A DNA stretch of 53,384 nt from Pseudomonadota bacterium. Lineage in GTDB: Bacteria > Desulfobacterota > Desulfobacteria > Desulfobacterales > JBDRRP01. The notes beneath the pieces were generated by a model. It had not been told where the DNA came from, did no database searches, and saw only the letters and a program-made list of their open reading frames with translations. Made by a program: the position numbers and the translations under genes. Positions within the stretch are counted from its first letter, which is position 1. The number at the start of each line of letters is the position of its first letter. Positions 1 through 53,384 of this stretch are shown here, in pieces. The stretch lies in the NCBI GenBank assembly GCA_043825735.1, contig JBDRRP010000055.1, positions 62,001 through 115,384 on the forward strand, read 5' to 3'.

Positions 1-465
1 GATCATGGGGCGTTCGTTTCGGCGGCTGCGCCGATGGATCTCCCGCGCCACCAGTTCCTTGCCGGTCCCGGATTCTCCCAAAATCAGCACGCTGGCGTCG
101 GTCGGCGCCACCAGCTCGATCTGCTGGATCACGGTCTTCAGCACGGGCGCCTCCCCGATGATGTCCCCGCAGGCGTGCAGCCCCTCGAGTTCCTCCCGAA
201 GAAAGACGTTTTCCGCCTGAAGCCGGTCCTTGAGCACCTTCAACTCTGCAGTGCGCAGGGCCACCGTGCTTTCGAGCGCATCATTGGCGGCGCGTATTTT
301 CTCTTCGCTTTTCTTGAGCTCGGCGACGTGAATGCTGCAGTCCAGTTTGAGCGCGTCTGCGGTTTCACGCAGCACGCGCTCCGAAGCTTCCAGTTCGGCC
401 ACCCGTCTGCGCAGCGCTTCTGTCTCCTGAAACTGTTGTTTGCCGGTCTTTTTGGCTCGAGCCAT
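1..465 (-). CDS. Sigma54-dependent transcriptional activator (NtrC/FhlA-type enhancer-binding protein), runs off the left edge (C-terminal part missing)
   Basis: Not in ORF track. Manual translation from ATG at 465: MARAKKTGKQQFQETEALRRRVAELE...RTAELKVLKDRLQAENVFLREELEG...[55 protein letters not shown]. Contains the Walker A GESGTGKE of sigma54 AAA+ domains. Confidence 0.9.
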   Translation of the reverse strand, partial: MARAKKTGKQQFQETEALRRRVAELEASERVLRETADALKLDCSIHVAELKKSEEKIRAANDALESTVALRTAELKVLKDRLQAENVFLREELEGLHACGDIIGEAPVLKTVIQQIELVAPTDASVLILGESGTGKELVAREIHRRSRRNERPMI

Positions 466-651
466 GTCGTCATTTCCGATAACAGGGGGACCTGCTTATG
501 TACAGTTCTCAAGTTGACTTTACCTGCGGCACTGCGTGGTGATCAAAAACATCAGGGGCTGCGAGTCACCGGCACGGTAATTGTGTTCTGTGCATAACCA
601 GATAGGGAAAAACGCCGTTGCCTGTCGATAAGCATTATTTTGGAGTTTCTC

Positions 652-682
652 AACAAAATCTTGATCGCATCAAAATTTTGAT
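652..682. promoter_or_regulatory. Tandem 14-bp palindromic sites, candidate upstream activator sequence
   Basis: AACAAAATCTTGAT (652-665) and the perfect palindrome ATCAAAATTTTGAT (669-682) in an AT-rich island about 70-100 bp upstream of a sigma54-like motif. Confidence 0.5.
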
Positions 683-749
683 TAATTCCGGTGGCGCCCC
701 AAATGGCTCAATGCCGCGAATGCCGGGGCATCGCGCATCGGCCTGAATT

Positions 750-765
750 CGGCACGGTAATTGAA
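750..765 (+). promoter_or_regulatory. Sigma54-like -24/-12 promoter (non-canonical -12)
   Basis: CGGCACGGTAATTGAA = GG-N10-GA versus consensus TGGCACG-N4-TTGC. The same 14-mer CGGCACGGTAATTG also occurs at 570-583. Confidence 0.45.
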
Positions 766-998
766 AAGGATATAAGCGATGCGACCCCTCTCAGACAGAC
801 GGCCCTTCCCGGAGCCAGTCGGCGCCACGCAGCGGCATACTCATGGTGGTGCTTCATTCAGCGGATCGGGCCGCCACCGGGAGCGTTCTTGACCTTTTCG
901 GCGTAAAAGCGCACAGGCTGCGGTCGCCGGTAAGGCGATCGCCGTGAACTGAGCAGGGCGTTGCGCATGAATTCAATGATCAACCATGGAGGAGCGCC

Positions 999-1151
999 AT
1001 GAGCAATGATAATGATGAATCCAAAAAAGATGTCAGCGAAGAATCCGACAACCGTCAAGATGGCGACAGGGCCTGTTGCTTTGTGGTCGATCCCTGCGGC
1101 TGCTATGTGGATCCGTGCGGTTGCATGACGAGATATTCCTGTTGCTGTTAG
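999..1151 (+). CDS. Small cysteine-rich peptide, 50 aa, 9 Cys (metallothionein-like or RiPP-precursor-like)
   Basis: GGAGGAG RBS just upstream. Manual translation MSNDNDESKKDVSEESDNRQDGDRACCFVVDPCGCYVDPCGCMTRYSCCC*. Below the ORF-track length cutoff. Confidence 0.75.
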   Translation: MSNDNDESKKDVSEESDNRQDGDRACCFVVDPCGCYVDPCGCMTRYSCCC

Positions 1152-1184
1152 ACAACAGGCCTGCGACAGAAAGGAGTTTCAGCC

Positions 1185-1376
1185 ATGAAGGACATTCTCA
1201 AACGCGACATTACCGGTGAATGTGTCGGCGAGTGCAAGGACACCGTAAACGAGGGTTACCGGAACCGACAGTCCGCTATCAATGCCGAAGGCGGCGACTG
1301 GCCGGACACGTTCCCCAGGGTGTCCAGTGCAAGCGCCCGTAACGCGCCGCCCGGGTTTCTCGGGGGACACGTCTAA
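1185..1376 (+). CDS. Small hypothetical protein (63 aa, CxxxC), probably co-transcribed with the Cys-rich peptide
   Basis: AAAGGAG RBS upstream of the ATG; starts 33 bp after the stop of the 999-1151 ORF. Confidence 0.6.
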   Translation: MKDILKRDITGECVGECKDTVNEGYRNRQSAINAEGGDWPDTFPRVSSASARNAPPGFLGGHV

Positions 1377-1524
1377 GCGGTGACGCAGCAGCAACCGTGC
1401 AGACGGGTCGGACGCCTGCCGGCGCCCGGCGGGCGTCCTTTTATGGCAACGCCGAGAGGCTTGCCGAATCCGGCCTGCAGCGCAAACGCCTGAGGGTTGA
1501 GGCGATACAGCTGCCGGATGGTGC

Positions 1525-4518
1525 TCAGGCCGGGGACTCACCAGGCAGGATCACACCCTGCCCCGTGCGGCCGTTGATCTTTATGACCAGCGGCGCGTCG
1601 AGCCGGATGTGACGGATGTACTGCGATTCGGCAGCGGCCGGGTGGGCGTCGAGCCATTGATAGTCGAAACATCCGTCGGCGCCTTCGGTAATGGTAATGT
1701 AGGGGATTCCCAGGGCGGTGATGTTCTGGAAAAAATGCGAGCCCTGGGACGGATCGGCATGAAGCAGTTGGTTTCGGATCTCGACGATGGCGCCGACAGC
1801 CGAGATCTGGTGCCACTGCACCGGAATCCCCAGCCAGCGATCCGCCGAGCCCCAGCGGCCTGGCCCCACCAACAGGTAGGGCCGGTGCTGGGCGGATAAG
1901 TCGGCATTGATGCGGCCCACGGCCTCGGCCATCTGGGCGGTGGCGGCGGCCTCGAAGGTATCGGGCCGCACATACACCACGTCCCGGATGGTTTCCAGGC
2001 GGCCGTTTCCCAGCGCCGATGACGAGTTGCAGACCGCGGTCTGCAGCTCTTCTGCCAAGATATCCACTTCAAAGACATCTCCCCCGGCGGCCATGGGACG
2101 CATCTGCAGAAAGTAGAACGCATCCTTTCGATCGCTGCCTTCCGGGGCCAGGTCCACGGCGAACTCCATCTCGACCGGACACCCCATCCCTTTTCGCCCA
2201 AGAGCGAGTAGATCGGCCAAGAGATTTGCCAGGGGAAAACGGCGGTATTTGAGCACCGAAGCGAAGGTAATGACTGTCGGGCCTTTTCCGGTAAAGGAAT
2301 CCCTGATCCGATGCTCGTCGATAATATAGGTGCTGGCAAGGGTGTTGACCGGGTACTCTCCAGCGGCGTCGTCGATGTCACGCTTTTCCAGGTTGGCATT
2401 GGTGAGATAGTTAAGCGCTTCAGGGCAATCCTCGATTTTTAATGCGTAAAAATACCGCTGGGCGTTTTCGAGCATATCATCCACAGAAGAAAACTGAGGC
2501 ATCACGCCGGGATGCCGGGGAGAGAAGCGCAGGCACCGCTCCCCCTGAACCACCGTTCGCCCCATTCCCAGTGCCACCAGGGCAATGCCGTCATCGGCCG
2601 TCATGGGAGCGACCGGGTAGTAGTTGTGACTCTGAGCCACCCCGGCGAAGGTGGGATAAAAATACTTCCCGTAGCGGCTTCCGGCCAGTTCCTGGATGAT
2701 GACGGCCATCGCCTCTTCCTGGGGTTGAGTGGCGATGTGCCGGGAATAGGCGCGCGGGTTCTCGTAAAAGGTGGAGGCGTAGACCAGTTTCACGGCATCA
2801 ACCAACTGAGACAGACGCAGCGCCGGGTCAGGGGCGTTGTTGGGGATCATATAGGTTTCGTAAAGACCGGCATAGGGCTGAAACTGGGCATCTTCAAGAA
2901 GACTCGACGAGCGCACCGACAAGGGGAACGTCACCTGTCGACTGAAGGCCGTCAACTGCTCGAGCAGCGGGGGCGGCATGTCTGCCGCCAAAAATCGCCG
3001 GGTGACCTCACGATTGTCCAGATCCTCGGCAGCGGCAAGATCGCCCATCTGATTGTACTCGAGGAACGCCTCGAACCCGTCGGTGCAGATCACCAGTGTG
3101 CGCGGCACCTGAATGTCCACGGTGGGGTAGGCTTCGTGCAGCTCCGCCGATTCCTGAAGCATGGCCGACATGAATGCGAGGCTTCTGGCCTTCCCGCCCA
3201 GGGAGCCGGATCCGATCCGAACGAAGTCCATGACCTCCGGGTCGTAGTGGGCGCCCTTGAACTGGGCCACCACCCCTTTTTGACGCAACCGCCGCAGCGC
3301 CCGGATGTTGTCGATGAGATACCGACGCATCCCGGCGATGTTTTCGAACGCTTCCACGTGCACCGTCCGAAACACCGACGCGAGCGCGATTTCCGAGCGC
3401 CCCATGATCCAGTTGGAAAAATGGTTCCGGCGGGCGTGGTAGAGCAAAGACGCCTCCGGCACCTCGGCGATACGCTCCTGAAGCTCTCTCAGGTTGGCTG
3501 CCCGTGCCGTCTCGGTCCCATCCGGCAGTCGGAATACGAAATCACCGAATCCTAAATGGGAAAGAAAAAAGGCATGGATCTCCGCCAGCAGATGGGGGGC
3601 GTTCTTGTCGAGAAACACGGCTGGCACGGCAGCGGCACGGCCGGCGTTTTCGGGGTTCGCGCTGAGAAGCAGCAGCGGCAGGTCCGGGATTTCCGCCCGG
3701 ACCCGGGTGAGCAGCTCCCAGCCGGCATCTGGATTCATCGCGCCGCCTCGCGGCATCCGGGTGTCCGAGATCACCCCGAACATGTAGTCTTTGTACTGCT
3801 CGTAAGCGGCCACCGCCTCATCGTAGGTTTCAGCCAGCAGTATTTTGGGTCGTGCCCGCATTTTCAGCAAACGATGGTCTTCATTGAGTCCTTCCATAAG
3901 GATGCCCTGGGTCTGACGCACCACTTCCTTGTAAACCAGCGGCAGCAGCAGCGACTGATAGACCGGGTTGTCTTCCACCAGCAGCAGCACCCTCACCTGG
4001 GCACGCCGGCAGTCGCGGGCCACGTTCATGCGGTCTTCGACATTCTTCACGAGTGCCAGCAGCAGGTCGCTGTTACCGGACCAGATGGCCATGCGGTCAA
4101 TGCCCCTTCGATGCTTGCCGGGAGGCACCGGGAAAATACCGCGGGTGCTGTGGGCCAGCAGGATCACCGGCAACTCGGGGCGCAGCCGTTTGACCGCCGC
4201 GCCAAAGGAGAAAGCGTCCATGTCATCCAGGTGCGGCATGGTGAGCACCAGGTCCACGGTCATTTCACCGATGATTTCCAGAGCCCTGCGGGCGCTGGCA
4301 ATGCGGGTGACCCGTGGCGGATGGCTCAGATTCAACCCGCTGTATTCGGTAATGATGCGAGTGGCCAGGCTGCCGTCTTCCTCAAGAATAAAGGCATCGT
4401 ACGGGCTCGACACCAGAAGGATCTGACGCACCTTATTGGCCATGAGCTCGTGGTAAATCTTAAAGTTTGCGGAAAACCCGGTGTCCGTTGCGCTGATTCT
4501 GGCGTCTTTGGGTTTCAT
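1525..4518 (-). CDS. Receiver-domain / PEP-pyruvate-binding (PPDK_N, PEP-synthase-like) fusion protein
   Basis: 997 aa. Two N-terminal REC-like regions (ILLVSSPYDAF; VLLLVED...GVISD), then PPDK_N ATP-grasp motifs GGKARSL, SVRSSSLLED, MAVIIQE, EMEFAVD, FLQMRP. Confidence 0.85.
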   Translation of the reverse strand: MKPKDARISATDTGFSANFKIYHELMANKVRQILLVSSPYDAFILEEDGSLATRIITEYSGLNLSHPPRVTRIASARRALEIIGEMTVDLVLTMPHLDDMDAFSFGAAVKRLRPELPVILLAHSTRGIFPVPPGKHRRGIDRMAIWSGNSDLLLALVKNVEDRMNVARDCRRAQVRVLLLVEDNPVYQSLLLPLVYKEVVRQTQGILMEGLNEDHRLLKMRARPKILLAETYDEAVAAYEQYKDYMFGVISDTRMPRGGAMNPDAGWELLTRVRAEIPDLPLLLLSANPENAGRAAAVPAVFLDKNAPHLLAEIHAFFLSHLGFGDFVFRLPDGTETARAANLRELQERIAEVPEASLLYHARRNHFSNWIMGRSEIALASVFRTVHVEAFENIAGMRRYLIDNIRALRRLRQKGVVAQFKGAHYDPEVMDFVRIGSGSLGGKARSLAFMSAMLQESAELHEAYPTVDIQVPRTLVICTDGFEAFLEYNQMGDLAAAEDLDNREVTRRFLAADMPPPLLEQLTAFSRQVTFPLSVRSSSLLEDAQFQPYAGLYETYMIPNNAPDPALRLSQLVDAVKLVYASTFYENPRAYSRHIATQPQEEAMAVIIQELAGSRYGKYFYPTFAGVAQSHNYYPVAPMTADDGIALVALGMGRTVVQGERCLRFSPRHPGVMPQFSSVDDMLENAQRYFYALKIEDCPEALNYLTNANLEKRDIDDAAGEYPVNTLASTYIIDEHRIRDSFTGKGPTVITFASVLKYRRFPLANLLADLLALGRKGMGCPVEMEFAVDLAPEGSDRKDAFYFLQMRPMAAGGDVFEVDILAEELQTAVCNSSSALGNGRLETIRDVVYVRPDTFEAAATAQMAEAVGRINADLSAQHRPYLLVGPGRWGSADRWLGIPVQWHQISAVGAIVEIRNQLLHADPSQGSHFFQNITALGIPYITITEGADGCFDYQWLDAHPAAAESQYIRHIRLDAPLVIKINGRTGQGVILPGESPA

Positions 4519-5131
4519 GGGCCCTGACAGGGGGTCTCATTTCTGGCGCCGCTGGCGCCTGGTTTTGAGCGGTGGCTCGATAGTGTCTATCCATAAACGG
4601 TAGATTTTGGTTCAATGCAAGGCTTGAGCATTCGGCAACCAAGGCTACCACACAAAAACGCCGGGATCAAAGGCGGCGGGTTGACTTCGTATTCAGGGAC
4701 GTGCCGCCGATGGTTTGTGGCGGATTGTGCCTGGGCGGCCTTTGGCGGGACACCAAATGATGAGCTGATTGCCGTTACGCCAGGGGTTACCCACTGGGCA
4801 AGGACGGGGTGCGTCGGGCAGGCACGGGGATTGCTTTCATGTAGTGATGATATATTTGAATAACACCATTACATTCGCCTGGTTCGGGAGTCCATTATGA
4901 TCGCATGCCGGCAGTGCCGTCATTTTTTCATCACCTGGGAAAAAACAGCCCCCTACGGCTGCCATGCCCTCGGATTCAAGTCCCGCGTGATTCCCATCCG
5001 CGCGGTGCAACAGGCCACACCGGGAATGAATTGCCAGTTCTTTGAGGCAAAAGCGACGGTGGACAAGTGAACGCAGATGGGGATTGGCGGCCTGGGGGCG
5101 AAGGGCAACTGCCACTGCAAAGAGAATGAAG

Positions 5132-5172
5132 CGCGGATTACGCAGATTACGCAGATTAGCGGCCTGCGGCCG
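5132..5172. repeat. 9-nt tandem repeat (CGCRGATTA x3) followed by a short hairpin
   Basis: cgcggatta cgcagatta cgcagatta then gcggcctgcggccg. Related units occur at 42081-42173. Confidence 0.7.
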
Positions 5173-5222
5173 GGAACTGCCAGATGTTAGATGGGGGGTT
5201 TTTAACCCAAAAAGAATATTTC

Positions 5223-5307
5223 TCGCGCAGAGGCGCCGAGACGCAGAGAACTGCGGAAAATGAAATTGCGCGAGTGCTTTTCCCAGCGCCTCTGCGCCTC
5301 TGCGCGA
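5223..5307. repeat. REP-like inverted repeat with triple CGCAGAG-type units
   Basis: tcgcgcagaggcgccgagacgcagag ... cccagcgcctctgcgcctctgcgcga. Confidence 0.75.
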
Positions 5308-5379
5308 ATTTTTTTCCCGCTTGCCTATGAAGCTCCAGTATGCTCTCAACGGCCGCTGCCTCATGGCCGCGTTTTTTAT

Positions 5380-5464
5380 ACCGCGAAGTTCACGAAGCAC
5401 ACGAAGTTTTTAATACCCCATTGTTGTACAAAGTAATCTTCGTGACCTTCGTGTTCTTCGTGGT
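5380..5464. repeat. REP-like inverted repeat with triple CACGAAG units (9-nt period)
   Basis: accgcgaagttcacgaagcacacgaag ... cttcgtgaccttcgtgttcttcgtggt. Same family as 50254-50339. Confidence 0.8.
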
Positions 5465-5517
5465 GAACTTTCCGGACAAGCGTGTTCGTTATTTCCACGT
5501 GCACCGTCTCCCGTCCC

Positions 5518-6252
5518 CTATTTCGCCGCCGCCGTATCGCCGATCATGAGAAAGGCCTCGGCCGGCTCGGTGAGGGGAAATACCCAGGTGGCGGTTGCGA
5601 TCTTTGTGCCGTCGGCGTGCTTCAGGCTGAGATTGAACAGCCGGGGAACCTCCTGAAGGCCAAGCGCCCGCTTGCGATTGTCTGCAATGAGCATTTCCAA
5701 TGATTCGGCGTGGACCACCTTTTCCAGACCCATACCAATGAAATCGGCAGCCTGGCGCCCGCCCATCCGGCTCCAGGCTTCATTGGCGGACCAGAACACC
5801 ATGCCGCAAAATACGGCCGCCGGCAAATCAATCTGGTGTATGAACTGGAGTCGCTCGTGGTAAGTGGTCAGAAAATAGCGGCAGGTGCCGCACGGGTCCG
5901 GGCAGGCCAAACCGTCCGTGTAGCGGGCGGTGAAGCAGGCATCAAGATGCCGGCTCCTGACCACGCACCGGGAGCATTTCTTACCGTGAGCATTGCCCTT
6001 GAAAAAATCCCAGCAGGGCTGGAGCGAGCGGAAACTCGGCGCGAGCCCTTCTCCCTGATTCAATGCTTCGGGGACACGCTGCCCGGAAACCTTTAAAAAG
6101 TAAATCAGCTCTTCAACAGGGATCGTGTAGTTGCGCCCGGTGCGAACGGCGCGCAGCTTTCCGGACCGAATCCAGTAACCCACCGTTGTTCGACCGACCC
6201 CGCACAACACGGCGGCCCGTGTCACGGAAATGGTTCGGTTTTGTTTTGCCAT
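5518..6252 (-). CDS. Excisionase/MerR-like HTH (HTH_17) regulator with Cys-rich middle segment and C-terminal PAS domain
   Basis: N-term SVTRAAVLCGVGRTTVGYWIRSGKLRAVRTGRNYTIP. Middle CWDFF...CSRC...CF...CPDPCGTCRYF. PAS-like SANEAWSRMGG...DFIGMGLEKVVHAES...LKHADG. Confidence 0.8.
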   Translation of the reverse strand: MAKQNRTISVTRAAVLCGVGRTTVGYWIRSGKLRAVRTGRNYTIPVEELIYFLKVSGQRVPEALNQGEGLAPSFRSLQPCWDFFKGNAHGKKCSRCVVRSRHLDACFTARYTDGLACPDPCGTCRYFLTTYHERLQFIHQIDLPAAVFCGMVFWSANEAWSRMGGRQAADFIGMGLEKVVHAESLEMLIADNRKRALGLQEVPRLFNLSLKHADGTKIATATWVFPLTEPAEAFLMIGDTAAAK

Positions 6253-6322
6253 TGGATGCCTCCAGTAGAAGTAGAAAACTGTTCGAGAGTCAATGCTGAC
6301 AAACTGGTAAAAAAGCGATTTT

Positions 6323-6432
6323 CTCGCAAAGGCGCCAAGCCCGCCAAGAAAAACAAATTTTTACCAATGCGTTAACTTTGCGATCTTTGCCCTTCGAATT
6401 CGCTTAGGGCCGTGAGCCTGTCGAACGGCGAC
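6323..6432. repeat. REP-like element (CGCMAAG units) with a second hairpin element nested in its right arm
   Basis: ctcgcaaaggcgccaagcccgccaag ... ctttgcgatctttgc [ccttcgaattcgcttagggccgtgagcctgtcgaacg] gcgac. Confidence 0.55.
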
Positions 6433-6552
6433 TTCTTGTCAAGGCATAGCTCGCAGAGCGGCGCCTGATGCGAGAGGTTCCTGCCTTTTACTGAACCTTC
6501 AGCATTGCGCCTTGATAGATAGTGTCTATCCAGAAATGGACACAAACGAGAC

Positions 6553-7017
6553 TCACCGCCCATCGATGACGATGCCCATATTCTTGAGCATTTCCCAGGA
6601 CTGCCGGCGATCATCATCGGAGGTCCGTGAAGACTGGTACCGAATCAACTCCCGGAGCGCCTCGTCGCTCATGCCTTTTTCCTTCAAGGCCATCAAATCG
6701 TTGATGCTCGCGGCATTGATCGGCTGAACGTCCTTGCCATAGACCGTGGTCCCGGCGTTTTTCATAAATGAGCGCTCATGCACCAGCATGACGATGGTAT
6801 CCTCGGACATGCCTGATTTCTTGAGCGAAACGATGTCATCAACCGTAAATGCGGCCGTTTCCAGTGATTTTTCGGCAATGAGTGCTTCAATGACGCTACC
6901 GCCCACTCCGGCGGCGCTCAGCGCAGACAGTTGTTGGCTGCTCATTCCCGCGGCGAGTGCCACGGCCGCCGCCAGCAAAAGACTTCTGGCACCCCAATGT
7001 TTTATTGAAATCTGCAT
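6553..7017 (-). CDS. Hypothetical exported protein with an internally repeated helical motif
   Basis: Starts a few bp after the flgL stop. Signal-peptide-like N-terminus; repeats TVDDIVSLKKSGMSEDTI / SINDLMALKEKGMSDEAL. Confidence 0.7.
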   Translation of the reverse strand: MQISIKHWGARSLLLAAAVALAAGMSSQQLSALSAAGVGGSVIEALIAEKSLETAAFTVDDIVSLKKSGMSEDTIVMLVHERSFMKNAGTTVYGKDVQPINAASINDLMALKEKGMSDEALRELIRYQSSRTSDDDRRQSWEMLKNMGIVIDGR

Positions 7018-7023
7018 GACTGA

Positions 7024-7929
7024 TCACCCTAAGAATTTAAGCAAGCTCGGTTGAATAACCCGCGCAGAAGCGGCCAGTGCCGATTCGTAGGCCGATTCTT
7101 CCGCCTTCAAATCCAGAATCGCTTCAGCCAGATCCACCCCTTCGGTCTCCGCCAGGGCGGTTTCAAATCCGAGCCTAAAGCGGGAGAGTTGGTTTTCGGT
7201 AGATTCCAGTCGACCGTACGTGGCGGCATTGCCGGCACGTATTTGCCGGAGCTGATCGATGGCGTCCACCATCCGGTTTTGTCGGTCCTGAATAACGGCC
7301 GTATCCGGTGCACCGCTGGAGAGTTCGCCCACGACATCGGCCATCAGGGCGAAAACATCCTCGGCCCCCGTAAAGATTTCGGCACCGTTGGCTCTGACCG
7401 AGACCTCAGAATTTTCTCCCACGATGTACCGGGCATCAGCGCCGGCCGTGTTGTCACCGACATAGGTAATCACCCCGGTGGCCGGATCGGCCGTAAACGG
7501 CGGGGTATCTGTTTTGCGACCGCCGAACAGGTAGACGCCGTTTTGCTGGGTATTGGCCAAGCCCAAAAGTTGATCCCTGATATCGGTGATCTGGTCTGCA
7601 GCAATCGCGCGGGATGCGGCGTCACTGGAGCCCGAAGCGTTGGCTGCGGTAATGCGCTTGGCCTGGTTGACAAGATCGTCCGCCATGCCCAGGGTGGTTT
7701 CCACGATGTCCAGCCGGGTTTTGGCCACGCCCACGTTGCGCTGGTACTGATCGATGCTGGCGATGGTTTTACGATAATTGAGCACCGACGACATCCCGGC
7801 CGGGTCGTCCGATGGCCGGTTGATGCGTTTCTGGGTCGACACCCGTGTCTGGGCATCCACGAGCTTTCCTGCCCGCTGAAACAGATTCCCGGTGACCGTA
7901 TTGCTGATCTGGTTAGGAGTGATGCGCAT
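7024..7929 (-). CDS. flgL: Flagellar hook-associated protein 3 FlgL
   Basis: MRIT..., KRINRPSDDP, YLFGGRKTDTPPF, C-term AYESALAASARVIQPSLLKFL; follows flgK. Confidence 0.95.
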   Translation of the reverse strand: MRITPNQISNTVTGNLFQRAGKLVDAQTRVSTQKRINRPSDDPAGMSSVLNYRKTIASIDQYQRNVGVAKTRLDIVETTLGMADDLVNQAKRITAANASGSSDAASRAIAADQITDIRDQLLGLANTQQNGVYLFGGRKTDTPPFTADPATGVITYVGDNTAGADARYIVGENSEVSVRANGAEIFTGAEDVFALMADVVGELSSGAPDTAVIQDRQNRMVDAIDQLRQIRAGNAATYGRLESTENQLSRFRLGFETALAETEGVDLAEAILDLKAEESAYESALAASARVIQPSLLKFLG

Positions 7930-7969
7930 GGTGTGCTCCTCGCTTTAGGCCGTGTTCAAATTGGGCACG

Positions 7970-9355
7970 CTACATCTTCAACAGGGTGTCGAGCATCTGA
8001 TCCACGGTACTGATCAGCTTGGCCGCCGCATTGTACGCATGTTCAAATTCCACCAGTTTCACCATTTCTTCGTCGATGGAGACCCCCGAAATGGAATCCC
8101 GGTAGTTGGCCAGTTGCGAAAGGGTGCTCTCCTGGTAACTGCGGTAGTTTGAGGCCTTGGCCTTTTCGATGCCGACGGTGCTGACGAGGCCGTTGTAGTA
8201 GTCGTCGTAGGTGGCGCTGCCGCTGCTCATGGTGGCGCTGTATTGAAGGTTGGCCAGAGCGATGGCGTTGCCGCCGCCGCCGGGAAGCCCCCCCAGATCC
8301 GATGCCGCCGCGATACGGCGGGGATCGGCGGAAACGACGCTATTGACCGCCATGTCAGCGGCTGAAGTCCCTGTAAAAAAATTGACGCCTGCGCCGCCGG
8401 TCAGATCGAACCCGGCGGCGTGCTGCGTGTTTACCCGGGTGATCATATCCCCGGCCAGTGCATCCATTTGTCCAATGGCCCCGGCCACAATGGTGTCCCG
8501 GGTGTCCAGCCAGCCCTTGAGTTTGCCGCTTGTGATGGTTGCGTTGACAGGGGCGCCCGGTGCCGTGTCCCAGGCGATGTCGCTCAGCCCGGTGGCGGCG
8601 TTGGTCACCGTGGTCAACTGCCCGAAGGGGCTGATGCCTACCAGTTGATTGCCGTCGTCGAGTGTCACGGTGACCCGGCCGTCGGCGGACTCGGTGCTGG
8701 TAAACGAAATCAGCTCGCCCATATCCCTGAGCAGGGTGTCACGCTGATCGCGCTGGGCATTGGCATGTTGGCCGTTCTTTTCGATGTTGACAATTTCCGT
8801 ATTCAACTCGGTAAGACGGGTGGACATGGTGTTGATGTCCGCCACGGTGCCGGCAATCTGGATGTCGACGTCCTGCTGGACACTGCTCAGATCGGAGCGC
8901 ATCTTCTGGAAAGTATCGCTCAGGTAGGAACTCTTTGCAGTCAGCACAGCCCGCTCACTCGCTCCGGACGGGTTGTTGGCGAGATCCTGCCAGGCGTTCC
9001 AGAAATCACTCATGGCCTGATTGAGGCCATAGCCTTGAGACTCGTTGAATACCATTTCCACCCGGCTCAGTGAATTTTCCTGGGCTTCCCACCGCCCCAG
9101 ATCACCGGCGGCGTCATTGATCTGCCCGCCGATGAAACGGTCGAACACCCGCGCCACATGGGTGGCCGTTACACCGGTGCCGATCTGGCCGATGCTGGGA
9201 TCGTCCAGCTGGGGGGAAGTCACCAGGTTGGTCCGCCGGCGGGTGTAGCCGGGGGTATTCACATTGGCGATGTTATCGCCGGTGACCTGGATATTCTGCT
9301 GCTGGGCGAAAAGGGACTGCCGCCCGATGTCGAGGATGCCGTTGATGGTTGGCAT
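7970..9355 (-). CDS. flgK: Flagellar hook-associated protein 1 FlgK
   Basis: NIANVNTPGYTR, IGTGV, SGVSIDEE...AYNAAAKLI. Confidence 0.95.
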   Translation of the reverse strand: MPTINGILDIGRQSLFAQQQNIQVTGDNIANVNTPGYTRRRTNLVTSPQLDDPSIGQIGTGVTATHVARVFDRFIGGQINDAAGDLGRWEAQENSLSRVEMVFNESQGYGLNQAMSDFWNAWQDLANNPSGASERAVLTAKSSYLSDTFQKMRSDLSSVQQDVDIQIAGTVADINTMSTRLTELNTEIVNIEKNGQHANAQRDQRDTLLRDMGELISFTSTESADGRVTVTLDDGNQLVGISPFGQLTTVTNAATGLSDIAWDTAPGAPVNATITSGKLKGWLDTRDTIVAGAIGQMDALAGDMITRVNTQHAAGFDLTGGAGVNFFTGTSAADMAVNSVVSADPRRIAAASDLGGLPGGGGNAIALANLQYSATMSSGSATYDDYYNGLVSTVGIEKAKASNYRSYQESTLSQLANYRDSISGVSIDEEMVKLVEFEHAYNAAAKLISTVDQMLDTLLKM

Positions 9356-9389
9356 GGGTTATGGCCTTTCGCTGTCAAACGGTGCGGCC

Positions 9390-10936
<1,547 letters not shown>

Positions 10937-10947
<11 letters not shown>

Positions 10948-11326
10948 CGCCTCCTATGCCGGTGAGGGCGCTTATGGTGTCTCGAATCTCCTCGGGAGTG
11001 AACGGCTTGTGGACAAAGGCCGCGCCCAGCTCTTTTAACCGGAAGATGCGCGTCTCACTGCCTTCGGTCGAAATCACCACAACGGGAATGCCCGCGGTCT
11101 CCGGCTTCGACTTCATCTGGCGGATCATTTCCTCCCCATTCATTACGGGCATGTTGATGTCCACCAGGACAAGATCGATCCAATTTTCAGCGAGGGCGTC
11201 CAGCCCTTCCTGGCCGTTGCCGGCCTGGACGACATCTCCCAAGGGGATCTGGGCCATTTTCATGGTTTTCAACACCATGGACCGCATGACCTTGCTGTCG
11301 TCTACGATGAGTACGTTCAACGCCAT
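10937..11326 (-). CDS. cheY: CheY-like single-domain response regulator
   Basis: VLIVDDS, LVDINMPVMNG, ISTE, VHKPF. Confidence 0.85.
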
Positions 11327-11336
11327 GGTTTACCTC

Positions 11337-12200
11337 TTAGCCGTTTTCCTTACCCACGGTGAGATTTTCGGCCAGCTCGTCTATCCACTTCAGGGTCTCG
11401 CTGGCCACTGTTTCCAGATGCATTGTTTTCAAGCCCAGACGCTGGGTGGCTCCCGGGGCCGGGGCGTATTTCAGGCCGTCGTTGCCGATGCCCACGCCGA
11501 TCATCCGGCAAAGCACATTGGCCACATGGACCAGATCGATCATGGCATCCGTCGGGTCGGCCTCGTCGGGGCGGTGATGAAACCGCACTGCCGTGATGAT
11601 GTGCTGCGGAAACGACCATGTTTCCAGGATGCGGGCGCCGATCTCCGCGTGGTCCGCACCGAGTATTCGCTTTTCCGACGCCTGGAATTCTTCTTCCGGC
11701 GCTGAGTCGGCAACCATCGCCGCATAATCGTCCTTGACATAGGATCCCAGAATCAGTTTACCGATGTCGTGAAGCAATGCCGCCGTAAAGATTTCCTCGT
11801 TGGGGGTTATCTTCAGCACCCGGACCAGACCCTCGGAGGCGACTGAAACGGCGATGGAGTGCCGCCAGAGATCGCCGTCGCCCATGTCATATCCTTGGAC
11901 GCCCTTGTTCATAACGGTGCTCATGCACGTGGTCATCACCATCTGGATCAATTGTTTGGAGCCGAGAGTGACGATGGCCTGCCGAAGTGAACCGATCTTC
12001 TGGGCGAACCCGAAATACGAGGAGTTGGCCAGTCTCAGCAGGCCGGCGGTCAACCCTGGATCATAGCGCAGCACGTCTTCGATTTCAGCGGCGGTGACCT
12101 CCGGATCGTTGAGCATGGTGAGCAGGCGGGCCGCGGCCCCCGGTATACTCGGGAAGGCTGCCACCGATGCCAAGATATCTTCGATGCGATCCCGGCTCAT
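11337..12200 (-). CDS. HDOD-domain protein
   Basis: DPGLTAGLLRLANSSYFG, LWRHS, ALLHDIGK, DHAEIG, FHH. Confidence 0.92.
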   Translation of the reverse strand: MSRDRIEDILASVAAFPSIPGAAARLLTMLNDPEVTAAEIEDVLRYDPGLTAGLLRLANSSYFGFAQKIGSLRQAIVTLGSKQLIQMVMTTCMSTVMNKGVQGYDMGDGDLWRHSIAVSVASEGLVRVLKITPNEEIFTAALLHDIGKLILGSYVKDDYAAMVADSAPEEEFQASEKRILGADHAEIGARILETWSFPQHIITAVRFHHRPDEADPTDAMIDLVHVANVLCRMIGVGIGNDGLKYAPAPGATQRLGLKTMHLETVASETLKWIDELAENLTVGKENG

Positions 12201-12676
12201 AGGTCACTCTCCTTGCCGCCGCTGCTGATCACCACCTTGCCGGTGGCCAGATCGAAATAGACCGTTCGGCTTTTGGTGCCTCCGCAGTCCTCTGCAGACA
12301 GCATGACATTGTTCTTCCACAGCAGCTTTTTCAAAAGGGTATGGTTGCGCTCGCCGATTTTGAACATCTCGTTTTTCCCCAGCGGGTTGCCGCACCCGGC
12401 GGCCTTGACCACCAGCCGTTTCTTTTGCCCCCCCAGATCATACAGCTGACGAAACAGTGTCGGCACACCGGTGTCGACGAACATGTAGGGATTGCTTTCG
12501 GCCTTTTCCTTGTTGATCTTGGACAAGGGAAGCATGGCATGCAAGAGTGCGCCGATCTTCAGCTCCGGATCCCAGACCGTCAGCCCCAGACAGCTTCCCA
12601 GAGCGTGGGTGACCAGAACGTCTCCATTATTTCCGATCTTCATGTCACTGACGACTACGACGTGTCTCATTGGCAT
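12197..12676 (-). CDS. cheD: Chemoreceptor glutamine deamidase CheD
   Basis: THALGSCLG, HAMLP, FKIGERN, EDCGG...R (start may be 12670). Confidence 0.92.
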   Translation of the reverse strand: MPMRHVVVVSDMKIGNNGDVLVTHALGSCLGLTVWDPELKIGALLHAMLPLSKINKEKAESNPYMFVDTGVPTLFRQLYDLGGQKKRLVVKAAGCGNPLGKNEMFKIGERNHTLLKKLLWKNNVMLSAEDCGGTKSRTVYFDLATGKVVISSGGKESDL

Positions 12677-12742
12677 TAACCCGTCTGTTTCTGATCAGCA
12701 TGGCGTTTTCCCAAAGGGCGCCGGCTGCACTGTGGGAGCCTT

Positions 12743-15352
12743 TCAGGCAACATGTTTGTCCATTGTTTTTTGGACATCATGGGTCTGCTCGAAGTTTTCG
12801 CTGTTTGCGAATTTAACCAGGTTTCCCACGTCCAGGATCAGCCCCACGCGCCCGTTGGGCATGATGGCGCCCCCGGAGATGCCGGGGATGTCCTGCATGG
12901 TGTCGCCGAGGGTCTTGATCACCACCTGCTGGCGGCCGATCAGCTCATCGATGACGAAACCGGCCTGGTGGTTGTCATCTTCCACCACCACCACCAGATC
13001 GTATCCGCGTTCGGTGGTGTCGGCGGGAATGTTATAGATGGATGACAGTCTGAACAGGGGAATCAGGCGCCCCTGCAGACGCAGCATCTGCCCCTTGCTC
13101 ATGACCGTGGAAATATCCGAGGGCTCGGGCTTGATGGAGCGGATGATGGACACCGTGGGAATCACGTATCGATCCTTGCCCACCCGCACCACCATACCGT
13201 CGATGATGGCCAGGGTCAGGGGCAGGCTCATCTTGAACACGCTGCCGCGCCCGGGCTCGGAATTGATTTCCACCTGCCCCCGCAGCGATTCGATGTTCCG
13301 GCGAACCACATCCATGCCCACCCCGCGGCCGGAGACGTCCGTCACTTCCTTGGCGGTGGAAAATCCCGGTTCGAATACGAGATTGTAAATGTCCTTATCG
13401 CTGGGGGTGGTGTTTTCCGGCACCCGTCCCCGCTCTCGGGCCTTTTTTAGGATAGCGTCCCGGTCCAGCCCCTTGCCGTCGTCACGGATTTCCACCACCA
13501 CCCGGCCGGCGGAGTGGTAGGCCAACAGTTGAACAGTGCCGTTTTCGGATTTTCCGGCCGCCGCACGCGCCTCCGGAGGTTCGATGCCGTGGTCCACGGC
13601 GTTTCTGACCATGTGCACCAGCGGGTCGCTGATCACGTCCACCAGGTTGCGATCGATTTCGGTGTCCTCGCCTTCGGTGTGGAAGGTAACTTTCTTTCCG
13701 ATTTTTTTAGCCAGGTCCCGTACCAGGCGCGCCATTTTGTTAAAAGTCGCCTTGAGGGGAACCATGCGCATGGACATGCTCATGTCCTGCAGTTCCCTGA
13801 CGATCTTGGTGGTGTGCAGCACTTTCCTTGCCAGCTCGTGGTTCTGGCCCTGGTTGATGACCTCGTCCTGGGCCACCATGGAGTGGGCGATGACCAGTTC
13901 TCCCACCATATCGATGAGACGGTCCAGGCGCACGGTGCTCACCCGCACGGACGCGTCCATCGTGGATTCTCCGGCCTTCATCTTTCGCTGGGCCCGAAGC
14001 GCCTGCCCCACTTCCGTCACCGAGGCGGCCTTGCTCTTGACCAGGCGCGAGCCGATGGGCGCCTCACCATCGGCGCCTACGGCCGCTTCAACCGCTTCCC
14101 GGTTGGCCTTGCCTTGAGCCACCAATAGATCGCCCAGACGCGGGGTCTCCATGTCGTCGACATCGTCTGAGATGCCTGCGGCTTCCGGATCGACCAGCAC
14201 CTGCATCAGTTCGTCATAGCCGCCCGGTTTGGTGAAAGGACCACCAGAGGTCAACGCTTCATGAACGCGGCCCACCAGATCTTTGATCATGTCCAGGGCC
14301 CGAAGGCTCAAATCGGCGTATCCGCCGCTGTATCTGATTTCCTTGTCTCGCACGCGGCTGAGCAGTGATTCCGCGTGATGGCCCATCTCCGCGATGAGGG
14401 TGAGTTCCATGAAGGCCGCTGTTCCCTTGACCGTGTGAAAGGCCCTGAATACGGTGCCCACCGAGTCCATGTCTTCTGGATCGTTTTCCAGGGCCAGCAG
14501 GGCATCCTCGGCCTGGGCGATAAGATCCGATCCCTCGGCGATGAATTCGCCGAGCAGTTCCTGGTCCGGTTCATCGGGCATGTAATCATCGCGATCGGCA
14601 GCGACACTCGCCGCGACGCTGGCATCGCGACCGGCGGATTCTGTCTGAGTCTTGGCAGCCGCGCGTGCGGACGGGGCCGGTGCTTTAGGGGCTACGGCGC
14701 CTGGCGTTTCGCGGGCCTCCATGGCCAGTTCGATAATTTCACAGACCTCTGCAAGGACCGTTTCAGCATTTTCGTCTTCGCCGCTCGACAGGTCCCGAAG
14801 ACGGGAAGCCGCCATTCGGGCCATGTTTGCCGGCACCATGTCCAAGGCATCGCTGTCGGAGAGCCGGGTCAGCGAATCGGCAAGTGCAGCGATATCCGCC
14901 AGGTCGCCAGGCTCCAACTGGACCAGCATCGCGGCGGCGTCGTCCAGACTGTACGAAAGGCGATCGTCCTCTGGATCCGGCGGCGCCACCAACTCCGGCA
15001 CATCGTCGGCGCCGGCGGTGGCCGCAACGATTCCTTCGACGGCGCCGTCGAGATCATCCTCGCCGGATTCCGGATCGCCCAAAGCCCGGGCGGCCGCAGT
15101 GAGGGCATCGGCCAAAGCGGCTACCACGGAGAACAGGTCGCCCGCCGCCTTATGGGCGATGACCCGCACCGCGCGCTCGCACGCGGCAAGCACCCCGGCA
15201 ATATGTGATGCGTCTTCCGGGAGCGCCTCCCGAATCCGCCAAATGGCACCGTAGGCCATGGTCCAGCCGTCGATGTCATTGAGACTGATGGCTTCAATGT
15301 CTTCAGCTGTTTTCTGCAGACGCTCGATCCAGGTGTCGGTGTTGCGTGTCAT
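12743..15352 (-). CDS. cheA: Chemotaxis histidine kinase CheA with long N-terminal extension and MshEN-like motif
   Basis: Hpt FRAFHTVKG, dimerisation VGELVI, HMVRNAVDHG, DDGKG, GFSTA, SGRGVGMDVV, C-terminal CheW domain. Start likely MTRNTDTW (ORF track extends to 15388). Confidence 0.95.
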   Translation of the reverse strand: MTRNTDTWIERLQKTAEDIEAISLNDIDGWTMAYGAIWRIREALPEDASHIAGVLAACERAVRVIAHKAAGDLFSVVAALADALTAAARALGDPESGEDDLDGAVEGIVAATAGADDVPELVAPPDPEDDRLSYSLDDAAAMLVQLEPGDLADIAALADSLTRLSDSDALDMVPANMARMAASRLRDLSSGEDENAETVLAEVCEIIELAMEARETPGAVAPKAPAPSARAAAKTQTESAGRDASVAASVAADRDDYMPDEPDQELLGEFIAEGSDLIAQAEDALLALENDPEDMDSVGTVFRAFHTVKGTAAFMELTLIAEMGHHAESLLSRVRDKEIRYSGGYADLSLRALDMIKDLVGRVHEALTSGGPFTKPGGYDELMQVLVDPEAAGISDDVDDMETPRLGDLLVAQGKANREAVEAAVGADGEAPIGSRLVKSKAASVTEVGQALRAQRKMKAGESTMDASVRVSTVRLDRLIDMVGELVIAHSMVAQDEVINQGQNHELARKVLHTTKIVRELQDMSMSMRMVPLKATFNKMARLVRDLAKKIGKKVTFHTEGEDTEIDRNLVDVISDPLVHMVRNAVDHGIEPPEARAAAGKSENGTVQLLAYHSAGRVVVEIRDDGKGLDRDAILKKARERGRVPENTTPSDKDIYNLVFEPGFSTAKEVTDVSGRGVGMDVVRRNIESLRGQVEINSEPGRGSVFKMSLPLTLAIIDGMVVRVGKDRYVIPTVSIIRSIKPEPSDISTVMSKGQMLRLQGRLIPLFRLSSIYNIPADTTERGYDLVVVVEDDNHQAGFVIDELIGRQQVVIKTLGDTMQDIPGISGGAIMPNGRVGLILDVGNLVKFANSENFEQTHDVQKTMDKHVA

Positions 15353-15398
15353 CGTTTGTCCCTGAAGTTGATGGTGTGTCCGATCCAAGGGTTTTCAG

Positions 15399-15899
15399 TC
15401 AATATGTCCCACTCAGCACTCTGCCGGTGCGCCCTGTCGGGGCAAATCGGCCGGAACGCCGATAAACGGCCTGCGGGTTCAACAGGTGATCGAGCAATCT
15501 CATGGCCCCGGCAACCCACTTCACAGAATGGGCCAGCAATGATGCGTTTCGGGTGTTCATGTCATTGACACGCACCAGCGTGGTCACCAGCGCCTCCCGG
15601 GATCGTGTCAACCGCTGTGCCGTGGGAAGATCGAGGCGCGCAACCAAACGCGAAAACGAAACCGGGCCGGATGCATTGAACCAATCCCGATTGAGGGCAT
15701 GGGTCAGCACGACGCGACGTCGCTCCAACTGGGAAATGGCGTTAATCAGCATCTCCTTATCGGACCGGGCGGCATGAAGGCCGTCCAGGCTGGAGGCAAT
15801 GGTTGCCACGCTTTCCTGATGCAAGATTTCCACCATTCTTTGATAAATGACGGTCTCCTGCGTCAAAATATCGATGAGCGCATCTATTGGGTTGTCCAT
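15399..15899 (-). CDS. flgN: Flagellar export chaperone FlgN
   Basis: Downstream of flgM; helical; N..NASLL and C-terminal Y...G motif; GGAGAG RBS before MDNPIDAL. Confidence 0.8.
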   Translation of the reverse strand: MDNPIDALIDILTQETVIYQRMVEILHQESVATIASSLDGLHAARSDKEMLINAISQLERRRVVLTHALNRDWFNASGPVSFSRLVARLDLPTAQRLTRSREALVTTLVRVNDMNTRNASLLAHSVKWVAGAMRLLDHLLNPQAVYRRSGRFAPTGRTGRVLSGTY

Positions 15900-15943
15900 T
15901 GGCTCGCTCTCCATGCCACTGGTGCCGGCTTCTGCCCGATGGA

Positions 15944-16249
15944 TCATGCCATCTGGTCGAATACGGATTCCTTGATCATATTGAATGCGATCTTCTCGCC
16001 ATTGACGGAATAGGTACCGGCCGTGAGTCGCCGGCGAATCTGATGCACCCTGTCTTCATTCACATCGGGAAGTGATGAGACCCGCTGCCGGGCGTCCTGG
16101 ATTTCCATTGCTTTGGGCGAGAGCACCACTTTGTCGGCACTGCTGCCTGAAGCCTGACGGTGATGTCGCCCGGCCGCGGGGGCGCTGCTGCGCGGGTCCG
16201 GGGTATAAACGTCAATGGCGTCAGAATTCAGTTTTCCAGTTATTTCCAT
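15944..16249 (-). CDS. flgM: Anti-sigma28 factor FlgM
   Basis: DKVVLS...LPDVNEDRVHQIRRRLTAGTYSVNGEKIA. Confidence 0.9.
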   Translation of the reverse strand: MEITGKLNSDAIDVYTPDPRSSAPAAGRHHRQASGSSADKVVLSPKAMEIQDARQRVSSLPDVNEDRVHQIRRRLTAGTYSVNGEKIAFNMIKESVFDQMA

Positions 16250-16734
16250 GGGGTCCCTCTCTTTTGTCGGTGCAGGTCAGGGCCATCTGGCGACACTAAA
16301 ATGGCGTCTTCGTCCCCTGACCTCGGTTGACGCTCATTTGAGTTATCGGTCCCGGACGCTGAAACCTTTAGCGGCGGCGCGGCCGGTCCTTCGGGCGCAC
16401 CATCGGCAGACGCCTGGTTTTGGGACAGTTGCGCCATAAGCACCCGCGCCAGCCCCAGACCACCGGACCCTGCGATTTGCCCGGCCAGCGCCTCGTCATG
16501 CATGCCCTTGAACATCTCCTCGGCATTGTTTTCTTCAAACAGTCCGCCTTTTGGAATCGACTGGCGCATCTCCTTGAGCAACTGATTGATAAACAAGGAT
16601 TCCATCTCCTGACAGACGCGTTTGAGCTCATCCGGCGAGCGGGGAGCGTCGGAACGGACGGCGGCGGTGCGGACGCGGTGGGTGCTGCCGCCGGCCACGG
16701 AATCGACGGGCACTGTGGGTGCCAAGGGGCTCAT
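16240..16734 (-). CDS. flgJ: Rod-binding (single-domain) FlgJ
   Basis: ELKRVCQEMESLFINQLLKEMR...MFKGMHDEALA...GGLGLA; no muramidase domain. Confidence 0.85.
   Translation of the reverse strand: MSPLAPTVPVDSVAGGSTHRVRTAAVRSDAPRSPDELKRVCQEMESLFINQLLKEMRQSIPKGGLFEENNAEEMFKGMHDEALAGQIAGSGGLGLARVLMAQLSQNQASADGAPEGPAAPPLKVSASGTDNSNERQPRSGDEDAILVSPDGPDLHRQKRGTPWK
16343..16370 (-). promoter_or_regulatory. Sigma28 (FliA) promoter for flgM, inside the flgJ 3' end
   Basis: Minus strand TAAA-N16-ACCGATAA about 95 bp upstream of flgM. Confidence 0.65.
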
Positions 16735-17891
16735 TACATGATCTCCAGTCTGGCCTGCAGAGCGCCGGCTTGTTTGATGGCCTGGAATATGGCGATAAGA
16801 TCCCGGGGGGAGACCCCCAATGTGTTCAAGGCCCGAACCACGTCGCCGATACTCACTCCGGACTCCACGAGAAAAATGGGGGAGCGTTCCTCTGACACGG
16901 CCACGTTGGACTCGGGCGATACCACCGTCTGCCCCTGAGAAAACGGCAGGGGCTGGTTGACGTCTTTGGTTTCACGGATCTGAATGCTTAAATTGCCGTG
17001 AGCGATGGCGATGGTGGATATCCTGACATCGGCGCCCATGACCACGGTACCGGTACGCTCGTTGATGACCACCCGGGCGGCATTGTCGGGACTGACCTCC
17101 ACGTTTTCGATCAGGGTCACCAGAGACACCGGGTTGTCTCGATAGGGGCCAGGGATCACCACGTTGACGGTGCCCCCATCAGGCGTGTTGGCATAGCTAC
17201 CCAGCAGCGCCGCGTTAATGGCGGCCGCCACCCGGGCCGCCGTGGTGAAATCAGCCCGGTTGAGGCTGAAGGTCATGATGTGGTCCTGGGCAAAGGAAGT
17301 GCGCACCGACTGCTCCACCGTGCCGCCATTGACCACACGGCCCACGGTGGGAAAGTTTTTCTGGATCCCGCCTCCGGATTTCCCGGTGGCCTGAAATCCG
17401 CCGGTACTGACCGGCCCCTGGGCGATGACGTAAATGTTGCCGTCGCCGCCTTTAAGGGGCGTATAGATCAGGGTGCCGCCCTGGAGGTTCTTGGCGCCGC
17501 CGATCGCGCTCACCAAAACATCGAGGCGGCTGCCCACGCCGACAAACGGCGGCAGATCGGTCGTGACCATGACACTGGCCACGTTGTCGGCGGCGATGTC
17601 GCCCGGCTTGACGGTGACCCCCATTTTATCGAGCATATTGCTCATGGTCTGAACGGTCATTTCGGCGCTGCCGTCACCGGTGCCGTCCAGACCGATCACC
17701 AGTCCATAGCCCACGAGCTGGTTGGCCCGGACCCCTTTAAGATCGGCCATGTCCTTGATGCGCATGGCGCTGGCCGGCTCCGCCAGCAACATCAGCACGA
17801 CCAGCATCACACCGGTGGCGGCCCGTATCCGCCCAACCAGGTAGGCGCTGCCGGTTATCCATCGAGGGTAGTATCCGGGCAATAACGTCAT
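16734..17891 (-). CDS. flgI: Flagellar P-ring protein FlgI
   Basis: RIKD...NQLVGYGLVIGLDGTGD, NERTGTVV, GALQARL. Confidence 0.96.
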   Translation of the reverse strand: MTLLPGYYPRWITGSAYLVGRIRAATGVMLVVLMLLAEPASAMRIKDMADLKGVRANQLVGYGLVIGLDGTGDGSAEMTVQTMSNMLDKMGVTVKPGDIAADNVASVMVTTDLPPFVGVGSRLDVLVSAIGGAKNLQGGTLIYTPLKGGDGNIYVIAQGPVSTGGFQATGKSGGGIQKNFPTVGRVVNGGTVEQSVRTSFAQDHIMTFSLNRADFTTAARVAAAINAALLGSYANTPDGGTVNVVIPGPYRDNPVSLVTLIENVEVSPDNAARVVINERTGTVVMGADVRISTIAIAHGNLSIQIRETKDVNQPLPFSQGQTVVSPESNVAVSEERSPIFLVESGVSIGDVVRALNTLGVSPRDLIAIFQAIKQAGALQARLEIM

Positions 17892-17911
17892 GGTATCCGT
17901 CTCCTCACCCT

Positions 17912-18670
17912 TTAAAAGGGCCAGATCGTATCAAACACCCGGGTGAGCATGCCCGGTTTCTGACGGTCGTTGATCACACCGGCACCGCTGTAATAAATCT
18001 GCGCATCGCTCACATGCCGGGAGAGCACTTCGTTGTTTGGGGAGATATCCTTGGGGCGGATAATGCCGCTCAAGCTGATGATCTGCTCCTCGTTGTTGAT
18101 GGTGACCGAGCGCGATCCGGCGATGAGCAGATTGCCGGTGCTGGTAATGGCATTGACCCGGGCGGAGATATAAGCGGTGAACTCACCGCTGCGCTTGGTT
18201 TCCCCAGTGCCTTTGAAGTCGCTCTGGATACCGCTTTTCACCTGGGCAAAGGGGTTGAAATCCGTGCGGGTGTCTGGGAATTTCTTCTCCAGGTTGAAAA
18301 AGGCGTTGAGCTGGGCGTTGATGCTTGAATCCCGGTCGGTCTTTGTGGTGGCCTTGTTGATGGCCTCGGCCGACTCGACGATGCGCACGGTGACGATATC
18401 GCCCACCCGACGGGCCTTCACGTTGGAAAACATATCGTTTAAGGCAGCATCCTTTTGCCACAAAGAGCCCGGGTTGATGCTTTCCAGTGACGCTGAAGGC
18501 GGCTCCGGTGTCTGCAACACCACTGGCGCCGCAGCCAGGGGCGGTTTTTTGGGGATACTGTCGGTCACGCACCCGGAGACGGATAAAACCGCCAGGAGGA
18601 GAATAATGCCGGATGCCCGGCCCAAGTGCCATTTTTCTGAGGCTGCCGTCATCGTCGTATTCCTTTCCAT
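17912..18670 (-). CDS. flgH: Flagellar L-ring lipoprotein FlgH
   Basis: Lipobox VSGC, PGSLW, KARRVGDIVTV, GIIRPKDI, C-term WPF. Confidence 0.95.
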   Translation of the reverse strand: MERNTTMTAASEKWHLGRASGIILLLAVLSVSGCVTDSIPKKPPLAAAPVVLQTPEPPSASLESINPGSLWQKDAALNDMFSNVKARRVGDIVTVRIVESAEAINKATTKTDRDSSINAQLNAFFNLEKKFPDTRTDFNPFAQVKSGIQSDFKGTGETKRSGEFTAYISARVNAITSTGNLLIAGSRSVTINNEEQIISLSGIIRPKDISPNNEVLSRHVSDAQIYYSGAGVINDRQKPGMLTRVFDTIWPF

Positions 18671-19674
18671 CAGAACGCCACCTTTACCGTTTTAGAATCA
18701 ACGACACGCGCCATAACACGCCGATTGGATTCAAGATTGATTACGCTGACCTGCTCACCGCGTCGTCCCTTTTCCTTCACTTCGCCCAGGGTACTCACAG
18801 TGAGTCCGCCGATTTCAAGTACGATCTTGACGATATCGCCCCGATCCACCAACGGCGGTCGCGCCACCAGGTCTTCCCTGAGCGGCGTGTCGATATGAAG
18901 GGTGCGCCGGGCCCGAAGCCCGATCACGTCTTCGGGGCTGGTGATAACCCCGGTCGGCAGCTCGGCCAGATCCATGTCCACAAGCTTGATGTCCGCCTCG
19001 GAGATGGACTGGTTGCGCCCGATAGGTTGGCTTGTCACCACCACCTGGGTTGTCACGAGAAGGTTGACGGTAACCCAGGTCTTTTCCCTGAGGATGCCGT
19101 CCACGTAAAACTCAACCGTGAACGGGATCGTCCGCAGAAAGTCCAGTCGCGGCGGCGGCAGAACCCGGTAGGTGATCTTGCCGGAAGGCAGTACGGTCTC
19201 TCCGTTTACCGTAAATTTCACCACGCGAACACGATCGGAAGGCCAGGGAGTCCGTTTCAGAAGGTATCCCATAACGATCTGTTCCAAAAATGCGTCGGAA
19301 ATTGTCACGGCGTTTCGATGAACCAGGATCCGCTCGGGCACCTGCAGAGAAACGGTGTCGATGGCCACGCCGCCCTTTTGCAGGTACGCCGTAATGTCGG
19401 CCCTGTCGATGATCCGGGTCTGCCCCGGGTCCGGAGCCTCCCCGATGGACACCGCCCCAATAGCCTGACGCACATCGGCCGCTCCGCCGGTCACGTCGGC
19501 CACATGCATCAGCTGCAGGTGCTGTGGGTCGATATAGACGTTGTCCGGGGCTCGCACACTCACCCGGTCGCCGGCATCGGTCGCAGCGCAAAGCAGCATC
19601 GAGGCCATCAGGCAAAGCACCGCCAAAAGCGGCCTTGCAAGGTGTTTCGTGTTGCGTTTCCGTCGGCTGTTCAC
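18670..19674 (-). CDS. flgA: P-ring assembly chaperone FlgA
   Basis: SAF domain, PPLVDRGDIV, NLES; located between flgG and flgH; probable GTG start after GGGGAGG. Confidence 0.9.
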   Translation of the reverse strand: MNSRRKRNTKHLARPLLAVLCLMASMLLCAATDAGDRVSVRAPDNVYIDPQHLQLMHVADVTGGAADVRQAIGAVSIGEAPDPGQTRIIDRADITAYLQKGGVAIDTVSLQVPERILVHRNAVTISDAFLEQIVMGYLLKRTPWPSDRVRVVKFTVNGETVLPSGKITYRVLPPPRLDFLRTIPFTVEFYVDGILREKTWVTVNLLVTTQVVVTSQPIGRNQSISEADIKLVDMDLAELPTGVITSPEDVIGLRARRTLHIDTPLREDLVARPPLVDRGDIVKIVLEIGGLTVSTLGEVKEKGRRGEQVSVINLESNRRVMARVVDSKTVKVAF

Positions 19675-19705
19675 AAGTTCACCCTCCCCATTGCGATGCA
19701 TGGCG

Positions 19706-20494
19706 TTATCGCTTCAACTGGTTGGCCATCTGGAGCATCTCGTCGGCGGTCCGGATGGTTTTGCTGTTGGTTTCATAGGCCCGCTGGGCCGCGATCATTT
19801 TCACCATCTCGTCCACCACGCTCACATTGGAGCCTTCCAGGTATCCCTGGGCGATGAACCCCATGCCGTCCTCGCCGGCGGTACCGGTGGCGGGGCTGCC
19901 CGAAGCGCGGGTTTCCTCATAAAGGTTGCGCCCCATGCTTTTGAGACCGGCGGGGTTGGGAAACCGTACCATCGTGATGGTACCCACCTCTGCGGGCTCG
20001 GTCTGACCGGGCTGGAGCACCGACACGGTGCCATCAAGCCCGATTGAAATGGAGGTTGCGTCCGTAGGGATGGTGATCTCCGGCTCCATGGCAAATCCTT
20101 CGGCGGTCACGAGCCGTCCTTCGCTGTCGACGTGGAAAGCGCCGTTTCGGGTGTATGAGGCCTGACCACCCTGGGAGGTGACCTGAAAAAATCCGAGGCC
20201 CTCGATGGCCATGTCGAGCTCCCGCTTGGTATTTTGCAGCTCCCCCTGGATAAAACTCTTGCTGACACTGGAGGGCCCCGTGCCGTGACCGATCTGGATA
20301 CCCACGGCCGTTTCGGTATCCGCTGTAGACGCCGATCCGGCCTCCTTCAGGGTCTGGTAAATCATGTCCTGAAAATCCGCCCGGCTTTTCTTGAATCCGG
20401 TGGTGCTCACGTTGGCCAAGTTGTTGGCGATCACATCGATGTTCAGGGTTTGCGCCTGCATCCCGGTGGCCGCGGTCCATAGACTTCTGATCAT
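19706..20494 (-). CDS. flgG: Distal rod protein FlgG
   Basis: [12 protein letters not shown]...[27 protein letters not shown]. Confidence 0.97.
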
Positions 20495-20517
20495 GCTGGT
20501 CTCCTGTCTGGGCGGTC

Positions 20518-21273
20518 TTAGACCGGCCGCCCCACCTCGTTGATGGCTTTTCCGGTGGTATCATCCGCCGACCGCATGGCTTTCTGGTAAGACTCATAGG
20601 CCCGCAGCGTGTCGATCATTTCGGTCATGGTCATGATGGTGTCCACATTGCTTTGCTCCACGTGGCCTTGCTTGACGACCGCCGGCTTTTCGGGGCGCGT
20701 TGGCGTGACATCCTTCGGGGCGCTGAACCGGGTGCGCCCCATTTTTTCAAGCCGTTCAGGCGTGTCAAAGGCGACGATCTTGATGGTGTCCACCTTGGTA
20801 TCGCCCACCCAGATGCCACCCTGCTCGTCAATGTTGACTTGATCTCCTGCCAATCGAATCTCCCCCCCGTCACCCATCACCGGTTGACCATCGGAGGAAA
20901 CAAGGCTTCCGTTCTCGTCCAGACGGAACTGACCGTCTCGGGTGTACTGCTCCCCGGCGCCGGTCTGGATCACAAAAAACCCGGTGCCCACTAGGGCGAT
21001 GTCCAGTGGGTTGTCGGTGCGCCGCAAAGGGCCTGAGGAATAATCGGTGCGCGTAGCGACAATCTTTACGTGATAGTTGTCGGGCAGTTGGAGGGACCCA
21101 TCGGCCAGTGTCTGGCTATCGGCGGTGTCTTCCATGGGCAGGTAGCTGCCGAAGACCGGGTGATCGGCTTTGAACCCGGCCGTGCTGGCATTGGCCAGGT
21201 TATTGGAGAGAATTTCGAGCCGCTGCATCTGTGCGGTAGTTCCCGAAGCAACTGAGTAAACGATATCGCTCAT
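20518..21273 (-). CDS. flgF: Proximal rod protein FlgF
   Basis: Start MSDIVYS after [30 protein letters not shown]. Confidence 0.93.
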
Positions 21274-21340
21274 GAACATCCTCCATGTCGGTGGAAGCGA
21301 ATGGCAGGTCGTGTCGACCGCCCGCTCTGCAGTTGAAGGT

Positions 21341-21356
21341 AGCAAATTCCGTACCA
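21341..21356 (-). promoter_or_regulatory. Sigma54 promoter of the flgF operon
   Basis: Minus strand TGGTACGGAATTTGCT (GG-N10-GC). Confidence 0.8.
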
Positions 21357-21643
21357 CTGAAAGTAACCGGGGGCGCCGCGACATCTGACGGCACCGGTTG
21401 GAAGTCTTGTCGGCGGTATGGGAAAGGGATGGCGGGTGAGGATCATCAGCGGCTGGCGTTTGCCGCCGTTTCGCGGTGACAGGGCAACCAGGGCGACCGG
21501 CCACTTGACGGGCAATGGTGTATTTTCCAGCGAGCCGTCGCCGCTGATCGAGATGACCCGCTTTCGGCTGCCGCAGTGACCGCGATCAGATGGCGCCCGG
21601 TTTTTGGGTGCCCGGGCGGCAGAATTTACCGCTTCACCACGAG

Positions 21644-22087
21644 TCAGTGGATGCGGCGGTTCTGCTGGCGCTGCTGAATCTTGCGGGCCAGGGACATGGT
21701 GGCCGGTGCGTGCTGCACCGGTGGTTCGTGCGACGGGTCATCCTTTGGCGGCCAGTCGTCGAGAGGTGACGCTGCAGCCTGGGCCTCTGAAGCGGCAGCG
21801 CGCGCCGCCGAAAAATGCATCGGCGCGGCGTCTTCAACGGCGGCCATGAACTGCTGCCGGTGGGCGTCCACGGCGGTAATAATGGACGAAAAGGCATTTT
21901 CGGCGACCTGGCCGATGCGGCGCGAGTCCATCATGGTGTGAAAATTGGCCGGCATCATCGGCCGGAGCGCCAGTTGCCGGCGGTAAAGACGCTGTGAGCG
22001 AAAAATCAGCGCGACACTGGCCAGGCAGATGACCAGAGCGACGCCGTCAACGGCCATTTCAAGAATCGTCAGGATCTCAGTGGGCAT
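21644..22087 (-). CDS. Small membrane-anchored hypothetical protein downstream of fliA (DUF2802-like position)
   Basis: AAGGAG RBS; N-terminal TM helix VDGVALVICLASVALIF. Confidence 0.6.
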   Translation of the reverse strand: MPTEILTILEMAVDGVALVICLASVALIFRSQRLYRRQLALRPMMPANFHTMMDSRRIGQVAENAFSSIITAVDAHRQQFMAAVEDAAPMHFSAARAAASEAQAAASPLDDWPPKDDPSHEPPVQHAPATMSLARKIQQRQQNRRIH

Positions 22088-22100
22088 GGGCTTTCTCCTT

Positions 22101-22260
22101 TGCCGTCAACCGCCGGGGATTGTTGATTGGCGATTGTTGATTGTTGATTGGCATTGCTTTTTCTCTGTCTTTTCTGTCCTCTGACATCTGTCCTCTGACC
22201 TCTGACCTCTGACCTCTGACATCTGACATCTGTCTTCTTCCCGCCAATCTGTTGACGGCA
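22101..22260. repeat. Two heptamer tandem arrays bounded by a 10-bp inverted repeat
   Basis: TGCCGTCAAC (22101-22110) / GTTGACGGCA (22251-22260); GATTGKY x5 (22118-22152); TCTGWCH x9 (22173-22235). Confidence 0.8.
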
Positions 22261-22301
22261 CCGGCAATCTTTCGGCGCCGGGCGAGCGCTGTGGATGGGC
22301 A

Positions 22302-23048
22302 CTAACTAACATCGATGAGCCCCTGCTTGCGCAAGTGGTTGCGCATTCGGATAATGGCCTGGCTGTGGATCTGAGAAACCCGCGACTCGGTGATATTGAG
22401 CGCCTTGCCGGCCTCTTTCATCGTGAGTTCATCCATGTAGTAAAGGGAAATCACCAGTTTTTCTTTTTCAGGAAGATTCTCGACGGCTTCTGCGATGCCG
22501 GTCTGCAACTCTTTTAGCCGGGTCATGGTGAGGGCGTCAGCCCCATCGCCGGACATCAAGGCATTTAAGATGGTTGTCTTTTCATCGTCCGAGTGGACAC
22601 CCATCTCCTCGAAGCTGACAAACGAAATGCTCGACATCCGCTTGATATCATGGAAAGTATCCAGCTCAACGCCCATTTCATGGGCCAGTTCCTCCGCTGT
22701 CGGCGGACGACCGAACCGGTTTTCCATGGCCATGAACGTCTGGTCCATTTCGCGCACTTTCTTCCGATTGGAGCGGGACAGAAAATCCCTGGAGCGCAGT
22801 TCGCTGAGCACCGCGCCTTTGATCCGGAAGATGGCATACGTAAGAAAACTGTTGTCTCTGGTCGGATCGTACCGGTCCAGTGCCTGGATGAGTCCGATGA
22901 CGCCCACATGGATCAGATCGTCCACCTCAACATGCTGCGGCAGATGAACCGCAATTCGGTGTACGACCCGTTTCACGTAGGGCAGGTAACTCTCGATGAT
23001 CTCTTCCCGCGTCGGTTGCGCAGGAGTTAGAGATGCTTTCGCCGCCAT
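22302..23048 (-). CDS. fliA: Flagellar sigma factor sigma28 (FliA/WhiG family)
   Basis: Start MAAKASL; VDDLIHVGVIGL, RIKGAVLSELR, ITESRVSQIH. Confidence 0.95.
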   Translation of the reverse strand: MAAKASLTPAQPTREEIIESYLPYVKRVVHRIAVHLPQHVEVDDLIHVGVIGLIQALDRYDPTRDNSFLTYAIFRIKGAVLSELRSRDFLSRSNRKKVREMDQTFMAMENRFGRPPTAEELAHEMGVELDTFHDIKRMSSISFVSFEEMGVHSDDEKTTILNALMSGDGADALTMTRLKELQTGIAEAVENLPEKEKLVISLYYMDELTMKEAGKALNITESRVSQIHSQAIIRMRNHLRKQGLIDVS

Positions 23049-23097
23049 GGCTGCTCTCTTTCGGTAAGTGGTGGGGCAGCGTCGGAGCCGCTCCCGA

Positions 23098-24042
23098 TCA
23101 GTCGTTTTCAGCGCGTACCGGCTGTTTTCTCTCGAACTTTTCTTCCAGCAGGTAACGCCAGAAATGGTTGTCGTATCCTTCGGGCACCACCGGCGCCGGC
23201 ATTGCCACAATCACGTCGGCCAGGGCCCGAATGCTTCGGCTGGCAGGGGCCTCCGGGTTGACGTCGCACACCAGGGACTGGCGCCGCACCGCTGTGACGA
23301 GCGCCTGGTCGCGCATCACACTGCCGCAATATTCCATGGAAATGTCCAGAAACCGGCGGCTGACCAGATCCAACTGCCGAAACACTTCTTCGCCTTCCCG
23401 TTCCGAGGCGGCCATATTGACGACCACGTTGAACCGATCCTCGCCATATTTGAGTCGCATGACCTTCATGAGGGCGTAGGCATCGGTAATGGCTGTGGGT
23501 TCTGGTGTCACCAGCACCACAATATCATGCGCGGACACATTAAAGTACATGACATTTGAGGAAATCCCCGCTGCCGTATCGATGAGCAGAATGTCCGCCG
23601 TGTCCATGACCGCATCCAGCGATGTGATGAGCCGCATCCGTTGGGCTGGTGTCAATGCGGTGATGTCCTGGATGCCCGAGGAAGCGGGTAGAATCTGCAT
23701 TCCTCCCGGCCCCGTGACCAGAATGTCCGCCACGCGCTTTTCCCCGTTGATGACATGAGACAGATTATAGCGCGGGGCCTTTCCCAGGAGAACATCGACG
23801 TTGCCCAGCCCGAGATCGGCATCCAGAACGAGCACGCGCAGTCCGGCCGTGCACATCGTAAATGCCAGATTGGCGACGATGTTGGTTTTTCCCACGCCGC
23901 CCTTGCCGCTGGTGACCGACACCACGCGGGTGTTGGATCGGTGCGCCGTGGAATCGTTTTCCCGGCCATGACCATTTTTCGCGATCAGTTTGCGGGAGAG
24001 GTTGATGACCTTTCCACCATTTTCCGATGAACGTTTTTCCAT
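23098..24042 (-). CDS. fleN: MinD-like flagellar number regulator FleN/FlhG
   Basis: SGKGGVGKT, DADLGLGN, DTAAG, PEPTAITDAYA; follows flhF. Confidence 0.93.
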   Translation of the reverse strand: MEKRSSENGGKVINLSRKLIAKNGHGRENDSTAHRSNTRVVSVTSGKGGVGKTNIVANLAFTMCTAGLRVLVLDADLGLGNVDVLLGKAPRYNLSHVINGEKRVADILVTGPGGMQILPASSGIQDITALTPAQRMRLITSLDAVMDTADILLIDTAAGISSNVMYFNVSAHDIVVLVTPEPTAITDAYALMKVMRLKYGEDRFNVVVNMAASEREGEEVFRQLDLVSRRFLDISMEYCGSVMRDQALVTAVRRQSLVCDVNPEAPASRSIRALADVIVAMPAPVVPEGYDNHFWRYLLEEKFERKQPVRAEND

Positions 24043-24080
24043 TGTTTACAGACTCCCAGGGGGAACGGTCGTTATCGATA

Positions 24081-25505
24081 TCAGGCCAGGTTTCCGACTC
24101 TGGCGGGCGGCGGCATCCGGGTTCCGGAAGCCAACGGTCTCGGTTTGCAGTAACGGCAGGGGTTAAATCCCTGCGATAACGCATCTTCCATACTATCAAA
24201 AGAGATGAAGTTTTCCGATTTGATCATCTTGGTCCATTTGCAGTCCGTGCGGTGAAAAATGTCGGAGTTGCTGTTGGCCACAAAGGGCTGCCCTGCGTTG
24301 TCGATGGCCCGGGCAGATCGCGGCACGTCCTGCCGGCGCTGCCCGTCAGCCGGTGTCACGGTCATAGGGTGCGCCTCGGTCGTCCCGGGCGTGTAGTCCG
24401 CCACCAGGCGACGGGCCAGCCAGACCATCGTGCCATCGTGAAGGTCTTCAGGAATTTCACTTCCGTCGCTGACAAAGGCCAGGGGCATCCGGCTCCGGTG
24501 CAGCACGTTGAGCACGTTGCCGCAGCTGACGCTTTCATCGAATTTGGTAAAAACCAGAGCGCCAACGGCCAGCGGTTGAAACCCGTTCATGATCCGGTCC
24601 AGGTCTTCCTCTTTGGTGCCGACACTCATGACCAGATGGACCTCCGCATGCCGGGCACCCTTGAGCAGTTGCTGGAGGGATGCCAGTGACTTGACGTCGC
24701 CGGGGGCGATGCCCGGGGTATCCACCAGTACCACCTCGCAACCGGACAGGGCGGACAGGGCGTGTTTGAGTGATTTCGGATCAAACACCGGGGCCATGGG
24801 CACCTGCAGGATATCGGCATAGAGCTGCATCTGTTCAACGGCGCCGATGCGCTGGTGATCCAGGGTCAATAACCCAACGGTCAGGCCCTCGTCGACGGCC
24901 ATCCGCGTGGCCAACTTGATGACGGTCGTAGTCTTGCCGACTCCGGAGGGACCGACAAAAACCATGACGGCCGGGGCAGCCGATGTCTGCTGAGGCGCCC
25001 GGGTGCGAATGCCTTCCAATTCCAGGGCATTGGCCAGAGCCGCTGCCGGATGCGCCGACGCCGATCCCATGCGGCGAAGGCATTTGTCCGTGAGGATGCG
25101 GTTGACACCCTGCCCGTCCAGATGCCTTCTGAAACGGCTGTCGTCTCGCGGGGCGGCCGGCGGCGTTTCTTCCGCGGCCGCTCGCCCCGCCCTGCCCTTC
25201 AAACCGGCGATGCCATTATTGATCGATGACATGATCCGTCCGCTGGTGCGTCGCCGCGCGGCACCCATCGACAGGGTCACCACATCATCGCCGGACGCGG
25301 GCGGTTGCGCCGGTGAGACCGCACGACCCATCGACGACGGATCGATGGCGGCCGTAACCTCAACCCCCTTGGTCTTTGCACCGCCCAGCACCCCATAAGA
25401 GCGGATGCTCTTGGCAGACAGGATCACTGCATCAGGCCCGAACTCCTGCTTAATCACGGCCAGGGCCGCCGTCATGTCTTTGGCTTCGAATCGTTTGATC
25501 TGCAT
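24081..25505 (-). CDS. flhF: SRP-type GTPase FlhF with C-terminal Ada-like Zn-binding domain
   Basis: MQIKRFEA, GPSGVGKTT, DTPG, TKFDE; C-terminal FVANSNSDIFHRTDC...GFNPCRYCKP. Confidence 0.93.
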   Translation of the reverse strand: MQIKRFEAKDMTAALAVIKQEFGPDAVILSAKSIRSYGVLGGAKTKGVEVTAAIDPSSMGRAVSPAQPPASGDDVVTLSMGAARRRTSGRIMSSINNGIAGLKGRAGRAAAEETPPAAPRDDSRFRRHLDGQGVNRILTDKCLRRMGSASAHPAAALANALELEGIRTRAPQQTSAAPAVMVFVGPSGVGKTTTVIKLATRMAVDEGLTVGLLTLDHQRIGAVEQMQLYADILQVPMAPVFDPKSLKHALSALSGCEVVLVDTPGIAPGDVKSLASLQQLLKGARHAEVHLVMSVGTKEEDLDRIMNGFQPLAVGALVFTKFDESVSCGNVLNVLHRSRMPLAFVSDGSEIPEDLHDGTMVWLARRLVADYTPGTTEAHPMTVTPADGQRRQDVPRSARAIDNAGQPFVANSNSDIFHRTDCKWTKMIKSENFISFDSMEDALSQGFNPCRYCKPRPLASGTRMPPPARVGNLA

Positions 25506-25506
25506 C

Positions 25507-27606
25507 TTAGAGTGTCACCGTCCCCAAAGCTTGAATGTTGGCGTTGGTCAGGATCTCCTCGTAGGAAATCACCGACAGGTTCGGGAAAAACCGATCGAGC
25601 AGTTTTTTCACATGGAGGCGTATGGGTGCCGAGCACAGCACCACCGGGTTTTCATGCCGCTCTTTATATTGGTTGAGTGCCACTGAGAGTTTTTCGGCAA
25701 TCAACTGGGCGGTCTTTGGGTCAATGGTGAGGTAGGAACCCTGCTGGGTGTGCTGGATGGCATCGGCCACGGCGCTTTCCACGCTCTGGTCCAGGGTAAT
25801 CACCGCCAGAGTGTCCTGATGGCCCTGATGCATGCCCGTGATGGTCCGGCTCAGCGCCTGACGCACATACTCGGTCAGCAGTTCGAAGTCCTTGCTCACC
25901 GGCGCCCAGTCGGCGAGGGTTTCCAGAATGGCCAGCAGATCGCGGATGGGCACCTGTTCGCGCAGCAGGTTCTTCAGGACCTTCACCACACCGCCCAGAC
26001 TCACCAGATTGGGTACCAGTTCATCCACCACCTTGGGGTGGGTCTCCTTGAGTTTGTCCAGCAAGTGCTGAGCTTCCTGACGGCCAAGCAGTTCATGGGC
26101 ATGCCGGTTGATGACATCCGACAGATGGGTGGTGAGCACTGTTGCCAGGTCCACCACCGTGTAGCCCGCAGCAATGGCTTTTTCCCGCACCGATTCCCGG
26201 ATCCACAGGGCCGGCAACCCGTAGGTGGGCTCCGTGGTGGGGATGCCGTCGATGGTATCCACCGCGGTACCGGCGTTCATGGCCAGAAAATGATTGGTCA
26301 TGAGTTCGCCCTTGGCCACAACGTTACCCTTCAAAAAGATGGCGTACTCTCCGGGCCGGAACTGCATGTTATCCTGAATGTGAATGGAGGGCACGACAAT
26401 ACCGATGTCCTGGACCATTTGCCGGCGGATGGCCTTGATGCGGTCCAGCAGTTCTCCGTCCTGCTCCATGTCCACCAGGGGGATGAGCCCGTAGCCGATT
26501 TCCAGGGAAAGAATGTCCAGCGGCGGCAGCGGCTGGACCTGGGCGCCGGGCAGCGCCTTGACTTCCGCGGCCTCGATCATATCCCTTTCACTCGCCTCGC
26601 CCTCCTTGCCGGCCTTGAACAGAAAATAGGCGAGCGTGCCCGACAGGATACCCAGCGACATGAACGGCACCGTGGGCAGCCCGGGGATCAGACCAAAACC
26701 GATGAGAACGACGGATGCCACGGCAATGGCCCGGGGCTGGTTGAAAATCTGCTCGGCGACTTCCCGGCCCAGGCTGGCCTCGGCGCCGGCGCGGGTGACG
26801 ATGATACCCGCCGCCGTAGAGATGATCAGGGCCGGGATCTGGCTCACCAGGCCGTCACCCACGGTGAGCAGGGTGTAGTTCTGGGCAGCGTCGGCAAAGG
26901 ACATGTCGTTTTGGAACACACCGATGATGAGGCCCCCCACGATGTTGATGCCCGTTATAATCATGCCGGCCACCGCATCGCCCTTGACGAACTTGTTGGC
27001 GCCGTCCATGGCCCCGTAGTATTCCGATTCACGGGCAATCTCCAGGCGGCGGGCCTTTGCTTCGTCCTCATCGATGATGCCGGCGTTCAGATCCGCATCG
27101 ATGCTCATTTGCTTGCCGGGCATGGCGTCCAGGGTAAACCGGGCGGCCACCTCGGCGATACGGCCGGCCCCTTTGGTAATAACCATAAAATTGATCAGCA
27201 CCAGAATAATGAAGACGATGATCCCGATGACGTAATTGCCGCCGACAACGAAATTACCGAAGGCGTTGATGACCTTGCCGGCGGCACTGGTACCTTCGTT
27301 GCCGTGGAGCAGAATCATTCGCGTGGAGGCCACGTTCAGTGAGAGCCGAAAGAGTGTGGTGAGCAGCAGGACCGAAGGAAACGCCCCGAACTCCAGCGGC
27401 TTGAGCACGTACATCCCCACCAGCAGGATCACCAGGGAGATGGTGATGTTCAGCGACAGCATCAGGTCCAGCAAAAACGCGGGGATCGGAATCAGCATCA
27501 CACACAGAATGCCCACCAGCCCGAGCGGCATCAGGAGCTCGCTGTTGTTGGTGAGAAACGGAATCTGGCCGGCGTAAGGTCTTTGTTTGGCGAGCTCCAT
27601 ATCCAT
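25507..27606 (-). CDS. flhA: Flagellar export protein FlhA
   Basis: RIAEVAARFTLDAMPGKQMSIDADL, GAMDGA. Confidence 0.97.
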   Translation of the reverse strand: MDMELAKQRPYAGQIPFLTNNSELLMPLGLVGILCVMLIPIPAFLLDLMLSLNITISLVILLVGMYVLKPLEFGAFPSVLLLTTLFRLSLNVASTRMILLHGNEGTSAAGKVINAFGNFVVGGNYVIGIIVFIILVLINFMVITKGAGRIAEVAARFTLDAMPGKQMSIDADLNAGIIDEDEAKARRLEIARESEYYGAMDGANKFVKGDAVAGMIITGINIVGGLIIGVFQNDMSFADAAQNYTLLTVGDGLVSQIPALIISTAAGIIVTRAGAEASLGREVAEQIFNQPRAIAVASVVLIGFGLIPGLPTVPFMSLGILSGTLAYFLFKAGKEGEASERDMIEAAEVKALPGAQVQPLPPLDILSLEIGYGLIPLVDMEQDGELLDRIKAIRRQMVQDIGIVVPSIHIQDNMQFRPGEYAIFLKGNVVAKGELMTNHFLAMNAGTAVDTIDGIPTTEPTYGLPALWIRESVREKAIAAGYTVVDLATVLTTHLSDVINRHAHELLGRQEAQHLLDKLKETHPKVVDELVPNLVSLGGVVKVLKNLLREQVPIRDLLAILETLADWAPVSKDFELLTEYVRQALSRTITGMHQGHQDTLAVITLDQSVESAVADAIQHTQQGSYLTIDPKTAQLIAEKLSVALNQYKERHENPVVLCSAPIRLHVKKLLDRFFPNLSVISYEEILTNANIQALGTVTL

Positions 27607-27680
27607 TCAACTCCAATTCAGTTTACGTGCGTCAGATAGCGGGCGTGACCGCGGCAATCGGAAATGGAAAGATGCACTTT

Positions 27681-28766
27681 TCATGCCTGCTCTGAACGCC
27701 CCCCGGTCTTGCCCTTGAGCCGGTAGACGTAGGCCAGCACTTCGGCAACCGCCCGGTAAAGATCCACGGGGATGGTGCCGCCCACTTCCACGGTCTTGAA
27801 TAGTGCTCTGGCCAGCGGTTTCTGCTCCACCAGCGGGATGCCGTTTTCGGCGGCGATTTCCCGTATGCGGCGGGCCACTTCTCCGGCCCCCATGGCCAAC
27901 ACCCGCGGCGCGTCCATTGACGCGGCGTCAAATTCCAGGGCAATGGCCAGATGGGTGGGGTTGGTGATGACGACATCGGCGCGGGGCACGGCCGCCATCA
28001 TCCGCTGCCGTGACATCTCGCGCTGCATTTTTCGAATGCGCCCTTTGATCTGGGGGTCGCCCATGGTCTGGCGCATTTCGTCTTTCACTTCCTGCTTGGT
28101 CATGCGCAATTCCTTGGCATGCTGCCATTTCTGGAAAGCAAAATCCAACACGGCCACGGCGATCAGGGCCAGGCACACGAAAAAGGCGATTTGAAAGGCG
28201 GCCTCGCCAAAAAATACCAGTATCTGCCCTACCGTCATATTCATCAGCCCCGGGATGTCATCGATCTGACGCTTGGCCACCAGATACGCCACGGATCCCA
28301 CCACAATGAGCTTCACCCCGCTTTTGAGCAGTTCCATCAAGGATTTCAGGGAGATCAGCTTCTTGATGCCGTTGATGGGATCGAGCTTTTCCAGCTTCGG
28401 CATCAACGGCTCGGTCGTGACCTGAAACCCGATCTGCATCACGTTGCCCGTGATGCCGCAAAAAATCACGGCCAGCAGCACTGGCGTCAGCAGCAGCAGG
28501 ATCTGACTGAAGATATGCATGAGCAGACGGTGGGCTGCCGGGATGCTGCCGGCCCGATAGCTGTTGAGGTGAGCGAAGATGTCTGTCATGGTACCCGAGA
28601 GCAGGGCCAGCATCCACCCGCCGGTGAAGTAGAACACCCCCATGACGGCGATGAGGATCATTACCGACGGCACTTCCCGGCTGAGGGCCACCTGCCCCTT
28701 GCCACGCGCATCTTCGAGTTTTTTCCCCGTCGCGGGTTCTGTTTTTTCCTGATCACTGTCAGCCAT
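27681..28766 (-). CDS. flhB: Flagellar export protein FlhB
   Basis: EKTE N-terminus, NPTH autocleavage motif. Confidence 0.97.
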   Translation of the reverse strand: MADSDQEKTEPATGKKLEDARGKGQVALSREVPSVMILIAVMGVFYFTGGWMLALLSGTMTDIFAHLNSYRAGSIPAAHRLLMHIFSQILLLLTPVLLAVIFCGITGNVMQIGFQVTTEPLMPKLEKLDPINGIKKLISLKSLMELLKSGVKLIVVGSVAYLVAKRQIDDIPGLMNMTVGQILVFFGEAAFQIAFFVCLALIAVAVLDFAFQKWQHAKELRMTKQEVKDEMRQTMGDPQIKGRIRKMQREMSRQRMMAAVPRADVVITNPTHLAIALEFDAASMDAPRVLAMGAGEVARRIREIAAENGIPLVEQKPLARALFKTVEVGGTIPVDLYRAVAEVLAYVYRLKGKTGGRSEQA

Positions 28767-28772
28767 GAATCG

Positions 28773-29561
28773 TCAGGCTCCCATGAGGGTAATGAGTCTG
28801 AGCAAAATTTTGGGCAATTCGGTGAACAGCCCCTCCAGATAATTGATGAAATGCGGCAGGGTGATCCCGACAAACACCAGCCCCACCATGATATTGAGCG
28901 GCATCGCCACAATGAACACATTCATCTGGGGAACGGTCCGTGCCACCAGTCCCAGCGCCACGCTCACCAGGAGCAGGGCGATGATCACCGGCGCGCCCAC
29001 TTTGACGGCCACCACAAACATCTGCCCGCCCAGTCCCATCAAATCATGGATAAGCTGCGGGCTCACGGACATGCCGCCGATAGGGATCCTGTAGAAACTT
29101 TCCACCATGGCCTTCAGGCACCAGTGGTGCGCATTCATGACCAGAAAGAGCAGCGTGGCGATCAGGTTGTAGAGCTGGCCAAGAATCGGCACCTGGTCAC
29201 TGGTATTGGGGTCCACCACGTTGGCCAGCGCCAGCCCCATCTGGTAGCCGGCCATCTGCCCGGCCAGTTGAATACCCGAAAAGAGCAGGCGCACAGTGAG
29301 GCCGATGACCATGCCGATGAGAATTTCGGCCCCTGCGGCCAGGGCCAGGGCCAGGGGCCGGCCCACCGGGGGCACACTCACGCCGCTGAGCAGCGGCAAC
29401 AGTAAAAAGGCGGTGGCAAAGGCGAGCCCTAAGCGAAAAATAATGGGGATATTGCGGCTGCCGAACACCGGCAGCCCGGTGAACATGGCCCCCATCCGCA
29501 AAAACACGAACACGAAGAGATCGAACCGGGGCATTAAAACGGTGACGGTTTCCATGCTCAA
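28773..29561 (-). CDS. fliR: Flagellar export protein FliR
   Basis: Multi-TM; AGQMAGYQMG, RTVPQMNVF. Confidence 0.95.
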   Translation of the reverse strand: MSMETVTVLMPRFDLFVFVFLRMGAMFTGLPVFGSRNIPIIFRLGLAFATAFLLLPLLSGVSVPPVGRPLALALAAGAEILIGMVIGLTVRLLFSGIQLAGQMAGYQMGLALANVVDPNTSDQVPILGQLYNLIATLLFLVMNAHHWCLKAMVESFYRIPIGGMSVSPQLIHDLMGLGGQMFVVAVKVGAPVIIALLLVSVALGLVARTVPQMNVFIVAMPLNIMVGLVFVGITLPHFINYLEGLFTELPKILLRLITLMGA

Positions 29562-29602
29562 CCCCCCGCTGCCGTTTGATTCGTCACAAAAGAAACGAAT
29601 TC

Positions 29603-29686
29603 ACCACGGAGAACACGGAGTTCGCAGAGACCCCCTGAAAGAGACAACTGAGATTTCATCTCCGTGTCCTCCGTGTTCTCCGTGGT
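29603..29686. repeat. REP-like inverted repeat with triple CACGGAG-type units, between fliQ and fliR
   Basis: accacggagaacacggagttcgcagag ... ctccgtgtcctccgtgttctccgtggt. Confidence 0.8.
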
Positions 29687-29721
29687 TCTGAAATCCATTT
29701 TTTTGATACCGCCAGGCTTCT

Positions 29722-29991
29722 TCACCGGGCAACGGTGGGAATCATCGTCACGATATTTTGCATAAAATCGATCATGGTCTGGATCATCCACGGAAACAGC
29801 AGCAGCAGGACCAGCGCCACCACCAGCATTTTGGGGATGAAGGTGAGCGTCATCTCGTTGATCTGGGTGGCGGCCTGGAACATACTGATCAGAATACCAA
29901 CCGCCAGTCCCGAAAGGAGCATGGGCGCCGACAGGAGAATGGCAGTCTTGATGGCCTGAAGAAAAATTCCGGTTATAAATTCCGGGGTCAT
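29722..29991 (-). CDS. fliQ: Flagellar export protein FliQ
   Basis: FQAATQINEMTLTFIPK. Confidence 0.96.
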   Translation of the reverse strand: MTPEFITGIFLQAIKTAILLSAPMLLSGLAVGILISMFQAATQINEMTLTFIPKMLVVALVLLLLFPWMIQTMIDFMQNIVTMIPTVAR

Positions 29992-30031
29992 AACAACTCC
30001 TTAGTGCGCAAACTCAGATGGCAACTTCAGG

Positions 30032-30817
30032 TCAGGCGAAACTCTTTATCAACGAGCCGATAATGAGATACCAGCCGTCGGCCAGGACAAAAAGCATGAG
30101 TTTAAAGGGCAGTGAAATCATGACCGGCGGCAGCATCATCATACCCATGGACAGCAGCACGCTGGCCACCACCATGTCCACGATGAGAAAGGGCACGTAG
30201 AGCAAGAGGCCGATCTGAAAAGCCGTTTTGACCTCGCTGATAATAAAGGCCGGAATCAGCACCACCGTGGAGACGTCCGCCATGGTGCGCGGCCGCTCGG
30301 CTTTGGCGATATCGATAAACAGCGCCAGGTCTTTTTCCTTGGTCTGGCGAAACATGAACTCGCGGATGGGTCCCATGGCCTTTTCAAGGGCCTGTTTCTG
30401 GTCGATACGGGACTCCAGGTAAGGCTGGATGGCGCCCTGGTTCACATTCTCCCACACCGGCATCATCACGAAAAACGTCAGAAAGAGCGACAGGCCGATG
30501 ACCACCTGATTGGGGGGCATCTGGTTGGTTCCCATGGCCTGGCGCAGCAGCGACAGTACCATGACGATGCGGGTAAACGAGGTGAGCATGATCAGGATGG
30601 CCGGCGCCAGAGACAGCACCGTCATCAGCAGAAAGATTTCCAGCACCGCGGGGAACCGCTGCCCTGCGCCGCCGGTTCCGGTGTCCACACCGATGCTCAG
30701 GTAGGGTGTATCCACCTTCAACGGTTCGGCATAAAGGGGTGTCGGCCCGGCCGGAACGATCACGGCCATCAGGGTCAACAGCACGATCAAAGCAGCGGTT
30801 TTCATGGTGCGTGTCAT
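30032..30817 (-). CDS. fliP: Flagellar export protein FliP
   Basis: Start MTRTMK after GGAGA; TSFTRI, PPNQV, GMMMLPP, DGW. Confidence 0.96.
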
Positions 30818-30894
30818 GGATTCTCCGGTTGTGATCGGTCCCGCCTCAGAGCGGGTGCGCATTCCCTCCCCTGACGAGACTGCCTTCGGGCAAA

Positions 30895-30911
30895 CGCAAG
30901 CGGTGTGCCAA
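30895..30911 (-). promoter_or_regulatory. Sigma54 promoter of the fliP operon
   Basis: Minus strand TTGGCACACCGCTTGCG. Confidence 0.8.
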
Positions 30912-31284
30912 CCCTGCGTCATGGGGCGAGGATCCGGCACTGCCACCGTTTTTCAACGTCTTTTCAAATTGTTGCAGAAACCAATTTCTGATGGCCGTTC
31001 CATATTTCTGATTCTCGACGGCGGTATTGCGGGATATTGATGACGCACCCGACAAGGCATTGACGGCGCGCGCGTCTTTTTGGCAGGTGCTGCCGGTGAA
31101 CGAGGCACCTTTCCACTCAGGCGTCTTGCGGCTGTCTTGTTTACAGCGTATCTGTCGAGATCCAAAGCGGTTGACCGAAACGCAAATAAGTGCATAACCA
31201 GGTAGTGGAATATGTGTCCCCCCATCGGTGGGGTTGCGTATTTGCCAGGCAGTTCACACCATCGCCCCCCATGGAGCGCACGCT

Positions 31285-32889
31285 ATGAAGATGAAAACGT
31301 TGTGCACGATACTGAGTGCCGGCCTGTTTTTCGCAGGTACCGCCAATGCCGGCCCGGTGGATCGGGTGCTGCGCTTCGGGGTGAACGTCAGCAAAATGGG
31401 AAACCTGGACCCTCATCTCGCCGCCGGATCACAAGACCGGGCATTAGCAGACATGGTTTTCAACGGGCTGCTGCGCTACCAGCCGGGCAACGCGCCCACC
31501 ATAGAACCGGATCTGGCCGCCAGCATCCCGGAATTCGAAATGATCGATGGCCGCCAGGTGTGGACGTTCTCCTTGCGCAAAGGGGTTCTGTTCCATCCAG
31601 GCCCCCTAACGGCCCCCTATGAATTGACGGCGGAGGACGTAGTCTACTCCCTTCGAAAATCGGCCGAAAAGACCACCAGCGCTTACGCGGGAGAGTACGC
31701 CGGCATGACGTTTGAAACCGTCGATGCCTACACGCTGCGCATCACCCCGGAGCGGCCACTCTCCGCCGTTCTTTTCCTGGCCAAGTTCACCAACTACGGC
31801 GGCGGGTTCATCGTCAGCAAGCGCGCCGTGGAAACCATGGGCCTTGCGGCGTTTCAGAAACACCCGGTGGGCACCGGCCCCTTTCGTTTCAAGCGCTATG
31901 AGATGAAAGAGAAAGTCGTGCTGGCCAGTCACCGGGAATACTTTCGGGGCCGACCGCTGCTCGATGGGGTGGAAATCCACTTCGCGCCAGATGGAAAAAA
32001 ACGGGCCGAGGATCTGCTCTCAGGCAAATTGGACGTGGTGATCGCCTCCGGCGACACCGGCTGGATCAACATGATGGCGGGGAAAAAGGGCATTTCCATC
32101 GACCCTCACGGGGTCGGAGAAATCACCACCATTTATTTCAACACGACGATAAAGCCCCTTGATGATGTCAGGGTCCGCAGGGCCATCGCCTATGCACTTA
32201 CGAAAGAGGACTTCATATCAGACATGGACGCCACCTTTGTCGGGGGGGCGGCCTACTCGCCGGTGCCGGCCAATCTGCTTCCGGGAGGGTTGACCCGAGA
32301 AGAGGCGGAGCACCTCGGCCTGGCCTACGATACCGATCTCAAGAAGGCCCGGCGCCTATTGGCTGAAACGGGGTATCCCGAAGGCTTCTCCTTGTCGATG
32401 GTATCGTCGGAAAAACGGCTTTATCGCCGGTACTATGAGACGCTGAGCAATAACCTGGCCCGTATCGGCATCACCTTCGTCATCGATATCCTTCCCCACG
32501 GTGAAATGCACAAACGAATCCGGACAGATCCCCAGCCCATCGTCATCTACGGCGCCTGGCGTCCCAATGCCGATGTCTATCTGACCCGCTTTTTCCACTC
32601 CGATTCCATCGTGGTGACCGGCGCCAATCCGGACACCAATTTTTCCCATTACGATAAAGTCGACAAACTCATCGAGGCCGCCCGCATCGAAATCGACCCG
32701 ATAAAGCAGGTCAATCTCTGGATCCAGGCCCAGATTCGCATCTTAGACGACATGGCCGCCTATCCGGTGATGACCACAAACCAGTGTTACCTGCGCAAAA
32801 AGAACGTCGATTACGGGCACCCGTTGGTATCGACCATGGCGCTGTACCCGCAGTTTACCGAAAAAACCAGATTTGTTCAGAATCGATGA
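31285..32889 (+). CDS. Periplasmic solute-binding protein, family 5 (DppA/OppA/NikA-like)
   Basis: Signal peptide MKMKTLCTILSAGLFFAGTANA; LDPH, PDLA, LRKGVLFH, PVGTGPF, DVRVRRAI. Confidence 0.9.
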   Translation: MKMKTLCTILSAGLFFAGTANAGPVDRVLRFGVNVSKMGNLDPHLAAGSQDRALADMVFNGLLRYQPGNAPTIEPDLAASIPEFEMIDGRQVWTFSLRKGVLFHPGPLTAPYELTAEDVVYSLRKSAEKTTSAYAGEYAGMTFETVDAYTLRITPERPLSAVLFLAKFTNYGGGFIVSKRAVETMGLAAFQKHPVGTGPFRFKRYEMKEKVVLASHREYFRGRPLLDGVEIHFAPDGKKRAEDLLSGKLDVVIASGDTGWINMMAGKKGISIDPHGVGEITTIYFNTTIKPLDDVRVRRAIAYALTKEDFISDMDATFVGGAAYSPVPANLLPGGLTREEAEHLGLAYDTDLKKARRLLAETGYPEGFSLSMVSSEKRLYRRYYETLSNNLARIGITFVIDILPHGEMHKRIRTDPQPIVIYGAWRPNADVYLTRFFHSDSIVVTGANPDTNFSHYDKVDKLIEAARIEIDPIKQVNLWIQAQIRILDDMAAYPVMTTNQCYLRKKNVDYGHPLVSTMALYPQFTEKTRFVQNR

Positions 32890-32910
32890 GAAATTGAGGG
32901 CGGTGCTTCA

Positions 32911-35703
32911 ATGAACATCCTCGGGAAAATACTGGTCACGACGCTGCCGATAGTGTTTTTCTTTCTCTTTTCCTCCGTCGGCACCGCCTACTATTTTTCC
33001 AGGCAGGCGATTACCGAGTTGGCCGAAACCTGGCTCAAAACCCGACTGTCTGAAGCCGTCAAAATAGCCGCCGATCAAAACGATCTGCTCCACACCTACG
33101 GGCTGGCAGACATCCCCGCCAGCATCGCCAAGGCCAAGCTTGACGCCGGCACCATGGTCTCGGCCATCGAAGTGGGCAAGCACGGGTACATCGTCGCCGT
33201 GGATGTAAACGGTGTCGTCGCCATTCACCCCGACCAGGCCAGTATCGGCAAATCCGTCCGCGGTGAGCCCTGGTTTCAGTCCCTGAAACCAGGGCCCGGC
33301 AGGATTGTATACCAGGCCGGTGCCGAGAAAAACCTTGCCATCTATGATTATTTCACACCGTGGCAATGGTATATCCTCGCCGCCGACCCGGAAAGTGAGG
33401 TCTACGGGTCGGCCAATCGCATGAAGCCCTATGTCTTTTACCTGGGTCTTTTCTGCGCAATGGCCATGTCCGCAGCGCTGATGCTGCTCACCCGGCGGTT
33501 AACAGAACCCCTGCGGGCCCTCACTCGTGGAGCGGAGAGCATTGGAAGCGGTGACCTGGAAACGCGAATCACCATCGACTCCCGCGATGAAATCGGTCGG
33601 CTGGGAGAGGTGTTCAACCAGATGACCTCCCGGTTGAAGGAGAGCCTCATCACATTGCAGCATCAAGAGGAGCATTTCCGAGCCCTCATCGAAAACGCCT
33701 CGGATCTGGTTACCATCCTGGACGCCAACGGGGACGTTGTCTATCAGAGCCCGTCCATCGAACGCATCCTCGGATACACCCGCGACGGGCTCATCGGTGA
33801 GTCTGTTTTCGATTTCGTTCACCCCGACGACAAAACTAAATTTGTAAAACTGTTCAAACAGCAGCTCAAGACCCCGGGTACCTGGGCATCCGTTGAATGG
33901 CGCATCAGCCATAAAGACGGATCATGGTGCACGCTGGAAGCCACCAGCAAAAACCTCCTTGATCATCCGGCCGTCCACGGCATTGTGGTCAATTCCCGCG
34001 ACGTGACCAAACGCAAGGTCGCCGAAGCGGCGCTCCACGAATATCAGCTGGAGTTGGAGCACCGGGTGGCAGAACGCACTGCGGAGCTGCTCCGGGCCAA
34101 CACCCGTCTCCGGGAGGAGATCGATGAACGCGAGCATGCCGAAAAGGCCCTGCGCGCCAGCGAGCATCGGATGAAAGGCATACTCCGGGCCTCGCCCGTG
34201 GGGATTGCCCTGGTCATCAACCGACGGTTGGACTGGGCCAACGAGACCCTATACCGCATGGTGGACTATGCCCCAGGGACCCTGGTGGGACAGGACGTGG
34301 AAATTCTCTATCCGGACTATGGCGAATACGAACGCGTGGGCCGGGTGCTCTATACCAAATCCACGCAATGGGAAATCGCCAAGGCTGAAACCCGGTTGGT
34401 GCGCTCGGACGGTACACTATTTGATTGTGTGATTCGGGCCTATCCGCTGGATCCTGCCGCACCGACAGACGGCCTCATCATCGCCTTATCGGATGTGTCC
34501 GAAGCCAAACGTCTCGAAGCGGAACTCCAGCATGCAAAGAAAATGGAAGCCGTGGGCACCCTGGCCGGCGGTGTGGCCCATGATCTCAACAACATCCTCT
34601 CGGGCATTGTCAGCTACCCCGAACTGCTGCTGCTGGAGCTACCGGAGGACAGCCCTTTGAGAAAACCGATCCTGACCATTCAAAGGTCCGGTGAACGTGC
34701 CGCCGCCATCGTTCAAGACCTGCTCACCATGGCACGGCGTGGGGTGGCAATTGTCGACGTCATCGATGTCAATGAGATTCTTTCCGATCAGCTGAAGAGC
34801 CCTGAATTCGACCAGTTGTTGTCATTTGCCCCCCTGGTTTCCATCGATGTCCACCTGGCATCCGATCTGCCGCCCATCAAAGGGTCGGCGGCCCACCTTT
34901 CCAAGTGTTTCATGAACCTGCTGTCCAATGCGGCGGAAGCCATGCCATCGGGGGGCACCATCACCATTGAGACGCAGTATGTCACGCTGGACAGGCGCAT
35001 CACCGGTAACGAGCGCCTGGGCCATGGGCATTACGTTGCCGTGTCCGTCTCGGATACCGGCGTGGGCATCTCGGAAGGCGACAAGGGACGGATCTTCGAG
35101 CCTTTTTACACGAAGAAAAAAATGGGGCGCAGCGGCAGCGGTCTCGGCATGGCGGTGGTCTGGGGGACGGTGAAAGATCACAAGGGGCACATCGATATCG
35201 ATAGTGAAGAAGGCCGGGGGTCCACGTTCACCCTTTACTTTCCAACGACCGGGGACCTCCTGCCACGAAATGGCCAGCCTTTTCTCATTGAAAAATACCA
35301 GGGCAACCGTGAGCGGGTGCTCGTCGTGGACGATTCTGATGTGCAACGGGAGATCGCCAAGCGCGTGCTGGAAAAACTGGGCTACACCGTCTCAATGGTG
35401 ACCAGCGGAGAAGAGGCCGTGGAATACGTGAAGAACAACCCGGTCGATCTGCTGGTTCTGGACATGATCATGCCCACGGGGATGGACGGTCTGGAAGCCT
35501 ATCAGAAAATCATCGAGATAAATCCCGCGCAAAAGGCGATTATTGCCAGCGGGTATTCCGAAACGGCCCGGGTACGGGCGGCCCAAGAACTCGGCGCCGG
35601 CAGATATATCCGAAAGCCCTACTCCATCGAAACCATCGGAGTCGCGGTCAAAGAAGCCCTTGAGGGCAATGGCGCCGTTTCCGGACACACTGCCATGACA
35701 TGA
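32911..35703 (+). CDS. Membrane hybrid sensor histidine kinase (Cache-like, HAMP, 2xPAS, HisKA, HATPase, REC)
   Basis: TM - periplasmic domain - TM; DEIGRL HAMP; PAS x2; GGVAHDLNN; DTGVG, FYTKK, GSGLG; C-terminal REC VLVVDD...LDMIMP...KP. Confidence 0.93.
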   Translation: MNILGKILVTTLPIVFFFLFSSVGTAYYFSRQAITELAETWLKTRLSEAVKIAADQNDLLHTYGLADIPASIAKAKLDAGTMVSAIEVGKHGYIVAVDVNGVVAIHPDQASIGKSVRGEPWFQSLKPGPGRIVYQAGAEKNLAIYDYFTPWQWYILAADPESEVYGSANRMKPYVFYLGLFCAMAMSAALMLLTRRLTEPLRALTRGAESIGSGDLETRITIDSRDEIGRLGEVFNQMTSRLKESLITLQHQEEHFRALIENASDLVTILDANGDVVYQSPSIERILGYTRDGLIGESVFDFVHPDDKTKFVKLFKQQLKTPGTWASVEWRISHKDGSWCTLEATSKNLLDHPAVHGIVVNSRDVTKRKVAEAALHEYQLELEHRVAERTAELLRANTRLREEIDEREHAEKALRASEHRMKGILRASPVGIALVINRRLDWANETLYRMVDYAPGTLVGQDVEILYPDYGEYERVGRVLYTKSTQWEIAKAETRLVRSDGTLFDCVIRAYPLDPAAPTDGLIIALSDVSEAKRLEAELQHAKKMEAVGTLAGGVAHDLNNILSGIVSYPELLLLELPEDSPLRKPILTIQRSGERAAAIVQDLLTMARRGVAIVDVIDVNEILSDQLKSPEFDQLLSFAPLVSIDVHLASDLPPIKGSAAHLSKCFMNLLSNAAEAMPSGGTITIETQYVTLDRRITGNERLGHGHYVAVSVSDTGVGISEGDKGRIFEPFYTKKKMGRSGSGLGMAVVWGTVKDHKGHIDIDSEEGRGSTFTLYFPTTGDLLPRNGQPFLIEKYQGNRERVLVVDDSDVQREIAKRVLEKLGYTVSMVTSGEEAVEYVKNNPVDLLVLDMIMPTGMDGLEAYQKIIEINPAQKAIIASGYSETARVRAAQELGAGRYIRKPYSIETIGVAVKEALEGNGAVSGHTAMT

Positions 35704-35711
35704 TCAGCTGA

Positions 35712-36071
35712 CTATTTTTTCCCGGCGGCCTGCTGCAACTGGCGAAGAAAGGATGGACGGGGACCGGCCTCGGGCTGGCGACGGATGGCCTCGACGGTGG
35801 CGGGATCGTCAATGGTGGCAAGCAGTGAAATGCGATCGGCGGTAACACCCAGCACCAGCACGGCGCCGGGAATTTCTACCAGCGAAACGTGTTTTTTCAC
35901 ACCCAGATGGGTGTTTCCCAGAACCGTCACGAGCCGCTGATGTCTGGGCCCACCGGAGATGATCGAAAACCGGCGAACTGCATAAAACAACAAGAGGATG
36001 ATACCTACCACCACGGCCAACGCGGCGATCATCGTCACCATGGCAGTGGTCAAGTCGGTGGTGGCATTCAT
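35712..36071 (-). CDS. fliO: Flagellar protein FliO/FliZ
   Basis: TM helix then LGVKKHVSLVEI...LVLGVT; follows fliN. Confidence 0.88.
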   Translation of the reverse strand: MNATTDLTTAMVTMIAALAVVVGIILLLFYAVRRFSIISGGPRHQRLVTVLGNTHLGVKKHVSLVEIPGAVLVLGVTADRISLLATIDDPATVEAIRRQPEAGPRPSFLRQLQQAAGKK

Positions 36072-36454
36072 TTGAGCCTCTTCACCCGTTCCAGCGGGCT
36101 GATGATTTCAGTGATCCGAACACCATAGTTCTCGTTGATGGAAACCACTTCGCCCCTGGCGATTAGCTTTTGATTGGCCAGGATTTCAAGAGTTTCACCA
36201 GCGGTCTTGGTGAGTTCGATGACCGAGCCCTGCCCGAGTTTGAGCAACTCATTGATGATCATCTTCGTTCGACCCAGTTCAACGGTGACCTCGAGGGGAA
36301 TGTCCAGAATGAACTCCAGATCTTCCTCGATGGCGTGCCCTTTCGGGCTATTCTTCGCATCGGTACCGCCTGACGAATGTCTACCAGCGTCCTTCATGGG
36401 GGAGGCATGGGGCAGATCGTAAGCGTTGTCTGCGGTGGCATCAGGGGCTGTCAT
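36068..36454 (-). CDS. fliN: C-ring protein FliN
   Basis: LDIPLEVTVELGRT, ARGEVV, GVRITEI. Confidence 0.95.
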   Translation of the reverse strand: MTAPDATADNAYDLPHASPMKDAGRHSSGGTDAKNSPKGHAIEEDLEFILDIPLEVTVELGRTKMIINELLKLGQGSVIELTKTAGETLEILANQKLIARGEVVSINENYGVRITEIISPLERVKRLK

Positions 36455-36524
36455 GAGGCTTATCCTATCTGGGGATTGTTGATTGTTTACAATCAGTTCG
36501 GCATTGCTGATCCGGGCAGCAGCA

Positions 36525-37493
36525 CTACTTCACCAACGCGGTCAACTGGACCGCTCGGTTGCCTTTGATGATACCGGGGAAACCCTGGTACTTTGGCACT
36601 TTCTCGACCTCAACCGAGATGGGGTCATCGGGGCCCGTATCTAGGCGGATGACGTCATTGATTTTGAGGTTCAACAGATCGCGCACCGTCTGATGCGTGT
36701 TGCCCAGAATGGAGACGATGTTGACCTTGGTCTCTTTCACCAGCGCTTGCAGCTGGGAGCTAAATGCGTCTTCCATCTCTTTTTCCCGCAGGTAGCGGGA
36801 AGAGAGCTTCTCTTTGATGGGCTCCAGCATCCGGTATGACACACACAGGTGCAGGTTACCGGTAAACTCCGCGCCGGTGACCGATAATATGATGACGATC
36901 AGCAGGTCATCCGGTGTACAAAGGTGCACATACTCCGGTTTGGTTTCTGTTTTCTTGATGACCACCCGTACCGGATGCACGATCTCCCAGGATTTCTCGA
37001 GATTCCGGAGCACCTCTCCGGCGAATTTGCGCATCATCCGCTGCTCGATGGCGGTAAACTCTCGGACGTCTTCGTAAGGTTTTCCGGCGCCCCCGAACAT
37101 ACAGTCGATAAGAGAGAAGACCAGACTGGGTTCGATGGCCAAAAGCGATGAGCCGATGAGCGGCTCCATATTGAAGATCGTGAAGTTGGTGGGATTTGAA
37201 AAGGCCTGGATAAACTCCCCGTATTTGACCATTTCCGTTGACACCAGCTCCACATCGATGTTTTTGTGCAGCAATGCGCCCAACGTATGATCCAGCAGAC
37301 TGGAAAACTTGTCGTAGACTTCCTCCAAGGCGTAGAACTGGTGTCTCAGCATCACCGACTGGGCCGTCAGATCGAAGTCTTTGATCTCCGGTGCAGCGTC
37401 TGATTTTGACTCCGGCTCGAAATCGATTTCACCCCTGTCCATGGCGGAAAGGAGAGCATCGATTTCTTCCTGTGACAGTACGTTTTCAGCCAT
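36525..37493 (-). CDS. fliM: C-ring protein FliM
   Basis: LSQEEIDALL CheY-binding motif; GG, REFTAIE; C-terminal SpoA domain. Confidence 0.95.
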   Translation of the reverse strand: MAENVLSQEEIDALLSAMDRGEIDFEPESKSDAAPEIKDFDLTAQSVMLRHQFYALEEVYDKFSSLLDHTLGALLHKNIDVELVSTEMVKYGEFIQAFSNPTNFTIFNMEPLIGSSLLAIEPSLVFSLIDCMFGGAGKPYEDVREFTAIEQRMMRKFAGEVLRNLEKSWEIVHPVRVVIKKTETKPEYVHLCTPDDLLIVIILSVTGAEFTGNLHLCVSYRMLEPIKEKLSSRYLREKEMEDAFSSQLQALVKETKVNIVSILGNTHQTVRDLLNLKINDVIRLDTGPDDPISVEVEKVPKYQGFPGIIKGNRAVQLTALVK

Positions 37494-37575
37494 GTCTTAC
37501 TTCCATCAAGGTTCTACGCAAGCGCATTTCGACTTCCGGCCCTGCGCTCAGCGGCAAGGCCTCCGGGGCACCGCC

Positions 37576-38043
37576 CTATTGAACGACAAATTCGGTATAA
37601 TAAATGTTTTTGATCTCACCTTTTGAGAGGATTTCATTGAAGGCGGTGATGAGCTCTTCCCGCAAGGTTTCCTTCCCGTCACTGCTGTTGATGTCGGCCA
37701 GGGTTTTGTTGGGCAAGATCATCAGCACGGCGTCGCGGATCTGCGGAAGCCGCGTCATGATTTCACTTCTCACGGGCTCTTCGCTGAGTTCCAGCTCAAC
37801 GGTCATTCTGAGATATCGGCTTCCACCCGACTCGGCCAGGTTGACCACGAAGGGGTTCAGCGCCATCATGGGGCCCAGTTTGGGGACCTTCTCCTCAACC
37901 ACCGCAACTTCCGCGACTTCTTTCTCCGGTGGCGGCGCGCCGAGCTGACTGATTTTGGACCACATGATGAAGAATCCCGCACCCAGACCGGCCACCAAGA
38001 TAAAGCCTACGATGCTGAGAATGATGATGATTTTTTTTGACAT
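37576..38043 (-). CDS. fliL: Flagellar basal-body protein FliL
   Basis: Start MSKKIIII after GGAGG; TM; FVVNL, RYL, YYTEFVVQ. Confidence 0.93.
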   Translation of the reverse strand: MSKKIIIILSIVGFILVAGLGAGFFIMWSKISQLGAPPPEKEVAEVAVVEEKVPKLGPMMALNPFVVNLAESGGSRYLRMTVELELSEEPVRSEIMTRLPQIRDAVLMILPNKTLADINSSDGKETLREELITAFNEILSKGEIKNIYYTEFVVQ

Positions 38044-38152
38044 GTTGACCCTCCAGAAAATCCCGATGACAGCCCGTGACCCGATAAATCCCAGACAGCG
38101 CCGGTGATGTGCGGACCAATGACGCCCGAGGGGACCGGACGCCAATCAGTAT

Positions 38153-38168
38153 AGCAAGTTCAGTGCCA
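38153..38168 (-). promoter_or_regulatory. Sigma54 promoter of fliLMNO
   Basis: Minus strand TGGCACTGAACTTGCT. Confidence 0.8.
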
Positions 38169-38456
38169 GTGCAGATTTCTTCGTGGACGCCGTGGCCGTC
38201 GTGGTTTCTCTCGGATTTGCAGGCGTCTGAAGCCTCCGGTGGCCCGCTGACCCAGTCCCATCGTCAACTGGTTGACGATCCGGAAACCGGCTCCCGTCAA
38301 CCGCATCGACATCGAGAACGATCCCGCTTGTCCAAAAGGCGAGAGGCGCCGTTGCCGGCGCCTCTCTGGGGGAGATACGGTTAGGGTTAGGGGGAGAAGG
38401 GTTGCGGAGCCGCGGCGCACCCGCCGCTCCGCAGCGATGATTACCGAGCGGGTTGA

Positions 38457-39293
38457 TTACCGTTTGGCCTGAATCAGGGCCGTGAGGATCTCGTCACTGG
38501 TGGTGATCACCTTGGCATTGGCCTGAAAGGCCTTCTGGGTGACGATGAGCTTTGTAAATTCGGTGGCCAGATCCACATTGGATTTTTCGATGTTGCCGGA
38601 GCTGATTTTTCCCATACCGGCCGCTCCTGAAAAACCGCCGGTGGCCACCAGGGGCAGGCCCGATGCGTTGGACTGTGCGTAAAGATTGCCGCCCTTCTTG
38701 GTCAGTCCCTGAAGGTTGGGAAAATCGTAGAGCGCCACCTGCCAGAGGTTGTCCCGGTTGCCGGTGGCGATGTTGATGCCGCTGACGATCCCGTCTTCTT
38801 CCATATTGTAGCTTCGGTGGGTTGCAGCGGCTGTCAGGTCGACCTGGATATTCACCGGAACGGCGGCCGGGGGGGTAGCCACCGGACCGCCGGAGACATC
38901 GTAGCCCTGGACCAAAAGCCCCTCGGGGTTGGTCAGGTACCCGCTGGCGTCGAAACCGAAGTTGCCCGCACGGGTATATACGAGATCCGTGCCGGCGGCG
39001 CCGCCGTCACGCACCTGAAAAAATCCGCGACCGGAAATGGCCAGGTCGGTGGGGTTGCCCGTGGGCTCGAGGGATCCCTGATTCCACTGCGCGGTGATTC
39101 CGGCAACGGCCACGCCGGCGCCGGGGCTGGCAGCACTGCCGCCGCCGAGGGACTCGTTCATGATATTGGCAAACAGGATGCTCGAGCTCTTGAAACCCGG
39201 GGTGCTCACATTGGCGATATTGTCACCGACGACAGTCATGGCAGCTGTGTTGGCGCCCAGTCCTGAGATAGCGGTGTAGAGAGATCCGATCAT
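38457..39293 (-). CDS. flgE: Flagellar hook protein FlgE (short, 278 aa)
   Basis: Follows flgD; SLYTAISGL...GDNIANVSTPGFK, DLAISGRGFF, YTRAGNF, SNVDLATEF...QKAFQANAK. Confidence 0.88.
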   Translation of the reverse strand: MIGSLYTAISGLGANTAAMTVVGDNIANVSTPGFKSSSILFANIMNESLGGGSAASPGAGVAVAGITAQWNQGSLEPTGNPTDLAISGRGFFQVRDGGAAGTDLVYTRAGNFGFDASGYLTNPEGLLVQGYDVSGGPVATPPAAVPVNIQVDLTAAATHRSYNMEEDGIVSGINIATGNRDNLWQVALYDFPNLQGLTKKGGNLYAQSNASGLPLVATGGFSGAAGMGKISSGNIEKSNVDLATEFTKLIVTQKAFQANAKVITTSDEILTALIQAKR

Positions 39294-39323
39294 TGTTCTT
39301 CTCCTTATAGGGTATCAATCAAT

Positions 39324-39986
39324 TTACGGTTTGACTTCGATGACATCGGTAAAGGCGATTTCCTCGCCGGGAACCTGAAGATATGCCTTCTGTCCCCGGA
39401 ACGACACCGCGCTGACCTGACCGGCGGTATAGGTGATCGGCGTCAGTGGTGCGCCCGAGGCGTCCACGGCCAGCACTTCGGCGCGGTAGACACCGTCTGC
39501 GACCGGCAGGTCCAGCTCGTTGCGCCCGTTCCATGGGATGAGATGGTCGCCCTCGGCAACGCCGGCCATTTCCACGGTGGCGACATACCGGCCGGTGGTA
39601 TCATAAATCTTCACCCACACGGTCTCGGCCGCATCATCCAGACGGAACCTGATGTCGGACATGCTCTCGCCGGCATGGGAAAAGGTGTCGCCTTCGTGCA
39701 GGACCGTCTTTCCAATGAGGGAGACGGCCTGGCTGCTGTGCAGAGTGGACTGTGCCGTGTTCAGATCCGAGAGCGACCCGTTGATATTCTGCAGGTACTC
39801 CAGAGAGCTGAACTGGGCCAGTTGTGCCGTAAACTCGGTGCCTTCCATGGGATTGAGCGGGTCCTGGTTTTGCATCTGTGCGACGAGCAGCTTTAGAAAA
39901 TCATCTTTTCCCACCACCTGTGTGGAGATGCCGACAGTGCTGGCCGTCTGCGGGGATGTGGTCGATGCGGTTGCGGCGATACTCAT
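39324..39986 (-). CDS. flgD: Hook capping protein FlgD
   Basis: DDFLKLLVAQMQNQDPLNP; FlgD Ig domain WNG. Confidence 0.95.
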   Translation of the reverse strand: MSIAATASTTSPQTASTVGISTQVVGKDDFLKLLVAQMQNQDPLNPMEGTEFTAQLAQFSSLEYLQNINGSLSDLNTAQSTLHSSQAVSLIGKTVLHEGDTFSHAGESMSDIRFRLDDAAETVWVKIYDTTGRYVATVEMAGVAEGDHLIPWNGRNELDLPVADGVYRAEVLAVDASGAPLTPITYTAGQVSAVSFRGQKAYLQVPGEEIAFTDVIEVKP

Positions 39987-40010
39987 GATGTGCTCCTAAA
40001 GCCTGTTGGT

Positions 40011-41780
40011 TCAGGCGAATAAGCCTACGAGAGTGCTGCTATTGTCCAGCTCCCAGGCAACCGGCGGCACATCACTGCCGGCCGTATCTTCTGCTGCCTG
40101 CTGCCCGCTCTGGCGGCGACCGGAAAAGTGGCTGCTCCCGTCCTTGGCGGCCTGATCACCGCTTTGCCCGGAAGGGGTGTTGTTTGAAAACAGATCCAGA
40201 TCCAGACGGTCGATAGTGAGGCCCTGCTGTCCGAGATTTGCCCTGAGCTGGCCGATGTGGTGCTCCAAAAGATCTCTGGTCATCGGATTTTCAACGCGCA
40301 TCCGGATCATCACCTGCCCCTCTTCCATGCTCACTTTCAGATTGATGTGGCCGAGGGACTCGGGATTGAGCTGTATGCGCACACTCTCTTGACCGTTTTT
40401 GACCATGAACGCCGCTTTGTCTGCGATCTGCTGCATCACTTCGGTGGGTACGGTCCTCGGGGCCCCGATCTCGGCGTTTGTCGCCGTGTGATGGGCCACC
40501 GAATCCATTCGTGCCCCGCCAGGAGCGGCCACCGTGCGCTCATTGCCCGCCGGAGTGTCCCGGTTCAGCATGGTGGGGCCGGCGGCGTCGCCATCAGCGG
40601 CGGACGTGACAAATGCCTGTGGCGAGTGGCCGCTCGCTGCGCTCTGCCGGGCCTTGCCCTGTGCGGTCGTTGCCTTTTTCTCAGAGCCGGCTGTTTTCAT
40701 ATCTCCGGCGGTATGGAGCGCAGCCGTTTCACCGGCAGGCGGCGTCAGGACAAACGCGGACACGCCCTGCGCGCGGACCATGCCAAGCGGCCGCGCGCCA
40801 CTTTCGGCTGCCAACGCTCCGGCCTCGCGAGGGCGGATAAAGTTTCCGCCGCGTCTTTCATGTTCTTTCACCCGAGACGCTTTCGGCCGCGACTGCCGGA
40901 AGCCTCTGGAAGATATCGCCTGCGTGTTCCCATCACCCACCGCAGTCTCTGCCGGTGCCGCCGTAAAAAGGGAGGCCGTGACGGTGCGGGGCGAGCCCGC
41001 CGCAGTCTCCGCCGGTGAAGCCGAAAAAAGAGAGGTCGTGACAGTGCGGGGCGCGCCCGCCGGCGCCGATGACGGTCTCGATGACACGCTCGCCCGGGCG
41101 CCGGCGCCGCCTTCTTGACCGGAGTGCCCAGATTTGTAGGAGATGGCGCGTTCGTCGGCGTCGATAGGGGCGCTGCCCGCGGCGGTACCGGTGGTTCGGA
41201 GCACCGATCCGTTCTCACGCGCTATCGCACCACCGGCCATCGACGGTGATTTTTGAACAGCGTGGTGACCCTGTCGGCCATCGGCCCTGCTGCCGGCCCG
41301 CTGTTTATTCCTGACGCGATGCGCGCCGCCAGGCGTTCCGTCCTTGCCGACGACCGCTGCATCGCCCGCAACCGCCTCGACATCTGCAGTGGCTTTTTCG
41401 ACGTTCTGCGGCATCGCCAGAGCCAGGGGGGTAACCCGGGATGTGCGCACTACCGGCGCCGGTACCGACACGGGCAGCGCACCGGCGTCATCACCGGTCA
41501 CCAGTGTCCGCGGTTTCCGAGGCGCAGCCGACCGGTCCGTGTCTCCGGTTTTTCCGGATGCGTGTTTATTGATACGGTCAGGACGGCGCGGCGTATTCTT
41601 CGCAGCACCGTGCGTTGTGTCAGCTGCCTCCTGCAGCGCTTCGGCAAAAGATCGTTTCTCGACCGGGATTTTGCTTCTACGATCATCGCCACCGGATGCT
41701 CTTTCCGTCTTTCGGCTGCCGACGGTGCGGTTGTCGCCGCTGTCCCGGGTCACGTCCATGTTGAAGAAGTCTGGCTGCAT
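40011..41780 (-). CDS. fliK: Hook-length control protein FliK
   Basis: Low-complexity N-terminus; C-terminal IQLNPESLGHINLKV...L.QQGL; precedes flgD. Confidence 0.88.
   Translation of the reverse strand: MQPDFFNMDVTRDSGDNRTVGSRKTERASGGDDRRSKIPVEKRSFAEALQEAADTTHGAAKNTPRRPDRINKHASGKTGDTDRSAAPRKPRTLVTGDDAGALPVSVPAPVVRTSRVTPLALAMPQNVEKATADVEAVAGDAAVVGKDGTPGGAHRVRNKQRAGSRADGRQGHHAVQKSPSMAGGAIARENGSVLRTTGTAAGSAPIDADERAISYKSGHSGQEGGAGARASVSSRPSSAPAGAPRTVTTSLFSASPAETAAGSPRTVTASLFTAAPAETAVGDGNTQAISSRGFRQSRPKASRVKEHERRGGNFIRPREAGALAAESGARPLGMVRAQGVSAFVLTPPAGETAALHTAGDMKTAGSEKKATTAQGKARQSAASGHSPQAFVTSAADGDAAGPTMLNRDTPAGNERTVAAPGGARMDSVAHHTATNAEIGAPRTVPTEVMQQIADKAAFMVKNGQESVRIQLNPESLGHINLKVSMEEGQVMIRMRVENPMTRDLLEHHIGQLRANLGQQGLTIDRLDLDLFSNNTPSGQSGDQAAKDGSSHFSGRRQSGQQAAEDTAGSDVPPVAWELDNSSTLVGLFA
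40936..41062. repeat. 60-bp in-frame tandem duplication within fliK
   Basis: Encodes PRTVTTSLFSASPAETAAG / PRTVTASLFTAAPAETAVG. Confidence 0.85.
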
Positions 41781-41828
41781 GGTTTTCGGCTTTCAGCAAG
41801 GTTGTTGTCAATTGCTGGTCATCCTTAG

Positions 41829-41844
41829 TGCAGAGGCCGTGCCA
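41829..41844 (-). promoter_or_regulatory. Sigma54 promoter of fliK-flgDE
   Basis: Minus strand TGGCACGGCCTCTGCA (GG-N10-GC). Confidence 0.72.
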
Positions 41845-42023
41845 GCGCCGTTGCGCCCTGTCTTCGAGGTCTTTGCACAATGAAAAATAGCGTTTTTCAA
41901 CTGTTATTTCTGCATGTTGCATTTTTTCCCGCCCGATGTCGCCGTATTCAACATTTGGTTCACCGAAGACAAAGGGGCAAAATTTACCGCCCGATGGGAA
42001 AAGATTTTCCGGTTGAAGGGAAT

Positions 42024-42173
42024 GGCGGAGGGCAGAGGTCAGAGGGCGGAGGTCAGAGGGCAGCAATTGTAAAAAAAATGGGACGCGGATGAACGCCGAT
42101 AAACGAAGACAGAGATGGGCGGCCTTCGGCCGAAAAGCAACTGCAAAAGCTTATTGGCACGGATTACGCGGAT
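42024..42173. repeat. Heptamer array (GKCRGAG) plus CGCGGAT-type units and a CGGCCTTCGGCCG hairpin
   Basis: ggcggag ggcagag gtcagag ggcggag gtcagag is the reverse-complement family of the 22173-22235 array; later units resemble 5132-5172. Confidence 0.65.
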
Positions 42174-42202
42174 CGGAAGGATAGCCCGGCAGGCAAAACG
42201 AT

Positions 42203-42652
42203 TCAGCCTTCAGCCTTCTTACTGCGATTAAACCGGCCGATGGCGATCTCGTTGATGAGGTTCATTTCCTTGCGGCGGTTTTCTTCCTGGTAGGCTTGCT
42301 CGGATTTCTCTTTGAGCTTTTCGATCACCTTGCGCTGCTTGACCGCTTCGATGAGATCGGCCCGTTTTCGCTCGATGCGGTGCACGGCGCGCTGCAGCGT
42401 TTTCTCCTGCAAGGTGATCTGCTCTGCCAGACGCGCCAGGTACCGGACCGCCATCTGAAGATCACAGGCCCTTGCCCCGTTGCGCTGCATCCCGTCCAGA
42501 CGCTGCCGATTATCCACGAGCGCGCGGCACAGGACGTCGGCGCGCTGCCGTTCAGCCTCCAACCGCTGCTGGAGATCGGCCATCTCTATCTGAAGCGCCT
42601 CTTCGAGGTACTTTCTATGGTTCAGAAGGGATTGCAGTGGAAAGTGGAACAC
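42203..42652 (-). CDS. fliJ: Flagellar export protein FliJ
   Basis: FHFPLQSLL..R...E, coiled coil, EKLKEK, E...I; follows fliI. Confidence 0.9.
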   Translation of the reverse strand: MFHFPLQSLLNHRKYLEEALQIEMADLQQRLEAERQRADVLCRALVDNRQRLDGMQRNGARACDLQMAVRYLARLAEQITLQEKTLQRAVHRIERKRADLIEAVKQRKVIEKLKEKSEQAYQEENRRKEMNLINEIAIGRFNRSKKAEG

Positions 42653-42655
42653 GGG

Positions 42656-43993
42656 TTAGGCTTCCTCGGAAGAGACCAGCTCCCCCAGATGACGCAGCGC
42701 GGCGTCGAAATCCGTTCGCTCGTCGATCCCCTGCCGGAGAAATGCATTAATGGCGTCGTTGGCGGCAATTGCTGCGTCGATTTTCGGGTTGCTGCCTTTG
42801 ACATAGGCGCCGATATTGATGAGATCCTCGGCTTTACGGTAGGTGGCCATCAGGGCCTTGATCTTGCCGGCGATCTGCTGGTGCTTGGGGGTCGTAATAT
42901 CCACCATGACCCGGCTGATACTGCGCAGCACGTCAATGGCCGGATAGTGGTTCTGCATGGCCAGATCCCGGGAGAGTACGATATGACCGTCGAGAATGGA
43001 GCGCACGGCATCGGCAATGGGCTCATCCATATCGCCGCCTTCCACCAGCACGGTGTACAGACCGGTGATGGTGCCGTAGTTGTCGGCCGTGCCGGCACGT
43101 TCCAGGAGCTTGGGCAGCAGGGTGAACACCGACGGAGTGTACCCCTTTGTGGTGGGCGGCTCCCCCAGCGCCAGACCGATCTCCCGCTGGGCCATGGCAA
43201 ACCGGGTGACCGAATCCATCATGAGGTTGACGTGCATCCCCTGATCACGGAAGTACTCCGCGATGGCGGTGGCGATAAATGCGCCGCGCATCCGGATGAG
43301 CGGCAGGTGATCGGAGGTGGCCACCACCACGACACTGCGCCGGAGCCCATCGGTGCCGAGTTCCTTTTCGATGAAGTCGTTCAGCTCCCTGCCACGTTCG
43401 CCGATGAGGGCGATGACATTGACATCGGCGCTGGTGTTCCGGGCGATCATGCCGAGCAGGACGCTTTTCCCGACGCCCGAGCCGGCAAAAATTCCCATCC
43501 GTTGACCGCATCCCACGGAGAGCAGACCATTTATAGCACGAATGCCCAAATCCAGAGGCTGGTTGATGCGCTTGCGCTTCAGAGGGTTGATGGGATTGGC
43601 ATAGATGGGATATTCCCTGCTGCAGACAATGGGGCCCTTGCCATCGATGGGGTTTCCAAGGCCGTCGATGATGCGCCCGAGCAGTTTATCACCGACCGGA
43701 ACGGCAGCCTCCTGCTGTTTGGCGACGACGTGGCTGCCCGGTCCGATGCCGCGCATTTCTTCCAGGGGCATGAGCAGCACCCGGTTGGCTCTGAATCCCT
43801 GGACTTCAGCCTTCATGGGCGCCTGCCCGTTCATGGGAAAAATGTCGCAAAGTGCACCGAGGCGCGATGGCGGGCCGTCGGCTTCGATGACCAGCCCCAC
43901 CACCTGCGTCACCTTCCCCATCAAGACCATGGGATCCGTGCTGTCCAGCACCCGGTGAAACCGGCTCAAATCGACCCTGGACGAAAGGCCCAC
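42656..43993 (-). CDS. fliI: Flagellar export ATPase FliI
   Basis: GIFAGSGVGKS, LIGERGRE, DSVTRFA, GEPP...GY. Confidence 0.97.
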   Translation of the reverse strand: MGLSSRVDLSRFHRVLDSTDPMVLMGKVTQVVGLVIEADGPPSRLGALCDIFPMNGQAPMKAEVQGFRANRVLLMPLEEMRGIGPGSHVVAKQQEAAVPVGDKLLGRIIDGLGNPIDGKGPIVCSREYPIYANPINPLKRKRINQPLDLGIRAINGLLSVGCGQRMGIFAGSGVGKSVLLGMIARNTSADVNVIALIGERGRELNDFIEKELGTDGLRRSVVVVATSDHLPLIRMRGAFIATAIAEYFRDQGMHVNLMMDSVTRFAMAQREIGLALGEPPTTKGYTPSVFTLLPKLLERAGTADNYGTITGLYTVLVEGGDMDEPIADAVRSILDGHIVLSRDLAMQNHYPAIDVLRSISRVMVDITTPKHQQIAGKIKALMATYRKAEDLINIGAYVKGSNPKIDAAIAANDAINAFLRQGIDERTDFDAALRHLGELVSSEEA

Positions 43994-43997
43994 CGCG

Positions 43998-44729
43998 TTA
44001 CCTCCCGATCCGGGGCTTGGCGAACGCGGCGTTCAAGGCCTCTTCGATCATGGCCAACTGGGTGCCGATGCCGGCGTCGACCTCGCCGAAATTGGTGACG
44101 ATCCGGCATCCGCCCGGGGACACGGCACCGTCCGGTTCGAAGATAACGGTGTCCAAACTCTTGACCCGACCGGCGAATTCGTCTACCGCGCCCGTAACGA
44201 GCGCTATATCCGACGGGTTGACATGAATGCGAATCCGCTCCTGATCGACGACACGCGTAAGGGCGTCCCGGATCACGGACACCACGATATCGGGGTTGGT
44301 GCTGATTTCGACGTGGACCACTTTGCGGGCGATCGCCATCGCCAGTTCCACCGCAACCGCCTCGGCGTTGAGGTATATCTCTTTTCGGTACTTTTCCACT
44401 TCGATGTAGGCGCGGCGAAACTGTTGAAGCGCGGCGTCCATCTCTTTGCGGGCCTCTTGCACGCCGGTGCTCTTACCGTCGGAGAAACCGTCGTCATAAC
44501 CTTGTTTCGCCGCCGTTCGCAGTTGCGCTTCATGCGACTGGGGAGCGTCAGCGGCCTGGTTTCCATCGCCTTTTCGGCCACCGTCGGCACCGAATCGGAT
44601 GCGCTGAAACGCCCCCCCCTCGCCGGATTCTCCCACAATGCACTCGTCAGGGACCGACAACGTGGGGAAAGCGTGGTGATGCGAGGTGCTCCCCGCTGGC
44701 GCCGGGCTATTTCGCACCAGTTTATCCAA
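43998..44729 (-). CDS. fliH: Flagellar assembly protein FliH
   Basis: GxxxG repeats, IHVNPSD, GGCRI...GEVDA. Confidence 0.92.
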   Translation of the reverse strand: MDKLVRNSPAPAGSTSHHHAFPTLSVPDECIVGESGEGGAFQRIRFGADGGRKGDGNQAADAPQSHEAQLRTAAKQGYDDGFSDGKSTGVQEARKEMDAALQQFRRAYIEVEKYRKEIYLNAEAVAVELAMAIARKVVHVEISTNPDIVVSVIRDALTRVVDQERIRIHVNPSDIALVTGAVDEFAGRVKSLDTVIFEPDGAVSPGGCRIVTNFGEVDAGIGTQLAMIEEALNAAFAKPRIGR

Positions 44730-45708
44730 TGAATTCCTCTCCCCTGCGGCCGCTGATCACCAGTTCGCCCTTTTCTTCCATGTCCTGAATCAATCGGGTG
44801 ATGTTGTTCTGAGCCAATTCCACATCGCGCATCCGCACCGACCCGACACCCTCCATTTCCTCGGCCACCATATCGGCGGCCCGCGTAGACATATTTCGGA
44901 AGACTTTCTCCTTGACCTCTTCCGACGCGGCCTTGAGGGCGACCGCCAACTCCTTGGTCTCCACCTTTCTGAGCAGTGATTGCATGCCGCGATCGTCAAC
45001 CATGACCAGGTCTTCGAACACGAACATCATCTGCTTGATCTCTGCGGCCATTTCCGGGTTGTCTTCCTCGATTTCGTCCAGGATCAGCTGGGCGGTAGAA
45101 GCTTCCACCTGGTTAAGGATTTCGGCCAGTTGAGCGACCCCGCCGACTCTGGTGGTGACGGTACCTTCTTTGTTGCTCAGAATGTCTTCGAAGGCCTTTT
45201 CGATCTCGTCAATCATGCCGGCGACGATTTTGTCGGAATTGGCGATCCGAAGCGCCACGTCGGTCTTTTTCTCATCAGGCAGTTTACTCAACACTTCGCT
45301 GGCCATGTCCGGCTTGAGATGCACCAGTATGACGGCAATGGTCTGTGGGTGCTCGTCCCGGATCAATGTGGCCAGATGATCCACATCCAGCGTCAGCAGC
45401 GACTTGAGCCCCTGAGAGCGTTTCGGCCCTTCGTCATCGTTCTTGTCTTCCCTGGCCGGCGCCTTGGACGCCAGCAGTGCCCTCGGCTTCATGTGCTGGA
45501 TCTGATGGATCTGATGGGTAAATTCGGCGGCCACTCTTTCCACGAGATCAGGGGAGACCGCGCCCATCTGCTCAAGATGGGCAGCGATGGTCTTACGCTG
45601 CGGTTCATTGAATCGTCCCAGCACTGTCTGCCGGCTGTTCTCATCCAGGCACTGCACCAAGATGGCTACCTTAACGGAACCGGCCAGTTGTCGCGTGTCC
45701 ATCATCAT
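44722..45708 (-). CDS. fliG: C-ring protein FliG
   Basis: EHPQT, MFVFED, NMSTRA. Confidence 0.95.
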   Translation of the reverse strand: MMMDTRQLAGSVKVAILVQCLDENSRQTVLGRFNEPQRKTIAAHLEQMGAVSPDLVERVAAEFTHQIHQIQHMKPRALLASKAPAREDKNDDEGPKRSQGLKSLLTLDVDHLATLIRDEHPQTIAVILVHLKPDMASEVLSKLPDEKKTDVALRIANSDKIVAGMIDEIEKAFEDILSNKEGTVTTRVGGVAQLAEILNQVEASTAQLILDEIEEDNPEMAAEIKQMMFVFEDLVMVDDRGMQSLLRKVETKELAVALKAASEEVKEKVFRNMSTRAADMVAEEMEGVGSVRMRDVELAQNNITRLIQDMEEKGELVISGRRGEEFIG

Positions 45709-45809
45709 GTTTCCTTCGTTCGACCCGAGTCATTTAATCTCGTCTGCGGCCATCATCGGGCGCCGGAGCGGTTGTGCGCGGCACCGATGCGAAACGTCGT
45801 TGAAATCAC

Positions 45810-47405
45810 TTATTTGTCCTCGACCCAGTTGTTCATCACCGCCATGCCGCTGTCATGGCCTTGAGTGAGCAGGCTCAGCGCCTGATCTTTGAATCCCATA
45901 CCGCCTCCCGGGGCCCGGTATCCCTGCTCCAGCTCCCCAACGGTCATGGGCAGCTGTTTCAGCAATTCGACGTCTCCGGCGGTTGAAGTGGTGACCCACC
46001 GCACCAGGGGCCTGACCACGAAAAGAAACCCAAACAGGAGGCTCAAAAAGATAAAACCGTATCTGAAGACCTCTTCGTATTGCTTCAGGGTATCCACCCA
46101 ACCGAGTTGCTCCGTCGGCGTTTCGGCAGGATCTTCTTCACTGCGGAATGGGATATTGGCCACTTCTATAATGTCTCCCCGGCTGGCGCTGAAATTGACG
46201 GCGCTTTTGATGATGCTTTCCAGCTTTGCCATTTCAGTTTCGCTTCGGGGCAGATATTTCATCTGAAATTGCCCATCGTTTGCCGGGTCGGCAATGCGGC
46301 GGTAGGTACCGTCGATGAGAGCCGCCACCGAAATGCGCACGATCTGTCCGGTGGGTTCAACCACGTGGTTGGTCACCCGCCCCACTTCGTAGTTGACCGT
46401 GCGGTCTTCCTTCTGGAAACCGGTGGCGGTGGTCGTGCTGCCGCCGTTCTTGCGTTCGGTGAGGTTGCTGCCGGTGCCCGGCACGCCCTGCGCGCTTTTT
46501 TCCTGCCCGTTGGATATGTGACTGAGTAATTTCTCACTGCGCACGACCTGGTTTTCAGGCAGATAGCGCTCCTCGGTTTTTTCCCGCTGTTTGAAATCGA
46601 CTTCAGCCGACACCCGAACGATGGCACTGTCTCGGCCCAGGGCCTTTTCCAGCATACTGCGGACCCGTTCTTCCATGTTGCGCTCGATCTGCTGCTGGAA
46701 AGCCAACTGATCGGAAGACAGGCGGCCGATACCCGAAGCATCCTTGTTTCCGGCGAGGATGTTTCCCTTGCTGTCCACGACGATGACCTGCTCTTTGCTC
46801 AGCCCCGAAACACTGGAGGCCACCAGGTGAACGATACCCTGCACCTGGGGCTGGCCCAGGCGCTGCCCTGGACGCATTTTGAGAATCACCGAAGCGGTGG
46901 CCGGTTCCTCGTCCTTTTCAAAGAGCGCCTTCTGGGGCAATACGATGTGCACCCGAGAGCTTTCCACCTCACTGAACTGGTTGATGGTGCGGGTGATCTC
47001 GCCCTGAATGGCGCGCTGGTAGTTCACGTTCTGCATAAACTCCGTCATCCCCAGCCGGGTGTTATCGAACAACTCAAATCCAACCGTGCTTGATTGCGGC
47101 ATCCCCTTGGCGGCAAACTCCAGACGCAACGTATTGACCTGTTCCCGGGGCACAAGAATGGCGCTGCCGTTGGAGGCGAGTTTAACCGGTATCTTCTGCT
47201 CCTTGAGTTTCTCGTAAATGGCACCGGAATCTTCCATCGTTAGATCCGAAAACAGCAGGCCATACTCCGGCTCGGCCGCCCACAGCATAAGAAAAACGAA
47301 AACCGCTGAGGCCGCGCCCACCACGGTCAGAAAAGTAATCTGCCGTCCGGCGCTGAGCTGCGACCAAAGTGCTTTCAACTGGCTGAAGATGTTTCCTGCG
47401 GCCAT
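45810..47405 (-). CDS. fliF: MS-ring protein FliF
   Basis: GFELFD, YQRA..GE, ARVH-like SRVHI, ASV, two TM segments. Confidence 0.96.
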   Translation of the reverse strand: MAAGNIFSQLKALWSQLSAGRQITFLTVVGAASAVFVFLMLWAAEPEYGLLFSDLTMEDSGAIYEKLKEQKIPVKLASNGSAILVPREQVNTLRLEFAAKGMPQSSTVGFELFDNTRLGMTEFMQNVNYQRAIQGEITRTINQFSEVESSRVHIVLPQKALFEKDEEPATASVILKMRPGQRLGQPQVQGIVHLVASSVSGLSKEQVIVVDSKGNILAGNKDASGIGRLSSDQLAFQQQIERNMEERVRSMLEKALGRDSAIVRVSAEVDFKQREKTEERYLPENQVVRSEKLLSHISNGQEKSAQGVPGTGSNLTERKNGGSTTTATGFQKEDRTVNYEVGRVTNHVVEPTGQIVRISVAALIDGTYRRIADPANDGQFQMKYLPRSETEMAKLESIIKSAVNFSASRGDIIEVANIPFRSEEDPAETPTEQLGWVDTLKQYEEVFRYGFIFLSLLFGFLFVVRPLVRWVTTSTAGDVELLKQLPMTVGELEQGYRAPGGGMGFKDQALSLLTQGHDSGMAVMNNWVEDK

Positions 47406-47420
47406 GGCAGCGGGCTCCTT

Positions 47421-47726
47421 TTATACCTGTGTCCGCATGACGGTCTCGTATGCGGAAATGATTTTGTTCCGGATCTGCATGAGAAACTGAAAAGAGATGT
47501 CGGCCTTTTCAATGGCGATCATCGTGCTGTGGATGTCGGCCTCCTGTCCCAGCGCCAGGCGCCCTGCAGCGGCATCGGCAGCTTCTTTGTTTTCCCGGGC
47601 ATCTTCAAGGGCCGACGAGAGCATGTTGCCAAACCCGGAAAGTCCTTTGGCGGTGGTGTTTTTCGCACTGGCTGCCGGCTGCAGCTCAGGCAAACCGGAC
47701 ACGATGGCGGGGGTGGTCATGGTCAT
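47421..47726 (-). CDS. fliE: Hook-basal body protein FliE
   Basis: IH..MIAIEKA...QIRNKIISAY. Confidence 0.93.
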   Translation of the reverse strand: MTMTTPAIVSGLPELQPAASAKNTTAKGLSGFGNMLSSALEDARENKEAADAAAGRLALGQEADIHSTMIAIEKADISFQFLMQIRNKIISAYETVMRTQV

Positions 47727-47728
47727 AA

Positions 47729-48166
47729 TTACCGTCCGATCTCAAGGGCCTTGGTGGCCATGCTTTTGGTGGCTTTGATGGCGGTGACATTGGCCTCGTA
47801 GCTGCGACTGGCCGACATGAGGTTCACCATCTCTTCCATTAAATTGATATTGGGCAGCTTCACGTAACCTCGGCCATCGGCATCCGGATGGTTGGGGTCG
47901 TATTTAAGCAGCGGCGGCTTTTCGTCGTTGATCACCCCCACCACGCGCACACCGTTGAGTCCGTCCTTGAGTTGGTCCTGAAGCTCGTCGTTGAACCCTG
48001 TACTGGCGGAGCGAGCGGCGAACACCACGTCTTTTCTCACGTAGGGCCCGCCCTCGGCAGTACGCGTCGTGTGCATGTTGGCCAGGTTGCTGTTGATGAC
48101 ATTCATGCGCATCCGCTGGGCCGTAAGTCCGCTCGCACTGATATTTAAAGAACTTAGAAAATTCAT
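47729..48166 (-). CDS. flgC: Basal-body rod protein FlgC
   Basis: SGLTAQR.RM, YDPNHPDA..GYV..PN, RSYEAN. Confidence 0.97.
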   Translation of the reverse strand: MNFLSSLNISASGLTAQRMRMNVINSNLANMHTTRTAEGGPYVRKDVVFAARSASTGFNDELQDQLKDGLNGVRVVGVINDEKPPLLKYDPNHPDADGRGYVKLPNINLMEEMVNLMSASRSYEANVTAIKATKSMATKALEIGR

Positions 48167-48168
48167 GA

Positions 48169-48588
48169 TCAGGAGCCTCCTTTGATGGCATTTTTGAGGG
48201 CGCCGAGCTGTTTGCTCATGATGCGGGTCAAGGCAGTGTACATGAGGGTATTTTCGGCCAGATCGGCCATGGTGCGGTCGATGTCGACAGTGTTTCCGTC
48301 ACGCTTGGCCAGCGGCGGTTGAAGCGCCTTCATCTGGTAGCTACGCTCTGAAGGACGCTCACCGGCAGTTGACAGGTGCCGGGCATCCGTTCGCGCCAGT
48401 TCACCGCCACCGGGGTTCGCAGATTCAAGCCGCTCGAATTCTTCGTCCATGGCGATGTCGAAAGCGCTGTAGTGGGGGGTGTCCTGGTTGACGATGTTCC
48501 CCGATAAGATGGTGTGTCGCCTGGAGCGCATGTCCATCACTTTTTCTAGCACCGTCAGGTTGTTGTCGAATATCCCGTTTGCGTCCAT
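48169..48588 (-). CDS. flgB: Basal-body rod protein FlgB
   Basis: NIVNQDTPHY, DGNTVDID. Confidence 0.93.
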   Translation of the reverse strand: MDANGIFDNNLTVLEKVMDMRSRRHTILSGNIVNQDTPHYSAFDIAMDEEFERLESANPGGGELARTDARHLSTAGERPSERSYQMKALQPPLAKRDGNTVDIDRTMADLAENTLMYTALTRIMSKQLGALKNAIKGGS

Positions 48589-48615
48589 GACATGTCCTTT
48601 TATGGGCCGGCCGCC

Positions 48616-49983
48616 TCAAGCGGCATCCCGCTCCTGGTATTCGCGCAGTTTGTTGCGCAGGGTCCGGATGCTGATGCCCAGTAACTCGGCCGCCTGTATG
48701 CGATTGTTGTCCACATTACGCAGGGTGTGGGAAATCAGCCGTTTTTCCATCTCCCTCACCGACATGCCCACCTGCAGCTGCATTTCCGAAGTGCCGTCTT
48801 CAGTCTCGCAGGCATCGTCGTCCAGATAAAGATCCGCGGGTTCGATCGGGTCTCCGGCACGTACCAGAACGGCCCGCTCCATGACGTTTTCAAGTTCACG
48901 AATGTTGCCGTGCCAGGGATGCCGCCGTATCCGCACGACGGCGGCCTCGCTGAGCTCCGGTGCGTCCAGTCCGTTTTCCACGCAGCACTTGTCGATAAAA
49001 TGTGTGGCCAGCAGCAGTAGATCGCCGCTGCGCTCACGCAAGGGCGGCAAGGTGATGGGAATGACATTTAATCGGTAAAACAGGTCTTCACGAAAATCAC
49101 CTTTTTTGACGGCGCCTTTCAGGTCCACATTGCTGATGGCCACCACGCGCACATCAATGGGAATCGGCTCGCTGCCGCCGACCCGGTCCACCAGTCGCTC
49201 CTGCAGCACCCGCAGCAGTTTGGCCTGCAGCGGAAGATCCATCTCCGAGATCTCGTCCAGAACGAGGGTGCCGCCGTCAGCCAGTTCGAATTTACCCAGT
49301 TTCCGGGAAATGGCACCGGTAAACGCTCCTTTTTCGTGACCAAAAAGCTCGCTCTCTGCCAGGGTCTCGGGCAGGGCGGCACAGTTCATGGCGACAAAAG
49401 GCCCTTTCGACACTCGGCTGTTCTCGTGGATGAAACGGGCCATGAGTTCTTTGCCGGTGCCGCTTTCACCCAGGATCAGGACGTTGGCCTTGCTGGGAGC
49501 GACTCTCCGGGCCATGGTCAGAATCGTGGCCATTCGGGTGTCATCGGTAATGATGGGACGGCTGACAAGGCCCTCGGTGCGATTGACAGGTTCCGTCTTC
49601 GCCACCGGCAGCGCCACCCGCGCATTGAGCGCCTTCATTACGGCAGCGCCCATTTTTTCAGCCGACGCGGGCTTCATGATGTAATCATCGGCCCCGGCCT
49701 GCATGACGGCAACGGCGTTGCCCACGGTGCCGCATCCGGTGGTGACGATGAATCGGCAATCAGGAAGCCGCCGGCGAACCGTCGTAATCAGCGCCTCGGT
49801 GGGCAGGGGTGAAAACGATTCATCGACAATCACCGCGGCGTAGTCCTTGGTTTCCAAGAGGTCCACGACGTCGTTTCGGGCGGCGGCCGTCTCGGTGGCG
49901 ATGCCACCACGTTGTAGCAGCGCGGTCAGGGCCGAGCCCCGTGCTAAATCCTGATCGGCAATGAGAACGGTCGATGTCTTCAT
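48616..49983 (-). CDS. Sigma54-dependent response regulator (REC-AAA-Fis HTH), FleR/FlrC-like
   Basis: Start [50 protein letters not shown]. Confidence 0.9.
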
Positions 49984-50041
49984 GATTGCAGAAAATCCCG
50001 ATTTTTCGTTGGATGATCGCCACTGTTCGACCGATAGAGAT

Positions 50042-50057
50042 CGCAAAATACGTGCCA
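50042..50057 (-). promoter_or_regulatory. Sigma54 promoter of the regulator-flgBC-fliE..J operon
   Basis: Minus strand TGGCACGTATTTTGCG, with an AT-rich tract upstream (50080-50110). Confidence 0.8.
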
Positions 50058-50253
50058 TGGCGCAGTGCCGGCACCACATGTTTTTTAATAAGTTTTTTTA
50101 GTTAGTTACGCGATTTGTGAAAGACACTGTCGAAGGGGTCGTCACTGAATCCGGGAGACGTCGTCAAGGCGTTATCCGCCCCGTCAAGGCCTTGACGCAT
50201 GATCCGCTCATGCACAATTCTCAAGTGGGCTTTACCCGTAGCAGTGAGTGTGA

Positions 50254-50339
50254 ACCACGAAGGCCACGAAGTGCACGAAGAAAAAAAACCAAAAACAGGT
50301 GAGAAAGAAAACCTTCGTGTCCTTCGTGAACTTCGTGGT
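50254..50339. repeat. REP-like inverted repeat with triple CACGAAG units
   Basis: accacgaaggccacgaagtgcacgaag ... cttcgtgtccttcgtgaacttcgtggt. Confidence 0.85.
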
Positions 50340-50342
50340 GAT

Positions 50343-50382
50343 CAAAAACATCGTGCGCCGCCCGAAGGCGGCGCACGATGTT
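50343..50382 (-). terminator. Probable intrinsic terminator after the 50415-51449 gene
   Basis: Perfect 16-bp stem AACATCGTGCGCCGCC-TTCG-GGCGGCGCACGATGTT running into a T tract on the minus strand. Confidence 0.65.
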
Positions 50383-50414
50383 GGGAGGGAGGGGGCGGAA
50401 CAACATTCTGAGCG

Positions 50415-51449
50415 TTATAAATTGTGGCGCTTGATTTTCTCCACCAGGGTGGTGCGATTCAGGCGCAGGAGCTTGGCGGCCTGGTTCTTCACCCCGTGTG
50501 CCTTTTCAAGCGACTGGAGAATCAGCGTCTTTTCAAAATCGGTGACGGCCGTATTCAGGCAAAGGCCTTCTTCGCCAATGCATACAGACAATGCGCCCTG
50601 AACAGGCTGGCCGCCCCGGATGCTCGCCGGAATGTCGGCAGCGGTAATGCGCCCATGGCCTTTGATGACCGAAAGCCTTTCAACGAGATTGCGCATCTCG
50701 CGAATATTGCCGGGCCAGGAATGTGAGGCCAGGATGTCCATGGCATCGCCATCGATTCCTTCGAGATCACCCTTATTCGAGCGGCGGCACTGATCGAGGA
50801 AATGGTTCAGCAATAGCGGCACATCGGATTTTCTGTCCCGCAGTGCGGGCATCTCGATGGGAATCACATAAATTCGGTAAAACAGATCTTCGCGGAAACG
50901 CCCCTCGGCAATGGCTGATTCCAGGTTACGGTGAGTGGCTGCAATGACACGGATATCGGTTTTCACGGTGCGGCTGCCGCCCACCGGCTCGAACTCCCCT
51001 TCTTCCAACACCCTGAGCAGCTTCACCTGCAGGTCCGCACTCATATCACCGATTTCATCAAGAAAGAGGGTGCCGCCGCGGGCCAGCTCAAACTTGCCGA
51101 TCTTGCTTCGAGTGGCACCGGTGAAAGATCCCTTCACGTGCCCGAACAGCTCACTTTCCAGCAAATTCTCCGGTATGGCGCCGCAGTTGATGGTCACCAG
51201 CGGTTGCAGCGCCCTGGGAGATAGCGCGTGAATGGCCCTGGCGATAAGCCCCTTGCCGGTACCTGTCTCGCCGGTGATCATGATGGTGCTGTCGCTGGCG
51301 GCAACCCGTTCCACCAGCCGAAAGACGTTCTTCATGGCAGGGCTTTGCCCGATGAGAAAATCCAGACTGGCGCCGTCAGCCGTTTGAAATGCACCTGTCG
51401 GGATGTCAGTTGCCGCTGCGCCGTTGTCGACCGCTAAAGAGAGCCCCAT
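50415..51449 (-). CDS. Sigma54-dependent activator without N-terminal regulatory domain (FleQ/FlrA-like position)
   Basis: [27 protein letters not shown], Fis HTH; only about 30 aa before the AAA+ domain. Confidence 0.9.
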
Positions 51450-51503
51450 GAACGATCCTCCGAGGTTACTGGTCTTTTCGGGATGATGGTCGCCCTCCAG
51501 GTG

Positions 51504-51519
51504 AGCAAGGGGTATGCCA
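51504..51519 (-). promoter_or_regulatory. Sigma54 promoter of the FleQ-like activator
   Basis: Minus strand TGGCATACCCCTTGCT. Confidence 0.78.
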
Positions 51520-51827
51520 TAAATGAGAAAGCGCCAAAACCACGCGCTTTCTCATTTATTTACAGTTAGTTGGATATCGATTTCAAATTCCGGAAATCTG
51601 GAGAATCGGCAGAAGACGCAAAGATTCGTTGCAGAATGCAAAAGACGGGAAATCCGCGTGAAAAAGGCCAAAACAAGGGGCACTGGCACGCCAGCGCCCC
51701 ATGTCGGAAAATCTGAAAGCTGCCTATTATCTCTATAACCGATAGATATAATGATACATATGATTACCTTCGCAGGATGCGAGCGATGTTTTCGCATCCT
51801 GCGACATGAAGGGGCGCAGCGCCTTCA

Positions 51828-52568
51828 TCAGAACTTGGATTTAACTTCATCGACTGTTTCGTGGATAGGTATTTCGCTGGTCTCGGCAAACTCCTTGAGT
51901 TCATCACGCAGGGTGGCGGATCCCACCACCCGGATGTGGATCTTTCCCATCCGGCAGGCGTCGATGACCTGGATAATCACTTTGATCAGCGACATGCTGG
52001 TTTCTTTCACCGCACTGAGATCCAGGATCATCTTATGCTGCCCGGCGCCGGTCATGTCCTTGATGCGCTTTTTGATGAATGTCTCGATCTCAACGCTCAC
52101 CGGCCGGGTGATCTTCTCAGGGCAAGCCAGAATGTGGATATCGCCGTCCAAGCGAAAATATTTGTCCGCCGGATCATTTTCAGGCTTCTCCTGAATTTCC
52201 TCAAGGCTCACGACGCTTTTGGCCCGTTCGATGAGTTGCTCGCCTTTGAAGGGTTTCACCATGTAATTGGAAACCCCCATCTTGACGATGTTCATGACAT
52301 TTTCCTTACCGGACTCGGCTGTGAGCATGATGACCGGGATGCCCTTCAATGCAGGATCCGCCTTGAGTTTTTCCAGCATCTCCACCCCGGTCATCACCGG
52401 CATGGTGATATCCAAAATGATGAGATCCGGTTTTTCTTTCGAAGCGGCAGCCAACCCCAACTGCCCGTTTTCCGCTTCGAACAGCTCACAGTCATAGGAC
52501 TTGAAGGCCTTCTTCACGATCATCCGGATAGTTTTACTGTCATCAACGGTCAGTATTTTTAAGGCCAT
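51828..52568 (-). CDS. Response regulator: CheY-like REC plus C-terminal STAS-like domain
   Basis: ILTVDDS, LDITMP, LTAE, VKPF; C-terminal KMILDLSAV...IHETVDE resembles STAS. Confidence 0.85.
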   Translation of the reverse strand: MALKILTVDDSKTIRMIVKKAFKSYDCELFEAENGQLGLAAASKEKPDLIILDITMPVMTGVEMLEKLKADPALKGIPVIMLTAESGKENVMNIVKMGVSNYMVKPFKGEQLIERAKSVVSLEEIQEKPENDPADKYFRLDGDIHILACPEKITRPVSVEIETFIKKRIKDMTGAGQHKMILDLSAVKETSMSLIKVIIQVIDACRMGKIHIRVVGSATLRDELKEFAETSEIPIHETVDEVKSKF

Positions 52569-52679
52569 GATAACCTCCGCATCAACGACCGCCCGATCTG
52601 CGGGCGGCTTTGGGATTGCGGCCTAGGGCCGCGGTTCAAAATGTGCCAACGGAAAAACCCACTGTGTGCTGCACCGGTA

Positions 52680-52869
52680 TCAACCACCGGCCTTTATAGA
52701 TATCTCAACGATCGCCATATGATCTTGGTGGCGAAACGCTACACGCTCGCGCCGCGTCCAGCCCTTGGTCTCAACCTGGAAATCGCTGCCACGGATCGTT
52801 GTGGGAATGGAAAGCTGGCGTGGCATCACCGACAGATGACTTCAGATCCAGGTCGGCCAGTGTATTCAT
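52680..52869 (-). pseudogene. cheX-like gene with a large frameshifting internal deletion
   Basis: ATG at 52869 gives MNTLADLDLKSSVGDA...; a shifted frame reads QLSIPTTIRGSDFQVETKGWTRRERVAFRHQDHMAIVEISIKAGG*, resembling the CheX C-terminus (LSIP..I.G..F). The central ExxN helix is absent. Confidence 0.6.
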
Positions 52870-52914
52870 GCTCGCGGTTTCCCTTCAGGGCTTTGAGGTG
52901 CTGTTACCAGGTAA

Positions 52915-52941
52915 CTATCGGCACCGCATTCAGTATCTTTA
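52915..52941 (-). promoter_or_regulatory. Sigma28 promoter for the cheX-like remnant and REC-STAS regulator
   Basis: Minus strand TAAA-N15-GCCGATAG. Confidence 0.8.
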
Positions 52942-53089
52942 GCGATTTCTGAATTTTCGGCAAGCGATTCCATCAGATGTCAAAAATCCGACTTAAGGCC
53001 CATTGTAATCAGGTCTATGCAATGTCCGTACCTGGATGGAACCTTCGGAAAAAACTGCCCACGGTCGGCATTTTCTGCCGGTTAGATCC

Positions 53090-53116
53090 TAAAGTTGTGG
53101 TGAAAACGTCCGATAA
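53090..53116 (+). promoter_or_regulatory. Sigma28 promoter of flagellin
   Basis: TAAA-N15-TCCGATAA. Confidence 0.8.
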
Positions 53117-53244
53117 AGGAAGCAAAAGCCGGTGTGTGTCGTTTCCAGGCAGGGTACCCGGATGACCCATCGGCGATGATCGGGAATTTTCCCCATGCGC
53201 CCCGGCCAGAATGCCGGGCAACACCTTAGAAAAGGAGCATCATC

Positions 53245-53384
53245 ATGTCAATCAACAGCATTTCTTTAACGGCAGGCATGCGGCAGTCGCTTTTCAGCAG
53301 CCAGGAAACCAGCAAACTCATGGACAAAACGTCCAGCCGTTTGAGCTCCGGGCTCAGGGTCCAGTCCGCCCTGGACGATCCCAT
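53245..53384 (+). CDS. Flagellin, N-terminal fragment (runs off the right edge)
   Basis: AAGGAG RBS; MSINSISLTAGMRQSLFSSQETSKLMDKTSSRLSSGLRVQSALDDP contains the flagellin RLSSG.R..SA.DD motif. Confidence 0.88.
   Translation, partial: MSINSISLTAGMRQSLFSSQETSKLMDKTSSRLSSGLRVQSALDDP

Follow-up and report, generated by a model that had tools for sequence, protein, structure and literature searches.

The window, the whole 53,384-nucleotide stretch of DNA that we analyzed, carries an open reading frame for a 50-aa peptide with nine cysteines. It is followed by a second cistron and an intrinsic terminator, and is preceded by a putative sigma-54-type promoter, putative activator-binding sites (UAS) and the divergent gene of a sigma-54 activator (Table 1).

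Table 1 Features of the cysteine-rich peptide locus in window coordinates
Feature	Position	Strand	Basis or remark
5' part of divergent sigma-54 enhancer-binding activator gene	1..465	-	Pfam Sigma54_activat 3.1e-14 on the fragment
14-nt CGGCACGGTAATTG, second exact copy, upstream of the putative activator sites	570..583	+	repeat search
Putative activator-binding sites (UAS)	653..681	none	ACAAAATCTTGA at 653-664; perfect palindrome TCAAAATTTTGA at 670-681
Putative sigma-54-type promoter GGCACGGTAATTGA	751..764	+	-24 GG, -12 TTGA (canonical TTGC)
Shine-Dalgarno GGAGGAG of peptide gene	988..994	+	4 nt before ATG
Cys-repeat peptide gene, 50 aa	999..1151	+	homologs, dN/dS, overlapping RNA-library contigs
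Shine-Dalgarno AAGGAG of second cistron	1171..1176	+	
Second cistron, 63 aa, conserved CxxxC family	1185..1376	+	alignments
Intrinsic terminator	1410..1444	+	13-bp stem with 11 G-C pairs, 3-nt loop, then TTTTAT

The peptide gene and its operon

The peptide ORF ends with a TAG at 1149-1151 and encodes MSNDNDESKKDVSEESDNRQDGDRACCFVVDPCGCYVDPCGCMTRYSCCC. All nine cysteines lie within the last 25 residues, and residues 26-50 read CC-FVVDPCGC-YVDPCGC-MTRYS-CCC; the half before it, residues 1-25, is charged and probably disordered. The first-pass annotation had singled out this ORF, and its coordinates, translation and ribosome-binding site, the two copies of VDPCGC and the CCC directly followed by the stop codon were all reproduced here. 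The acidic leader that it had described is found in the window copy (net charge about -5) but not in the homologs, whose leaders are K-rich and even net-positive. The conserved property of the leader is therefore that it is charged and hydrophilic, not that it is acidic. The position of the gene as first cistron of a sigma-54/activator operon, the 63-aa partner gene and a paralog elsewhere in the genome had gone unmentioned.

We scanned the whole genome for cysteine density in stop-to-stop frames of at least 40 aa. Only 6 of 93,747 frames contained at least nine cysteines in a 26-aa window: the peptide ORF, its paralog on another contig (61% identity to the peptide), and four low-complexity or antisense frames. 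The cysteine density of the ORF is beyond chance, and the ORF is a real gene. Contigs from three sediment RNA libraries, 95-99% identical to the window, overlie positions 794-1041, 1058-1208 and 1205-1355, and contigs of other family members occur in the same libraries at depths of 6-18. Since such libraries can contain DNA, the contigs are no proof of transcription. They do not cover 700-793 and 1356-1500, which is compatible with a promoter-to-terminator transcript, missing cover being no evidence in itself. The putative 5' UTR (776-1020) showed no sign of a structured leader (z = 0.06 versus shuffles), and Rfam returned no match at E ≤ 1 over 440-1560. An 18-nt inverted repeat (840-857/986-1003) could mask the Shine-Dalgarno site of the peptide gene. 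AlphaFold predicted no autonomous fold for the peptide (pLDDT 54), and a search of the ESM Atlas gave no usable match.

The second cistron encodes a protein with the motif RDITGxCxGxC ... RNxPPGxxGG(H/R)V, in which R7, D8, G11, C13, G15, C17, R28, Q29, I32, R52, P56, G57, G60 and G61 are invariant. Its family, labeled 'hypothetical protein' at the source and matching no Pfam or NCBIfam family, is present in 70 of 401 Desulfobacterales genomes; in six of them it is no more than about 1 kb away from the peptide gene. Stand-alone copies have neither the promoter nor the UAS, and their neighbors are not conserved. AlphaFold2 predicted one helix at residues 20-34 (pLDDT 61.7), a model too poor for a fold search. 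The score of 0.02 for a predicted complex between peptide and 63-aa protein speaks neither for nor against binding.

A family of cysteine-packed mini-proteins

The homolog search proposed in the first-pass annotation returned homologs with conserved cysteine spacing. A profile built from seven members matched 45 of 401 Desulfobacterales genomes (32 of 174 genera) and only 2 of 401 genomes in a sample of the phylum, one of which is the window's own genome. Among 1.84 billion proteins it recovered 106 cluster representatives at E ≤ 1e-3. Ninety-six of them look genuine, and 74 of the genuine ones end in CCC. The family is almost limited to Desulfobacterales sulfate reducers. P0004, a protein of 1218 aa that was the best match in the protein search, was discarded as an unrelated repeat protein with only a VVDPxGCYVDPC string in common.

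Members are about 44-58 aa long and consist of a charged, poorly conserved N-terminal half, a CC pair, two to four tandem YVDPCGC heptads (full range one to four) spaced as CxC-x4-CxC-x4, and the terminal CCC, with the stop codon directly after the last cysteine. The core holds 6-12 cysteines (mode 9-10), and in each heptad these are accompanied by an invariant Asp and by strongly conserved Y, V and P residues. A loose (D/E)x(D/N)IKK motif recurs in the leaders. Nearly all homologs have a GGAGG-type Shine-Dalgarno site 6-9 nt before the ATG. We examined dN/dS in ten pairs: that of the core was 0.02-0.09 at a pS of about 0.6 in five of them and 0.46 in one barely diverged pair, and it was not computable in four saturated pairs; that of the leader was 0.11-0.55 in the seven computable pairs. 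Paralogs lie scattered and have separate regulatory regions. By a rough pattern, most representatives (81/96) belong to a sub-family A, which has no activator, UAS or PilZ partner. A Cys-sensing attenuator leader peptide was rejected, because strong purifying selection acts on residues other than Cys and the genes downstream differ from locus to locus.

The family has no Pfam or NCBIfam match, and PDB sequences gave only chance matches to the profile (E 0.23 and 0.95). Its motif strings do not occur in the literature searched, where none of the papers listed joined Desulfobacterales names with cysteine-rich or metallothionein terms, and those listed on bacterial metallothioneins and Desulfo- organisms, or on sigma-54 and cysteine-rich small proteins of sulfate reducers, were not relevant. 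These results indicate that the family is undescribed, as the first-pass annotation had suggested, and that it combines conserved Cys spacing with purifying selection and strong Shine-Dalgarno sites.

The leader-plus-core layout had raised the possibility of an orphan RiPP precursor. Like the ranthipeptide precursors (PapA/freyrasin, SCIFF), the peptide joins a leader to a C-terminal Cys-rich core within about 45-50 aa. As described in the available part of PMC9413430, PapA carries repeated Cys...Asp units in the form of six CX3D motifs that are modified by PapB, and PapB accepts Cys-Xn-Asp with n = 0-6. A radical-SAM enzyme encoded elsewhere might in a PapB-like manner install Cys-to-Asp thioethers across the C...D units of the repeated core, for which the Cys and invariant Asp of every heptad, the Y-V-D-P conservation and the leader motif would be suitable. 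SPASM-like radical-SAM genes, scoring below family cut-offs, do occur elsewhere in the genome.

We compared the neighborhoods of 21 loci (±8 kb, with Pfam searches on 140 neighboring ORFs). Whereas ranthipeptide precursors sit beside a radical-SAM/SPASM maturase, no maturase, protease, exporter or other enzyme is conserved beside the peptide gene in these loci, and a RiPP precursor is therefore unlikely. A B12-radical-SAM gene lies near the peptide in one of the 21 loci, on the opposite strand. The earlier observation that no radical-SAM or YcaO gene is adjacent extends, by Pfam, to about 12 kb upstream and 10 kb downstream of the gene. The window's own genome, which is 100% complete, has no match to MbnB/DUF692 (PF05114); its two YcaO genes are on other contigs, as are its matches to TIGR03974 and TIGR04115, which stay below cut-off, so that no SCIFF- or CXXX-type maturase is called. 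None of 64 members matched a relevant NCBIfam precursor family at E ≤ 10. The dispersed paralogs with promoters of their own, and a leader that is the least conserved part of the peptide and does not conserve its charge, also argue against a precursor. Taken together, these findings weaken the precursor proposal, and we consider maturation by a distant enzyme quite unlikely.

The remaining neighbors are the sigma-54 activator, housekeeping genes or, within one genus, a TetR gene (three genomes). Metal-sensing regulators (ArsR/SmtB, CsoR, classical MerR) are not consistently linked in the 21 loci, and a metal transporter, an HMA-type P-type ATPase, adjoins one (L069). Two candidate partners were dropped, a PLP enzyme near three loci, which is a threonine ammonia-lyase, and an aconitase near two loci, which is a housekeeping enzyme.

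The control region of the window's sub-family

The activator gene extends past the window start and encodes 424 aa in full (L071:11194-12465). Its product has a coiled-coil N-terminus of about 100 aa, an AAA+ sigma-54 interaction domain and HTH_8 (Pfam Sigma54_activat 8.5e-73, with AAA_lid_14 and HTH_8); Pfam recognized no sensor domain. In G155, G298, G042, G075 and a Desulfosarcina MAG, the peptide gene has an orthologous activator with an LKDRLQAEN linker nearby; the G155 and G042 activators contain a PAS domain. The putative UAS lie about 70-100 nt upstream of the promoter, and two or three TCAAAAnnTTTGA-like palindromes occupy the same relative place in the sub-family loci. The two copies of CGGCACGGTAATTG, at 570-583 and 750-763, are 100% identical.

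The promoter pattern GG[CT]A[CT]-N5-TTG[AT] precedes the ATG by 71-248 nt in 6 of 30 family loci; all six are from the window's sub-family. The opposite strand gave 0 of 30, and shuffles a mean of 0.89 per 30; L066, L082 and L093 are further cases. GGCAC-N5-TTG is conserved in nine sub-family loci with A or T, not C, as the last base. The canonical TGGCAC-N5-TTGC (at least 8/10 matches) does not occur upstream of the window gene; upstream of the 30 family loci it gave two weak matches, neither in the window, and over the whole window its frequency was not above chance (59 versus 67.7 expected). The genome encodes rpoN (G000:C4), so that an adjacent activator gene, position-conserved upstream palindromes and rpoN are all present. 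The control module of divergent activator, TCAAAAnnTTTGA palindromes and GGCAC-N5-TTG(A/T) promoter recurs in nine loci.

This arrangement resembles ZraSR-ZraP and PspF-PspA: there, too, a small stress-protein operon with upstream palindromes and a -24/-12 promoter has its own enhancer-binding activator, encoded divergently, and PspF is another activator that has no sensor domain. It differs from them in its unrelated target genes, in its -12 element (TTGA/TTGT), and in an activator with a coiled-coil N-terminus and, in some genomes, PAS.

The peptide might act within this circuit. Together with the 63-aa CxxxC protein or a PilZ-like protein, it could serve as sensor or anti-activator for an activator without a sensor domain of its own. 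A genome-wide scan for promoter plus palindrome gave six places. Of these, only the loci of the window peptide and of its paralog had two palindrome matches, suggesting that the circuit is a dedicated one and may be autoregulatory. A PilZ-like protein directly follows the peptide gene in four sub-family loci, though not in the window, with visible RxxxR and (D/N)xSxxG motifs. Its PF07238 scores (19.8, 17.4 and 13.0 bits) nevertheless stay below the cut-off of 22.5, the majority sub-family A has none of these components, and the very strong Shine-Dalgarno sites and the RNA-contig depths of other members suit an abundant effector. We judge a signaling role very improbable.

Other observations bear on a redox role, in which the cysteine module would be a sacrificial or reversible thiol/disulfide, persulfide or Fe-S buffer protecting a strict anaerobe from O2 or oxidants, or the peptide a small Fe-S carrier. 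In G298 the same activator, UAS and promoter precede an Fe/Mn superoxide dismutase, an ORF2-like gene and the peptide. PAS domains, present in two orthologous activators, commonly serve as redox/O2 sensors, two cysteines of the co-transcribed 63-aa protein form an invariant CxxxC pair, and the sulfate reducers to which the family is confined are strictly anaerobic. However, only one genome shows the dismutase linkage, genes for thioredoxin, peroxiredoxin or rubrerythrin do not recur nearby, sub-family A lacks such a regulator and, to our knowledge, the Cys spacing corresponds to no known Fe-S motif. A redox function is unlikely in our estimate. For the metallothionein-like reading given below, the dismutase arrangement in G298 and the ATPase at L069 are weak hints of stress.

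Possible metal binding and known systems

We tentatively favor, at somewhat less than an even chance, a cytoplasmic metallothionein-like thiolate peptide made in response to a stress signal. The first-pass annotation had offered a new metallothionein-like family; the new family is borne out, and we infer its metal function from the cysteine pattern alone. The operational traits of metallothioneins are present: small size, a high cysteine content arranged as CC...CxC-x4-CxC...CCC and no enzymatic domain. Nine is also the cysteine count of one three-metal metallothionein domain. The variable number of heptads is reminiscent of modular metal-binding proteins, and the predicted lack of an autonomous fold is as expected for an apo-thiolate peptide. 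The dispersed paralogs and the absence of a conserved enzyme neighbor would suit stand-alone action. What counts against a metallothionein is that Y, V, D and P of the heptad are conserved much more than is usual in such proteins, which speaks for a defined fold or for the heptad being recognized by an enzyme or other partner. The lack of a consistently linked metal sensor, the single metal transporter in 21 loci, the non-canonical -12 element and the failure to match Pfam metallothionein models count against this reading as well. The leader motif could be a recognition element by analogy with RiPP leaders.

In the metallothionein-like reading, the divergent activator would bind the TCAAAAnnTTTGA palindromes on an inducing signal and fire the GGCAC-N5-TTGA promoter, so that the gene would not be constitutive in the window's sub-family. 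The resulting bicistronic mRNA for the peptide and the 63-aa CxxxC protein would end at the terminator, and the peptide would be translated and stay in the cytoplasm like the rest of the family. Its C-terminal module would fold only around thiophilic metal ions and act as a metal buffer or sequestering peptide, while the N-terminal half would remain a charged, fast-evolving, probably disordered tail.

Bacterial metallothioneins that are lineage-specific and non-homologous to each other have precedents in SmtA and in MymT, a 4.9-kDa protein that was initially unannotated; in the available part of PMC7558416, MymT is described as a small, cytoplasmic, lineage-restricted Cys-rich protein without homology to other metallothioneins, stress-induced and with a predicted multi-metal thiolate core. 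We found no sequence relation to the peptide, the MymT sequence not having been compared directly. In contrast to MymT, the window's family has tandem YVDPCGC heptads, a charged N-terminal half of 25 aa and a CCC end, the window gene would depend on sigma-54 and an activator instead of a metal repressor, and its metal binding is suggested by sequence only. SmtA and BmtA (PF02069), which sequester metal, are likewise bacterial, small and Cys-rich, but the fold of SmtA is zinc-finger-like and includes His ligands (PMC7558416, same part) and the peptide spaces its cysteines differently. Neither the window peptide nor, at E ≤ 10, any of 64 members matched a metallothionein Pfam model, PF02069 included, in line with the earlier remark that the spacing is unlike SmtA/BmtA.

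A more specific possibility is that the heptad array is an encoded string of Cys-Gly-Cys sites that bind nickel or another thiophilic metal, as a buffer or chaperone of complete-oxidizing sulfate reducers. One sub-family would make it on demand through its private sigma-54 activator, with the CxxxC and PilZ-like proteins. The hydrogenases and CO dehydrogenase/acetyl-CoA synthase of these organisms need much nickel. The CxxCGC motif in an intrinsically disordered extension of HypB binds Ni(II) at picomolar affinity (PMC12284835, in the part available), and the Cys-Gly-Cys tripeptide binds Ni and models the distal site of acetyl-CoA synthase (PMC10299331, likewise in part). The peptide has two to three Cys-Gly-Cys units, a likeness at the motif level only. 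As high-affinity metal sites, these CGC motifs are also precedents for the broader metallothionein-like reading. Unlike HypB, which uses its N-terminal amine as a ligand, it has no GTPase domain, and no hyp, cooC or acs linkage was seen in the 21 loci. We regard this more specific version as distinctly improbable.

Metallothionein-like proteins of bacteria are rare and lineage-specific, and none has been described for sulfate reducers in the literature searched. Sulfate reducers are surrounded by sulfide-bound metals and rely strongly on enzymes of Ni, Fe, Co, Mo and W. The present family is compact (~50 aa), modular and abundant enough to be seen in sediment RNA libraries, and its members are usually missed or labeled 'hypothetical'. 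The conserved 63-aa partner is a second family without an assigned function, and the activator, palindromes and non-canonical -12 element that occur together in nine loci offer a testable sigma-54 regulon of only one or two operons. Should the nickel/Cys-Gly-Cys reading be true, the peptides would define a novel type of metal-handling peptide in bacteria, and the logic of their regulation would be new as well. If the family does bind metal, it would provide a minimal scaffold for peptide-based metal capture and a new way to approach metal homeostasis, and possibly tolerance to Hg, Cd, Cu or Ni, in bacteria that drive the carbon and sulfur cycles of the sea.

A constrained family of cysteine-rich peptides

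The start and stop codons, the Shine-Dalgarno (SD) sequence and the cysteine pattern claimed in the first-pass annotation were all confirmed. The peptide, MSNDNDESKKDVSEESDNRQDGDRACCFVVDPCGCYVDPCGCMTRYSCCC, has 50 aa and 9 Cys, every one within the last 25 residues. In the whole 6.8-Mb genome, only 6 of 93,747 stop-to-stop frames of at least 40 aa had a 26-residue stretch with at least 9 Cys. This ORF and a paralog account for two of them and simple-repeat or antisense frames for the other four, so that a composition effect is excluded. The paralog lies on a separate contig (G000:C40:118222-118374; 61% identity) and matches the window peptide in its core, CCFVVDPC.CYVDPC...RYSCCC. Three sediment RNA libraries yielded contigs with 95-99% identity to the window, covering 794-1041, 1058-1208 and 1205-1355, and contigs of other family members occur in the same libraries; this is presence in RNA libraries, short of proof of transcription.

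When 61 related genomes were searched with the single sequence, five more genomes gave clear homologs, and a profile (A1) was built from seven family members. A1 matched 45 of the 401 genomes in the order sample (34 of the 279 high-quality genomes; 32 of 174 genera). In the phylum sample it matched 2 of 401 genomes, the window's own and one other. Members are found in Desulfobacterales (Desulfosarcina and Desulfobacteraceae MAGs) and in one Desulfatiglandales MAG, and their range is patchy: the only congeneric genome besides the window's own, 97% complete, had no match. Among 1.84 billion cluster representatives, 106 proteins were matched at E<=1e-3, of which 96 showed the family architecture; the CCC end was present in 74 of the 96 and a length of 43-58 aa in 75, the longer ones looking like over-extended starts. 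Database names are 'hypothetical protein' or none. The profile-search protein P0004 was rejected as a member: it is a large, secreted-looking repeat protein of 1218 aa with eight copies of ...RWVVVDPMGCYV(D/N)PCAG..., and has only a VVDPxGCYVDPC string in common with the family, which may be either convergence or a shared mini-motif.

The N-terminal half (~20-27 residues) is rich in K, E, D and S, poorly conserved in sequence and variable in net charge; its sole recurrent feature is a loose (D/E)x(D/N)IKK close to the N-terminus. The C-terminal half runs from CC or CCC through 1-4 tandem heptads (consensus Y-V-D-P-C-G-C) to a closing CCC, with the stop codon immediately after it. In nearly all loci the ATG is preceded, at 6-9 nt, by a GGAGG-type SD. 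Two sub-families were distinguished. The majority, type A, ends in ...YVDPCGCYV(S/D)(S/P)CCC and stands alone; type B, to which the window copy belongs, closes with a unit of the kind ...DPC(G/C)C-x-(T/P)-x-Y-x-x-CCC and is accompanied by a conserved control module.

Neither Pfam nor NCBIfam yielded a meaningful match, whether to the window peptide or to any of 64 members scanned singly (E<=10); this includes the metallothionein and RiPP precursor models. The family profile found nothing credible among PDB sequences, the ESM Atlas held no match for the peptide, and the literature searched contained neither the motif strings nor anything on such peptides in sulfate reducers. AlphaFold2, run with a 64-row alignment, predicted no stable fold (mean pLDDT 54).

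Selection was assessed by pairwise codon comparisons of 10 ortholog or paralog pairs. Core dN/dS was 0.02-0.09 in five pairs with pS ~0.6 and 0.46 in one barely diverged pair; in the other four, synonymous sites were saturated and the core ratio was not computable (pN 0.00-0.12). Leader dN/dS was 0.11-0.55 in seven computable pairs. These low ratios indicate purifying selection on the peptide, foremost on the Cys module including its non-Cys positions. The ORF is a genuine gene of a new, strongly constrained small-protein family; the earlier proposal of a new family proved right, given homologs with a conserved Cys core, purifying selection and no known-family match.

The predicted sigma-54 control module and operon partners

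The window copy is predicted to sit in a sigma-54/activator-dependent bicistronic operon.

Features of the peptide operon and its surroundings in the window
Feature	Position	Strand	Remarks
Sigma-54 enhancer-binding activator, divergent	1-465 (5' part; 424 aa in full)	-	coiled-coil N-terminus, AAA+, HTH_8
Exact 14-nt direct repeat CGGCACGGTAATTG	570-583 and 750-763	+	180 nt apart
TCAAAAnnTTTGA palindromes, putative activator-binding sites	653-664, 670-681		second is a perfect palindrome
Promoter-like GG(C/T)A(C/T)-N5-TTG(A/T)	751-764	+	conservation across type-B loci
GGAGGAG Shine-Dalgarno of peptide gene	988-994	+	
Cys-peptide ORF	ATG 999, TAG 1149-1151	+	translation
63-aa ORF, SD AAGGAG	1185-1376	+	33 nt after peptide gene
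Strong terminator	1410-1444	+	after 63-aa ORF
997-aa protein gene	1525-4518	-	convergent with peptide operon

Of 30 family loci, 6 (all type B) show the promoter-like pattern at a distance of 71-248 nt before the ATG, versus 0 of 30 on the opposite strand and a shuffle mean of 0.89 of 30; three more type-B loci carry it. All nine have A or T as the last base of the -12 element, where the canonical base is C, and the promoter is putative. Two or three palindromes lie ~70-110 nt further upstream in type-B loci. The upstream CGGCACGGTAATTG copy precedes the palindromes and could represent another promoter or be left over from a duplication; the downstream copy is the proposed promoter. RpoN is encoded in the genome, where a genome-wide scan found promoter and palindrome combined at six places, with two palindrome matches only at the two peptide loci. 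A weaker third place (G000:C32, ~6879, minus strand) combines a promoter-like site, TGGCACAAATCTTGA, with a single palindrome, TCAATATTTTGA, ahead of a 469-aa chemoreceptor-like gene, possibly the third target of the window activator. This gene contains the string HKCGFGKWLY, reminiscent of the zinc-binding CZB domain.

No sensor domain was found in the window activator. Orthologs with the same LKDRLQAEN linker occur close to the peptide gene in four related genomes (G155, G298, G042, G075) and a Desulfosarcina MAG, and two of them carry a PAS domain. The paralog locus (G000:C40:110222-126374) keeps the palindromes, a promoter (GGCACGGATATTGA) and a PilZ-like second gene; of its divergent activator gene, only a coiled-coil part of ~200 aa is left, with no AAA+ domain.

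The 63-aa family has invariant residues R7, D8, G11, C13, G15, C17, R28, Q29, I32, R52, P56, G57, G60 and G61 and was found in 70 of the 401 order genomes. Both families co-occur in 20 genomes versus 7.9 expected if independent, related genomes not being independent, and the two genes lie within ~1 kb in six genomes, in three different arrangements. At the G075 locus the pair is divergently oriented around a common palindrome region, with a canonical GGCACGGTACCTGC promoter for that copy of the 63-aa gene. At four type-B loci, among them the paralog in the window's own genome, the 63-aa gene is replaced directly after the peptide by one for a PilZ-like protein of ~126 aa, with RxxxR and (D/N)xSxxG motifs and a score below the Pfam cut-off; a regulatory role of the peptide within this activator/PilZ circuit is a rival reading of its function. 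In G298 (L065:5170-8150), activator, palindromes and promoter (GGCATAACCTTTGT) precede, on one strand, genes for an Fe/Mn superoxide dismutase extended by ~50 aa at its N-terminus, the 63-aa homolog and the peptide. This linkage, the PAS-bearing activators and the CxxxC of the 63-aa partner would favour another rival, a redox/ROS thiol peptide.

Gene neighbourhoods and the RiPP question

We clustered all ORFs within +-8 kb of 20 further loci and compared 140 neighbouring ORFs with Pfam. No conserved enzyme family was found beside the peptide gene in the window or at these loci. Recurrent neighbours reflect close relatedness of the genomes. They include TetR plus HIT, confined to one genus (three genomes), as well as aconitase and threonine ammonia-lyase, both of which were rejected as partners. 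A B12-radical-SAM gene occurs at one locus, on the opposite strand to the peptide gene, and an HMA-type P-type ATPase adjoins the peptide gene at a single locus. The own genome has no MbnB/DUF692 gene, both of its YcaO genes are on other contigs, and SCIFF and CXXX-repeat maturase families gave sub-cut-off matches only. Radical-SAM/SPASM-like genes at G000:C115:30534-33530 and C34:2031-2588 (431-443 aa; two adjacent on C115) score below the same cut-offs.

Taken together, the lack of a conserved enzyme neighbour, of MbnB/DUF692 and of an above-cut-off maturase speaks against a RiPP cluster. The first-pass suggestion of an orphan RiPP precursor is weakened, with no linked modifying enzyme in the neighbourhoods and no precursor-model match. 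A precursor served by an unlinked maturase is a less likely reading: repeated Cys...Asp units are common to this family and PapA (PMC9413430).

Two further architectures were observed in these regions. The 997-aa protein joins a receiver domain to PPDK_N (PEP-utilising, ATP-grasp), with a weak match to DUF5752 as well, which is unusual for a response regulator. At L059:5023-7892 (G197) and L061:4974-7869 (G331), trimethylamine and dimethylamine methyltransferase homologs each span two consecutive ORFs (MTTB profile ~27-337 then 362-499; Dimeth_Pyl 4-353 then 357/363-462), the pattern expected of an in-frame amber (pyrrolysine) codon.

Candidate function

Among the readings considered, a metallothionein-like role appears the likeliest, and we propose it tentatively, because the CC / CxC-x4-CxC / CCC pattern places 6-12 thiolates in ~25 residues, the heptads expand modularly, and neither an autonomous fold nor a linked enzyme was found. 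The absence of a signal peptide visible by eye and of a transporter nearby was counted in its favour. Precedents exist among bacterial metallothioneins limited to particular lineages, MymT and SmtA for example (PMC7558416). Against this reading count the lack of consistent metal sensor or metal transporter linkage at the loci examined and the unusually strong conservation of Y-V-D-P, a pattern that points to a defined fold or to a partner recognising it. If the peptide is metallothionein-like, nickel would be an attractive, speculative candidate metal, since the Cys-Gly-Cys unit that it shares with HypB and with a tripeptide model of acetyl-CoA synthase binds Ni(II) tightly both in HypB and as the free tripeptide (PMC12284835 and PMC10299331, respectively).

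What is new here is the build from heptads, the confinement to a single order, the second copy in the genome, the split into two sub-families, a predicted sigma-54 circuit private to the peptide and a conserved partner protein of 63 aa.
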